NCBI GenBank assembly: GCA_000182565.2
Contig: KQ257458.1
DNA length: 64,000 nt
Direction: 5' to 3' (one strand)
Source: Spizellomyces punctatus DAOM BR117
Lineage: Eukaryota
Below the pieces are notes generated by a model. It made no database searches. It worked only from the letters and a program-made list of their open reading frames with translations, and was not told the DNA's origin. Below are positions 1 through 64,000 of this stretch, piece after piece. Both the position numbers and the translations under genes were made by a program. Positions within the stretch are counted from its first letter, which is position 1. Every line of letters begins with the position of its first letter.

Positions 1-156
1 CTGGCGAGCAACTTGTTCAATAGCGTCGGTGGCCGTGCACAGTATCATCTGGGTCGTGAACCAAGATGCAGATGAAGCGGACCCCACAGATCCGGTACCG
101 ACCTGGTAATTGACGTCCCAACACCCCCGCTCGGAGCGCCGGTGCGTTGGCTCTTC

Positions 157-166
157 AAAGGGGGGA
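157..166 (+). other. Polypurine tract (PPT) of plus-strand LTR retrotransposon
   Basis: AAAGGGGGGA lies immediately 5' of the TGTAACG LTR start at 167. Confidence 0.8.
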
Positions 167-766
167 TGTAACGACGAGGACGTCTTCGAGAGATCGCGAG
201 TAAGCCCAAATCGGACGCGGGAAGCACGAATCGCGTGACCAACTCCACCGATTGGGTTACCGCGACCGAAAAAACCGGTTCGGAGAATGGCAATTGGCGC
301 ATTAGATTTCAGCGTGCCTCGTACAACCTGTGGAGGCCCGAGCCAGTGCGGAAAAGGAAGAGATCGGTACCGCCACCAATAAATCAGTTGCGGTGCAGCG
401 ACACCCATTAGTTTAGTTTAGTTTAACAGTTTATCCAAGAATCTTGTATAAAAAGGATGTATTCAATAAAATAAGTCGGGGGCAGAAGCCGTAGCGACAA
501 AAAATCCCCATAACTCGCTTCTCAACTCCAATCTTAGGTTAACAGGAACCTAACAGAGCGCTTCAACGGCCTGATCACCCGTACCGAAGCCTCTAAATCC
601 TGCTCGGTTCACAACTAACCGACTCTCCTTGCCTCTCGCCCTCAAGTCGCTACCGACGCCCAAAGAAAGGATTTGGAGACTACGATTCCTAGTACGGACA
701 CCCACACAACCTGCTAGGAGACCCAAGTTGTCTTTACTGTAGTCTACCAACAAAAAATCCGTTACA
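167..766 (+). mobile_element. 3' LTR (600 bp) of a plus-strand LTR retrotransposon whose body lies upstream of the window
   Basis: Perfect terminal inverted repeat TGTAACG...CGTTACA, preceded by a PPT and not followed by a PBS. Contains TATAAAAA (~447) and AATAAA (~465). Bases ~441-766 are near-identical to the reverse complement of 2804-3131. Confidence 0.88.
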
Positions 767-2661
767 AATGCCACCAGTTGCAGGTTGGCGTAAGAATCAA
801 AGATAACAGGATCTTCGGAGCTCCACATCAAGAATTTCTCATGCTCGTCGAGCCTTATCCAGGCAAGGAGGATCAAACGAGGGGTACCGTCTTCTCGGAC
901 TTTTCGCAGGATTCGATCCTTGTCAGCTTTGGCTGCGGCAGCAATGTAGAGGTGGTGGGAACTCCACACGACTGCGTAGGGGTCATTCCCGAGGTGCCCG
1001 GCGCCTCGCTTCGGTTCTTTGGCAAAGAAGCTGAGCGCGCGGGGGTTGTTGCCCATCATCAGAGCCACTTGCGGGGTGCCCCAGATGATGGCTATGTTGT
1101 CCCAGACTTGGTCCCAGCCCTGCGTGGGCGTGCGGGGGTCCTCTTCCTTAGTCTCCGTGACCTCGGAAAGAGGTGCAGTCATCAAAATTGTTGATTCCGA
1201 GTGCTTGGGTGAATGAAAGAATCCGATGGTGTGGAATCCTTGATTAGCGGCGGCTGTCCTTTCCAGTTCCGAAGCCGAAAAAAGAGTCTCGGTGGTAGCA
1301 GACGTCAAGTCCAGCTCCACTATGTAAGACTTCTTGGACTCCTGTTTGGGTTTCCAACCTGCGGGCGTGGGTGCTCCATATGGTCCTTTCTTTCCATCTT
1401 CAGGATCTTTTCAGTTCGGGTTCTGCCAGCAGAAAACGTTCCAATGCTTTTTCTGACAGAATTTGCAGGGTGCTGGTGGTTCCTTGTTGGGGTCCGGAAC
1501 CATCTTCTGAGGACCGTTGCGACCCTTTTTGGGGTTTCTGGTTTTATGTTGAGCCGTCTGCTTAGGGCCTTTGTCAGTTCCGGTCTTTTGTGACTTCTTC
1601 TGAGCTTCAGCAGCACCGCTGTAGCAAGGGTCTCGTTTTCTGGTGTCATCAGAGCCGAAATAAAGGCGCAGGAAGTCTTTTAATTTGGTCAGGTTCGTGA
1701 CGTTACAGGATTTGACCATGATTTGGATGTCGCTGGGCAATTGTTCAACTATTAGGTCGAAATGCTGGTCAGCGGGACATTCTATGTTTGCCCGGTCACC
1801 GTATGCGAGGCGCCAGAGATGAGTTTTGTGGTCAATGAATGTGAGAAAGCTGCAAAATTCTTTGGGGTTTGCGTGGCAGCGCACATATTCGGTTTTGCGC
1901 TTGGACTCAGTTAGGGGATCTCGGAACTCTCGAAGCAGTTCTTCTTTCCACCTTTTCCAGGTCCATGAGCGAGTTTCCTGGGCTTCCAGAGTGTAAAACC
2001 AAGCATCGGCAGGGGTTTTCTCAGCTATCATGGCTGGTAGGAGCTGTACCATCCTGGCATCTGACGTTGCGCTAATGTTTTGAAGAAGTTGGACTTTGTT
2101 GAGCCATTCTTCAACGTCTTGGTTTCTTTTGCCCGTAAACTCGGGTACATCCTTTGCTTTCAAGGAATCGACCTTGGTGTCGCTGGCCCACGGGGCCGCT
2201 GGCACTTGGATTGGAGGCACCGGACCTGAAAAACTTGGTTCGGTATGCTCCCTTGGTGTGTCTGATGTTTCCCATGGGGTTGCGGACCATTCTCTTGTAG
2301 CTCGTGCTATGAGAGGTAGTTCAGGCAGCGGGCGATGCGCTAGGGCTTCTAAGGCTCGTGTGAGGTGCTCATCCGCCGCTGTCTGACGTTTGGAAAGCCT
2401 ATGAAGCTGTTCCATAAGATTTTGAGTTGCCAACTGCATTGCAGCAGTCGAGCGGGCCATGTCTTCTTTTAACGCTGCCACTTCAGAGGCCATCGTGGCC
2501 AAGTTAGGGGCTTCCGGTTCGATGGAAGTGGTCCCTGAACGCCTTGGGCATGTTGCGGGAGGGACTTCGACGTCCTCCGCAGGACCCTGACTATGAGTCT
2601 GGATCACAGGTGAGCGGCCTTGCGTTGGAGAGCGTTCGACCGGCATCATTCTCGGTTTCAT
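767..2661 (-). pseudogene. gag: gag(-pol) polyprotein: retrotransposon Gag with CCHC-type knuckle, in-frame TGA at 1411-1413, then spacer and truncated aspartic protease
   Basis: Capsid-like motifs VPEFTGKRNQDVEEWLNKV...ADAWF...WKRWKEELLREF and knuckle CKFCQKKHWNVFC. ORFs 1411-2661 and 550-1320 share one frame separated only by the TGA. VIFDSYANLQLV resembles the D-S/T-G-A protease motif. Confidence 0.8.
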
Positions 2662-2788
2662 GAAGTCTGTTTCCGAAATGAGAGAAAAGGTTTCTGAGTA
2701 GCTACCTGAGCGGATCTCGGTTTGCGCAAGAGTTTCAGTATGACCGAATAAGGTTTTCAGCTGAATTTGAGAGGGGAAGGCAGTTCAT

Positions 2789-2803
2789 CGCGCTTCTCCA
2801 CCA
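2789..2803 (-). other. Primer-binding site (probably tRNA-Ala)
   Basis: Minus strand reads TGGTGGAGAAGCGCG directly after the LTR end, complementary to a ...UCUCCACCA-3' tRNA end. Confidence 0.7.
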
Positions 2804-3376
2804 TGTAATGGATTTTTTGTTGGTAGACTATGGTAAAGACAACTTGGGTCTCCTAGCAGGTTGTGTGGGTGTCCGTACTAGGAATCGTAGTCTCCAAATC
2901 CTTTCTTTGGGCGTCGGTAGCGACTTGAGGGCGAGAGGCAAGGAGAGTCGGTTAGTTGTGAACCGAGCAGGATTTAGAGGCTTCAGTGCGGGTGATCAGG
3001 CCGTTGAAGCGCTCTGTTAGGTTCCTGTTAACCTAGGATTGGGGTTGAGAAGCTAGTTGTGGGGATTTTTTTGTCGCTATGGCTTCTGGCCACCAACTTA
3101 TTTTATTGAATTCCTCTTTTTATACAAGAATATGCTACGGTAACATCTACACTAGTTTCTGTAGCCTTCATTAGGGTGGCGGCGTCCGATCTTCCCATCT
3201 CGGACCATCGCCATGATCGATCATGGCTGCGTAATGTATCCTTCACGCTGCGCTGGTGTAGCCCAGAACCGAGCTTGATCTTAGGGGTTTCGAAGCTTAG
3301 GTTACAATTGCGGAAACCTCAATCATGGTCACCTGATGCCTTTGAGCGAACCGGTTTATCAGAGTCGTTCACTACA
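2804..3376 (-). repeat. 5' LTR (573 bp) of the minus-strand retrotransposon
   Basis: Minus strand reads TGTAGTG...CATTACA (TG..CA ends with short inverted repeat), is followed by the PBS, and is homologous to LTR 167-766 over its 3' ~325 bp. Confidence 0.85.
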
Positions 3377-4349
3377 TCATCGTGGAATGTGTTTTGAAGG
3401 CTCGATCACGACAGATGGTACCTCGGTGTCAGTTTACTTGAAACATCCTGAAGCTGACAAGTATGGAAAGCGCAGCGGCGGAGGGAAAAAGTCAGCAAAC
3501 ACAATGGAGGCAGAGGTTAAAGTGCAATATGTGGAGAAAAACTTACCTGCTTGTCGAGTAGCAGAGAATGTTGTTGTTATCGACCCAAACAAGTGTGACA
3601 TTCTCTACTGCCAAGACAGCATTGGTATGACATTTCGCTACACCTCCAACCAGCAAGCCATGGAGACAGGTAGCCGTTGACAGCAAAAGGAACGACAGCA
3701 GATGAAGAAGGGGGAAATTGACCTCATAGAATCACATATCCCTAGCCACAAAACAATGAACCTCATGGATTTTACTCGCTACCTTCTCATTCGCTGTGCT
3801 GATTCGGATCGTTGCAAGGAATTCTACTCACATCCTGCCCACACGCGGTGGAAGTGGCACTCCTTCATCAATCAGCAGCGAAGTGAATCAGACCTCATAA
3901 GTGCCATGCACAACAAATACAGTGAAAACTTTACCATTGTGATGGGTGATTGGAGCGATGCCGGTCGAACTGCCAGATTTCAGACCTCATCAAAGACAAA
4001 AGGTTGGCACACCATCTTTAAGCGGAACAGGATCAACTGCTTCCTTCTTGATGAGTACAAGACCTCATCTGTCTGCCCTCACTGTTCATCCGATGACTTC
4101 CTTGAAAAAGGCTTCAAAACACGACCTCATTCAAGACCTTGGTGACGAAGAGAAGGCAAGGTTGAAAAAGTCCATGGATTGCTGGGTTGTACCAACCCTA
4201 ACTGTTTGCAGCAAGACTGGACATCGGGAATGCGCTACTGGAACAGGGACACACTGAGCACCTGCAATATGCTGATGATCGTGCAATCAATGTTGGATGG
4301 ACATGGTAGACCAGAGGTGTTCAGCAGGAGTGTTCCAGCCGTAGCCTAG
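3377..4349 (+). pseudogene. Fz1: Fanzor1 (eukaryotic TnpB-like RNA-guided RuvC nuclease, SpuFz1-like), C-terminal half, 5' interrupted by an LTR element, two in-frame TGA stops
   Basis: One frame contains FEGSITTDGTSVSV, RuvC-I VVVIDPN, VMGDWS, RuvC-II LLDEYKTSSVCPHC, Zn-ribbon GLLGCTNPNC and RuvC-III YWNRD, ending GRPEVFSRSVPAVA-TAG. Stops at 3678-3680 and 4143-4145. Confidence 0.95.
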
Positions 4350-4363
4350 ATTGGTTAGATTAG

Positions 4364-4452
4364 CTTTTCCGAACCGGTTATCGCCGGTTCAATCCCTGGT
4401 GCGGGTGCTAGTGCCAATACCCATCGGCTCCGCACTAACAATGATGATTGTG
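4364..4452 (+). ncRNA. Fanzor omega-RNA: scaffold ~4364-4437 (transposon right end) plus ~15-nt guide from the flank (ACAATGATGATTGTG)
   Basis: Starts ~15 nt after the Fanzor stop. Hairpin GAACCGG-ttatcg-CCGGTTC (4371-4390), GGGT/ACCC stem, and loop TAGTGC (4409-4414) complementary to terminal GCACTA (4432-4437), a pseudoknot. Matches my recollection of the SpuFz1 scaffold ending ...GGCTCCGCACTA. Confidence 0.88.
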
Positions 4453-4932
4453 AACATACGATATGACTACAGATTTAAATATATTGGCAGAGGAACGTCT
4501 TAGGGTTACCTGTTTGTCCTGTCCGCCTTTGAAGAACACTGCGCTCCGTTTGTTTCTTGCATGGGTTTTTTTGAAACGTTTTTGCATTGGATAACAAAGA
4601 TGCGATACAGTAGAACATTGGGAACGATGGGTTCAGACATTTTGGCGTAAAGGACGTTTGCACAATGTAGGTTTAGGTCAAACCCCCACATATTGGGATT
4701 CGGATAAGAATGTTGGTTTGGGGAAAGAGTTTGAACACATTGGGAAGAATAAAAAAACAAGAGTAATCCTTCATCTTTACAAACACAAAAAAGCCTTTTA
4801 TTTACAAACCGGCAATCGGATACGTATTTCACAACGGTATACACCTTTTTTTCCTATATACAAGCCAGTTGACTTGTGAATTTCCATACGAGTTTCGACT
4901 TGGGTTTCGTTTGCCAAACTCTTAGTTTGGGT

Positions 4933-5127
4933 TACTTTTACTTTGCGGCTTTCTTCGCTCCACCTGGCGCGGGTGCTGCATTCTTCTGTGCCTTCTGGGA
5001 GTGCTACGGCCGGTAATTTCTTCCCTACGATTTTTTCTTTTCCGAGCTTCGACCCTTGAGGGGATGGAGCCTACCAAGGCGAGGACAACAAACAATGTGT
5101 GTAAATGCTTGAAAAGTAGCAGGTCAT
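4933..5127 (-). pseudogene. Decayed paralogue of the small secreted protein at 5941-6243
   Basis: ATGACCTGCTACTTTTCAAGCATTTAC...TTGTTTGTTGTCCTCGCCTTG...GCTCCATCCCCTCAAG aligns with the 5' end of 5941-6243 but has deletions and an early TAG. The upstream flank is also homologous. Confidence 0.7.
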
Positions 5128-5940
5128 TCCTAAAGTCCTAGTCTTGTTTTCGTTTGTTGGTCAAGTTTTTGCAGTTGAATGAATGAAAGAAAGGATGTTA
5201 TCTGCGTCGTTGTCTTTGTTTTGTCTTGGTTTGGGGTTTACGAGATACATGCTTTCCCAATACACATTTTTTTTGTTTTACATACAAGCCAGTCGAGTTT
5301 CGACATGGGCTTTTTCCCGTCGTTTGCTGAACTCTTTCAAGTGGGTTTGACCGGCGTTTATTTCTTTGCAGATAAAAGCGGTACGGCTTTATTTACAATG
5401 GTTTCAGAGGCCAGTACGGTCTTCTTTGTAGGCGTTAGGACTGTGAAGTGGTTTGATATATCTTGCCAACAAATCCCAAGTCTACCCTGCGTAGACAACG
5501 CAGAGGCTGTTAAACTGGGCTTGCGATATGCATTGTCTTTGAGCCATATCTGGAATAAACGATACATGACGAATCCCATTCGAAACTCCAACCATGATTT
5601 AAATGCATTTTTGCATAGTCTTTCTTTGAAGCATTCAGATGGAGGGAATGCATTTTAATGTGGGGAGTGTGATAAAATGCCCAGAATTCTTTGTTTATTT
5701 ACATTCACAGATACTGACCCTCCCAATACATATTTTTGTGTTTCTATATACAAGCTAGTCCATTTCAAAGAATTTACAAAAGAGCTTAGACATGACCTTT
5801 TTCATCGTTGCTATACTCTGTCTGGATGTCCCGAATTTCTTTCCCTCATTTACACTATATACACTTTACTCTTTTTGTTTTTTTACCAAGCCGAAAGAGT
5901 CCATAGAGGAATTCACAAAAGTCTGGACATGGCACATTGA

Positions 5941-6243
5941 TCATTTTTTCGGATTACCAACGCCGCCGGGTCGGGTAGGAGTAACAGGCCTGCCTGCCCC
6001 ATTCTGAGGAGGAGGGCTCGGATATTTGTTAACTTTAACGGGAACTCTCTCGCCTTTTGGTAAGTTCGTTTTGGGGAGCACGGGCGGCTTTGGAGGGCGA
6101 CCGATGGTCCCGGGAGTAACGTCAATGGCTGGCTTGGGTTTCGGCGGTGGGGCTTGCGGGGATGGAGCGGCCAGAGCTGACACGGCTAGCAAGGCGAGAA
6201 CGACGAACAAGAATGCGTAGATGTTTGACAAGTAGCGGGCCAT
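5941..6243 (-). CDS. Small secreted Pro/Lys-rich protein (100 aa)
   Basis: Clear signal peptide (AFLFVVLALLAVSALA-AP) and Pro-rich basic mature part. A GC-rich ORF within AT-rich flanks. Confidence 0.75.
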   Translation of the reverse strand: MARYLSNIYAFLFVVLALLAVSALAAPSPQAPPPKPKPAIDVTPGTIGRPPKPPVLPKTNLPKGERVPVKVNKYPSPPPQNGAGRPVTPTRPGGVGNPKK

Positions 6244-7869
6244 TTTTTGAGTAGTTGGATTTTGGTTTTCGTTTGTTGGAACTATCGAGTGTTTACTGAT
6301 GATGAATGAATGGGGGGGAGTGTTATCCTGGTCGTCTTTTTATGCACATTGTCAGGCATAGAATACTTTACTATAGTCACTATTCGGGTCGCGGCATGCC
6401 GGTACCTGTTACATAATATTCCACACCCTGTTTTTTGTTGTATTCTGTACAGTGCTATCAACACCAGTTCTCATGTTCCGATAGGCTCTCTTGCAACATG
6501 TAAATGACATGAACAAATGCTGGTTACAAATCAATCCACTCTGTTTTTTGATAGCATTTGGCATACGCATACAAAATGCTATGAAAAAGATTACAGATGA
6601 GACGTGCGCTTTTGGTTTGTGATTTAAGATGGTGCGGGTGCGCATTAGCAAGCGAGTTCTTGTCTCTGTTTTGGGGTCATTGGGAGACGGGCTCGGGGTG
6701 CAATTTGAGAACGGCTCAACTTGAACAAAGAGATCATCAGAACGAGTTTCCAAAACCTGACATTGAAACGTTCCATTAAAGCACCAGTTGAAGCAACCCG
6801 CTTGCCAAAAAACAACCAATACAAAACCAAAAAGAACGCTTTTACGCAAGCACTCATCAACCCCTCTCGCAACATTATCCATCGGCGCATTCATCCCATC
6901 AACCAACAGAAAATATCTGTAAACAAGATAAAAAAAATATTTTCATAGAGACAATAATGATAAAAAGCCCTAGTTCATGTACAAAGATTGCCTCACCGCC
7001 TCAGCCATAGAAAAACCCGACCAGGGTTTTCCAAAAGCAGGGGATGCGTAATAAACAAAAGAAAGGGTTGGGTGTTGTAAAAGCGGAAAGCAACTGGCAT
7101 GTACATGAAATCAACGTAAATAAAAAAAAGAGAAATGGAGAAAGCAATGTCAGTAGTAAAGTATTCTTGAATACAAGACTGGCTTATTGCCCCCATTTCT
7201 GTTTACATTTTACCATTCTATTTTACATTTTGGGGCTGTTATTTAAGACGCAAACTATATATCGCAAACTATGCAAATGACAAACATTATCTCATCTCGT
7301 TTGTTTGTTCATTTTCTATATTCCTGTAATATCCACATTAATAACACCCCATACTTTTGGAATATCCGTTTCCGTTTGACTTGAAAAAAGGCACTCGAAT
7401 AAGACATCACTAATGTGCAAGACATATCCTCAAAGTCCTGAACGAAAAGGTGCCATCTCTCGTCGGATGAGATGCGTGTTGGCGGATCCTCACCATTGAC
7501 ACATACGTTCCCATCTCAAAATCAAATCGTTGAAAAGTTTATAACATTCATATTAGGCATCATAAATACAAAAAAAAAAAGATAAACACCTTTTCCGCTA
7601 AACAAAAAACAAGCCCACATTTTCTTGTACATTTCTCACGATTCCTGACACTTGTTTTTCGCCCTCAACTTTTCAACACCACACCAAATCCACGACCACA
7701 ACGATAAACACAGCGGACTCGTTGACCGATTCCACACAATACGGTAGTCACTAGCGCGCAAGATAAATCAATGACCATCACCACCGTCACCAAATTGCCA
7801 AAAAAAAAAAAAAACCACCGCACACGGCCAACTCCATAGTTCTCGCAAAATCATTCGAGTCCGAAACCA

Positions 7870-9966
7870 TCACCCCCGGAAAAAAACACCATCAACAAGC
7901 TCTTCACTCGCCATCCCCGCTGGATCCTCACCCATCATTCGCCCCACCATCATGACATCCTCCATTCCTTGTCCGTATCCATAGCCGTAGCCTCCATACA
8001 CGTTATACGTATTGACATTGTACGAGGGGGGACGCGAGATGCCGTACGAGGCGTATTGGTGCTCGTAGGGGGGATAGTAGGGTTGGGAGGTGTTGGAGTG
8101 GGTGCGCGTCATGGCGGGCACCGCACCCATGCCCGGTCCCATGCCCGGGGGTCCCATTCCGGGTCCCATCGCGGCGGGTCCCATGCCGGGTACTGCCATC
8201 GGTGCTGGTGGTGCTGGTGGTGCTATGGGAGGTGCTTGGTCTTGCGAATGAGCGGAATGTGTGGGAGTCAAGGGCGTCTTTTCAGTCAACTGAAGCTCCG
8301 TCAACTGCTTCAACAAGACATCCAAGTCCACACCAGGTGGAATCGTCCCGGCTTTGGTCTGCATTTCCAAAAATTGCGCCAAAACAGTCTTGAGCATTTC
8401 GGGCGGGAGCGACGAAGGCTTGACGTTTTGCGGGGGTGTAGTTGGGGGATAGTCCATCATGAAATCGTCGTCTGAATCTCGACGGGGCCGCTTGCCGGAT
8501 TTGGGCTTTGGAAACGTCGACAAGGAGGGCGCTGATGTGCCGTAATTCGTGGTGGGTTCCTGGCTGGCGGCTCTAGAGTGGATCGCCGGGTTGTATACGG
8601 TCGTGGGCACGATATGGGATGGGCTGCGCTGCATTGGTGTAGTACTTGTTGTAAATGACGGTGCAGACGTGGAAAGGACATTGGGGTGTGCCATGGGCGA
8701 ACACGTCGTCAAGACCCCGCTTGTGTTGGTCCCCGCAATCGCGGGTTGATGTACGGTAGACATCGTAGCCATGGGACGGTGATGCGGGCGGGATGCAATG
8801 GGGGCTTTGGCAACCGGTGCACTGGATTGTTGTTGCTCTTTTCCCTTTTCCTTTTTAGGTCCCCTGTTGCGTTTGCGAATGACATCGCTCTTCATGGAGA
8901 TAGGACGCACGACGCCGTGTAGTTTGTAAAAAAGGCCACAGGCGTTGCAGAGAGGGTCGCCATTGGCATCGCGGCGCCAAAGAGGCGTCTTGTTGGTGCC
9001 GCAGTTGGAACAAGCAGATGGCGGTACATACGACGATAATGACGACGAAGCTTGTGAGGAACTGCGCCGGCTGTTGCTGGCCGATTTGATTTTCCGCACG
9101 GGTTTGACGGTGGACGTGCTGCTTGTAGAAGCGACCGAAGACGAAAACTCGACGCCTGAATCGGGCGGCGGCGTTCCCGCCATGCTTGAATGCGGATTGT
9201 CGATGAGCGAAACAGTGGGCAGTGATCCACTTGCCCAGGAGGTTATGGGGGGCGATGAAGCGACATCGCCCGGTGGGAAATAAAGCTGTTCACCCGGGCC
9301 ACCCAGAGTCCGATTGTCCCGGCTCACACTCGAGTGAGCATCGCTAATGTTTCCTGCGTGCGCGAGCAAGTCTGCGGCCTTGAGCGAGGCAGAAAGAGGA
9401 CTTGTAGAAAGGGAGGGATGGTTGGGAACGGGTTGTTTGATGAATGGATCATCCATAGTAGTAGTTGTAGTAGGATCAGTAGTAACAAATCCAAACGGAT
9501 CCCATGAATCGTCATCGAGTGTAAAGAAAGATTCAAGATACGAATGCTCCAGTTGCTTGCGCTCTCGTAAGAGTGACATGTGCATGAGCCTCCATGTCAT
9601 ATTCTCCAATCTCGCTCCATTGGGCAGAGCGTCCCGAGCGCGAGTACATAGTTTCCATACAGAGTGAGAATCCGCAGATGTTCTAGCACCCCGTATGAGC
9701 CACGAGAGTAGATTGTCCCCCTCCAGTTTGACCAACGTGTCTGTAAGCGATAGTGAGTTGAGTGTGAGTGAAAATGAGAGGAATGAGTGAAAACACTTAC
9801 TAATAGAGTAGAGATGTGTGCGTGTGTGTGGGGAAAGAACTAGAGTTGCGTGTGCGTGTATGAATAGTCCAAATGACTTGCGTGCGTGAAAAGTTGTCGT
9901 TGTCCGTAAGTGTCCGTAGATGGTCGCTTGCGGGAGGAAGATTGAAATCACTCTCTCCTTACACAC
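7870..9966 (-). CDS. areA: AreA/Nit2/Gat1-type GATA transcription factor (true start uncertain; 9742-9966 is probably intron)
   Basis: N-terminal [10 protein letters not shown] motif (DUF1752-type) and GATA finger [33 protein letters not shown] with basic tail. Confidence 0.88.
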
Positions 9967-10193
9967 AAATGAACGATGATCCCCCAGACCAAAAATCCCG
10001 TTGTCCTTCCTTTACGCCAATAATGTCTGCGTGGGAATATCCTTGCCCCCAACCCCCCCTTCGCTCTCACGTGAGCTCAATTCATGACTAAGCATGTAGA
10101 TTCCCGACACATTCCGCACAGATAACTTATCTTTTCATCTAGAATGAATTAGTATTCCATACTAGTTCAACACTGCCATTTGCATTTTCAACA

Positions 10194-10275
10194 GCACGCT
10201 TGTCCGAGCGGTCTAAGGAGCTGGTCTCAAGTTCCAGTCTCGAAAGAGGCGTGAGTTCGAATCTCACAGCGTGCA
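10194..10275 (+). tRNA. tRNA-Leu(CAA)
   Basis: 82-nt cloverleaf: acceptor GCACGCT/AGCGTGC, anticodon loop CT-CAA-GT, long variable arm, GTTCGAATC T-loop. Confidence 0.97.
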
Positions 10276-10677
10276 CTTGCCGGCATCGTGAGAACTATTT
10301 TTACTTCTATTCCGTACATGTTGCAGGATGCTGAACATTCCTTTTGGCCGTTAGAGTTGATATTTCCATGGTAGATCTCATATCATTGTGTGACGAGAGG
10401 GAAACACTCGCATTACGGCAGTCCCCTGGCTTGCTTGCTAGTGCCTCTGGTGTGGTCAATTGAGATATCCTTCAATGTGCCAATGTCAAGTGCAGGTCCA
10501 GGTCGTATATTCACGGACATATATATATCAACGCTACAATGAACAAACGTTGACAAGTATATCACACATCGGCACACCCGGTTCCCAACCCCCGACCAAG
10601 TTTCAAAAACCGTTGCCGTGCATTCAAAGCCCCCAAACGCATTCCCACCGCCAAAAGTAAAAAAATCTAGGATCTTT

Positions 10678-11383
10678 TTACTTTTTTCCAGACTTTTTGG
10701 CCTCTGCCTGTTGCGCCTTGAGCACCCGCTTCACAATCTTTTGTTCCTCAATCAAAAAGGCACGGACAATGCTGCAATGAAGTTTGGCTTAGCTAGAATT
10801 CATGACATGACAAGAAAAAACAGTACACACCGAGAGCGGACGCAGATACCGCATCGGCTACCACCATAAGGCCGGGTGACGGACTTTTGACGGCGAGAAA
10901 GGCGGGAGTACTGGGTGGGGCGGAGAGCAGGGATCTAACAAAAATCATCAATACAAAAGGTCAGATTGTGGATTCCTCATGAGATGCACGCGACATGCTG
11001 TTCCCCGCTCCCCAAGAATTCCAATTTGTTGCATTGTCCTCCCGTTCGGTTTGTTTTTGTCATCCCCCATTTGCCCACCAGCTGTCCTATCCCAATCCAA
11101 ACAACAAGTGTCGTCTCCGTCCATCGCCAATCCCATTTCAGACATTGGATGCTCACCCCTGAAAGGACGCTGCCGCAATCACCGCACTTGGGAGCCGACG
11201 CCTTCTTGACAATGTGAAGGACGGCCAACTTTCCACCTAAACGTTAAACCATGAGTTTACACATAGCCACTCCACACATTCGAAATGTTCACGACAAAAC
11301 GCACCAGGCGTCTTGATGACCCGGGTCTTGTTGGACTTGGTGTTGTAGGACAACCGACGGCGGTACGTCACGCGCTGGACCAT
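10678..11383 (-). CDS. RPL34: 60S ribosomal protein L34 (eL34), 4 coding exons
   Basis: Exons [27 protein letters not shown] / APKCGDCG / [13 protein letters not shown] / [14 protein letters not shown], joined by GT-AG introns. Confidence 0.96.
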
Positions 11384-11453
11384 GTTGACTTTTACGAATG
11401 AAAGGATCAGAGGTTAGCTTCCAGGTCTGGCTTCCAATGTTTTTGCGACCCCT

Positions 11454-11492
11454 CCATCCATCCATCCATTCGTTTACATCCATCCATCCATC
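11454..11492. repeat. Imperfect (ATCC)n microsatellite upstream of the RPL34 start (probable 5' UTR intron)
   Basis: Runs of ccatccatccatcc. Confidence 0.7.
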
Positions 11493-11804
11493 CTACATAA
11501 GTCTCATCTTCTCGCATCTCCAATCCTACGTTTGCATTTCGTTGATGCCCTTTCTCAAAAACCCACCTAAGTGTCGTTTAGGCCGTGGCAAGCTTTACTG
11601 GGAAAGGAAAAAGGAAGGAATCCTTCAAAAGACTGCAAGTGTGTGGGAATTCCCACGTTGGAATATCACGTGATAGTGGGAACGGAGTTATAAATTTATT
11701 ATCGCACGTTCTCGGATTTACAATCCATCTTCCTCCTCCTCCTTCCTTGGCATTGTTCGTTGTGAGCGTCCCCCTCATCCCTTCCGATAAGGTTGCAGAC
11801 TCCA

Positions 11805-13273
11805 ATGAGATCCCCTCAACGCCGCTCGTCAGAGGCCCGTATCAATGGGGCAGTTCTGGTGGACTCTAGTTCGTCAGCATCCTTGGAAGGAGTCCCACCA
11901 GCAAGAGAACAAGACACAGTTCGTCAACGTGTACGGACAAGGTCCGGTGAGCAAGTTGAACTCTTAGAGCAGGTGGAACAGGCCAATGGAACAAAGACGT
12001 CTTCCTCCCGATTGACTCTCAAATATGAGGAACTGATGCCTTGGCAGATGGTGAGATAAGATAGCTTTAGGAGGCCTTCCAGGCACGTTTTCTTCTTGAA
12101 GCATCCTGAACTCTACTCCAACACTGTATTGTATAACAGTACCGTTAACCCTTTTCCTCATTCAAATTATCATAGGACAACTTTTACATCCGTAGTGGAT
12201 ACAGACGCCTTCAGAACTCGTACAAGGGCTGCATGAGATCTCTCTTCTACCTTCACAATGAAACCGGCAACATTTTCTCTCATTTTCTGGGAGCCCTAGG
12301 ATTTGTCGCCTCCTTTTTTGTGACCTACGGATATGCAATCGAGGGAGTGGATACCGTTACATACGCGGATCAGACTGTGATAGCCGTATTTTTGTTCTCA
12401 GCGGTGGCGTGCCTTGGACTGTCAGCCTTCTTCCATACCTGCATATGTCATTCCCAGGATGTTTGCATTATGTGGAATAAAGCGGATTACGTAGGGATTG
12501 TCTTATTGATCTGGTATGGTCTGTCCGTTTGGGTCGGTCTTTTGCTGTTGTTCACCGTTTGTCTGGGATCACCATTAGCGGATCTACGGTACCCACGATA
12601 TATTATGCGTTTTACTGTCATGATACCCTTAAAAGGATTTATCTCGCCATGACTACTCTCTTTGGAATCCTCACGGTGCGTTGTTGATTTGGAGTGGTAT
12701 TCGCTTGGAAAGAAGTATTGTACTTTACCTGATGTTGATTGTTGCCGGTAGCTCTTTATGTGTTTATCGTCAAGATTCGCAACACCAGAATATCGATTCA
12801 TTCGAACTGGAAACTTTGTTGCACTAGGGTTGTCTGGAGTGATACCCTTGCTGCATTCAATAAATCTGTATGGGGTAGGTACGCAATTACTTTCAACCAT
12901 ACACATTGTCTCTGATAACCTTGCCCCGATAGTTCAACTTTGTGTCCGGATCGCTGGCCTTTTGGAATCTTGTCATCATGGCCGCGCTCTATTTGGCGGG
13001 AGCCGTTATTTATGCGAGCAGAATACCAGAGCGATGGTACCCGGGCCGCTTTGACATTTGGGTAAGGGACCCAAGTCACTATCGTGCTGTTGTTATCAGT
13101 TGCTCATATTGTATACCTTATAGGGTCACTCACATCAAATATTCCATGTTCTGGTCGTATCGGCGGCTACGGTCCATTATTTTGGGGTCATGTCAGACTT
13201 TCGCTTCTGGCATGCGGAGAACCCGCACTGCTCCGTGCCAACAGATCAACTTGTTGCGCGGTTCAGCCATTAA
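11805..13273 (+). CDS. PAQR / adiponectin-receptor-like (Izh, haemolysin-III family) membrane protein, multi-exon
   Basis: Motifs [59 protein letters not shown]. Confidence 0.93.
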
Positions 13274-13466
13274 AGTTTATTATATACGAGTATTATAGGT
13301 ACAGAGATTTTGTGGAGCGAAAACAGCGGACCTTTTATTGGGTCGCTGTTTTGTGACAGAAAAGATCTTGTATTAATTTAGAGTAGAAAATACATTGGAA
13401 ATGCGCGTTTAATCTCCAAGATGTCAGTGATTCCATAGTGCATTTCAACGACCGAACCAACGAACG

Positions 13467-14312
13467 ATGCCCCATGCCTTCCTTGACATTCACATTGGAG
13501 ACGCCGCGGCACACGCCGCCCTACAAAGCGCCTACGAGCGTACCATAGGCTTTATAGCCGCAAAAAGCAGCGAACTCGCCGTTGACCCACTTTGCAAGCC
13601 AGAAGATCTCGCAGATTGGCAACAGGAGATGGCTGTCGAAATGTACAATTCAGACCCAACCTGGCAGGAAAAGGTAAAATACGGCCTCTGAATAGGGCAC
13701 ACTTCACACCCAGTGTGAACGTGTGGGTTTTAGCGTTTTTGTATGAGGCAGGACACATTTGCTGAATTTTTCTTCCTGCATAAACAGGGGCCCATCAGAC
13801 TGACCCCACCACCACCACCACGGGGAGGTCGAATCCTATTCACACTCTACGCCGACAAATGTCCCAAAACCGTTACAAATTTCCTCGCCCTTTGCACTGG
13901 ATCAAAGGGCCTGTCTAAATCCACCAAAAAGCCATTACACTACAAATCCATTCCCATCCACCGCATCGTACGGGGTTTCGTCGCGCAAGGAGGAGATATC
14001 ACCCGTTATGACGGATCAGGAGGAGACAGTATCTACGGCGGAACGTTCAACGATGAAAAAGAGGGGCTTAAACTCAAGTTTGAAAAAGGGGTGTTGGCTA
14101 TGGCGAATTCCGGAAAGAATAGCAATACGAGTCAGTTTTTTGTTACGTTGGGTGAGGATCCAAAGAAATTGGCTAAAATGGATGGAAAGTATGTTGTCTT
14201 TGGGAAAGTTGTGGAGGGATGGGAGGTTTTGGACTTGTTGGATGCTGTTGGCACAGATGATGGGCGGCCTAGGGATCAAGTGCAAATTGTCGATTGTGGG
14301 GAACTACCTTAG
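13467..14312 (+). CDS. Cyclophilin-type peptidyl-prolyl isomerase, 2 exons
   Basis: PKTVTNFLALCTG, HRIVRGFVAQGGD, AMANSGKNSNTSQFFVT, DGKYVVFGKV. Confidence 0.95.
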
Positions 14313-14800
14313 AATCATTTTTCAGTAGATTGCTGCAATGGAAAAGAGTCTTTTTGATTCGTTTAATGTTGGATTTGGCAAGCACTACGATTACTCTGTA
14401 ACGTCTCGCTGCTTTAACCGAGCACTGGAAGACCTTTGGACGCACTCTGCCATGTGTTTGCACAGTCTGCTGGACCATTATCTTCCATTTTCATCTCATC
14501 GTTTTTTGCATCATCTTGCCATGTTAAACCTTTTCCGTGCTCAGAGCGTCATCGTTTGAACACGGCCTGTGTTAAACTGGTGGGTTCATGATTCCAATCA
14601 CATCATAACCATAGCAATGATTTCCAAATATGGTTATATAGAGAGCATTGGAGTGTGTTCCATCCACCTTCCGGAACCATCTGGCAATTTGTGTGTCATC
14701 TCGTACGGATGCTTCGTCATCATTTGGATAGTGTTATAAAAACGCAACCCTTTGGGCTTTCCCCCCCGTCGTTGTTTGAACTTATTGTTTACAAGAAGAA

Positions 14801-17470
14801 ATGAATCCGGAAAACTTTACGGATAAAACGACTGCTATCCTAAACCGGGCACAGGAACTTGCCCGCGAGTTTGCGCACGTTCAACTAGCGCCCATTCATA
14901 TCGCCTCGGCCCTCTTTGACGACGACGATGGCCTCGTTCGCTCCATAATAACAAAAGCGGGGGGTGACCCTGCTTTAGCGGAACGCAAATTAAAGTCCCT
15001 CCTCGTTCGACAGCCTACACAGGACCCGCCACCCGACCAGATATCGTTCCATCCAAACACAATGAAGGTCCTTCGCATGGCGGACGATATTCGGAAAAAG
15101 CAGAAAGACACACATCTCAGTATTGACCACTTGATCCTTGCGCTGATGGAGCAAAGTGAGATCATGGGCGCCCTTTCAGAGGCTGGTGTGACAAAGAAGG
15201 CTCTCGAAAACGCCATTCAACAAGTTAGAGGAAACCGACGGGTCGATTCCAAAAGCGCCGATTCAACATACGAGGCTCTATCTAAATACGCGGTCGATCT
15301 TGTCGCCATGGCCGAGGAAGGCAAGCTTGATCCGTGCATTGGACGTGATGATGAGATCCGCCGTGTGATACGCGTCCTTGCTCGCCGAACTAAAAATAAT
15401 CCCGTACTGGTTGGTGAGCCCGGTGTCGGTAAGACGGCCATTGTGGAAGGACTAGCTCAGCGTATCGTGAGAAAAGATGTCCCGGCATCCTTGCAAGCGA
15501 GAATCTATTCACTTGACATGGGTGCCTTGATTGCGGGTGCGAAATACCGTGGAGAGTTTGAGGAACGTCTCAAGGCTGTTTTGAAGGAGGTCAAGGACGC
15601 CGAAGGTAATATTATCATGTTCATCGACGAGATACACACGGTCCTCGGCGCCGGCAAGACAGAAGGATCGATGGACGCCGCCAATCTTCTTAAACCTATG
15701 CTTGCTCGTGGCGAACTTCGGTTGATCGGCGCGACCACGCTCGGCGAATATCAAAAATACGTGGAAAAAGATGCAGCCTTTGAGCGCCGTTTCCAGATGG
15801 TGATGGTTGGTGAACCTTCGGTGGAAGCAACCATCTCGATTTTACGTGGTATTCGGGAGAAATGGGAGACCTTCCACGGTGTCCGCATTCTTGATGCTGC
15901 TCTTGTCACGGCTGCGACACTAGCCGATCGATACATTACGAACCGATTCCTCCCTGACAAGGCAATTGACCTGGTAGACGAAGCATGCGCGAACACACGT
16001 GTTCAACTTGACTCGCAACCCGAAATTATCGATACACTCGAACGAAAGCATCTGCAACTTGAAGTCGAAGCCACTGCCCTTGCGAAAGAGAATGACCCGG
16101 CCTCCCAGCAACGACTACAAAAGGTTCGCGAAGAAATGGCTCGCATTCGCGAACAATTGAGGCCTCTCAAGCTCCGGTATGAGCAAGAAAAGGGCCGAGT
16201 GGAGGAGATACGTGGCCTTAAGGCCAAGCTGGAGGAGCTTAAACACAAGATTTCGGAGGCTGAGCGACGCTACGATCTTGCATTGGCGGCCGACCTTCGA
16301 TACTACGCTGTACCAGAGATTGAAAAGAAGATTGCAGAGCTCGAAGCAAAGCATAAAGAGGAAAAGGCACGAATGGCCGAAAATGCGACATCTGGAGCAG
16401 GTCAACTTGTTTCCGAAGTGGTCACCTCGGACCAGATCATGGAAGTCGTGGCTCGATGGACGGGAATTCCAGTGACAAAGCTCAACAAATCCCAAATTGA
16501 TCGTCTACTCAATCTCGCCGATGTCTTGCATCAACGCGTCGTGGGACAAGACGAAGCTGTCAAAGCGGTTTCTGAAGCCATTCTGCGATCTCGCGCCGGC
16601 CTATCTAGTGGTGGTACGATTGGGTCCTTTTTGTTCCTAGGTCCGACGGGTGTGGGAAAAACAGAATTGGCCAAGACATTGGCAACGGAACTCTTTGACG
16701 ATGACAAGAGAGGCCTTGTGCGCATTGATATGTCCGAGTATATGGAGCAACACACTGTCGCCCGTCTCATTGGTGCTCCGCCTGGTTACGTTGGATATGA
16801 TGAAGGTGGCCAACTTACTGAAGCTGTGCGCCGGCATCCATACTGCGTTGTCTTGTTCGACGAGGTAGAAAAGGCCCACCCGCAAGTCCTGAATGTTCTT
16901 CTTCAAGTCTTGGACGATGGACGCCTCACGGATGGAAAAGGCCGCGTTGTAGATTTCCACAACACGGTGATCATCATGACATCCAATGTCGGATCCCACC
17001 TCCTCCAAACCCCCAAAGTTGACGAACCAGTCAAACAGGCTGTGATGATGGAAGTGCGACGAACCTTCAAGCCAGAACTCTTAAACCGGATCACAGATAT
17101 TGTTATTTTCCACCCACTAGGCCATGACCATCTCCGCCAAATCGTCAAGATCCAACTCAAGGAAATTGCCAAGCGTCTCGAATCCAAGAACATTCAACTA
17201 AAGATCTCGGATGCTGCCGCTGATTTGGTCCTTGCTCGCGCTTATGACCCACTCTACGGTGCAAGGCCTTTACGCCGATACTTGGAACGTGTCCTTGTTA
17301 CAAAATTGTCGAAAATGCTTATCAGTGGCGCCTTGACGGATCGCAGCGTTGCCTATGTTGAGACAGTCGAGGAGGCTGGTGACACGGTGCGTGCCAAACC
17401 CGAAGATTTGGAGGAAGGAATAGTGATTAGGGTAGAACGGGCGACTGAGAATGATATGGAGACGGATTGA
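14801..17470 (+). CDS. HSP104: Hsp104/ClpB AAA+ disaggregase, intronless
   Basis: Clp N-domain, two Walker A motifs ([16 protein letters not shown]), coiled-coil middle domain, RIDMSEY and GARPLRR. Confidence 0.97.
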
Positions 17471-17860
17471 CTACGCTCGGACCTGAATGGTCGAATCAAT
17501 GGAAGAAAACATGGGTGGGATGGACATGAAGATGGGATTGAGCAGCCGAAAAGGAAACGGCCATCGAGTAGGCTTTGAACTTTGGTTTTGTGTATATAAT
17601 TTTCGGCTAGCTCTTCTTTGATTAGAGCTCTTCACTGTATACCTTTGATTTTTGCTTCTTGTATAAATATATCCATTTTCTAAAAACACAAATAACTTTG
17701 CCAACTTTATTAAACGACGGGACATGTCTGCAGGTCTTCAAATGCACATAACAAAATTAATATTCGTTCGAAAGAGTACATAATAAATACAAGGCAAAAA
17801 AGAACATACATCCAATTCACTCCCGCCCTCTTTCTTTTACCGGTTTCCTGTCAGGCATCT

Positions 17861-20800
17861 TCAGGATTGTCCCTGCACTAACGGTAGCACCGGCGCCGTA
17901 ACAGAATTTTGTCCCGACTTTAAACTCAAGCTCAACCGAGACGTAAGCATCTTTTTCTTGTTATCCCGCTCTCGCATATTTAACAAAATATCCTTATTTC
18001 GTATGAGGGTGTCGATCATGGGCTGGAGTGGAGTTACCTTGTGAACAGTTTCAAGCACTGTAATAAAAAAAAAGAAAACATAATGTTTGAGCAAAAATCA
18101 TAATCTGAACTAGAAATCCCAGAAAACGTTAACGTACTCGGTTGACAAAGGAATTCAATAAATCCAAGTTGACTTTGCGGGATATTCATATTATCTCTAT
18201 CCATATAGGGACTCACAGGTAATCCCAACCGTTTCTCTTCATCCCCTTGACTAGCAAATTCCTTGATAAGACGATCTAGCCAGGCACAATAGACTGGCCA
18301 TTCTCGGGTGAGGTTGGAGACGTCTGCGCATTTGATGAGCATTCGAAAGAGGAGGGCTCGGTCGTCGGGGTTCAGTTGGGGGTCAAAGGTTCCTGCAGCA
18401 GAGACCTGCCAAAACATAACAAACAAAATAATGTAGGGTTTAATCACACTTGTCTACTCCTTTGGTCTTTGCCCCATTTTTCGATTTTTTCCCTCCAACA
18501 CACACCTTATTTTTAAACATGGCCAGTGTCGTAAAATGTCCAGCCATATCTGTTGCCATGACCATATCAATGACTTGTTCCCGTACTTTGCGGGCATCTT
18601 CCGTCGAAAATGCTGCAAGGATATTATTTTCTTCTTTGAGCATGATGCTAAAGCCTGTCGCCAAATGATGGTTCTCAAGAACAGAGCGGTCATTGTAGAG
18701 GATTGCTTTGGGGTTTTGAGTGACGATAAGGAAATTGTTGTTGACGCCGGGGTGATCCAGATCTGGTAGGGGTACGGGTAAGGACGAGTGCGTTAGATGG
18801 TGTTAATTTGACAAGGTATCTTGGTCACTCACCGTGGATGATCGCCGCTAGATAGGCTGCAAAACATTCGAGGTCTGTTGGGTTGAGTGTGGATGTTTTG
18901 ATAAAACAGTGAATCGCTTGTAAAACATCTGCAGCGTGCGTTGCATTGTGATCTGCCAAAAACAAAAAGGTAAGTACCATAAAAGATAAAAAGTAAAATT
19001 CAAGAGGTCACTCGGGGGATGCAGGGAAATTCAAAATAGCACTCACAGGGTACTTCCGGTCGATAAACCGCTTCCACTTTTCTCAAAAATCTGGCCACAC
19101 GGTCCATTGGGATTTTCAAGCGATCCCCTAATCCCCCTGCTTGCATTAAATGCATGCCCAAAACCGTTAATGGTCTCCCGCCCGTTAGAGCCTCAAACTC
19201 AAAAATCGACCACGACCAATGATCCACCGTCGATAACATATATCTCACTTTGATATTTTCCTTAAATGTATCTCCACGGTCAAGTGAAGCCCGTCGACGC
19301 AGTTCCCTTTCTTTGAGTGCCCCAACGGGCGTCAAAAGATGCGGCAAGTCAAGAAGCGGATAAGAATTAGGAAACCCAACCGACGGCCTGCCACCCGACT
19401 GAACCGACGACTGTGATCTTGACATTTCTCTATCAGGACCCGATAAACCTTCTTCAAGCGCCCCAAGTTGATCACTGGTAGTCATCGACGGGATCATGCC
19501 AGGTAAGCGTGGTATTGGAGGCTCAGATTTACTGGGACGGCCTCCTCCCTCGTCAACCATTTCGAGAACATTTTCCATCGGAGGGTGGACGTTGGAATCT
19601 CGACGGGAAACGTCCGATCGGGCGGATCGTGCTAGACGGCCTCTTCGGGAGGCTTTATTTTGACCTGGAAGTAGGTTTAACAGCCAAGCCTATAAAAGCC
19701 GTATTTTTGACGTAATGATCAGTGGAACCAGCGAAAATAGTCGAACGAAACATGACATGCAGCTACCTCTTGTTCTTGATCCAAGCCCATAAAGCCTCCA
19801 CTAAGCTGTTTTCCCAGTTCCGGTGTGAAAAGTCTATCGCTATCACTGAGCCATCCCAACACCTTGCTAAGATGCTTAAACGTTGATGTATCCAGTGAAG
19901 GATTGGCCATGACACTTTTGACCGTTTGAATTGCCTTTTCTAGGGGGCTGTCCAGGTCTGCCGCTTGCAGACTGTACTGTTTCTGCAATCCTTTAAGCTT
20001 ATTCTTGAGCCCTTCATTGACAGACTTTAATCCAGATGCGACAATAAACTGTCTCCGATCAGTCCGCTCCACTACCCGGGTGATCCACGTTGAAAACGCT
20101 GTCCCAACTACGAGATACCATAGAATGAATATATATGACAAGGAATTATGAGCGCTGAGGCGATCCCAGAAAATTCCGGCGTAGCATGCTACATCGATGA
20201 TTCCAAATAGTAGGGTCATATGAGCTGGAAAGCAAGCCATGGATGGAATAGCAAAGACGCAAATTAAATTGAGAAGGCCGTAATTCCAAATGTCGCCTTC
20301 AGGATCAACGAATTTGGGTCTCAAGACTGATGTGAGCGCCAAAAGAGTTCCAGTTAGCTTACAAAAAAAGTCAAAGTCAAAACTTTTAAAAAATACGACT
20401 TTAGTGCACATACTGTAGTTTTGGACAACGCAGATGATCATGGCCGTACAGAAAAGCTGCTGGCATATGCGACTCATCACGTCCGCATGTGCGTATCGGT
20501 AAGCGACGAACAATATACCGAACGGAATGCCATTGCCGAGTACAAGAAAGAGTAGATCAGCTAGCCAGTTGTATCTGAAATGAAAGTATTGGACAATGGG
20601 ATCAGAACGCCTTCGCCCTCTGGAATACGCTATTGCTTTTACTTACCGCTTGCCCGAGTTGCTCTCCAATGGACACCATCCGTGGGTCAACGCCGCACAC
20701 CCTCGAGAATCAGAGACGAATGCAAGCACAATATATTGCGCATACACACAAACAACGGCCGATCCCATCAATAGTCCGACTCCAGCCCACCGTCGATGGT

Positions 20801-21296
20801 ACGTTGCCCAAAACCATCGTTCATACTCCCTTTCCCGTTCCGTATCCTCAAACTTCATCATCAGCACCTTTCGCCATACATTCCAGGAAAAGTTCCAAAG
20901 CGGGCCTCGCGTCGTGGAATCCGTCAGATCTTCAGGAAAGACAACACCAGATGTGAAGCGACGAAAGAGACTGGATGGATGCGATTTTGTTACACTCGGC
21001 GTAATACTCCCCACCGCTGGACCAAACATTGGAAAATCCCATGATGCAGCCGTAGATGCAATGCCCGTCTCCGAATTCGGACCTACCCCGCTTACCCCGC
21101 TTCTGGTAGGTGCTTCTTCCTTGGACACGATCGATGTGCGACTTCCCCTACCCAGGGTCGCGTCCACCCCATATTTCAAACCATCCATTGCTACAGCTGT
21201 ATCGTCCATACGTTTCCGCGATGATTCATGAAAATCCCGGCCTCTTTGTTCTTGTCGCTCCTCTGCGGGACTCAGATCCACTTGAAAAAAAGACAT
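17861..21296 (-). CDS. Membrane-anchored class I cyclic-nucleotide phosphodiesterase, multi-exon
   Basis: HNATHAADVLQ, HDLDHPGVNNNFL, VLENHH, MATDMAGH, IKCADVSN and QGDEEKRLGLPVSPYMDR. Several N-terminal hydrophobic helices. Confidence 0.92.
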
Positions 21297-21356
21297 GAAT
21301 ACCCCCAGATTCTGTGCTTAGGTCATTTTGTGCGGGCGTCTAATGTGCCCTCAAGT

Positions 21357-21376
21357 TGTGTGTGTGTGTGTGTGTG
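21357..21376. repeat. (TG)10 microsatellite
   Basis: Read directly from the sequence. Confidence 0.9.
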
Positions 21377-22000
21377 TTTTGGGCGTCGATAGATTAAGTC
21401 ATCGTCTTTAAACGCTTCCAATTGAATTATACTCCGATAAATGATCCTCAAGGGCTTCAGGCGTCGCGACACTGGGCCCAACGTGTTCTTGAATGAACGA
21501 ACCCAGACTCCGACAAATGTAAATCCAGACCTATCAAACTATATCTCGTCCCAATTGCGCTAGTCAACTGGCGTATTGTTTTCATATAGTGTGAACCATC
21601 CGGTCCGGTCAAGTATCGGAACTCTGCCCACTCTATTTATTCGGAAGGCTAGACTTTTGAAAATCATAGGCTCCGCTATTGCAAAATCATATTCAAGTCT
21701 GGAGGACTTTTTTCCCAACGTGGGACTTATGTAAGGATCCTTCTACCAAGGCGTCGTTCCAACAACGGCGTGATGGGAGATCTTTTTCATTGAAAAGCCA
21801 AGGTCATATCGAAAATAGCCTTCTTGACTATGGAAATCAGAATCATGGAGCAACCAGTTAGGGTCTGAGATTAAGGGTATGATCAAAGGATCCGGAATTG
21901 GTACGGAGGTTCTCAATCCCGTCTTTGGTGTTGTAGGGCATTTAGACCTAGAGTAACTACAAATTGGGTGAGGTACCTGATACTTTGGCTAATTTGTATT

Positions 22001-24981
22001 ATGCCGAATACGATAGACGAATGTGTCAAGCAGCTTTTGGCTTTCAACGACCAGTTGCGACAGCAGCAAGCTTCCCTCCGAAACTTGCAGGGCCAAATGA
22101 ACTTGCTAATGTTGCAAGTGCAAGCGGTCGTCGACTCGGACAATCCAAATGACCCATGCTTAGCGGTACCGCCAAACATCCAATGCAGCCCTCAAATGGT
22201 CAGAGATGTCAGCACTACCTCACCTTATCCAACCTCACCGCTCATGGACGAAGAGGTAGAGCGAGCCATCAGCATGCAGTTTGATGCTGCCTCCGATATT
22301 GCCAGCGCCAGAACGCCCCCCTATGGACCTTCCGGTTTGCTCAAATCAATGTCCGGTGTTAGCGTGAGGGGACTTTTTGGCATGATTCGAAGTAAGACTG
22401 GCGACATATTTTTGGGTTCCGACGGCTCTTCAGGGCACAAAACGGCCTCACGCATTGGCTTGGCGACGATGAAAGCTATAAGCCGCGAGACGGTCAAATC
22501 TGAAAAACCCCATTGGCGTTCTATCAATAGCGTTCACACTGAAACAAGAGACATGCGGAAAAGAAGCATAACAGATCAACTTAAACCGCATTTTACTCTA
22601 GATACTTCAAGCAAGATTGACTTGAGTGAACGGAGTGAGAGCATGTCAAAATCCTTGGAGAGTCACGGTACGTAGTCTCTCCCATCTCTTCACCCAGCCC
22701 GTACTGTATGATAACTTTGTGGTATCGAACAGAATCCCTACATCAAGGATGCCCTCAAATTATCTTTTCACGAGGTAACACTACCAAAACCTGCATGAAG
22801 GCACAATTGTCTTTGCTGATCAAGGTGACTCTTGTACTGCAGAAAACGATGATTTGGAGGCTCAGGACGCAAATGATATTCGTAAGGAGGCCAGCAAAAG
22901 TGTCGTCCATCTTACGCCCCAACCAGAACCACCGGCGCCAATTCGAAAACCAGTTCCCGCAGCATCAGAGACAAAGTTGCAACGTCCCAGTCTGATTTCG
23001 AGTCTATATCTGATATATTGTGCCGTTCCTCGGTACAATGAATTCGGAGCTAAACTACTGGACACTGAGTTTGCCGTCCTGTTTAGCCAAGTGGATAATT
23101 ACAACGCCTCGCACCTTTTACACCCACGGTCCGAATTCCGAACGTACTGGGATTTTTCAATGTCGTGTGCGTCATCTGGCTTTTTATTCCGTTGATGAAT
23201 CAAACAAAACTGTTCTAACCTATGGAATATGTTTAGTTTTATATCTCATCATGCTGTTCGTCATTCCTATATCGGTCGGATTCCCAAAGGCGCAAGTGAA
23301 TATGACGCCCTTCAGCATCAGCTTCACCTTCTTCTTCGCATGTGATAATTTAATTAATCTGTTTACTATTGCCTACCGCGAGGGTCTTCCATTAAGCACA
23401 TGGGAGTCCTGCAAACGCTACCTATCTGGTCGATTCGCCCTAGATTTGTTCACAGCCCTCCCTTTGGATATCGTTTTCGCCGGATCCGATATACCCTACC
23501 CAGAGTGTTTCTTGCTTCTTCGCCTGTTCCGATTATGGAGCCTGTACACGATAGTTGTTTCCAATCCTTTGCATGGTCGCTTCAGCAACTGGTTCCAGCA
23601 TGCCCTCGGTGTGGGTGGAAGTTTCATGAGTGTATGGCTCTTTGGTGCACTACTACTCATTTATTTGCATCTGTATGCGTGCGGGACCTTTTTGATGGGA
23701 AAATTGACCGGATACGTCAGTTGGGCGAATCTCCCGACCGTGCTAGAGAAATCTCCGAGTGAGCAATATACCTGGGCCTTTTTCGCGGCTATCGGAAACA
23801 CCTTTCCCATCACTGGCTTCAGGTACGGGGGATAAAAAAGTTTCGATGACAAATTTCAACTGAGCGCCGCTCTCTTACTGAGGCCATCTACAGGCCAACT
23901 ACCGCCTTGGAGCAATGGACTACGATCATATGTTGCCTAGTCGGTGCTCTGTTGTACGCTTCCCTCGTCGGTACAATTTCGTCCTTCAGCTTTGGTCTAG
24001 ACTCTTCCGGTCGGATGTATAAACAGAAGATGGACGAAGTCAACGAGTACATGGCCTACAAAAATCTCGGCGATACCCTCAAACGCAAAGTACGATCATT
24101 CTTTCAACTCAAATACAGGGGAAAGTACTTTGATGAAGCGAGCATTCTGAAAGAATTGAATGATAGCTTGCGGCAGGTAACATTTCTCCAAAACCGGAGA
24201 AGGACCATCCTTCAATCCATCATTGATGAATTGTCCCGCGTCCAGGAAATCACTATTCACAATTGTAGAGACCTCATTGCCAAAGTAAACTTTTTATCCC
24301 GCAACGTTGGTGACGGTCGAGATCTCGATTTCCTTGGGCGTATCGCGAATGCACTCAAGGCTGTATACTACATCAAAGGAGATACGATATTTGAACAAGG
24401 AAAAGTAGGTTTACATGGATTGACCAGATGGTACACCTGACTTTAACTAACAACTACCTCTTTCAAAAAAGGTTGGAAACGAAATGTACTTTATTCTGTC
24501 AGGAATGGTCGAAATCATCGTTGCAAATAACCGCGTCGCAACATTATCAGATGGTGCCTTCTTTGGGGAAGTCGCCTTGCTAGGCCAAGTCCCTCGCACA
24601 GCGACAATTCGCGCCGCTGCCGATACTGTCGCTTATCGTCTCGACAGGTCTGACTTTGAAGCCATCTTGGCTGACTTTGACGATATGGCTATTAGAATTC
24701 GACTGGTGTATGAAGAGAGGATGGCCAAAGTTAGGAAGGAAAAGGAAATGGTGGCCAACCAGCAAGTAAATGAACCCAGTAAGAATGACAAGATTCCGGT
24801 TCCAGCAGAAAAGCCTGCTGGGATGAAGCCATCCGATGTGGGTGATCGCTTGCAGGTTTTTTATTTGCAGTCATATCGGCTTAAAAGAACATTTGATTCG
24901 ACATTTAGGTTGACGAAGAGCAAGCATAGTTATATAGCATATATACCCCACTGGGAGGACAATCTCGCATGGCCAAATTAG
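22001..24981 (+). CDS. Cyclic-nucleotide-gated / HCN-like cation channel, multi-exon (ends approximate; may stop at 24929 after a final intron)
   Basis: TM segments (YWDF..., RFALDLFTALPLD, LLRLFRL), C-linker YKQKMDEVNEYM, and CNBD GAFFGEVALLGQVPRTATIRA. Confidence 0.9.
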
Positions 24982-25214
24982 GAAGGGGCAGGTTCTGACA
25001 TGCGCTGGAAAAGCGGTTGTCGTATTCGCTCAGCATAATAATTATTGCACGGCCCAAATATTGGATACCCATTTGGTGATGGGCTACACTACAAAATGAA
25101 ATCATCGCACCTTGCAATCGTGAGTGTTTCCCTCTCATCACGCACAATGATATGTGATCCAGACTCTAATGGCGAAAAGCTTGTCAAAAGGAATGTTGAG
25201 CATCCATTGGCAAG

Positions 25215-25296
25215 TGCACGCTGTGAGATTCGAACTCACGCCTCTTTCGAGACTGGAACTTGAGACCAGCTCCTTAGACCGCTCGGACAAGCGTGC
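25215..25296 (-). tRNA. tRNA-Leu(CAA), identical to 10194-10275
   Basis: Exact reverse complement of the first copy. Confidence 0.97.
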
Positions 25297-26854
25297 TGTT
25301 GAAATTGCAAGTCGCTATGCTTTACAGGACGGGAATGAAAAGCACAGCAGGTAAACAGCAGGTAATGAAGGGCGATAAGAAATTTCGCTATGCCAATAAC
25401 TGTCAGCAATTATGGAGTAATGGGGGGCCGCACGTTTTGCACCCAACTTTATATATCAAGTCGCTCATAAGAACAGCAAAAAATAAAAGAAATCCGGTTT
25501 GAACACAATGAGGAATACAAGCAGATTAAGCGGTAAACTCTTGAATGGAATAATCACAAACGGCACCAACGTCTGCGGCGCTTTAACGGCGAGCCGGGGG
25601 TCTCGGAGCAATATTTTATGGAACGGGTAACTCTAAGTTAAAACAAACATGCAATGGCTGGGGGGCTGAGGGGAGTGTGATCTTTTACAAGTTAGGGCTG
25701 AATCGGGGCGTTCAAAAAAACCAAGTTTCACACTCACCACTTGTCTCCAATTGCATTCAAACGCGTTTCATGTGGTTCCACAACCAGTGCATGAGAATGG
25801 AATTCAGAATGGAATCTATTGTCAAGTGGATGGAATGCACTTTATAACCTGATAAGATTTGTTGGAATGCCTCGATTTCAATTGTGTTGCATTTTAGTTA
25901 TCGAGTCTTTTTGTTCTTGTTCTTTGCCCAAAACAAGCTCGATTGCTCAAGATTATATATGAATGCAAAAGGGACCCTCCCCCGCAAAACACACACACAC
26001 ACACTCACGAACGGACTTGCAGCGCATCTGACGACATTCATTCCCTGGGTGTGTCATATCGATACATAGCGCTTTGCTGAGTACAGTTGTAAAAAAGTTA
26101 TTAAAAGTCGAGAAAGAACGTACGAAATCTCTCAAGTTGCTGAAAAGCAAGGTTGACCAACCTCATTCAACAACACAAGAAACAACTCTCAACACACACA
26201 CACAAGAGATTGTTGAAGGCTCAGCATAAAATCGAATTGGAAAAAAGAAAAGGAGGTAAAAAGGCGGTTAAAATGCCACGTTTTGATGAGTTAATGGAAT
26301 TTTCAATTAATTTCCTTCTCCTCGACAGGAGGTGAACAGTGTGGTTGGGCTTTTTCAACATTTTGAACAACTCCTTTACTATTTGGCACTGCCCATTACG
26401 TAGGTATTTTTGATGCGCTCGAGGGTGTCAAAAGCCTTCTTTTGCTCGCCGTGTTTTTTACGCGTTCTTCTTGGAACACTTTAACTGAAATCACACATGT
26501 TTATCCCTTTCCTTCCACACGCCAGTTCCCTCGCACGATTCGTAAAATACCCCGCACTGTCCCGATTGACGTGCGCTGCATTTGACAGTGGAAAAGCCCT
26601 GAAAGCCCAATATTTGACATCGCGTTCCCCCTCTTACAAGGTTGCAACTCTGGTTAAAGGTGCTTTGTCGTTTTTCTGCGCAGTATCGAAAACGGATCTG
26701 TCGGTATGTATGACGCTTGTCAATTGCTACTCTCGGTGAAAGCTCTATAAAGACGCCGCGTGTTCACTTGGTTCTCCATCATTGACCAATCTCTCCATTC
26801 TCCACTTTGAAGACAGTGCTCACCCAACATTGCTCTCGTGCAGCCAACCATCTC

Positions 26855-28012
26855 ATGTTTCGCTTCTTCAAATCACGCAAGGCTCAGTCGAGCAAAGTAG
26901 AGTCGGCCCAATCAGGTTCGACCAAATCAGGGCCAGTGACGGTTATCGAAGCAGCTGTCAAATCCGCAAACCCAACACCCTCCATTCCAAGTTTGCAAAA
27001 CATCACTGTCCAGCCTCCGGATTCAGCCGAATCACTAAAGAACTCATACAAGACCTCCTCGTTGCCATCCTTTACTACGGACAAGTCTGCATCCAATGGG
27101 CTCCAGCAGCAGCCCAATAGCGCCCGGCGCGAGTGGCGTCAGAGGAGGGCATCTCTCATGGTTGTTCCTCCTCCTACCCCAGCCCCCACGCCACCAACTC
27201 CGACCTCGAAGCCTGCTCCTGACATGAAACAAGCGAAAGCCCGACCTCTTTCCGCAATTGTGGAACCTTCCAGGACGAGAACTGGGACAGCTGGCGAAAA
27301 TCCACATCACAGGCGCCGCAGATCATCTGTTATTGATCCTTCGACTTTGAAATTTCCGGAACTAAATAAGAGTACCGACATGACTCTCCGTGAGAAACCG
27401 ACATACACCCGGGCCGATTCTGCTGTCTCCCTCGTATCATCCTCCCAAAGTTCCAACGACGACAACGAGAATATCGCATTGGGTCTGCTGTCAAAAGCAT
27501 CACATTTCCTACCACCGGCGCTATCTGCTGACAAACAGAGACGACTGAGCCAAATTCCAGCCATTCCACCCGCTCCTATGCCACCCACCATGACTCCGTT
27601 TCCGCAGCTGGCGCTCGAAGACGACGATGAACTCCCGTTATTCATTGTTCAACAGGGTCTCACTGACAAAAGCGGCAAACGCGGACTACAATCTACTACT
27701 TTATCCACCAATACTGACAAGCCAAAGCATCGCCGCCATTCTCGAACTTCATCTTTTCACGCCGTCAATGTAGAGTCAGCAAACGCTTCAGTTAAACGTA
27801 GCAGAAGGTCGAGCATGTCGAGCATGAGTTCGGACTGCGTCAAAGTGACGGTTCCTCATCAGAATTATTATATGCCGATGCAATGTTCTCGAGCGTACGG
27901 TCAGCAGCGGACGACATTTGTAGATCTCAACGCAGATATTCAGGCATATGCACCTCTTCTTGCGCAGCAATATGGTTCTTGGATGGGTACTGTGGGGATG
28001 GTGAAGCAATGA
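26855..28012 (+). CDS. Hypothetical Ser/Pro/Arg-rich disordered protein
   Basis: Long uninterrupted ORF with TATA-like CTATAAA at ~26745 and several RRxS motifs. No recognisable domain. Confidence 0.7.
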   Translation: MFRFFKSRKAQSSKVESAQSGSTKSGPVTVIEAAVKSANPTPSIPSLQNITVQPPDSAESLKNSYKTSSLPSFTTDKSASNGLQQQPNSARREWRQRRASLMVVPPPTPAPTPPTPTSKPAPDMKQAKARPLSAIVEPSRTRTGTAGENPHHRRRRSSVIDPSTLKFPELNKSTDMTLREKPTYTRADSAVSLVSSSQSSNDDNENIALGLLSKASHFLPPALSADKQRRLSQIPAIPPAPMPPTMTPFPQLALEDDDELPLFIVQQGLTDKSGKRGLQSTTLSTNTDKPKHRRHSRTSSFHAVNVESANASVKRSRRSSMSSMSSDCVKVTVPHQNYYMPMQCSRAYGQQRTTFVDLNADIQAYAPLLAQQYGSWMGTVGMVKQ

Positions 28013-29040
28013 TTTTATAATTGTAATTATGCCAGCAGTGATTGAATTTAGGGATTGGCTTTTATCTTTCAGTATATATTGCATCCAAGTAATAGATCGC
28101 TATTAGGTTGTTCATAAACAAACCCCTTTATTGTTCTCCTTGTGCGGTAATCCGCCACCTTTCTCATTCAGAATAAAACCGTGACCTGAATATTCGATAG
28201 ACCTGAAGGGCTTGCGGCTGCCTTGCCAGAATCCAGACTACTAGCTTGCGGGTTCTGTAACCCCCACACAAGTTGACAGGGACGGCCTGCAGGTTGGGAA
28301 TGAGACAAGCATACATGGATATTCTCTCAATTCAGATGCCTTGCCATGATGTTTGCAAGCTTGTAAACCAAGTAAATCAGCGCTTTGAACACTTGTGTGG
28401 TTGGAGGTGTTCAAATCCGACAAGTCGGTTGCCAAGAGCGGTTGCTACCCTATCCGGTTAAAAATTTGCGAACCTGGTCATGCAAATTTATTCGGTGGCA
28501 CAGCTGCTCATCCATTCCCCCCCTTGTTGACGAAAGTGGAACGAAACCTCTCCCGTCAACACCAACTTGTCGTTTTGTTGAAATCTCGTCGACATTTTGC
28601 AGTTTGTTCTTCCTCGCATTTCTCGTCCATTGAACTAGGGGAATTGCCTGTCGCTCGGAGCTTCCAAATATTCTCTGCAAATAACGTTCCGTCAGAGTTG
28701 CATTCACCTGCCGGTCGGTTGTTAATCCGAGTGAAATCGATTTGACATTGTTTCGCAATTGTTGGAGCAGTTTCCAATTACTAGGTAGGTTCAGACAGGG
28801 ACGAATATTAGACATAGTTTGGACTTTCTGAAATATACTATAATGTCTGCGGGCATAGCGTTTGAACTGACATTTGTTCCTCTCCCCAGCATTACTGGTA
28901 CCGGCGGAAAAGCGTACCACAAGCACCGCATACTCTTTTATTTGCTACAAAAATAGGCCTCAGTCAATCAAAGGAAGAAAAAGGATCATCATCTCATCCG
29001 CACATTTCCCGTCATCCCCTTGCCCCGAGCGGTTGTTCCC

Positions 29041-29691
29041 ATGTATACCGAAGTGCGAACAGCAGCCACGTTTCTCGCCAAATTCCTGCAAAGCAAATCC
29101 TCATCTGCTTCCGCAACGGCAGAACGTCTACTGACGTTTGAGCAGGCCCTTGTGGATCGGCTGATGGAAAGATTCAAAGGACATTGGGATCCGCAGCGGC
29201 CTTGTAAAGGAAACGCGTTTAGAGCAGTCTGTGTATTGAATGGAGTGGTGGATCGTGTTGTGGTGGAAGCGCTGATGGCTGCGGGAATAAAAGCAGAAGG
29301 TAAGTTCTCTCCGCCCAAAGAGCGAAAAGAGGATAGCAGTCCTTTCATCATGGTTCCGCCATCTAAGGTTCAACACTAACCCTCTTTATCAGAACTCAAC
29401 TTCCCAACAGAACTCGTGCTATGGATTGATCCACATTGCGTAAGTTATCGGATCGGCGATTTTGGCCAGGTCGTAACGGTATGGGAGAACAAGACTGCGT
29501 TAGATTCGGACGCTGTCGAGGTGCCCCATTTTTTCAAAACGAATAACCGGACGAGATCCCCGTCGTTCGGCCGCTCTCAAGCGCAGACGCCACCACCCAT
29601 GTCGCAAGGACAACCCCAGACCCCCCCACCTTTATCTTCCATGCACCCCCACTCGCAATATCCTTATCAAAAAGCCGTGATGGCCAATTGA
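29041..29691 (+). CDS. BTG/Tob family antiproliferative protein (CAF1-binding), 2 exons
   Basis: MYTEVRTAATFL...RFKGHWDPQRPCKGNAFRAV (box A) and FPTELVLWIDPHCVSYRIGD (box B). Intron at ~29300-29391. Confidence 0.9.
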
Positions 29692-30395
29692 TTTTTTTGT
29701 TATGAATTATCACTCTGTGTCTCTTATCTTGTGTAAGATGGATCTTCTGCTGTACAAAGTTTGTATTGTCATTAATTACATACAATCCGTTTTATGTCTG
29801 TGTTTTCTGTGGGCGATTGATGCTTGCGATGGATTACCATCTTGTTGATGATTACCCTTTGTGATGTCGTCACGTGATAGAATGAAATGGAAATCAGAAC
29901 TGAATCGCTGCCTCCACTGGTGCCCAATCTATCCGAAAGGAAATCCATCTAGTTCCCACGTTCTGCATTACTTCTTTGTACAGCAAGAAACAGCCATTGC
30001 TGTGCAGTCATCGTTGCTTCTTGTCGTGATATAGGCAACACACTTCTCCAGGCGGATTACTTGTTCATATTCCCACGAGGTAAACTGCTTTTGTGTACGG
30101 GCGTTGTTTTCTCCGCTGGATGCGTTTTGATCGCTGAGCTGACATTTCCTTATGCCAATTGGCGTACAGAGTCTTTAATATACCCAAGGTAGTGGCGTTC
30201 TCACCCCAGTTCTTATGGTTGTGTTGTCGTTGTTCTCTGGTGCTGGGCACTTGAGGACGGTATATGAATGGGCAAGGACTTCGGGACTTGTGAGCTAATT
30301 GATATCGCACGGGCCAATTCCCGTTGCGGCGTGAGTAGAAGACATCTTTCTGACCCTGTGTATGCTTTTTCTGATCCTGTTGGGATAGCATTCGG

Positions 30396-33059
30396 ATGTG
30401 GGACGCGGGCGCTTACGATGTAAATTCCGCTAACGGATATGATCCTTCGTATTATGGAGCCGAATGGAATGGATATCAGGATGTTGGCGACCCGGCGCCG
30501 CCGGGAGTTGATCCTGCGCCCCCTGGAGTAGATCAAGGTTGGTGATCGATGACATGTTTTTTTACGTTCATTGACGTGTAAGCTGACAAGTTGTTTGCCA
30601 TGAATCTAGCTCAAGGTTGGTCAACAACAGGGCAACAATGGGCAGAACACACAGAGTCTGGGGCTCAGTCGGGTGTTCCCACCGCCAGCACAATAGAACC
30701 CGTAGTTGAGACCTCATCAGTGTCGACACTTCAAGCACCAGACTCTAATGGCAAAATTGATCCACCTAGCGCTGTAGCTGGTGCGGCAGCTGCTATACCG
30801 TCGGAAGGGGCTGAGGCAACGGCGTCTGCTGTGCAAGGAGATTGGTCACAGTACCAGGGGTATGACTATACGGCCTACAGTGGCTATGGATATTATGACC
30901 CTAACACCGCCTACTATGGAACCGCTGGATATCAGTATACGGGACAAGCTTATGGCCAATATTACGGTACTGCATATGCTGCTGCTGCGGGTATGGGTCC
31001 AGGCGATGGAAAGATCCTTTTGAGTGTCGAATATGGCTGCTAATCATCCGACATTCCTTGTAGCGGCCCCTAAAGAAATCCACAATCCTTTTGAAGAAAT
31101 GAAAAAGAAGCAAGTTGAAGAAGCGAAACCAGTTGAGAAGAAGGTTGTAGAGAAAAGGAAAGTTGTTGTTATCCGACCAAAGCTTGGCCCAAAGGACAAA
31201 CATGGCGTAAAATTGGAGAATGCTTCGGATCAGGAAAAGCTGGACAGCACAGAGAAAGAGCCTTCTGCAAGTAACGGCTGTGCTAATGGTCATAATCTGC
31301 AGAATGTAATACCTGTTGCTCGTCTTGATAAGCAACCTGAGCAGGGCGACGTGAGCGTTCAAGCTGCCCAGCTGGATATCAATGATCAGGTTGACAAACT
31401 GGTTAAAGAGGTACATGCGGCGAGAAGCTTGAAAGAAGATAATGGCCGGACTGCGAAGAAAGAGGTTAGTGCTAAACGGAATTCTCTTCCAAATTGATGG
31501 TCCAAGCGAGTACTTAGTAACCTGCTGTTATTAGCCTGCAGCGAGAGCCATGGCAGATGAGACTAGTAAGCCCACAGGTGCCGGCTCTTTGGAAGTCGCA
31601 TTGCAAGAAAAGGAAAATATAACAGGGGGTGGCGACGGCAGTTTAAAATACGGCGACCGAGCAGGCTCGATTAAAGACAACGACGCTGAGGTGAGAGCGC
31701 CTAGAGTTAATGGCGAAAAGATATTGGAGGAGGCGGCAGGTACGTCCTCGTTGGGGGCCCTTCCTGTACCAAGTGCTCTTTGCTGATAATCTTATTTCCA
31801 AAGATATGGATGTTGATCCCTCTGATGACGATGAACTCGTTCTGACAGATTCGGATGAACCGAAAGCATTACGGTCGCGGGTTCTAGCTGATAAACGAGC
31901 CGCCGCAGCGAACAACCGAGTTGAATTACGTATTGGTCAAGGCCGAACATCGTCGTCAGCAGCTGTTCCTTTCTTCGTGGAAGGAACAGACGTAAATGGA
32001 GATACCAAAGGGAGCAGAGTGTCCATGACAAGCAAGCAAATCAGTAGCCGAAATGCAGCAGCTGAAGCTTTAGCTGCTGCTCGGGCAGCAGCAGCTAACA
32101 TAAATAAAAGGGAGGGGTATCGTGATGATCACCGTCCACGGCGGGGACGAGGACGTGACAGGTACACTTCGAGACGGTATGGAAGGTACCGAAGGTCGTC
32201 ACGATCCCCGTCCATGTCTCGATCGCGGTCGCGTTCAAGGTCTCGTCCCCGGTCTCGTTCCATGTCCAAATCGCGTTCTCCTGACCGCCGCCGGCACAGC
32301 AATGGACGCACATTATCGCCGTCAAACTTATCTGCAGGCGACCGGTCATATCATTCAAAGCGCGATGTGCCGAGGCGCCGTTCGCCATCAGCTGAGTATC
32401 GTCCTTCGCAGACTAATCGTGACGCTAAGGGAAGGCGCGCCGACGTGCATGAGTTCCCGGCTTATTCCCACCACACTAGCGACATACGACGTGGAACCAA
32501 TGCGTTAGGACGTGACGGGGAAGAGCGTCCAATTCGTCGACGTTCCAGATCGCCATTGAAGCATTCTTTGGCTGAGCCGGGTTTAAGTTCGGATAGTGCG
32601 TCTGAGAGTGAGGCTGCAATTGGCATCGATGCTGCTAAGTTGTCCCGGAAGGAAGGCGATAAGTCTGGAGAACGCCATCACAGAGATAGTAGCAAACGCA
32701 GCAAGCACCGTCGTCACAAATCCAGCCGCAGTTCCCGTACGGAGAAACAGGACAGCGACACGGAATCCCTTCAACCAGAAGGAAAACTTTTAGACGATGC
32801 CTCTTTGGAAGCGGATGTCCGTCGTGAACATAAGACAAGTCCTAGCAGTGGCAGAAAAGAGCACAGAAGCAGCAAGCACAAGCACAGCCGTCACAAAAGC
32901 AGTCGGCATAAATCCAGTTCATCTAGCAAGCGCGAAGAAAACGAAGAGGGACGACACCGATCACGCCGTAAGCGTGAGGATGAGGAAACTCACGACGAAC
33001 GAGCAAAGAGGAGACGAGAGTTGGACGAGAAGGCAGACAGTGGGATCACCGTACATTAA
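30396..33059 (+). CDS. Hypothetical RS-domain protein with Tyr/Gly-rich N-terminus, multi-exon
   Basis: Chain of ORFs joined by plausible GT-AG introns, an RSRSRSRSR tract and Y/G-rich low-complexity segments. Confidence 0.65.
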
Positions 33060-33429
33060 CTAACCATGCATGGATATGTGTAGGATTTCCATCTTGTGAA
33101 CACGGTGGCCAGTGGTTTGCAACGGAAAGGGCCAGACATTGTATTCTAATTCTTTGAAATATCATCATGTGCCTTTCTTCTCTTGGATGTGCCATTTCAT
33201 GAAATGTGTTCTGTTTATCATATCCATGTGCCTATGTAGTTATTTCATATTCAGTTCATTCTTCCTCCTCTTCTGTCGCGTGGCTTGGGTCCTCTTCGGA
33301 CGATCACAGTCTTCGGACAACCTAGAGTGGCACAGCACTTGTCGGGGCGATCGACGTTGGCTTCTGGTGCGCATCGACGACTTGTCCATATCACAACGTA
33401 GTTCAAGTAAGGGACTAGACTTTTAAAAC

Positions 33430-38162
<4,733 letters not shown>

Positions 38163-38412
38163 GAATACGAGATATTGGGGATGGTGATTGTATATAATTT
38201 GCATAAAGAAAAGCAGCAAGTGTCGCATGCATAAGCTTGGGTTTTGTAAAAATGTCTACGGGTTCACAAAGGAAGGAGGAAAGTCCCCTGACGTTAGACT
38301 CTCACTGCCAGATAACAAAATAACGAACGCTATAAAGAAATTGGCATCACATTAACGCCGTAAGCGCTTTTGTCAAATCAAAATAATAATAAAAAAAAAA
38401 TCTAGTGTCAAA

Positions 38413-40319
38413 TCAAATACCCTCATCCAATCCAACACACCGCAACAAGAGCCTCTTGTAATCCCCAGAAGTAACATCCTCTACACGCCTATACAAACTC
38501 TTTCCAAACACCGCTTCATAGGCGTTCCTCACCAGCCGCATGACTCTTGGGTCGCGGTGTCGCACGGTCAGGCGAATAAGGGTGCTATCGTGAATCCCAA
38601 AAAGACCGTGGAGGGAAGATTCAAAGAGAGTCGCTACATGGGCTGGCCGATTTTGAATTGAGTGAACTAAAAGTTGGGAAGGGTCATGTTGGGATGGTCA
38701 GTCCTTTGCCCTCTGCTACTAGTTGTCAAGCAAATTACTCACCTAATGCAATTAATCCCTTCTCCAAGTCCCCGCCGGAATGTTTCCTAATGAGCGACTC
38801 TATTGGCATTCCATGTTTCCGCTGGTAGGTTTCAAACAGCGCCAGCAAGTGAGCGTCAGACCGTCCACACAATGTGGCGATAAACACACTTTGATCAGTA
38901 CTCCATCGCGATTTTCTGGATTCTTGGAACAAGGCCTCGACATCAGCTTCGACATCGTACATTTGTTCCGTTTCGTCTCGTGATGCTTGTAAAACGGCTA
39001 TCAATAGCTTCTTGAGATGGCTGGACGTCTCGTTTGATATTACATCTTCGAGCTTTTTCATGTAAAGGTCGAAATACGCTTCTTTGATGGCGGCTAGTTC
39101 GGCATTGGAGCGCCCAATCAAGATCTGCAGTGAAAGTGTGATCCAACAACATCAATGATGGTGAATGGGGACATTGCGAATTTAGGCAGGTCATACCTCA
39201 ATGAGTACGTCCTCATTGGTACCCACACCAGACTGTAACCACCAAAAATATCAGCAAAAAGGACGTCTCTCCTCCTTTGCCAACATGGGAACTTCAACAT
39301 ACCACAGCATCTCGTAGGCATTCTGCATCATATTCAGGAAGGGGTGTTGCCAAACCGACGCATAGCTTTCCAAAATTACCAGAGAGGTGACTCTTCAAAT
39401 CGTCCGCCAGGGATTTACCGTATGAAGCTTTGTACGCTTGAGCGATTTGGGTGCACTGGTCTGGTGTGCGCGTGCCAAGGATGTTGATGATGGTTTTTGT
39501 ATCTACATAATACTCTTATTTAATATATCTCTGTGAATAGGTTAACAATTTTGAGTTCTTACCAACACCATGTCCGTCGACACCTTTGAGTGCATTTCGC
39601 AAAGCCTGAACATTCTCTGCAGCGTCTGCATTGGAAAGCGGTGCAAACGGGTCTGCGAGAAGTAGCTGAGCGGAAGCTTCTGGACCTACCGCCAGCTGAA
39701 GACCTGAAGGGCCTCCTCTCACGCTTGCAGCTAGAACTGTTTCGTTGTCAACGTCATTTGCACCCCACTGCTGCTGTGAATAAATCGAGGCTGCTTCCGC
39801 ACTTCGTGGAGCATCAATGCCGTGATTTGGCAATTGCACTGATACTGTGGCAGGAAAAGAAACCGGTGACTGCTGAACAGTGGGCGAAGTTGACCATTTG
39901 GATGTTAATAGTGCAGGTGAAACAGGGGACTGGGGTACTTGAATCGTCACTGTAGCTGGGAGAGAAACGGACTCGGCTGGCTCCGGCGAGGTAGGTATTT
40001 GTATGCGAAGATTTGAATCATGCACAGAAGCCATTGATGACCGGCGAGACCCAAATGCGGCTTGTGGAGTTTCGAGGAGGAGAGATGGTGATCGGGATCG
40101 GGAGCGGGATCTTAATTCATTTCTTGACCCACTGGGACTAGGAGATCGAGGGCGACTGGGTGGGTAGCTGCGCTGTGGTGAAGGTAAGAGTGTCGCTGCT
40201 GTCGGAATGAGTTGAGATGATTGACCTGATTGCGGGACGAGTGTCGGTGCAAGGTATGCGCTGGTAACTAGCGGACCTTGTGTGGGGGACTGTTGATTAT
40301 ATGAATTTTGGTAAAGCAT
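38413..40319 (-). CDS. Annexin with long Ser/Pro-rich N-terminus, multi-exon
   Basis: Annexin repeats GVGTNEDVLIE...GRSNAELAAIKEAY, ETSSHLKKLL and GIHDSTLIRLTV...TSGDYKRLLL. Confidence 0.92.
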
Positions 40320-40908
40320 GTTTAATGAATGGCTATGAGATAACAGTCGATGCACTTGCGCAAGAAATGGACAGACTTGTCTCCTGCACACATTTATATA
40401 AATTTCAACCAAAGGTTCCTATTTTCCAAACATTGCCAGTCAGTTCACGTTTATTTTGCGTCATATTGCCCTCATATGCCCAGGAATTTGCCCCGCCGAC
40501 GTCAGTGAGGGTAGGCCAAACCCATTGTCCGTTGGAAATGACCTTTGGATATCTTTGACAGACCTGGACACGTCGCTAAGCCACGGGTAACATAATCCAC
40601 AGCAAACAGCCATAGTAGTTGCTTTGTCGGCAAGATGCTTGATTTTTTGCCAAGATTGTCCCATACAGGTATTTTCCGGGTGGACATGGTCCTAGTCCCC
40701 AAAAGGACTTGTGGAGTGATTGGTGGCAGATGTCTCAGGATGGCCGGGAGGGGAGAGACCGGGCTTTTTCCTCCTCACACCATGAGAATGGCAAATACGA
40801 CATATTGGGACGCCGAATCAGCGACACATGCAACAATTCTGTATATTTATTTCGACATGCTTATATAGATCTATACATTATACACAATTTTGTTCACAAC
40901 GAGCAGTC

Positions 40909-42005
40909 TTAAGAAGTGTGTATCAATTTGAGGTCGTCCGCACTGACACCAGGGATATCAGTCGCAGCAGTAGCCGCATCCTACATACCGCAATTACCGT
41001 TAGTTTAGAGAAAATGCGTAAAAACATTTTCACAATAACAATACTGACCTCGGCTGCAGCCTTGGCTTTGCCAGCGGCACCTCGAAGAATATCACCAAGA
41101 CCACCAGCTTTTCCACCGCCAGCTCCGCCGAGAACACCTCCCAAGATATCACCAAGACCACCAGCTTTTGCACCGCCAGCTCCGCCGAGAACACCTCCCA
41201 AGATATCACCAAGACCGCCGGCTCCCTTGCCAGCTTTTGCACCATCAAGAATACCTCCCAAAGCACCAGCAGCACCAGCAGCACCACCAGCTCCTTTGGC
41301 ACCCTTTTTGCCGCCAGCAGGCTTGTCAACGAACGCACCGATACCACCAGCGGCCGCACCTCTCAATCCCTGTCCGACGGGCTTTCCTCCCTGATTCTCG
41401 AACGTCATGATCATATTATTGGTTGCCCCTTGCTTGATCTCAACAGGAGCGCACGAGCCAAAGGTAATCGGGTTGCGAACCATCATAACGCAGGATCCAG
41501 CGGGGCATTCCATATTGGGGACCTGGATTTTGACTTGAGCGTCAGATCCGCCTCTGAGGTTAGCCAGATTAAGCCCTCCTCTGCCAGGGGCATTCTGGAG
41601 GACCTGGGCTTGGGTCCATGTTTGGCCAGCTGGGAAGATGTAAACTGTAAGAAAAACGTTGCATGACTCTACGGTATATTAGTAAAGCTACTCACCATCA
41701 GCAGAAAAGGAAACTGACACAGGACCGGCACCGTCCTGATTCACGATAAAGTATCCGAGATCGACCTCACTTCCAGGGGCAAACGTGGCGCGCGGTTGCG
41801 CTATGGCGTCTTGTAACTGTGGTGCGCCTTTTCCGAGCACTCTTCCACAGGGATTTCTTGCAGTCACTCCGAGAGCCACGTCCGCCTGAGATCCAAGATC
41901 TACAGCGGGATCAACATTCAAACCCAGCGGCGCGGTCAACTTTGAATGTGCAGAAACGGCTGCCACCAGAGTCGCGATTTGAGCAAAGATGAGCGATGCC
42001 TTCAT
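40909..42005 (-). CDS. Secreted Egh16/GAS1 (DUF3129)-like protein with Gly-rich repeat tail, multi-exon (3' end approximate)
   Basis: Signal peptide ending AVSA-H, CGR motif, VNQDGAGPV motif, C-x4-C...VRNPITFGSC, and GGLGDILGG repeats. Confidence 0.7.
41088..41222. repeat. 57-bp coding tandem repeat (~2.3 copies) encoding GGLGDILGGVLGGAGGxKA
   Basis: atatcaccaagacc recurs at 57-bp spacing. Confidence 0.85.
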
Positions 42006-42437
42006 CGGGATTGTTTTTTGCAGGAGAAGAGTAGAATGATTGTGTGTATATTCAAAATGCAGCAGACGAGAGGAAAACTATCTAGGGTTTCCTTTTTTAT
42101 AACCATCTCGTTCATCCATGTCTTGGCACCACCATCTTGGATAGACCCTTTTTGTTTCAATATTTAAGTGGCTGCAGATAGAAATGCTCGCCACCAGGAA
42201 AGCTGCCTGCCATAATAGCCACCAGGCATGTCTTTTCTTCTCTGATGGATAGATGAACGGAGGTAAAAGAAAAACGAAAAGAAATTCCACCCCAAGATAA
42301 ATACCTTTATATTTAAAACTTAAATTTCTGCTTATATAGCAGATCACGTGGATATCCTTATTTTTATTCCCAAAAGCGGATAATTACAACCATTTATGGG
42401 TTACAAAGGCCATTAGAGATATTAGCATTTTACTATT

Positions 42438-43850
42438 TCACATTTGCTCGCATATGGCATGTCGCACATCAATCGATGAGTAGGACGGTGGAGGTGATGT
42501 CGAGATATGGTCCATCTGTACCTGTCTCGGCGTATATATCGGTAAGGGAGACGATACTTGATAGACGGGTAACCTCTCCCTCACATGGTGATCACTAAAG
42601 TCAACTCGAGTATCTCGTTCACCGATGATTTCATATCGGGATTCTGGCCCGGCAATAAAATGACGCCGTATCCACAACATCCCTCTCCATAGACAACGCA
42701 TACAACCTTCGGCAGCTACCAGGCACAGCATCATCGCGGCCATCGCTAGGAGGACCCAGACCGGCCACCATTCCGCAAGTATGGTTATCGAAGGGCGAGT
42801 TTGGTATGTGATGATCACCGCATCCTGGCCATCTTTACCATGAATTGGCGGAATCGAGAAAAGCAAGTAGGCAGAGGGATACAAGTATTTAGAGAAAGTA
42901 AAGATGACTTGTTTGCTGTTATTAGACAACAGGATCGAGCGCTGGATGGGATTATCCGGACGCCGATATGTTCGTGACTGTACAGTTACAATTGCGTGTC
43001 CACCGTTTTCGTCGATTGACGGATGCGGAACAGGCAAAGGAGAAACTTCTGTCTCGGTTTGCCTGTTCGCAGTAGGTTGATTTGATGAAAAGATAAAGTA
43101 ATATCTGGATACATGAGTGGTTGTGAATTCCATTGATCCCTCTGGGCCGCATTCGCCCGTGAACACCACCATGTTTTTGAGAATTCTGCCCTCCGCTCTC
43201 CATAGTAGGTAGGCATCTCTCGTACGAATGATCATAAGAAACACTGGGGCATCTTCGCGAAACGACCACTCAACTCGTACATGTGAATCAGATCGTAGAG
43301 AAAACGTTGCAACCTTTGGGACAATTTCCGTTTTATGTTCTTTTTTGAACAAAGGGAAGTGGATGTCTCGCCTGAGTGGCACAACGTCGTCCAGAGGCGG
43401 TGCGTCGCCATCTTCCACCAAGATCGCTTCAGCCTCTATCTGTAAATCACTGTCGGCACCTTCCTCCACTAACCAGGGATTCTTCACCCGCAATTCTACA
43501 GCACTGACGTCCCAAGCATCAATCTTTATCACTCGCCGCTCTCCAAATTCCATTACAATACTCTTAGATTCCGGACATAGGGGAGCGAGCGGCCAGAGAG
43601 ATATCATGAAAAGCAGCAGACATGTAGCGAGGATCATGAGGAATATGATATATGCCGGTGAGGGGCCGGGTTCTTGGTCGTGGTGACCGGCGGTGGACCA
43701 TGACATGGAGCGGTGGGCATTTCTAGATGATCGGTAGAATAGAGAGGTATTATACATGGATGGGAGCTCAAGAGTGCCGTATGAAAGAGAAGATAAAGGT
43801 CGCGGATTGAAAGGATTCATATCTGGAATAGCCAAAAGATAGACTTGCAA
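42438..43850 (-). CDS. Hypothetical membrane protein with two predicted TM helices and C-terminal PPxY/LPxY-like motifs
   Basis: 470-aa ORF with hydrophobic stretches near both ends and an LPVY, LPIY, PPPSY tail. Confidence 0.7.
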   Translation of the reverse strand: MQVYLLAIPDMNPFNPRPLSSLSYGTLELPSMYNTSLFYRSSRNAHRSMSWSTAGHHDQEPGPSPAYIIFLMILATCLLLFMISLWPLAPLCPESKSIVMEFGERRVIKIDAWDVSAVELRVKNPWLVEEGADSDLQIEAEAILVEDGDAPPLDDVVPLRRDIHFPLFKKEHKTEIVPKVATFSLRSDSHVRVEWSFREDAPVFLMIIRTRDAYLLWRAEGRILKNMVVFTGECGPEGSMEFTTTHVSRYYFIFSSNQPTANRQTETEVSPLPVPHPSIDENGGHAIVTVQSRTYRRPDNPIQRSILLSNNSKQVIFTFSKYLYPSAYLLFSIPPIHGKDGQDAVIITYQTRPSITILAEWWPVWVLLAMAAMMLCLVAAEGCMRCLWRGMLWIRRHFIAGPESRYEIIGERDTRVDFSDHHVRERLPVYQVSSPLPIYTPRQVQMDHISTSPPPSYSSIDVRHAICEQM

Positions 43851-45092
43851 TGTGCTTTACTTGACGGGTCAGCCTCACACCCCCCTCCCCCGTTCACCCG
43901 TGCGCACACAAACGCAACGCGTGGGTTACGCAACGTGAGGCTTTCGGCTTGTCCAAGTTCAAGGCACGGATTTTGACTTTTCAATGACTTTTCAACTTGA
44001 CTGTCGTGATGCATCAACCGGGACTCATTTTGCTATATCATGGGATGTAGGATGTAAAAGATAGTCTTCCTACTCGAACTTTTCTGAATTGCGACGTTCT
44101 GGTGAGCCTCAGCTGGACAAATGCACTCCAGTGTTCGTTGCCAGTCAGATGTCCTTCTATTTCCCAAACAGCACATGTAGGTCGTGCTTACATTGATTAT
44201 TCGAACCTACTTGTAAAAATCCGTCCTGTATGCTGTCGTCTGGCTAGGCCACGTGCAAAAGGATATCGCAGAGAACATGCAGCATTTCACGAATTCAATC
44301 ATCGTCCTCTATCATATTGTTGATCCTGTAACTGAAATCCTCGAAAGTAGATTTACGCCCGTAAATTCACAATGTGACATCCCATTGAATACGACAGCGC
44401 GATTCCCTTGCTGTTACTTCATACACATTAGCTGATGAACGTGTAGGATTCGCTAGTACTGTCGAATAATCCCAAGTTTCCATGACGCCGTCCATCTTGG
44501 ACGTCTTGTTCTTTTCTGGAACATGGCACAGGCTGGTATCCTCAAAGCAACTCAGTGCTTCCCAGAATGAAACTACATTGTCTCACTGCCATAACAGTTT
44601 TAACATGTCAACCTATTCTTAGCAATACGTGTCGTACCCACCGTTTTTATTGTGTTAACCCAAGGGAGGCAGCGCCCCATCTATTCACCATTTCTAAATA
44701 AAGATACATACATGATACCGGCATCTTCCCATCCACCCGGAGACGCTCAACGTCATCAAAGGTTGCCAGGTCCAAGTGAACCAAATCAATGTGGATGTGC
44801 TACGGTGGTTGCTCAAACATTCATCTTCTGGAAGCTTTCGAGGATGCCCTAAATTGAGATGGGTGGACCGTCCTCGTGCTCTGGACCTTCTAGTTGCAGT
44901 GAGTGTAGTGCTAGCTCTTAAAGGGTGGGCTATTCTATCGAACCTCTTCACCTGCTCATTTCGGCAGGCGTCCTCTCAACCACATTCCTCGATAATCTGT
45001 TGGATACCCTAATTCGCTACGCCCTCGTCTTCGGTTTCTTATTGCGCTCAAGTCTTTCAGGCATCCTCATTTGGTCGTCAACAGAAAAGAAA

Positions 45093-47192
45093 ATGTTGGA
45101 CTTACAAACCCTTTCCACCACCGAGTCAGTTGGCAAAACAAACTCTTTGTCCCGCAAGAATTCCTTGCAGGAGAAATTCGGTGCACTCCGGGGAGCATTG
45201 GGCAGGAAAAGATCACTGAACAATTTACTACCAGCACAAACCGGCTCATCATCTGGGGCACCCTTTTTTGATGAACCCTCAAATGGAGCACTGACGATGG
45301 ACTCTGGAATTAGTATGCGCGGATCCAGCAATGGTAAATTGGCCTCGTCGACAAGTGGGTCGACAACGTTACCACCACTTGCAGGCATCAGGAAGTCAAG
45401 GAGCGATGCCAGAATGTCCGGTTCTGGTGAGCTGGAGGGAACTCCTAATGCCTCACCGCAGCAGCAGACACATCAATCAAGCGGACAAACCACTTTGACC
45501 AGGGCACATTCGGCTGGGAAGAATCAAATGAAAGTGCAGAAGGCCGTCTCCATTGATGTATCTGGTGGAGATATTAGCAAGCAGGTGCTTTCTGCGAATT
45601 CTCCTGGAGACCGGATGTCCCTCAAGTCACTTTCCCTTGGCCGTCCCAAATCTGGACTATCAAAGAGCAAGGGAACCCATGTGTCCATGCCTACTGGTCT
45701 TCAGCAACCGAACGAATTACGAACCGCAAAGTCCGCTGCTCAGATATCACAACCAATCTACGAGGACTCTGCATCGCAGGAAGCCCTGGATCAAGTCTCA
45801 GAACTTAACGTTAATAATTCATCTTCAGCCTTCACATCGCCCGTGAGCGGTAGTGTTGATTCGCTTGGCTTGACGGCGTCGAACACCAACGTAGGCGTAG
45901 TTACTTCTATACAGCTCGGCACCAAACACGCCAAATCTCTTCCCAAGATCAGTACACTATTCACCAAACTTCCCAAGAAATCCCGTGCTTCCAGCGCAAC
46001 ACCAGGCTGCGACGCCAACCTCACTTCCCCTGTTTCTCCTCTTGCCAGCATTGGCCAGCTCACAACTAATCAACGCAAGGGTACCCTCTCTGCATACGAA
46101 ATCTCACCTTCCACCACTGCGCCGGGTCTGCACCGTGATTACCATCTTGATGACTTTCACATCGTGCGTCGAGTCGGTAAAGGCGGTTTTGCGAATGTAT
46201 TCTTGGTGCGCCTCAAGCACTCTACCGGACGATATTACGCCTTGAAGGCCATTAAAAAGCACGATGTCGTCAAACTAAAGCAAGAGAAGCAGATTCTAAA
46301 CGAGAAGAACATTCTGAGAAGCATCAATCATCCGTTCATTGTGGAATTGTATCATACTTTCCAGAATGTCACATACTTGTTCATGACAATGGAGTATGTG
46401 GCGGGTGGAGATTTGTTCTCTTATTTGAGGAAGGTTCAGGTAAGCCTTTCATTCCACTTTCCGTCATTCCATGAACATTCTCATTGAGACTCGTGTTCAT
46501 ATATCTAGCGTTTCGCAGAAGATGACGCCCGGTTTTACGTCTCTGAAGTTTTGATTGCCCTCGAATACCTCCACTCGTACAATATTGTATATCGAGATCT
46601 CAAGCCAGAAAACATCCTCCTCGACACAACAGGTCACACCAAGCTCGCCGATTTTGGGTTTGCTAAAATCGTCAACAAAACTACACAATCGTTTTGCGGC
46701 ACACCAGACTACATTGCGGCTGAGATCGTAGCTAACAAACCTTATAATAAAGCGGTTGACTGGTGGTCTCTCGGTGTCCTAGTGTTTGAGCTAATTTCGG
46801 GAAAGACTCCTTTCGGGGACGAATCCTCAGACCGTATATACGAAAACATTCAAGTGGGAAAAATCAAATGGCAACCACTTGTCAAGGGCCCCGCCAAAGA
46901 CCTCGTTAAGCGCCTGCTGGACCTGGATGTAGACAGGCGACTGGGGTCTAGTGGTGATGGCGCGGAAATTCGACAACATCCGTGGTTCAAAACATTACAG
47001 TGGAAGAAGGCGGAAGCACGTCAGACAACGCCCCCGTTTGTTCCTGCATGCGACGCTCCTGATGTGATTGAACGAGAGCGGGCTGCCCGAGGAGCAAGGG
47101 TGGACGATTATATGGAAGTCTTGAAAAGTGGATCTACCTCTAATGGGTTCTTAACTACGGATCCGTTTGTTGAACTTTTCAAGGACTTTTAG
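45093..47192 (+). CDS. PKA catalytic-subunit-like AGC kinase with long disordered N-terminus, 2 exons
   Basis: GKGGFANV, YALKAIKK, YRDLKPEN, DFGFAK, FCGTPDYIA, KAVDWWSLG, and terminal FKDF (FxxF) motif. Confidence 0.93.
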
Positions 47193-47499
47193 GATGATAG
47201 GACTGTAGTGCATGTTCCCGTAACTATGGCCGCTATTACACATCATTTAGTCTAGCATAGTCCGTAGAAGTTTTCCGTCTCAGGGTCATAGTTTTTTTTG
47301 TAGTATACCCTTGGGCTAATAGAAAGACGGTGGTTTATATTTTGGGCTTCTTTGCGCGGTATTTCGAATAGCTATGTGAAGAGGTTTTACGAACAAACTG
47401 CGCGAGCAGTCTTTTTCGCCATTTGGGATAGGTTAAGAGATAAACCTCAGCAGAATTACAGGTATTACAGGATGAACAGACAACCAAAGAATCTTTCTA

Positions 47500-50400
47500 T
47501 TGACGGGAGAGTGGCAACATACGTCTGCCATGCCATCAAATGGAGCTCGCTGAACTTATTGCTTTCAATTGAATTCTGTTGTAAGAACAAAGATTCGTCG
47601 CAATTCTTGCCAAAGAATGGGAGTGAAACTTACTTGCTGAACATGGTACGTTCAAAATCCAGGATTCTGTAATAACCTGTATAACCTCCTTGAGTGTCTG
47701 CTTATCCGCTTCAGGGGCTCTGAGGACCAATTGCACTTCCTTCCGCATACCGGGAGCAACCTGCAGAGCGCATTTAGGCAAGAGCGTCGGGGTATTCATA
47801 ATGAACCATGGAAGTTTTGCTACTAACCGGCCCTTGCTTGTAGCTTGAAGTAATGCAGCTACCGGGTTGATGCTTTATTTTGAATCTGGCCGAATCGTTG
47901 CCCACGTTAATGATTGTCAATGTTGCTTCTGAAGATTCGCCAGCCTTCACGGTTCCAAATTTAATTTGCGAAGGCAGGACATCAAAGGTCCCTAAACTCG
48001 GCAATTCTGCAACAATGGAGTCAGCAACATTCGCATACAACTGGTCTCTCCGATAACGTGCCTTCATTCTTGGTCAGTCGGGCTGTTGACGCTGTGTTAA
48101 TTTGGCGCCGGGCATGTGCCTCGACCGCTATGTAATGGGCATTGGGAACCATTCCTGGCTTACTGCTCCTCAGAACCGCTGGTAAAGGAACCTTGGATCT
48201 CCGGGGTCTACCGAGAACGTCGACGTTGCGGGGGTTGGTAGGCAAGTCGTTAGGATTTGGTTGAATCACGGAATGAGGCGTATGCTCTTTCTCGCTACTG
48301 ACAGTGGGCACATCTTGCATTGCCAGTGAAGATTCCTTCCAACGCGACGTGGTTTTAGTTAGAGTTTCCACCTGAATATTGTTGTTAATGTTATACCTGA
48401 GAAGGGTTCTCTTCGCTTGAAGGCACCTCATTTGTTTTTCCAATGTCAACCGGGGCTGGTTTGCTGCAGACTATGTCTGATGCATAACTATCAGCGGCTG
48501 GTGCTGTATCCACCTGTCGTTGAAATCAGTCGGGACGCGATTTTCAATATATTCCTATGTATACGTGAAAATACCTTTCGGGGGATCGGATCCAACTGGG
48601 TGGACTGAAGGTCAGAAACATCACTTTACAGTGAGAGCAACAAGGCTGGTTCCTACCTTATCCGGTGAGATTTGTCCCTCCGGACTGCTAAAGTAGCCAG
48701 GTATGACATCTCCATCGCGAAGCAACCGCTGCAGGGATCTTCTTTTTCTACTGGGCACGCGGCTATTTTCATCCGGATACAAGGCCACGGGCTTCGAAGT
48801 TGTTGGCGTAGAAGCTTGCAACTGTTTTGAATGATCGTAAATCTACAAGGATCCAGTATCATTAAGACAACCTGGTAGCAGGGAGAAACAATGATGGTGC
48901 GCCACCTCTTGTCCCGCTGCTCGCTTCTGAATTAGATCACTCTCCTTCAGTAAATACTTTTGTCGTATAGCCTGTTCCGTAGTGTTACGATCTCGCCCGT
49001 ATACTAGTTTGTCATCTTCGATAGTTGACTGACGTGTTGTCAGCTCCTCCGCTACATTCTCTGCATCGGGGTTAAGCTTCTCGTACATGGCGTATCCATT
49101 TGAGCTTTGTTCTTTGCCCACTTTCCAGTTCTCGAGAGCTTTCATGTCGCTCATTACGAGTTTACGCAGATGTTGTGTTACACGAGGATGGCAGATCAGC
49201 TGGCAAATCGACGTGTTGAGTGGACATTCCATCAATTTGGAAGAAAATGAAAGTTCATTTACCTGTCTGTATTTCACAATCGCTCCTTGTTGACTCTTTG
49301 CTATATAAGAGTCTTCAGTATCGTCGTCCGATACTAATATTGTGAGACATAATGACGACGGGCTCTGTTGCAAGGGTTCGTCTATAATCTTCACACTGGG
49401 CTTGTCCTTGTACTCAATTAGATAATTGAGTGTATCCAGATCCCTAAGTAACTCCAAGCCCGATCCATCTTCCCTGAGCAGAAATAGTCTGGGTGCATTT
49501 CCCGGTCGATAAGAGATATTGCTGAGAGAGCTGCAGAGTGCGCGTTGCCCCAGGAGACTCGTAATACTCTCTGGGGAGGGCGCTGATGTCGCCTTCCCGT
49601 CGGTCTGCATGAGATTGACCTGAAAGGAACATAGATGTGTCAGCGAGGCGCACTGCTGGTCCACAAAAACTGAGTGACAACGTACCCTAGATTGCCCACT
49701 TTTGTCTATCTCGAACCTGTTACCAGCCCAGTCATGCATGACGAGAGAACCGTCTAACCAATTGATGTAGTGACTTCCCGCCTCCTCATGGACATGCTGT
49801 TGATAGGAGGCAGGTTTAAAGAGTGCTTTGCCGGTGCAGTCAATCTCGAGGAGCAGGTCTCCCTGCAGATTCCTATTAGGTGTCGTAGAGCAGGATCGCA
49901 GTTGCAGATGTCTGATATACCTTTAAAATGCGATAACTGGCCTCTGATTCTCCAGACTTGAACCATCTCTCTACTACGATCTTATTTGGGAATTCTAGAC
50001 GAGTCACTCCACTGTCCCGATTAAACATCAGTGATGCATATCCTCGGCATTTGATATTGATTTCTACAGGCTTCTTGCATGCTTCGTCCGTCTCTAGTTC
50101 GGACGTGCCCGCCACTAGTTTTGTCGCAATGGAAGTACCATCTGCGTGCTCGCAGGTGGTTTGGCCCGCCTCATCGGTCTTAACAATGACCATGTCTTCT
50201 CTGGTCACGTTCACATGTTTGCTCGCCAGATCCTTTTCGCAGATAATTTTGACACTTTCCACCGTTGGTGGTCGGTCCTTAGCTGTAGTTAGCTTTGTTC
50301 CTTCCGCATTAGTACTTGTGCATACACCGGATTGACGCTGCGTGGTGACATTCCCGTTCGCAAAGAGAACTTGCACCTCGTTGTTGTGAAGATATTTAAC

Positions 50401-53400
50401 CACAGTTCCCTAACATTTACAGCGCTTAAAAGTTGCATCATCATATACCATTGACGGACGTTGTACTCACCTCTGGCGTTATGAGTCGGCCCATTTCCTC
50501 GCCATTTGCTACGTCTGAAAAACTAGGACTAGAATTAAGGGAAAGGTTTTTTTGAAACACTGTGCCCGATGCGCTCCATTCTATGGTTAAGCCGTCCGCT
50601 GTAGATGCCTGTACTAGCTTCTCTCCTGCGGAGTTGATTGAAACACCGAAAACGGTCCCGTCCTCGAATGAGGCAGTAAAATACGGCAATCCTCGGAGGG
50701 TTTGAGGACCTCTCCAGCTCATAATGAAGTTACGGGAGTACAAACTTGTGCAGGAGTCTTTCAACGAGATGACATTGAGCAGACGGTCTTACTCGGAGAT
50801 GACGATATCCCATACCAATTTCCTTATCCATTTGCTTCACTTTCCGGTGCCGAATGTGGACTCCTGTGTTTGGGTACATAAAAGTACAATCCTCATGGTA
50901 ATGGATTATCTGATTCCCGGTAGAGTATACGTAGGTTCTCTCCGGTTGCACCGGATTAAGATACTGAGACTTGTTGTCATACAGCTCGGAAAATAGTCCG
51001 AAGCCAACCTTTGTCTTTGCCTATTCTTCGCAAATATTAGCGGGCAGCCGTAGTAGCTGAGCACTGATTCAACTTTGACGAACCTGGCAATCAAATTCTA
51101 CACCAGCCTGCGTAGCCCCAGCTGGTCCAGGACCCATCACAGCCAACAACACGGCAGCCTCACGCTCGGAAACTTTCACTCGAACCTCCGGATTCAAAAC
51201 TTGAGCGCCTTGCAGGATCTAATAAAGATGTTCAATTACCGCATGAGCAGTCATTAACTGCAGATTGATTACATACTTGCATAAATGCATGGCTGTTGTG
51301 ATGCTCTAACCAGTGCCAGTCACTTAGAGGACCATCCTGATCAGATTCCCATTGGTTAGGCTCGAGAAGTTCTTCGAATTCGAGCTGCCGTAATATGCGC
51401 TGTGTCTCCTCAAGATCCACTTGATTTGAGAATTTCTGTATTTCAATATTTTCAAGATGATGTGTTCGCGATGAAGCGGGGGCCTCCATTTGACCGCTGC
51501 GGACGAGCTCGTGTATGTTCTCGATGTAGCGCCGCGTACGATAAAGTTTACTAATGTGATCCATCAGAGGCTCTGTGTCCACTCCCAGTGATGCAACTCT
51601 GCTCATCTTGCGAGCAATGTAGGAATGCACATCAGCCATTGGAACTGTGCGACTTCAGGAATCCAATTTCCCAGTTATTACAGGTATCATAGCGGATTCC
51701 TGCAATCAAGACTCGTACTTACATGTCACCTTTTGCGTGGTTGAAGTCATCGTCCTGCGGTCGATTTGACGTAATTTTGCTAGACCTTGGGGTATGAAAA
51801 ACAAGCTTTGTTGCAGCGGTCTCAATGTAATGTTTCAAAGCCGCAATTTCCTCAGCTCGCCCAGCGAATTCAACCATTGAGGTATCTGCGGGCGGTTCGG
51901 TAATCACAGCTCGGCCAACTTGTTCTAAAAGAATAGCCAGCAATAGATCTACGTTGAGAAGGCTCTCATTGGGTACAGCCCGGATCAGACTTCTAAATGA
52001 ACGCAAAGTCTCGCGCAGCCGCCCCCGATCAATATCTGGAATGTTGATGACTGAGTCGGTCGAATAAAATGTCTGATAGATCTTACGCTTCTCAAGAAGA
52101 GAATAGATGCTTTTTGCGATCAAGTCAAATAATTCCTTGTAATCTTTGGCTTCCGTTGCCTGGACATCCAGTATCGCCAAGCTTTTCCAAAGTGAGGGAT
52201 CTGGGACATTCTGTACCATTTGGCGGATTATTTTGAAATCCTCTGCTGTTTGCCAGTTCGAAGGGGGGAAATCCTTGTCATCACCCCCAAGTTTTTCGGT
52301 GGGCAGTGTCCGGCTTTCTGCCGGTGAACCACTGAGCCGGATAATCAGATTCATTTGGACTAATGTCTCCTCCATCAAAGCAGAATAGAAGCTCGGTTCA
52401 AAATCCTTGAGGGCGTAATACATATCGGGTCCATCCTGAGGCTCATCGCCTATGGGAAGTTTAGTAGGAGCCCCGCGACAATGTCCGACAAGACCCACTC
52501 ACCAATTGTTGTTGGTTTCGCATCTAGTTTTACGGTCCCTCGATCCCGAAGTTTATTCTTTCGTTTGGAGACCTCACTAGGAACTGTTGCAGATTCTGGC
52601 CGTGACGCAGGCTCTGGCTGCTTTGCGGCAGGTCCAGCTGTCACCGATCTGATCAGATTATGCTCTCGGCTACAATGGCAATGCACTTACCTTTAGCATT
52701 TTTTTTTGGCGACGACTTGGCACGTTCTTTGTCTTTATCCTTCTCTTTTTCTTTTTCCTTGTCCTTATCTTCCTTCTTTGGCGTCTTCGCTTTCGAGACT
52801 TCTACTGCATCAGGAGGAGTGATGGCAGGTTCAGGGGTATCCTGCATAATAATACAATACCGTATGAGACAAGTCTTTGGTTCGGTCAATGCATCGTATA
52901 AGCACACCTTCACTGCTTTGGCTGCGTTTCGCATCTCGATTCCCTCTTGCTTCAACATGACAAGCCGAACTTTCATGATCCGAGCTAGTAATGAATCAGA
53001 AATATCGCTCTCGGAAGTCCCGCCATCTAGCATGGACTTCAACTCTTTGCATGCATCATGACTTTTGACGTTTTCAGCTGCCTTAGAGGCATGTGGTGGT
53101 GAATATGTAATATGAAGCTCTGAATGCACAGGCAGCGGCCTACCCAGGACAGTAAAGAAGCTTTTGAGATAACTGAGAACCGTTGTCGAGTACCACAAGC
53201 GATAGTATCATATAAGGCTTGGTGACCACTTGGTCCTATCTCTTTTGAGTCCTGCGTGTCGGAATGAATTGCAAACAGAAATGCGTCCCACGTATCCTGA
53301 TCTTCTGTTTAGATCAATGCTTTCACAGAACGCCAAGATACGGAACCAAGGTCCAAAACAAAAACACTCACATCATTTACTGGCAAATTTTGAAGCGGAA

Positions 53401-53440
53401 AGGAGAGAGATGCTGAAGCTATCTTATCGTTCCTTCCCAT
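47500..53440 (-). CDS. SPAG17: SPAG17/PF6-like flagellar central-pair protein, multi-exon (ends approximate)
   Basis: Large multi-exon gene with beta-repeat segments (VQVLFANGNV, VTREDMV, HADGT, LREDGSGLELL) and a C-terminal PapD/ASH-like domain (IKFGTVK...INVGNDSARFKIK...GPVAPGM). Confidence 0.7.
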
Positions 53441-53516
53441 GTTTGCGCTCCTCAACCGGTTACAGGTATACCAGGTTTGTTGCTTGGGGGATGTCTGCAG
53501 CGGGGAGTGATTAGTA

Positions 53517-56500
53517 ATGCATTTCATAATCAATTTCGGACGCGAACGTCAGAACGCGAAGTGTGCTGTGAACGCCAAAGGTGTTCTAACCGATCAAAAA
53601 ATGATCAGAGACTGGGACGAACTGTCAGAAGAATGGCAGGAAACTACCGACGCTTTGCAGACAGAATCATATCCGACTGGCCCATTCTCGGGGAGTCAAA
53701 GCGCCGAAGATGCGTCGGACGACGGAAATGCAGACTCATCTACCGTGCGAGTCATCGGAGATCAGCAGAGGCACAGTGGCATATCGGCTAACTCACGCCC
53801 TTGGGAAAGGAGCCAGCTGAAGGATATGTTTAGCCCCCTTTCTTTGGAGAGACTTTTTAAAGCCCCGGTTGGGTCAAGGCCTGATTCAACTCCTCCCAAA
53901 GGAATGGCATCGCGATATAATGCAGTTTCAGAGCGGTGGGCGGACCAAGCACTTTCAGATACAGCACACTCTGTCGCGATGATGCATGAAGAGGCGAATG
54001 CGCTGCACAGACCGGAGGAGAAAGGATATCCATCGGAAGAACCTCTTGTACACTGGGACCATCAAATACCTGCCCACGCGTTCGCCGAACTGTCATTATT
54101 TGTGGACCCAGATGTCCATCCGAAAACGCAATTAGCTGATCTAACAGGCCTGGACGTCTCCGCTTCGCGCATTGAGGGTAATCAAGATATATCTTTATCA
54201 CTAGGTGAACGATCATATCGGGATCGTGGTGGGGGTCCGAGCTCAGAAGGGACTCCCAAGAAACATCGCCAGCACGCCCAGTATTGGGGAAACGGATCCA
54301 TAGGAGTTCCACGGGGACCGCAGGTTCCAAAGAGAACAGAATGGCCAGAGGCGCATAAGAAGTTAATGCTGCCAAGAAACAATCTTGGAGCCGACAATGA
54401 TGATCCCCCTCGCCGCCCATCGACTGGCAGAGATACGACTCTCAGCAATACTTCGTGGCCCGATGGTGCCGACCTGTTTCAAGTTGACTACGACACAAAA
54501 ACGCGCAGCTACCTTGAGGCACTTGTGGATGAGCTGCGAAGTAGCAAGCAGCAGCCTCAGAATCAAGGGAGAAACGACGGAGGCGATACTGGCATAGACC
54601 TAACCCAGAATACAAGCGCGAACATTGAACTTAGACCCATAGCCTCTACGACCCACGACCTAATTCCATCACACGACTCGCAATTGGAGCCATCGATTAC
54701 ACACCTCAATCACAAGGTAGGTGACACCACATGTGTGCGCACAAGCTTGGGTGCTCTATTACTTACGCTACCCAAGTCATACACTGTAAATAATGCACCG
54801 TACTACTCAGACGAGGATGAGGCTAATGAACCAATCGACATACCTCCGAGCGCAGAACCCGCCTCTGCGGATGATTGTCCAAGAAATGTTAGCATGCCCG
54901 CAGACCTTCAGAGCTACCCTTCAGATATTGATTTTTTGGAGGACGTGTTCGAAAACTCTATCCGAGCTTCTCGCTCTCGGGGTCCAGCACAAGCCTTCGC
55001 TGGGTCTGTGGAAATACATGGACAAAGGGGGAATCATTCCGGTAGCCCGAACAAGTCGTCAACCAAGTCGGAATCGGGAAGGAGTAGTCAGTCCAAGATT
55101 CTAACAATTCGAAACCTTAGCAGCGCGAAAAATAAATGTAAGAGCTTGGAATTCGCTTTCATTTGCGTGCTTCTGCTTAGAGTCATTTCTTCTTATAGCA
55201 TCAGTCATACTTTCGCATCTTGGTGCTAGCTCACAAATGCGATTCAATGAGGACAAACAGCGCTGGGAAGAAAATGATGATTTGATGGAAGAAATACCAC
55301 ACTCCGTCGCTGAAGGCACTGCTCAGGCTTCAGCTGCGCGGCAAGAGCCCGCTGAACAGTGCATTACAGGAACTGGCCCAGTACCTGCGAACCTTGAGCA
55401 AGAGGCACAATACATGTACGGAAGTCCTGACTCCGGTATGCTTTTTGCAGTATTATTACTTCGAGTACCAGTGCCAACCGCTGTTCAAATCTAGGCGACA
55501 TCCGCAGCGTGGCCGGTTGCAGTGACGCAACAGTTCAAGGTAAGGCCATAACGTGATTATCGTAGATGCTGGCAACTGCTAAACTTTATTTAAGCAGGGA
55601 CAGAAACGCAGCCAGAGATTGCCACAACATTAAGCAGACAGCCGGGAGATCAGCTTCAAAGGGAGCTTCACGGTAGGTAGGATGGCGTTTTGCTGTTTCT
55701 GCGCAGTGGTGGTGATCCATGTCGCAATTTCAAGAAGAGTTACCACAGATTCGCAGCCCCACCTCAGTTCGGTCACAGCGAATGGTCTTGGAAGACCTCC
55801 ATACTCCTGCTGTAACCCGAACAGGTTTGTAAGACCAAACTTGGAACTCAGCACAAGAAGGTGTGCACCAGGGATCTGCCGGCTTGGACCGGTTGTTCTA
55901 TGGATGCGCCAACCCAAGCTATTTACTGACGTGGGCGTTTTCCTTGAAGGAAGCCGATTCCAAAGTAACCCTGAGCGGAAGGAAGAGCCGGGGGAGCCAG
56001 GCACTTCTGGCGGAATGCTACCGAATCTTGCGAAAGCCCTAAAACTCCAGGCGGACTGGATGACCATGACTCACCTGGATCTAAGTCGATACGGGATTGG
56101 CTCTGTTCACAGTCTGAAGAGACATGCCCCTCAAGTGCGGACTCTGAAAGTGTGAGCCCGAAGCAGTCCATGTCCGCAGCTCAAAGTATATTAACCCTTC
56201 TGTGCGATGATGGCATTAGGAACGACAATAAGCTTCCGTACCTCAATGGGGTTCCAGAAACTGTCGCGGTTTTGCATGCTCAGAACAACCTGTATGTCGT
56301 CATGGTCATCTGTGCCCTGTGGTGTATCAAAGTACTCACATAAACTTCACATTTTGTGGCAGCCTCTCCAACATCACGACATTTGCCCATCTTCCAGCCC
56401 TGCAATTTCTCGATATATCCGGTAATATGGTTGAAGATCTCTCCGGTAGGGTTGTCCTTGTGAGTACAGAATATCGCATGCTTGCTCAGTATACCTAATG

Positions 56501-57888
56501 GTCCACCAGGGTTGACGTGTTTACCAAATCTACGTGAACTCCATGCGGCAAATAATAGAATCCGCCATTGTGCCCACCTGATATATATGCCTCGCCTAGT
56601 ACGAGCGAATCTTCGTGGGAACAATATCGCTCGAATTGAACTAAAATTCCATGGGCCGTAAGTTTCAGCATGTTATCCGACTACAAGGTCTCCCGTGTTT
56701 AACAGGCCTTGATCTCACATGACACCAGTTACCGTTTGGAATATTTGGATTTATCTTGCAACGACATTGACAATGTTACTGGAATTGAGCGCCTCGTGTG
56801 CCTCCGAGAACTGATACTAGGTACGTAACAGGATTCCAGGTGTCCCTTCCCACGATACTGACCGTCTACTAGACCAGAACCGTCTGGGTAGTCTAAATCT
56901 CCGAGGAGAGCTGTCGAACATGGAAGTTTTGAGCCTTAATGACAATGAATTGCAAACATTTGACGGCCGGCACTGGCCGAACCTGCGACGATTGTCACTG
57001 GACCGAAACCGAATACAGCATTTCAGCCACGAAAAATATTTGTCACATTTGCAGAATCTGTCAATAGAGCGTCAGAGTGTGCCAGTACTGTAAGTCAACA
57101 TATAAGTACTGTCCGTGTCAATGATGTTGACGGATACTGCATTCAACCCAGGATGATAAAGTTTTCGCACCTACGGCGACTCACTGATTTGCGTATTTCA
57201 GGTAGTGTCGCGCTATCCCAACATCAGAGCTTCGGTCGTTCACTTAACGGTCTCACCAATCCATTATAGGCAATTCGTTTCGAGACTTGCGTGCTCTGCG
57301 ACACAACATCCGGCTGCAGTTTTTGGAGGCACAGGCGACTGGCATATCGCATATTCCTGAAGACTTTGCAAGAAACCTACGGGAGTTGGCACATCTGAAT
57401 CTCAGCGATAATGAAATAACAGAAATTCAGACCGTGCGACATCTGAAATCCTTGCGGTCGCTGATCATGACAGGAAACGCGATTGAGGACTTTGCGATGA
57501 TTAGTGAGGCTTTGAAAGGGCTAACGCGGGTGGAAGTACTGGATTTCAGGTGTGAAGATGATCTGGGCGCTGAATACTTTGCTGTATTGCTAACGCGTCT
57601 TTTAGGCACAATCCGGTCACTGCACGCTTTTATGCACAGCGGACAACTCCGCTGGATGAATCGCAGTGGTTGACTTCAGATGAGCTTTTCCGCAAGCAGC
57701 TGAACGACGCGGATTTTGTCCGACGGACATGCTACCGCAGCAGCTTGATAAGCATACTACGGGGTTCACTTCGATCCTTGGACAACATTGCAACAGGAGA
57801 GCCGGACAAAAAGGTGGCTAAATATCAAATGAGCCGTCTCAAAAGCTCGTTGCGCAGATCAATGAGCAGTGTCACGATGGGAGACTAG
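53517..57888 (+). CDS. Leucine-rich repeat protein, possibly a Nud1/Cdc11-like SIN/MEN scaffold, multi-exon (start uncertain)
   Basis: Disordered N-terminus with MFSPLSLERLF, many LRRs (LDLSCNDI, LSLNDNEL, LNLSDNEI) and an LRR-cap YRSSLI...LRSLD. Confidence 0.7.
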
Positions 57889-57925
57889 GAACGGTATTAT
57901 AATTGATGAAGGTTTCAACAGCGGC

Positions 57926-58383
57926 CTATACAACTTTTGGTGCCATCGATATGATCTTTGTCCATCGCTTCTGTCTGCACTCGTTTGCAACTGCCCCTAG
58001 CACTCTATTCCCCAATGGCTGCCCCTGCTTGTTCAGCATGACGACCGCATTGTCATCAAAGCGCACATATGACCCATCTAATCGGCGGACTTCTTTTCGA
58101 GTTCGTACCACCAGCGCTCTGGCCACGTCTCCCTTTTTCAGCTTGCTCACGGCCGCTTGAGCGGTGCTCGGTCCCGTCTCGACATTCAATGGCCGCGCCT
58201 TCTTTACGACGCAAACAATCTCATCCCCCAAAGAAGCGTGCCTTGCACCTCCAAGTACGTTAATGCATTCAACCAACAGGGCGCCCGAGTTATCGATAAC
58301 CTGTTTTCAGTCCGTTAGACTTGTTGCAGTTGAGAAAAGAATTAAAACGAACTTACTTTCAGTAAGCTCTTTAGCTGAATCAT
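57926..58383 (-). CDS. MRPL14: Mitochondrial ribosomal protein uL14m, 2 exons
   Basis: [16 protein letters not shown]...GDEIVCVV...[13 protein letters not shown]...[11 protein letters not shown]. Confidence 0.93.
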
Positions 58384-59032
58384 CTCCAGACACTCTACAG
58401 ACTAGTTGTTGTTCGTCGAATTCGTCGACCCGTTTCACTATGGCAAATGTGAAGATCACCGCTCTGCAGTTTGTCTTCCAATATGATGGTTGCTATGAGG
58501 GTCACGTGATATTGACAGAAGGCTCAAAGACTCAAGTTTCATATTCAATCGTCGAAGATATCTTCCAAGCTGATATTGGCAGATGAATGCAGCGTTTGAC
58601 GTAGCGCAGTTCCGTTATTTCGCTCTTGCCCGTCCTGGTTGCTTCTTTGGTTTTGACGTTTTTGTCAAATGTTGAATTCCAGCAAGATTCAAAACGCGCG
58701 ACGGTTGGGCTTAGTACGCTTAGTTGACTGCTGGCAAGATGCGACTGGGGCAAAAGTGTGGCATCCCAACTCACAAACGATTGGAACAAAACAGATACTC
58801 CCAATTAGGAGCTTCTTGTCGAGCGTACCATTAGCAGATTTGTGAACCAGGGTACGTGGAGCAATTCTGTTGGCTGCTCAACCCTATCGGTTTTTGCCGC
58901 GCGCGCCTTGGAAGCTGCAAGTGCTAAAGTTCCCCTCCATAGTGCCAAATCTTTCTCGCGCATAGCGCTACTGCGGACAGCCAGCCACCCCATCCCTCCC
59001 CCAACTATTTATCAAGGTGTTCTGCTGTATCC

Positions 59033-60124
59033 ATGTCTGTTAAAGACCGAACAGCCGAATTTCACGCGGCTGTAGAGTCAATACTTTCCCGGTCGGGTCC
59101 TGGAAGTGTGGTGCCTGCCGAACGACATAGGCTTATTAGTCCCAACGGAAGCCATGCAGGTCCCCAAACAAAGTCAGATTTTGCCAAAGCGGCGGCATCT
59201 ATAGGAAGGGAAATAAATGCTACTGTAGCAAAGTTGCAAAAGCTCGCGCGGCTAGCGAAGCGGAAGACCTTGTTTGACGACCGACCTGTCGAGATTAACG
59301 AGTTGATTTATATCATCAAACAAGATATCGCAAAAATAAATCAGCAGATAGCACAACTTTCGGCATGGATGCGAAAGAACGGGCCAAACGGGGCGGTGGC
59401 TGCAAGCGGACGAGCACCAAGTGGCGGGTCGACCAACAGCAATCGGCAAATGCAGGAGCACTCGTCGAATGTGATTACAAGCTTACAAAGCAAGCTTGCG
59501 ACAACGTCGAATGAATTCAAAAGCATCTTGGAGATACGGACGGAAAACATGAAAGAGCAAAAAACCAGGAGAGATCAGTACTCATCATTTTCCGGAGTAC
59601 CGACTACACCATCAGGAGGAATAATGGGTACTATGGGGACTGCCGGTGCCGCATCCGATTCGCCATTGTATAACCCAGAGAGAAGAGCAACGCCAGTACC
59701 TTATAATTTGGAGAATCAAAAGGCAGCCGTCCCTCCTGGTGATGGCGCGGTAGTGATCGACTTCGGTTCTGCGGGGATGCCGTCCTCGGGAAACGGAGGC
59801 TTATTGCAGCAGCAACAGCTTGTTCCAACCAGCTCAACCGTAAATATGGAAATCATTGAGTCGCGATCTCAAGCAATCGAGTCGATTGAAGCAACGATTG
59901 CGGAGCTTGGGCAAATATATCAGAACTTTGCCTCCATGGTAGCGAGTCAACGGGAGCAGGTTCAACGAATCGACGAGAACGTGCTTGATATTGAAATGAA
60001 CGTTGAAGGGGCACATTCACAGCTGATAACATTTTATCAAAACATCAGCAGCAATCGATGGTTGATGATCAAGGTGTTTGCGGTCTTACTCGTCTTTTTC
60101 CTGATCTTCGTGTTGATGACGTAA
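59033..60124 (+). CDS. SED5: Syntaxin-5 / Sed5 Golgi t-SNARE
   Basis: N-terminal DRTAEF, LAKRKTLFDDRPVEI, SNARE domain IEATIAELGQI...VQRIDENV, and C-terminal TM helix. Confidence 0.96.
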   Translation: MSVKDRTAEFHAAVESILSRSGPGSVVPAERHRLISPNGSHAGPQTKSDFAKAAASIGREINATVAKLQKLARLAKRKTLFDDRPVEINELIYIIKQDIAKINQQIAQLSAWMRKNGPNGAVAASGRAPSGGSTNSNRQMQEHSSNVITSLQSKLATTSNEFKSILEIRTENMKEQKTRRDQYSSFSGVPTTPSGGIMGTMGTAGAASDSPLYNPERRATPVPYNLENQKAAVPPGDGAVVIDFGSAGMPSSGNGGLLQQQQLVPTSSTVNMEIIESRSQAIESIEATIAELGQIYQNFASMVASQREQVQRIDENVLDIEMNVEGAHSQLITFYQNISSNRWLMIKVFAVLLVFFLIFVLMT

Positions 60125-60493
60125 ATACTGATTGGGGAGGAGGAAGCAGGGAGGGGAAGGCGGCGACGATCTTTGTCGCGCCTGATCATTTAGATTATAC
60201 TACTTTTACACGTTATTTGCTGCTTGGGATTTGAAACTATTAATATACCTCATGAGACGGCAAAGAGCCGCTTGATTCTGAATTCTTTTCCTCCGGTTCT
60301 CTACAAGATGATTCATCGTGTGCTCTATTCGCATTCTACTGTGAGTCAATTGTGAAGTTTTGAAGCCACACAAGCCACCATCGCGCGCATTACATAATCA
60401 AGCAAAGTACTGGGTATCTCAACCTTCTGCCCTTCCAGTCTACAGATCCACACATCATTCCGTAGATCCTAGTGCCTTCTTCTCTGATTCAAA

Positions 60494-62254
60494 ATGATGA
60501 CTGTACGTAATTCCAAGCACTCGCACGATTATGTCCTGAAAACTCAGAGTGCGCCAACGTCTGCCTCCAACGACCGACTGTGCCATATTTGTGGATCGAC
60601 ATTTGCCAAAGCATTCCTCCCGGCCCATCAGAGAACGTACGTAGCTACCCTTTTATGGAGGAGGATTCTCATCTCAAGATATTTCCTTTCAGATGCGTGA
60701 AAAGGAGTGTCAAAACGAGTGCTCGGACATCGAGGGTTGGATTGGCCTTCTCAGCAGCTGCAAATGTCCGAACATCGTTCTATCCATGCACAAATTGTAC
60801 GTTCTCAATGACATTACCGTGGGAGAACGAGAAGCTGACCCTCTGATGATGGATTCGCTTCCTTCCAGGCATGGAAAACATTCCGCACCACAAACTTTCC
60901 GAGCATCTTCGAACCTGTCGAGGAGCCCACACCCGCTCCTCAACGGCATCCGTTCTGAGACGGGGAGCAGATGCGCACCGCCAGCAACCATCTACACGGA
61001 TGACTGCGACCACTCTTACCCGGGAAGCAGTGTTAATGAGAGCGAATCAAGCTCTGCAGAGGAACTCGAAGAATAGTCCTGGCCGCATGAACGGCTTTGA
61101 TGGGGATTGGGATCTAGACCGGCAGGCATTTCATGGGCCGTACGAGTTTGAAACACATAAAAGCACTTCCAGAGCTGCGGCTGCAGCGGAACGGCAGATG
61201 GAACCCCCAAACCGCTTTGTGCCTAAACGAACAGTGACAAGTGCAGCAAATCTTACTAATAGGTCAGGACAAAGCAGTAAGAATACTTTTTCACAACACC
61301 ATGACTATCATGATGCGGAGCACTGGGAATCGGATCGTATGCATCATTCACTTTATGATTATGAGAAAGAGGATACGGGTCGTATAACCCATCCAGAGTA
61401 TAACCATTCCTCACAGGAGGGGCGACGTCTGTCCAGCACATCCGCCGCATATCAACAATCCTCATCGTTCGGGCAACACGAATCGAGTAGTTCTCTGGAA
61501 GAAAGTTATGTAGACGGACCAAGGATACCGTGTCCTTCTTGTGGACGAAAGTTCATGGAGCAGGAACGGCTGGTAAGTAGCGCAACTGAGCAGTGCAACA
61601 GTTGTCGAGGAAACATTTTAAGAAATTGGGTGCAATAGGATAAACACATGGCAGCTTGCGCCAAATCCCAAAAACCACGAAAGATCTTTGACGCCAGCAA
61701 AGCTCGTGTCCGAGGAACCGAGTTGGAACAGTATGCTAATCGCCGATCTGATACTGGCCAATTAGGGAGCCTCAAACAGAAGGTATTTGGTTTCTTTGAT
61801 ATTGCATTGATGAACAGGACTTTAATGCGCACCATCTTACCACCAGGGCCTGCCACATGACGAAATTTTACTGAAACCGCGCAAAGCAAACTGGCGTGCG
61901 AAGCATGAGAAATTCATTCAAATGGTCCGAGCAGCGCGGCAACCCCATCCGTCTAGCAATTCCACAGAAAAGAAAACAGGGACAGTAACTCGCACACCGG
62001 TTGGCCCGTCCGAACCTGATCCAGACCTTGTGCCATGCGACTATTGTGGCAGACGATTCAACCACGACACAGCTGTACGACACATACCCTTCTGTCGCGA
62101 CTCCAAGCAAAAATCACAACATCGCTCCAGTGCTAGGCCACACAATGCCTCAAATGCGTCGAGCCCGTCAAAGGAAGATATGCTCAAGAAACGGACGGCC
62201 TATCGACCTCCCTTGCCAAAAGTTAAGGGCAAGTCTCCCATAAAAATGCAATAA
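60494..62254 (+). CDS. Multi C2HC zinc-finger protein (ZC2HC1/FAM164-like), multi-exon
   Basis: CPSCGRKF...HMAAC, RKIFDASKARVRGTE, WRAKHEKFI and LVPCDYCGRRFNHDTAVRHIPFC. Confidence 0.85.
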
Positions 62255-62360
62255 TCCTTCCATGTTCTGGCAACGCAGTGCTCCAAAAGGGCCCGACTGA
62301 TCAATTTTAATGATAAATCGAAATAATATGCCGTTACAGGGACTGTCTAAAATTTCATAC

Positions 62361-64000
62361 TCATTTCTTTCCCTTCTTCTTTTTCTTATTGGACGTTGCT
62401 TGTTGCGCTGGTGGTGCAGGTTTCTGTGTCACAGGGGCAAGTTGCGGGCTGTCTGGGGGCGTTTCCTTTTTTGCTCCAACACTACAATATCCAATCGTTA
62501 GTTATGATGATTACAAGTACAATGTAACGACTACACCGCACCTCTTTCTTCCCTCAATGTTAGCGCTCCCGGTTCCGCCTGAATATAACCGTAGATGTTA
62601 TCCATCATCTGTTCTGCTCGGCATCAAAAGAAAATAAACTTACCCAGTCCTCCACCAGCTAGTGCGGCTCCTTGCGGGCCTTTGCCGATATCCCGCTTTC
62701 CCTTACCCTTCTTTGCATAGGTAGAACGATCTCTTTTAGGTAACCACCTCTCTAAATTCGTTGAGTTCATAATTAATAAAAGTCGGGGATGCTATCAGCA
62801 TATTCGAATAGATACCTGGATCTGGTGCAACATTGGGATCAATGTTTTTAGGAAGTTTTGGCTTTCGCTTTCGTTTTTTGGGCTTTGATGACCCTTCAGC
62901 GCCGGTTTCACGCATGCGCTTGTTGTTACCCGTACTACCGAAAGCCGACTCAATGGCGTCAACATCAATGAAGCTCTTGGGTACTTGGGCGTCTGATGGA
63001 AGGTATTGCTGATACTGCTCCGCCAGTGAGGGATCGAACTCGGAATATGCTATTATGAGTCCAGCGACCGACTCCACGTCGGTAGGATCAGCCTTAACAA
63101 GACGTTCATAGTCTTGAGCAGCATCCTGTGGCCGCTGACATTTGAGCTTATAGGAGGCTAACTGTTTGAGGATGGGCCGCTCGTTCTATACATGCCATAA
63201 ATGAGCACAACGTGTAACTTAAATTCCAATCAAGGACTTACATTTGACCCCTTCCAGAACCGTGTTGCCTCTTCCAGCAGAGAGACAGCTGTGTCCACTT
63301 CGTTTACTTGTCCGTACAACCAAACCAGCAAGGAAACCACTGCGGGTTGATACCGCTTATCCTCACTGGCACTGTCAGCAAAAGTCTTCATTAGATTGAG
63401 CGCTCCGCGAAGGTTTGACTGCTCAATCAGCAACTGAGCCAGGGCAAGATGGATGGAAAGAGAGTGTGGAAGCTTTTGCACGTATTGCTGATTTTTTTGC
63501 ATACTTAAGTTAGCCAGTTTAGCTCACATTTTACAAAAAATACAGAGACCCACCTGCAACTCTTCCAAAGCTTTGGATGGCAGCTTCTTTTCCTGCAGAG
63601 ATATACCCGCTAAAATTAGATAGGGGGTATCGTCACCCGGGTATTGATCACAAAGAGCTTTCGCTTTTTGTCGCGCATCACCAAACTGGCAAGTCACATC
63701 TATGAGATTTGCAGCAAAGAGCAGAACGCTATTTGAAGAACATTACCTTGCTCATGGAGAGAGACAACAAGGCGCCGTTAACAGCAATAATCCTCCTTTG
63801 CACACTAGTGAGTTTGTGCTCCAAACCGCTGGATGTTGCCAAGCGATACAATTTTGCGGCGTCCGGTAGATCCCGATTCTTTTTAACAGTCATTAAGTTG
63901 TTGGACGCAATGGCCGAGATAGCCGTGTCTGTGCCCCTACGAATAGTCAAGGTTCGTCAATGACGGACTTGCGTGTGAATATGATGAAATTAAGCCTACT
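62361..64000 (-). CDS. SRP72: Signal recognition particle subunit SRP72, 3' part (runs off the window)
   Basis: TPR-like exons, AIASNNL, KKRKRKPKLPKN...PDPERWLPKRDRS, and Lys-rich C-terminus. Confidence 0.92.

What the first reader, a model, noticed from the sequence alone, without database searches (positions are those of the whole stretch)
3377..4452. Eukaryotic RNA-guided nuclease locus: Fanzor1 RuvC gene plus omega-RNA scaffold and guide
Seen: ORFs 3336-3680 and 3702-4145 and the segment to 4349 form one frame with the TnpB/Fanzor RuvC triad (IDPN, DEYKTS, NRD) and CxxC/CxxxxC Zn ligands. About 15 nt later comes a ~75-nt structured element ending CCGCACTA, after which composition turns AT-rich. 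Known: Fanzors are transposon-encoded OMEGA nucleases whose omega-RNA overlaps the element right end and takes its guide from the flanking DNA. From memory this closely resembles S. punctatus SpuFz1 (TAM CATA), so the system class is described but this copy may not be. Inference: this is the right half of a Spu-1-like element.
Basis: partly seen in the sequence, partly recalled or inferred. Interest (0 to 1): 0.92.

Follow-up and report, generated by a model that had tools for sequence, protein, structure and literature searches.

The report
Dead Fanzor1 copy, intact guide RNA
This is a broken, half-length copy of the already well-studied Fanzor1 transposon of the soil fungus Spizellomyces punctatus: the nuclease gene is dead, but its guide-RNA part is still intact, so the locus is real but ordinary.

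Summary
Window 3379-4349 (+) is one reading frame that matches the C-terminal half of Spizellomyces punctatus Fanzor1 (SpuFz1, PDB 8gkh; E 1e-184, about 84% identity). The RuvC residues and the zinc finger are kept. Fourteen bases after the stop lies a 74-nt element (4364-4437). By eye it differs by one base from a published, validated SpuFz1 omegaRNA scaffold. It folds into the published two-stem shape. Similarity to other copies ends at 4437, so 4438-4452 is the guide.

The gene is dead. About 318 N-terminal residues are missing, with a sharp break at 3378|3379. Two in-frame TGA codons replace arginines. The copy carries many CpG-to-TpG/CpA changes. No left end or 5' half lies in the window.

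Saito et al. 2023 (PMC10432273) reported 42 such full or partial loci and 134 gene-less "ghost" loci in this fungus. Bao and Jurka 2013 described the SPu-1 element. The kind is therefore already known. This scan has noted Fanzor guide-RNA remnants on other DNA before. Whether this omegaRNA is made or used in trans is not shown.

The parts
3379..4349 (+). Fanzor1 (SpuFz1-type) pseudogene fragment, equivalent to residues about 319-638 of the 638-aa SpuFz1, including its natural stop TAG at 4347-4349
   Evidence: phmmer against PDB: 8gkh_P residues 712-1032, E 1.1e-184. tblastn of 13 S. punctatus-type Fanzor proteins: every main match begins between 3330 and 3387, and none matches N-terminal residues anywhere in the window.
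3378..3379 (.). 5' break of the Fanzor fragment, where it joins an unrelated repeated sequence (3131-3378)
   Evidence: Protein homology starts at 3381-3384. One contig of run X2 follows the window up to 3378 and then continues unlike it for 255 nt (table 7). Summed contig depth over 3131-3342 in X2 is 44-59, against 4.1 for the unique flank.
3678..3680 (+). In-frame TGA at the place of SpuFz1 R415
   Evidence: Alignment to 8gkh. Other copies read C at 3678 and G at 3680: X13 65.3 of 65.3 depth for C. The change sits in a TpG context.
4143..4145 (+). In-frame TGA at the place of SpuFz1 R571
   Evidence: Alignment to 8gkh. Other copies read C at 4143: X2 17 of 19 depth, X13 143.4 of 143.4. The change sits in a TpG context.
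3579..3590 (+). IDPN: RuvC D383 and N385 equivalents, kept. The next-but-one residue, R387, is changed to C.
   Evidence: Residue roles come from PMC10432273 passages.
4050..4085 (+). DEYKTS (E541 equivalent) followed by the first zinc-finger pair, CPHC
4188..4250 (+). Second zinc-finger pair CTNPNC (4188-4205) and NRD (4242-4250, D606 equivalent)
4350..4363 (+). [quoted passage not shown]
   Evidence: One X13 contig is like the window only from 4364 onward, with a loose end 'before' 4363.
4364..4437 (+). omegaRNA scaffold, 74 nt: 5' tail 4364-4370, stem-loop 1 4371-4390, linker 4391-4396, stem 2 with an 8-nt loop 4397-4437
   Evidence: Compared by eye with five published S. punctatus omegaRNAs: one extra C in ID20, 2 substitutions against ID19, 5 against ID14, 4 plus one indel against ID16, 3 plus one indel against ID23. 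Fold.
4408..4437 (+). Right-end terminal inverted repeat (last 30 nt, ending ...CCGCACTA); the element ends at 4437
   Evidence: The 30-nt IR length and the annotated 'end' feature of locus ID16 come from PMC10432273. Loose ends 'behind' 4437 appear in 2 X13 contigs. Depth falls to the single-copy level in the next bin.
4438..4452 (+). Guide segment (14-15 nt), taken from the flanking DNA and private to this locus
   Evidence: Published omegaRNAs extend 14-15 nt past the scaffold. All five published guides and this one differ from each other. There is no other exact copy in the window.

Best explanation
This is a decayed, 5'-truncated copy of the SPu-1 / Spu-1 transposon of Spizellomyces punctatus, or of a very close relative. 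SPu-1 is the prototype Fanzor1 element.

What is left is the C-terminal half of the Fanzor1 nuclease gene (RuvC and zinc-finger/NUC parts), the 14-nt spacer, the 74-nt omegaRNA scaffold that runs to the right terminal inverted repeat, and the flanking 14-15 nt that would be transcribed as the guide.

The nuclease cannot be made from this copy. The REC/WED half is gone and two arginine codons have become TGA. Most of the changes private to this copy are C-to-T or G-to-A, mainly at CpG. That is what deamination of methylated cytosine in a silenced transposon would give (inferred).

The omegaRNA part is sequence-intact. Every base of it occurs in at least one published omegaRNA that was pulled down bound to SpuFz1. 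If it is transcribed, intact SpuFz1 paralogues could load it in trans and aim it at CATA followed by the guide sequence, that is, at the empty insertion site. The occupied site would be protected because ACTA, not CATA, precedes the guide match.

Shown here: identity, anatomy, decay and the right boundary. Inferred: the methylation cause, any transcription, and any use in trans.
For: - Protein identity: E 1.1e-184 to SpuFz1 (8gkh) over residues equivalent to 318-638. Identity is 72-85% to S. punctatus SPPG_ Fanzor proteins. With a profile, the only three PDB matches are SpuFz1, Parasitella Fz1 and Guillardia Fz1.
- Catalytic D383/N385/E541/D606 equivalents and the CCCC finger are present.
- Scaffold: near-identity by eye to five published omegaRNAs, all ending CCGCACTA and then diverging. 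The fold has two stems and an 8-nt loop, as described for the canonical omegaRNA.
- Right boundary: summed contig depth in X2 goes 178, then 76, then 4.1. In X13 it goes 25290, then 926, then 0 across 4350-4508. Two X13 contigs have loose ends at 4437.
- Truncation: no N-terminal match and no left-end repeat anywhere in the window. An X2 contig diverges at 3378.
- Decay: of the 40 best-supported differences listed (169 more not shown), 17 are window T against C and 14 are window A against G. Nine are other kinds, and none is window C/G against T/A. 21 of those 31 sit in a TpG/CpA context. CpG observed/expected is 0.55 in the fragment against 0.92 for the window.
- Literature: 42 full or partial Fz loci (19 full) and 134 ghost loci, a 75-nt scaffold plus a 14-15-nt guide, TAM CATA (PMC10432273). 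SPu-1 is about 2.1 kb with 33-bp TIRs and putative TA duplications (PMC3627910). In Spizellomyces 5mC is confined to transposons (PMC12695648).
Against: - The local Pfam scan gave no family for the fragment or for two full-length SpuFz1 paralogues. Rfam has no match.
- Over all variable places the run tallies are nearly symmetric: X2 has T>C 35 and A>G 26 against C>T 26 and G>A 29 (table 1). The transition bias holds only for the listed, best-supported differences.
- The scaffold comparison with published omegaRNAs was made by eye, not by a tool.
- Two searches of the paper's supplements for strings private to this locus found nothing. The files hold DNA in 10-letter blocks and cut long cells, so I could not show that this very locus is among the 42 listed.
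- The organism is inferred from paralogue identity, not named by any tool.
- Transcription: the only hint is one 229-nt contig (4321-4538, no differences) in a run whose RNA label is a guess.
Confidence: 0.93

Rival explanations
1. The locus is a wholly inert relic. The dead gene and the omegaRNA region are both silent (for instance methylated and never transcribed), and the scaffold looks intact only because the copy is young.
For: The copy shows methylation-type decay. 5mC is reported to be confined to transposons in Spizellomyces. No run with a sure RNA label covered the locus, and small RNA was reported for only four Fz loci in the paper.
Against: The 966-nt coding part carries dozens of private changes. 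The 74-nt scaffold carries no base that is absent from all five published omegaRNAs seen bound to SpuFz1, and its CpG observed/expected is 1.15. One exact 229-nt contig spans 4321-4538 in a run guessed to be RNA. With only 74 nt, intactness by chance is quite possible, so this rival is not excluded.
Confidence: 0.45
2. The locus is an active, autonomous Fanzor1 gene. The stops are bypassed by an intron, by read-through or by sequencing error, and the N-terminal half lies upstream.
For: The catalytic triad and the zinc finger are kept. The three pieces stay in one frame.
Against: No N-terminal homology exists in the 3.4 kb upstream or anywhere else in the window. SpuFz1 is a single ORF without introns. 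Both stops sit at arginine codons of the paralogues, so they are point changes and not intron edges. R387, reported to contact the omegaRNA, is changed to C.
Confidence: 0.02
3. It is a 'ghost' Spu-1 element, the gene-less omegaRNA-only family, rather than a canonical Fz locus.
For: Like the ghost loci, it offers an omegaRNA with no working nuclease in cis.
Against: Ghost loci lack the Fz ORF and have about 550 nt between their repeats. Their stem 2 has a 3-nt bulge instead of the 8-nt hairpin loop. This locus keeps 966 nt of Fz coding sequence and has the 8-nt loop. Its scaffold matches the canonical omegaRNAs of Fz loci.
Confidence: 0.03

Closest known systems
Canonical Spu-1 / SPu-1 Fanzor1 loci of Spizellomyces punctatus (SpuFz1; Bao and Jurka 2013, PMC3627910; Saito et al. 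2023, PMC10432273; PDB 8gkh)
   Same: Same protein family at about 84% identity over the retained half. Same catalytic and zinc residues. Same spacer, 74/75-nt omegaRNA scaffold and right end ending in CCGCACTA. Same 14-15-nt guide drawn from the flank.
   Different: About 318 N-terminal residues and the left end are missing. There are two nonsense codons (R415 and R571 equivalents) and an R387C change. Many private CpG transitions are present. The guide is private to this locus.
SpuFz1 locus 'ID20' of Saito et al. (Supplementary Table)
   Same: It is the nearest published relative seen. Its scaffold is identical apart from one extra C, including the rare A at scaffold position 17, where 17 of 17 X2 contigs read G. 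In the visible part of its protein I counted 5 differences in about 95 residues by eye.
   Different: ID20 is a full-length gene (628 aa) with a different guide. The paper lists a TAM of CATA for it. The window copy is truncated and stop-interrupted.
Ghost Spu-1 loci (134 in S. punctatus; Saito et al. 2023)
   Same: An omegaRNA module without a working nuclease beside it, which could serve only in trans. Ghost omegaRNAs supported editing with SpuFz1 in human cells.
   Different: Ghosts have no Fz coding sequence. Their repeats differ at seven positions and their stem 2 is bulged. This locus is a decayed canonical copy.
TnpB / omegaRNA of IS200/IS605 (for example ISDra2)
   Same: An RNA-guided RuvC nuclease whose guide RNA is encoded at the transposon's right end and reads into the flank. 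The TAM lies at the left junction, so the guide matches the empty site.
   Different: According to Saito et al., the SpuFz1 omegaRNA lacks the pseudoknot and does not overlap the ORF. The element has terminal inverted repeats and putative TA duplications rather than IS200/IS605 ends. No direct sequence match to TnpB was obtained here.

Membership tests
Fanzor1 (SpuFz1 type) | Significant sequence homology to experimentally characterised Fanzor1 proteins | tested here: met
   8gkh SpuFz1 at E 1.1e-184 and 9cf0 Parasitella Fz1 at E 4e-30. A profile of 20 sequences matches only SpuFz1, PpFz1 and GtFz1 in the PDB.
Fanzor1 (SpuFz1 type) | RuvC metal-binding residues (D383, N385, E541, D606 of SpuFz1) | tested here: met
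   IDPN, DEYKTS and NRD align to those residues. Residue roles come from PMC10432273.
Fanzor1 (SpuFz1 type) | CCCC zinc finger in the NUC domain | tested here: met
   CPHC at 4074-4085 and CTNPNC at 4188-4205. C548, C551, C586 and C591 are invariant or nearly so in alignment A1.
Fanzor1 (SpuFz1 type) | Complete open reading frame with REC and WED domains, that is, a nuclease that can be made | tested here: not met
   Only residues about 319-638 are present. There are two in-frame TGA codons. No N-terminal match exists in the window.
Fanzor1 (SpuFz1 type) | Match to a curated TnpB/Fanzor HMM (Pfam OrfB_Zn_ribbon or similar) | tested here: not met
   No Pfam family at E up to 1 for the fragment or its three pieces, apart from a weak unrelated hit. 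Two full-length SpuFz1 paralogues also gave none. The protein database lists PF26935.1 for all 23 relatives, but that model did not answer in the local copy.
Spu-1 / SPu-1 transposon | [quoted passage not shown] | tested here: met
   74 nt at 4364-4437. It differs from the five published S. punctatus omegaRNAs by 0 to 5 substitutions and at most one single-base indel, compared by eye. The fold has two stems and an 8-nt loop, z = -4.66.
Spu-1 / SPu-1 transposon | Conservation among copies ends sharply at the right terminal repeat | tested here: met
   All five published omegaRNAs and the window diverge right after CCGCACTA. Contig depth drops to the single-copy level after the 4403-4455 bin, and two X13 contigs have loose ends at 4437.
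Spu-1 / SPu-1 transposon | Left terminal inverted repeat preceded by CA, and TA target-site duplication | tested here: not met
   No inverted copy of the right end exists anywhere in the 64-kb window. The right end does finish in TA. The left junction may lie outside the window or may be lost.
Spu-1 / SPu-1 transposon | omegaRNA is transcribed and bound by SpuFz1 | tested here: inconclusive
   One exact 229-nt contig spans 4321-4538 in run X11, whose RNA label is a guess. Contigs cannot show RNA ends. Binding is not testable here.
Ghost Spu-1 elements | No Fz ORF; about 550 nt between variant repeats; stem 2 with a 3-nt bulge | tested here: not met
   966 nt of Fz coding sequence are retained. 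Stem 2 has the canonical 8-nt hairpin loop. Ghost features are taken from PMC10432273.

The most novel reading that the evidence does not exclude
Although its nuclease gene is dead, this locus may still be a working guide-RNA gene. Its omegaRNA, with a guide found nowhere else in the window, would be transcribed and loaded in trans by intact SpuFz1 paralogues. Decayed canonical copies, and not only the dedicated 'ghost' family, would then go on directing cleavage of their own empty sites, and the right end would be held intact while the gene beside it rots.
Probability: 0.25. Interest if true: 0.3.

Novelty: already known. Interest (0 to 1): 0.1.

Why it matters
It matters little as a discovery. 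The element family (2013), its RNA-guided nuclease activity, omegaRNA, TAM, structure and genome-wide census including partial copies (2023) are all in print, and this locus fits them point for point.

Its modest value is as a clean worked example of two things. First, a Fanzor1 copy decays with a CpG-transition signature that fits transposon methylation. Second, the guide-RNA module outlasts the nuclease gene. That bears on whether nuclease-less loci serve as guide donors in trans.

Tried and rejected
- tRNA-derived element: the GGTTCAATCC stretch in the scaffold looks like a tRNA T-arm, but ARAGORN found no tRNA in 1-8000 and Rfam gave no match at E up to 1.
- Pfam: no family for the fragment or for the full-length paralogues.
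- Whole-genome search: no genome is held for this window.
- Other copies in the window: none. The only non-self hit of 3131-4700 was an 18-nt palindrome.
- Supplement searches for this locus's private junction string and for a private peptide found 0 files each. This is uninformative because of the file layout.
- Viral contigs: 3 loci, at only 23-26% identity, of no use for the scaffold.
- Metagenome contigs: 8 loci were found. Three distinct ones have DNA downstream of the gene, because L004 and L005 are identical there.
  - blastn-short with the scaffold found only 11-nt chance matches.
  - Folded alone, L008 shows the same layout: tail, 7-bp stem 1, linker, long stem 2 ending CGCACTA.
  - MAFFT aligned only L008 sensibly and misplaced L004 and L006, so no covariance model or pair count was attempted.
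- Trans targets of the guide in the window: none exact. There are three off-locus sites with 2 mismatches, plus the reverse strand of the guide's own site, which also counts 2 mismatches because the guide is nearly palindromic.
- Runs X11 and X12 cover only small parts of the stretch. Parts without cover say nothing.
- Earlier notes of this scan: none on this genome.

Full report
**What is there**

Reading 3177-4352 in one frame gives a continuous protein-like translation from about 3381 to 4346. It is broken by TGA at 3678-3680 and at 4143-4145 and ends at TAG 4347-4349.
- IDPN at 3579-3590
- DEYKTS at 4050-4067
- CPHC at 4074-4085
- CTNPNC at 4188-4205
- NRD at 4242-4250

Fourteen bases after the stop, a 74-nt stretch (4364-4437) ends in CCGCACTA. 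G+C then falls from 0.58 to about 0.39-0.40.

**Identity of the protein frame**

I read the two TGA codons as X and searched the PDB sequences. The frame matches SpuFz1 (8gkh and six further entries) at E 1.1e-184. The match covers chain residues 712-1032 of the MBP fusion, which is SpuFz1 318-638. The next hit is Parasitella parasitica Fanzor1 at E 4e-30.

In the large protein collection, 23 longer relatives were found.
- The top thirteen hits run from 58 to 84% identity. Ten of them are named S. punctatus proteins (SPPG_ or hypothetical) at 73-84%; the other three carry no name.
- The rest are at 42-48%. Two are named Gaertneriomyces and Phlyctochytrium, and the others come from unnamed environmental sources.

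A profile of 20 of these sequences matches only three PDB sequences, all Fanzor1: SpuFz1, PpFz1 and GtFz1.

The local Pfam copy gave no family for the fragment. It gave none for two full-length paralogues either.

Saito et al. name D383, N385, E541 and D606 as the metal-binding residues and describe a CCCC finger (passages). All of these are kept in the window's frame.

**The gene is dead**

tblastn of 13 S. punctatus-type Fanzor proteins against the whole window placed every main match with its start between 3330 and 3387. These starts correspond to protein residues 288-320. Nothing else in the window matched better than E 0.06, so no N-terminal half is present.

By eye against the ID16 DNA record, nucleotide similarity starts at about 3379. 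Independently, one contig of run X2 follows the window up to 3378 and then continues with 255 unlike bases. The stretch 3131-3342 has a summed contig depth of 44-59 in that run, against 4.1 for the unique flank. It therefore belongs to another repeat family. The break is at 3378|3379.

The two TGA codons stand where SpuFz1 has R415 and R571. R387, which the paper reports as hydrogen-bonded to omegaRNA C7, is a cysteine here.

Other copies in two DNA-type runs read C at both stop positions. One search lists 40 best-supported differences between the window and the laid contigs, with 169 more not shown.
- 17 are window T against C.
- 14 are window A against G.
- 9 are other kinds.
- None is window C/G against T/A.

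Of those 31 transitions, 21 lie in a TpG or CpA context. CpG observed/expected is 0.55 in the fragment, 0.92 in the whole window and 1.15 in the scaffold.

Against this, the whole-run tallies over all variable places are nearly symmetric: in X2, T>C 35 and A>G 26 against C>T 26 and G>A 29. The bias therefore concerns the changes private to this copy.

A 2025 paper states that in Spizellomyces 5mC is confined to transposons (PMC12695648, passages). I infer, but did not show, that deamination of methylated CpG killed this copy.

**The omegaRNA**

Saito et al. (section 'Identification of omegaRNA from Fz loci', read whole) describe a 75-nt conserved scaffold that spans the right inverted repeat, plus a 14-15-nt variable extension.

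Their supplementary table (file 4, part 1 of 2) lists five S. punctatus omegaRNAs. I compared the window's 4364-4437 with them by eye:

| Published omegaRNA | Difference from window 4364-4437 |
|---|---|
| ID20 | one extra C |
| ID19 | 2 substitutions |
| ID14 | 5 substitutions |
| ID16 (the 638-aa SPPG_07727 locus, which is identical to the solved SpuFz1 in the aligned half by eye) | 4 substitutions and one indel |
| ID23 | 3 substitutions and one indel |

All five end in CCGCACTA. After that, all six sequences are unrelated. The table gives TAM CATA for ID14, ID16 and ID20.

The rare A at 4380 (scaffold position 17) is G in 17 of 17 X2 contigs, but it is shared with ID20.

The RNA folds into a 7-nt tail, an 8-bp stem-loop 1, a 6-nt linker and a long stem 2 with an 8-nt loop. 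The energy is -34.9 kcal/mol with the guide, z = -4.66, and 0 of 200 shuffles fold as well. This fits the paper's 'two stems and a linker' and the 8-nt hairpin loop of the canonical form, as opposed to the ghost form.

The right boundary also shows in the laid contigs. Summed depth in X2 is 178 (4350-4402), 76 (4403-4455) and 4.1 afterwards. In X13 it is 25290, 926 and 0. Two X13 contigs have loose ends at 4437, and one begins its likeness at 4364. These depths are sums over contigs and are not copy numbers.

The guide is therefore 4438-4451 or 4438-4452. It is nearly palindromic and can form a 5-bp hairpin of its own. This is probably chance.

**How it would work**

The annotated ID16 record shows CA, then the left repeat starting TAGTGCGG. 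Its right repeat ends CCGCACTA and is followed by the guide. Bao and Jurka report putative TA duplications for SPu-1.

If TA is the duplicated target, the empty site reads CA-TA-guide, that is, the TAM CATA followed by the target. The omegaRNA of each copy would then aim the nuclease at its own empty site, as in the TnpB model. This is my inference.

At the occupied site the guide match is preceded by ACTA. The paper reports that changing any TAM base abolishes cleavage, so the copy would not be cut.

Here the nuclease would have to come from another copy. The paper shows that gene-less ghost omegaRNAs work with SpuFz1 in human cells, so use in trans is plausible.

Expression at this locus is open. 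The only hint is one exact 229-nt contig over 4321-4538 in run X11, whose RNA label is a guess.

**Surroundings**

Upstream, 442-3129 is a separate element. It has 325-nt inverted terminal repeats (442-766 and 2804-3129, 95% alike) and an ORF of 416 aa on the minus strand. That ORF has no Pfam hit. Its nearest language-model clusters are retrotransposon Gag plus zinc knuckle, at score 0.93, which is a lead only.

Saito et al. mention Fz loci with Gypsy/Ty3 elements inserted beside or inside the gene. Whether an insertion or a deletion removed the 5' half here cannot be told from this window. No left end is present, and no whole genome is held.

**Relatives elsewhere**

A metagenome scan returned 8 loci at 40-71% identity. 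One of them, L008, has downstream DNA that folds into the same tail, stem 1, linker and stem 2 layout and ends in CGCACTA. Several of its stem-1 pairs are changed on both sides relative to the window. Two other loci could not be aligned reliably, so I built no covariance model.

**Comparison with what is known, and verdict**

The element is the prototype Fanzor element (SPu-1, 2013). Its nuclease, omegaRNA, TAM and structure, and a census of 42 full or partial and 134 ghost loci, were published in 2023.

What I saw of each paper:
- PMC10432273: passages, one whole section and parts of two supplements.
- PMC3627910: passages.
- PMC11423790 (Fanzor structures, 2024): only the search listing and the start of the abstract.

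I could not verify that this very locus is among the 42. Nothing about it departs from that description. This scan has also noted Fanzor guide-RNA remnants on other DNA, with 31 notes in at least 25 genomes. Those notes did not change my reading.

The finding is real and correctly interpreted. It is already known and it concerns a dead copy, so interest is low.

Noticed in passing
window 442-3129: A 2.7-kb element has 325-nt inverted terminal repeats (442-766 and 2804-3129, 95% alike). It carries a 416-aa minus-strand ORF (1411-2661) with a zinc-knuckle-like CKFCQKKHWNVFC near its end. Pfam gives nothing. Language-model neighbours are retrotransposon Gag/zf-CCHC clusters (score 0.93, a lead only). 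No RT, integrase or recombinase ORF lies between the repeats, so it may be an internally deleted retroelement of the inverted-repeat kind.
   Followed up: partly
window 3131-3378: This stretch lies between the inverted-repeat element and the Fanzor fragment and is itself repeated in the genome: summed contig depth is 44-59 in run X2 against 4.1 for unique DNA. One contig leaves the window exactly at 3378. What family it belongs to is unknown. Weak inverted similarity to 272-292 and about 361-400 suggests a longer, diverged outer repeat.
   Followed up: partly
window 3381-4346: CpG observed/expected is 0.55 and TpG+CpA is 1.44 in the Fanzor fragment, against 0.92 and 1.14 for the window. The neighbouring inverted-repeat element has a CpG ratio of 0.79. 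Decay of the methylation type therefore seems uneven among the adjacent repeats.
   Followed up: partly
window 4846-5765: Three copies of a 30-57-nt motif (of the type ...TATATACAAGCCAGT...) are spaced 424 and 466 nt apart in the AT-rich DNA just beyond the element. Tandem Repeats Finder reports no array there. Meaning unknown.
   Followed up: no
window 7870-9966 (-): A 698-aa ORF carries a GATA zinc finger (E 1e-17) and an AreA-type GATA-like domain (E 3e-13). It is probably a nitrogen-regulator-type transcription factor, an ordinary host gene 3.4 kb from the element.
   Followed up: partly
window 4438-4451: The guide segment is nearly palindromic (its reverse strand matches it with 2 mismatches). 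It is predicted to form its own 5-bp hairpin, which might hinder target pairing if the RNA is made.
   Followed up: no
L008:1948-2040: An environmental Fanzor1 relative (52% identity over the C-terminal 150 residues) has, overlapping its stop codon, an RNA-like region with the same two-stem layout ending CGCACTA. Its stem 2 is much longer and AT-rich.
   Followed up: partly

Follow-up and report, generated by a model that had tools for sequence, protein, structure and literature searches.

The window, that is, the whole 64,000-nt stretch of Spizellomyces punctatus DNA that was analysed, contains the right end of a dead copy of the Fanzor1 element Spu-1 (SpuFz1), with the 3' half of the nuclease gene followed by an omega-RNA scaffold (Table 1). 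The ORF remnant matches SpuFz1 (8GKH) in a phmmer search with E=1.3e-84, and the catalytic motifs IDPNK, LDEYKT and WNRDT are still legible in it. The 5' half of the gene lies outside the window at G000:C9:314782-315859, together with CATA, the left terminal inverted repeat (TIR) and a TATA-like box. Several marks of Spu-1 membership are present, namely a Fanzor1 RuvC protein homologous to SpuFz1, TIRs of 30-33 bp that terminate in TA, and a left-end CATA (C9:314782, outside the window); the nuclease ORF itself is not intact and carries two stops and a 38.9-kb insertion. The element's own ends show that it integrated at a CATA site, and host flank begins at 4438, directly after the scaffold. 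The nearest intact copy, at G000:C15:326.5k, is 96-97% identical to the broken copy in DNA. Rfam gave no match within 2700-4700.

Table 1. Features at the right end of the broken Spu-1 copy and in the adjoining insertion (positions in the window).
Feature	Position	Strand	Basis or remark
3' LTR of second related element, nested, opposite orientation	167..766	+	326 bp common with outer LTR
gag-like ORF of outer element, 457 aa	1411..2784	-	position after LTR and C-terminal Cys/His motif
5' LTR of outer Ty3 element, antisense to Fanzor	2804..3376	-	partner LTR starts at G000:C9:315860
Target-site duplication TCAT, right copy, 4 bp	3377..3380	+	intact copy reads TCGT
Fanzor1 ORF, 3' half (RuvC/NUC part)	3377..4349	+	phmmer to 8GKH
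SpuFz1 omega-RNA scaffold, 74 nt	4364..4437	+	canonical type, not ghost
Stem-loop 1, 7 Watson-Crick pairs and U-G, 4-nt loop	4371..4390	+	contacts protein in cryo-EM structure
Stem 2, TGGTGC (4397-4402) paired with GCACTA (4432-4437)	4397..4437	+	MFE fold, cryo-EM numbering
Right terminal inverted repeat, 33 nt including terminal TA	4405..4437	.	32/33 identical to left repeat at G000:C9:314782
Predicted 15-nt guide in host flank, 5-bp hairpin 4438-4442/4447-4451	4438..4452	+	conservation break and fold

A genome search with positions 4300-4460 found at least 40 right ends and one partial match (best 40 of 176 candidates scored), similar to the number of loci (42) given by Saito et al., 2023 (PMC10432273). 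The locus under study has already been catalogued, since Supplementary Data 1 of that paper lists under 'Loci with Fz' a 43,112-bp entry whose end coordinates agree and which contains each half of the ORF; the same source gives 11 Spu-1 loci with embedded genes, Gypsy/Ty3 among these. The element sits in an array of related short repeats (repeat families D3-D5; 4846-6339 and L051:1-240), in which small signal-peptide-like, Pro-rich ORFs lie on the minus strand, for example at 5941-6339, and the left flank of the element (L051:1-240 region) matches window positions 5840-5981 at 79%.

An LTR insertion in the ORF had been proposed in an earlier note on this DNA. The insertion is real, at 3376/3377 with a 4-bp TCAT duplication, but it is not a single LTR: nested elements amounting to 38.9 kb separate the two ORF halves, with direct LTRs and TCAT copies at the two borders; about 8 kb of this stretch reads N, and the 5' half of the gene lies beyond. 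Because the outer and the nested LTR have 326 bp in common, they appear as an inverted repeat. The gag-like ORF has no Pfam match. Group I chromodomains may target the elements that carry them to heterochromatin. A Chromo domain (E=3e-19 and 2e-16) is found in the Pol ORFs that this LTR family has at two other Spu-1 loci, and chromodomains of Group I show similarity to HP1, a reader of H3K9me (PMC3605345).

The two in-frame stops described in the earlier note are confirmed as TGA codons at 3678-3680 and 4143-4145. In the nearest intact copy both are Arg codons, both fall at CpG positions, and the broken copy differs by a further 18 amino-acid changes. When branch changes are polarised, 34 of the 48 are CG>TG/CA; by coding effect, 13 changes are synonymous, 26 are non-synonymous and 2 create stop codons. 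The remnant has a CpG observed/expected ratio of 0.55, compared with 0.96 for the intact sister copy and 0.88 for the right flank, and private non-CpG changes number only 5 in ~1740 sites (~0.3%). From this mutation spectrum we infer that the body of the element was CpG-methylated and then deaminated, yielding both stops. Only transposons carry 5mC in Spizellomyces (PMC12695648). Between the two outer LTRs, 14 of 541 positions differ, all at CpG (8 and 6 of 31 sites), a lower per-copy CpG loss than in the ORF (35/89), and both TCAT copies carry a CG>CA change relative to TCGT in the intact copy. The shared change, at one site, and the difference in rate together suggest that decay of the ORF began before the Ty3 insertion. 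Decay within the LTR relative to distance from the Spu-1 end was also looked at, with 0/5 CpGs lost within 250 nt, a count that rests on few sites. Taken by its decay signature, its LTR nest and the chromodomain family, the locus is best described as silenced.

The omega-RNA scaffold at this end folds into the two stems of a 74-75-nt SpuFz1 omega-RNA, with a minimum free energy (MFE) of -34.9 kcal/mol (z -3.2; equal stability in 1/200 shuffles). The hairpin GAACCGG/CCGGTTC noticed earlier is real, at 4371-4377/4384-4390, and the MFE fold adds one U-G pair to it. For TAGTGC/GCACTA, which had been read as a pseudoknot, the complementarity stands but the label does not: according to PMC10432273 the SpuFz1 omega-RNA has no pseudoknot, and GCACTA is used in stem 2. 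A terminal pseudoknot of the TnpB/Cas12 type is rejected on that report, on the MFE pairing and on the finding that TAGTGC is altered in the open-frame copy C7_806k. The GGGT/ACCC stem likewise exists in distal stem 2, but this distal part is dispensable, the flexible C40-G70 portion being one that can be trimmed with activity kept (PMC10432273); both TAGTGC (4409-4414) and GGGT/ACCC lie inside it. TAGTGC/GCACTA is a symmetry internal to the TIR and perhaps serves as a binding repeat at the DNA level.

With numbering placed by eye on ID16, the protein-contacting bases U5, C6, C7, U16, U18, C19, G20, U35, G37, A72 and A75 are all present. The variant G17A is common only to the broken copy and its nearest intact relative at G000:C15:326.5k, and G17A together with the missing bulged G22 is also found in the active omega-RNA ID20. 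Compared by eye, the scaffold equals ID20 (PMC10432273) minus one C, and for ID20 a CATA TAM was detected (Supplementary Table, PMC10432273); inactivity of the scaffold is for this reason unlikely. ID20 has an ORF that is the nearest intact relative (96-97%) and differs in locus and guide, in its open ORF and in a promoter 2 kb upstream. The RNA of the broken copy would very probably be biochemically competent, loading into the protein and guiding it if made. Since SpuFz1 protein and RNA are active together when supplied on different plasmids and ghost scaffolds are functional (PMC10432273, PMC13434818), loading in trans is plausible. For cleavage, a nearly identical scaffold has been active with a guide that was reprogrammed (PMC10432273).

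Among known systems, canonical Spu-1/SpuFz1 loci (PMC3627910, PMC10432273) share 33-bp TIRs, TA ends, CATA on the left and a 74-75-nt scaffold after the stop codon, and differ from the copy studied here in that its ORF is dead. Ghost Spu-1 elements (134 loci; Saito et al., 2023; PMC13434818) resemble it in having an omega-RNA without a nuclease and have been proposed as a guide repertoire in trans, but they form a distinct family of ~550 nt with different inverted repeats and stem 2. The present locus is a broken full element with a Fanzor remnant and canonical ends, and lacks the ~550-nt ghost interior.

In the broken copy itself, the scaffold has lost 0/7 CpGs and the ORF 35/89 (Fisher P=0.045), so the claim that the scaffold is less decayed than the ORF is borne out and the two have not diverged equally. 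For a single copy the sparing only reaches P 0.03-0.045, at a locus picked because it looked intact. CpG columns that had never decayed in 16 open-frame copies (9 of these 16 'intact' copies being open only across the stretch compared) were counted in 25 broken copies, 24 of them with a right end. By this column count, CpG loss is 145/444 in the ORF body, 0/119 in the scaffold and 1/47 in the spacer together with the final 140 nt of the ORF; at the left end it is 0/21 in the TIR and 0/19 in the 5'UTR, counts based on a small number of sites (4 strict columns in 10-11 copies). Under the strict rule, scaffold CpGs 12 and 62 drop out because open-frame copies vary at them. For the 19 copies with enough ORF, scaffold loss is 0/94 against 32.4 expected (Poisson P ~1e-14), and in 23/24 broken right ends the scaffold is within 2 substitutions of that of an open-frame copy. 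Scaffold intactness is a property of the family and not peculiar to this copy.

A nearest-neighbour profile of 24 broken copies, in which all CpGs (including 12 and 62) are kept, gives the extent of this effect. At the left end, 0/40 CpGs are lost within 0-150 nt and 21/50 at 150-300 nt; in the middle, 368/955 are lost (reciprocal baseline 99/686); and towards the right end the loss falls from 23/76 at 225-300 nt to 15/103 at 150-225 nt, 3/52 at 75-150 nt (reciprocal baseline 4/53) and 6/151 at 0-75 nt (3/148). Within 150 nt of the right end, loss is 9/203 compared with a reciprocal baseline of 7/201. The ramp is symmetric: loss amounts to 15% in the 150-225 nt bin of the right end, and deeper inside the element it is 28-50% from either end. 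The copy C7_276k was counted in the column count and dropped from the profile as a duplicate of C7_283k; the right ends at G000:C7:276422 and C7:283420 lie 7 kb apart and share alignment statistics, scaffold variant and terminal frame, probably through local duplication.

The 5'UTR shows 10/1307 non-CpG changes and the ORF 125/22170, the same rate, yet the CpGs of the 5'UTR are spared; sparing is thus CpG-specific, which fits missing methylation and not selection. Near the right end, private non-CpG changes are also low in broken copies, with 2/1413 in the scaffold (8.0 expected, P=0.014) and 8/3151 in the final 140 nt of the ORF (17.8 expected, P=0.008). Intact copies have a similar gap (scaffold 1/699 versus ORF 47/14316), so much of this deficit is inherited, and what is left of it leaves room for selection or conversion. 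As a control for edge effects in general, the outer parts of LTR pairs lost 11/119 CpGs and the inner parts 32/184 (P=0.06), no more than a trend, and one confounded by several flanks being decayed repeats themselves; 2/6 pairs aligned only in part.

Taken together, we consider it likely that the guide gene is intact but probably idle and lies in a silenced element at an end spared from methylation. The element inserted at a CATA site; its body would then have been CpG-methylated and have deaminated into both stops; and a Ty3 element of the chromodomain family entered the ORF, which had probably begun to decay, with further elements nesting inside up to 38.9 kb. The scaffold would have survived for two reasons, namely that the copy is young, as its private non-CpG change indicates, and that the outer ~150 bp at both Spu-1 ends escape CpG decay. 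The CpG pattern points to an unmethylated edge or to protein-covered ends as the cause of sparing; candidates are a boundary with host chromatin that spans roughly one nucleosome, a protein bound to the TIR, or promoters at the ends. Since the left end, which has no guide RNA, is equally spared, the sparing is explained without selection on the RNA. An unmethylated right end would also be expected from an active local promoter, and this counts against the idle reading. The RNA is nonetheless probably not made because the upstream promoter has been cut off, and we regard its expression, as an RNA of 88-90 nt with a flank guide of 14-15 nt, as improbable. Antisense LTR elements and a distance of 39 kb separate the scaffold from the element 5' end with its TATA-like box, and the LTR next to it has the opposite orientation, so that RNA supply appears doubtful. 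Bacterial TnpB obtains its guide from the 3'-terminal part of the mRNA that encodes it (Nety et al. 2023, PMC10278001), the model for why a severed promoter matters; we did not find this route shown for SpuFz1 in the sources available to us in part.

The earlier note had gone further and suggested that the RNA, if transcribed, could act as a guide donor in trans. In the fuller form considered here, transcription would start from a promoter of the right end itself (or from one in an antisense LTR), the omega-RNA would load into Fanzor made elsewhere by intact copies, and the dead copy would be restored when the empty allele is cut following excision or outcrossing, which would place the scaffold under selection without a live ORF. 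The scaffold equals an active one (ID20), none of the 94 scaffold CpGs in 19 copies is lost where 32.4 losses were expected, scaffolds show a mild non-CpG deficit, at least 7 full-length open copies are possible protein sources, ghost omega-RNAs function with SpuFz1 (PMC10432273, PMC13434818), and restorative homing in trans has been discussed for TnpB (PMC13565253). We nevertheless hold it to be rather unlikely. It leaves unexplained why the left end and the right-end DNA outside the scaffold are equally spared; conservation is thus not specific to the RNA. The dispensable distal stem is conserved as well as the protein-contacting part. Moreover, native omega-RNA is reported at only four loci and no transposase inside Spu-1 ends in the available parts of PMC10432273, and a 41-kb element is unlikely to excise. 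The part of the proposal that stands is that the RNA, if made, would very probably load and guide; against the donor role stand the equal sparing of the left end, a promoter 39 kb off, the methylation-type decay of the body, a guide that pairs with itself and the lack of a TAM+guide target in the assembly.

The last two points follow from the host flank. Right-end conservation ends after the terminal TA, and intact left ends read CATA+TIR, so the guide start at 4438 had been placed correctly. Guide bases 1-5 pair with bases 10-14, giving a computed seed pairing probability of 0.93-0.99 in the free RNA. Activity requires 10 nt of guide and levels off near 13 (PMC10432273). The suggestion that TAM-adjacent matches exist elsewhere was not borne out: in the gapped assembly, exact CATA+9-nt matches number 0, all 42 matches being at 1 mismatch (4 of them keep the TAM and 8 seed bases), and CATA+11 nt has 0 matches at <2 mismatches and 95 at 2 mismatches. 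These near-matches exceed those of a reversed control (95 vs 27 for CATA+11 nt, 42 vs 16 for CATA+9 nt), an excess we attribute to common ATGATG words as candidate cause. A site at C11:119591, with ACTA and 11 guide bases, has no scaffold and was treated as a chance match. Scans with 18 nt of guide and flank in viral sequences returned 10 matches, 0/10 preceded by CATA, and a metagenome scan with the 24-nt right flank returned 0 matches. If the RNA were made, its only target would be the empty site that excision would recreate, or an empty allele in another strain should one exist, the assembly offering no other.

Sequencing runs bear on the occupancy of this site. Run X1 (type guessed) holds one 229-nt contig covering 4321-4538, and extending about 85 nt beyond the guide, which is uninformative since the contig was selected by its match to this very sequence, and elsewhere only chance matches of 18-19 nt. 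Run X2 holds an identical 1,102-nt contig covering 4409-5510, with the element at the site, and may derive from the same strain. Among the read-end rows listed for four of nine runs compared with 3200-11700, none is an empty-site end.

Gene conversion or recombination among copies could instead homogenise the ends and erase decay, and the scaffolds do fall into few shared haplotypes, with CpG and non-CpG changes both low near the right end. The variant G17A, shared only with the closest ORF relative, fits vertical inheritance instead, and the 5'UTR retains non-CpG change at the level of the ORF; we judge this explanation very unlikely. Equally improbable is that, through chance and youth, the 74 nt merely escaped mutation: the single-copy P of only 0.03-0.045 at a locus noticed for looking intact and the tiny non-CpG divergence (5 private changes in ~1740 sites) would permit it, but the family deficit (0 vs 32.4 expected, Poisson P ~1e-14; at least 40 right ends, all those found examined) refutes it at family level, and chance contributes only at non-CpG sites.

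What the analysis contributes is a control: scaffold conservation in dead copies is not readable as selection, because a symmetric CpG end effect of ~150 bp gives the same picture. What the earlier note observed was largely right, with its structural label partly wrong, and its interpretation is partly supported. The use of orphan guides in trans is published as an idea, the trans-guide hypothesis being already contained in Saito et al., 2023 (PMC10432273); as an interpretation of this locus it is that published hypothesis, without specific support from the locus, which by itself does not advance it. In its available parts, that paper presents no analysis of this copy's RNA, CpG decay or end protection, and literature searches of partial coverage turned up no paper in which broken Fanzor copies donate omega-RNAs in trans, and none on the CpG end effect. 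Together with the guides in their flanks, the 24 broken right ends form a testable set, and the unique guide, if it turned up in native Fanzor RNPs, would be direct evidence that a locus with a dead nuclease supplies RNA for loading in trans. As a more speculative extension, to which we give little credence, the right ends of dead copies, kept open by a promoter or bound protein, may guide Fanzor in trans and guard their own sites together with 10-40-kb chromovirus nests. If true, dead Fanzor copies would be self-guarding heterochromatin islands, and this would be the first natural role shown for Fanzor. In ghosts of 550-780 bp, the end effect would leave much of the element unmethylated, and this could explain their continued transcription.

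Further observations concern the family at large. A search for the TIR motif, with a pattern that allowed at most 2 mismatches, showed CpG change in only 2/74 matches. At L051:913-972, non-CpG differences are dense relative to the otherwise 96-97% identical C15 copy, which suggests a short recombinant tract in either copy. At G000:C17:397559-397655, a left-end-like piece begins ~17 bp past the right end of an intact copy, whose guide enters another Spu-1 end.

One Ty3 family with a chromodomain integrase recurs inside Spu-1 copies at varied positions, in nests of ~9-41 kb. Its exact LTR-end motif has 31 of 50 matches inside 17/19 spans drawn around Spu-1 pieces, a partly post hoc delimitation, and Spu-1 DNA makes up ~0.4% of the genome. 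Six other LTR pairs comprise three with CpG-free flanks and one adjoining a further Spu-1 fragment. Recurrent landing in Spu-1, mentioned only briefly in the available parts of Saito et al., 2023 (PMC10432273), possibly reflects heterochromatin targeting or centromere-like clusters. Pairs of like ends, either two right halves or two left ones, lie opposed with LTR clusters between them at G000:C3:1309609-1335546, C21:317705-337000 and C8:555090-600168, an arrangement that may stem from rearrangement between nests or from misassembly.
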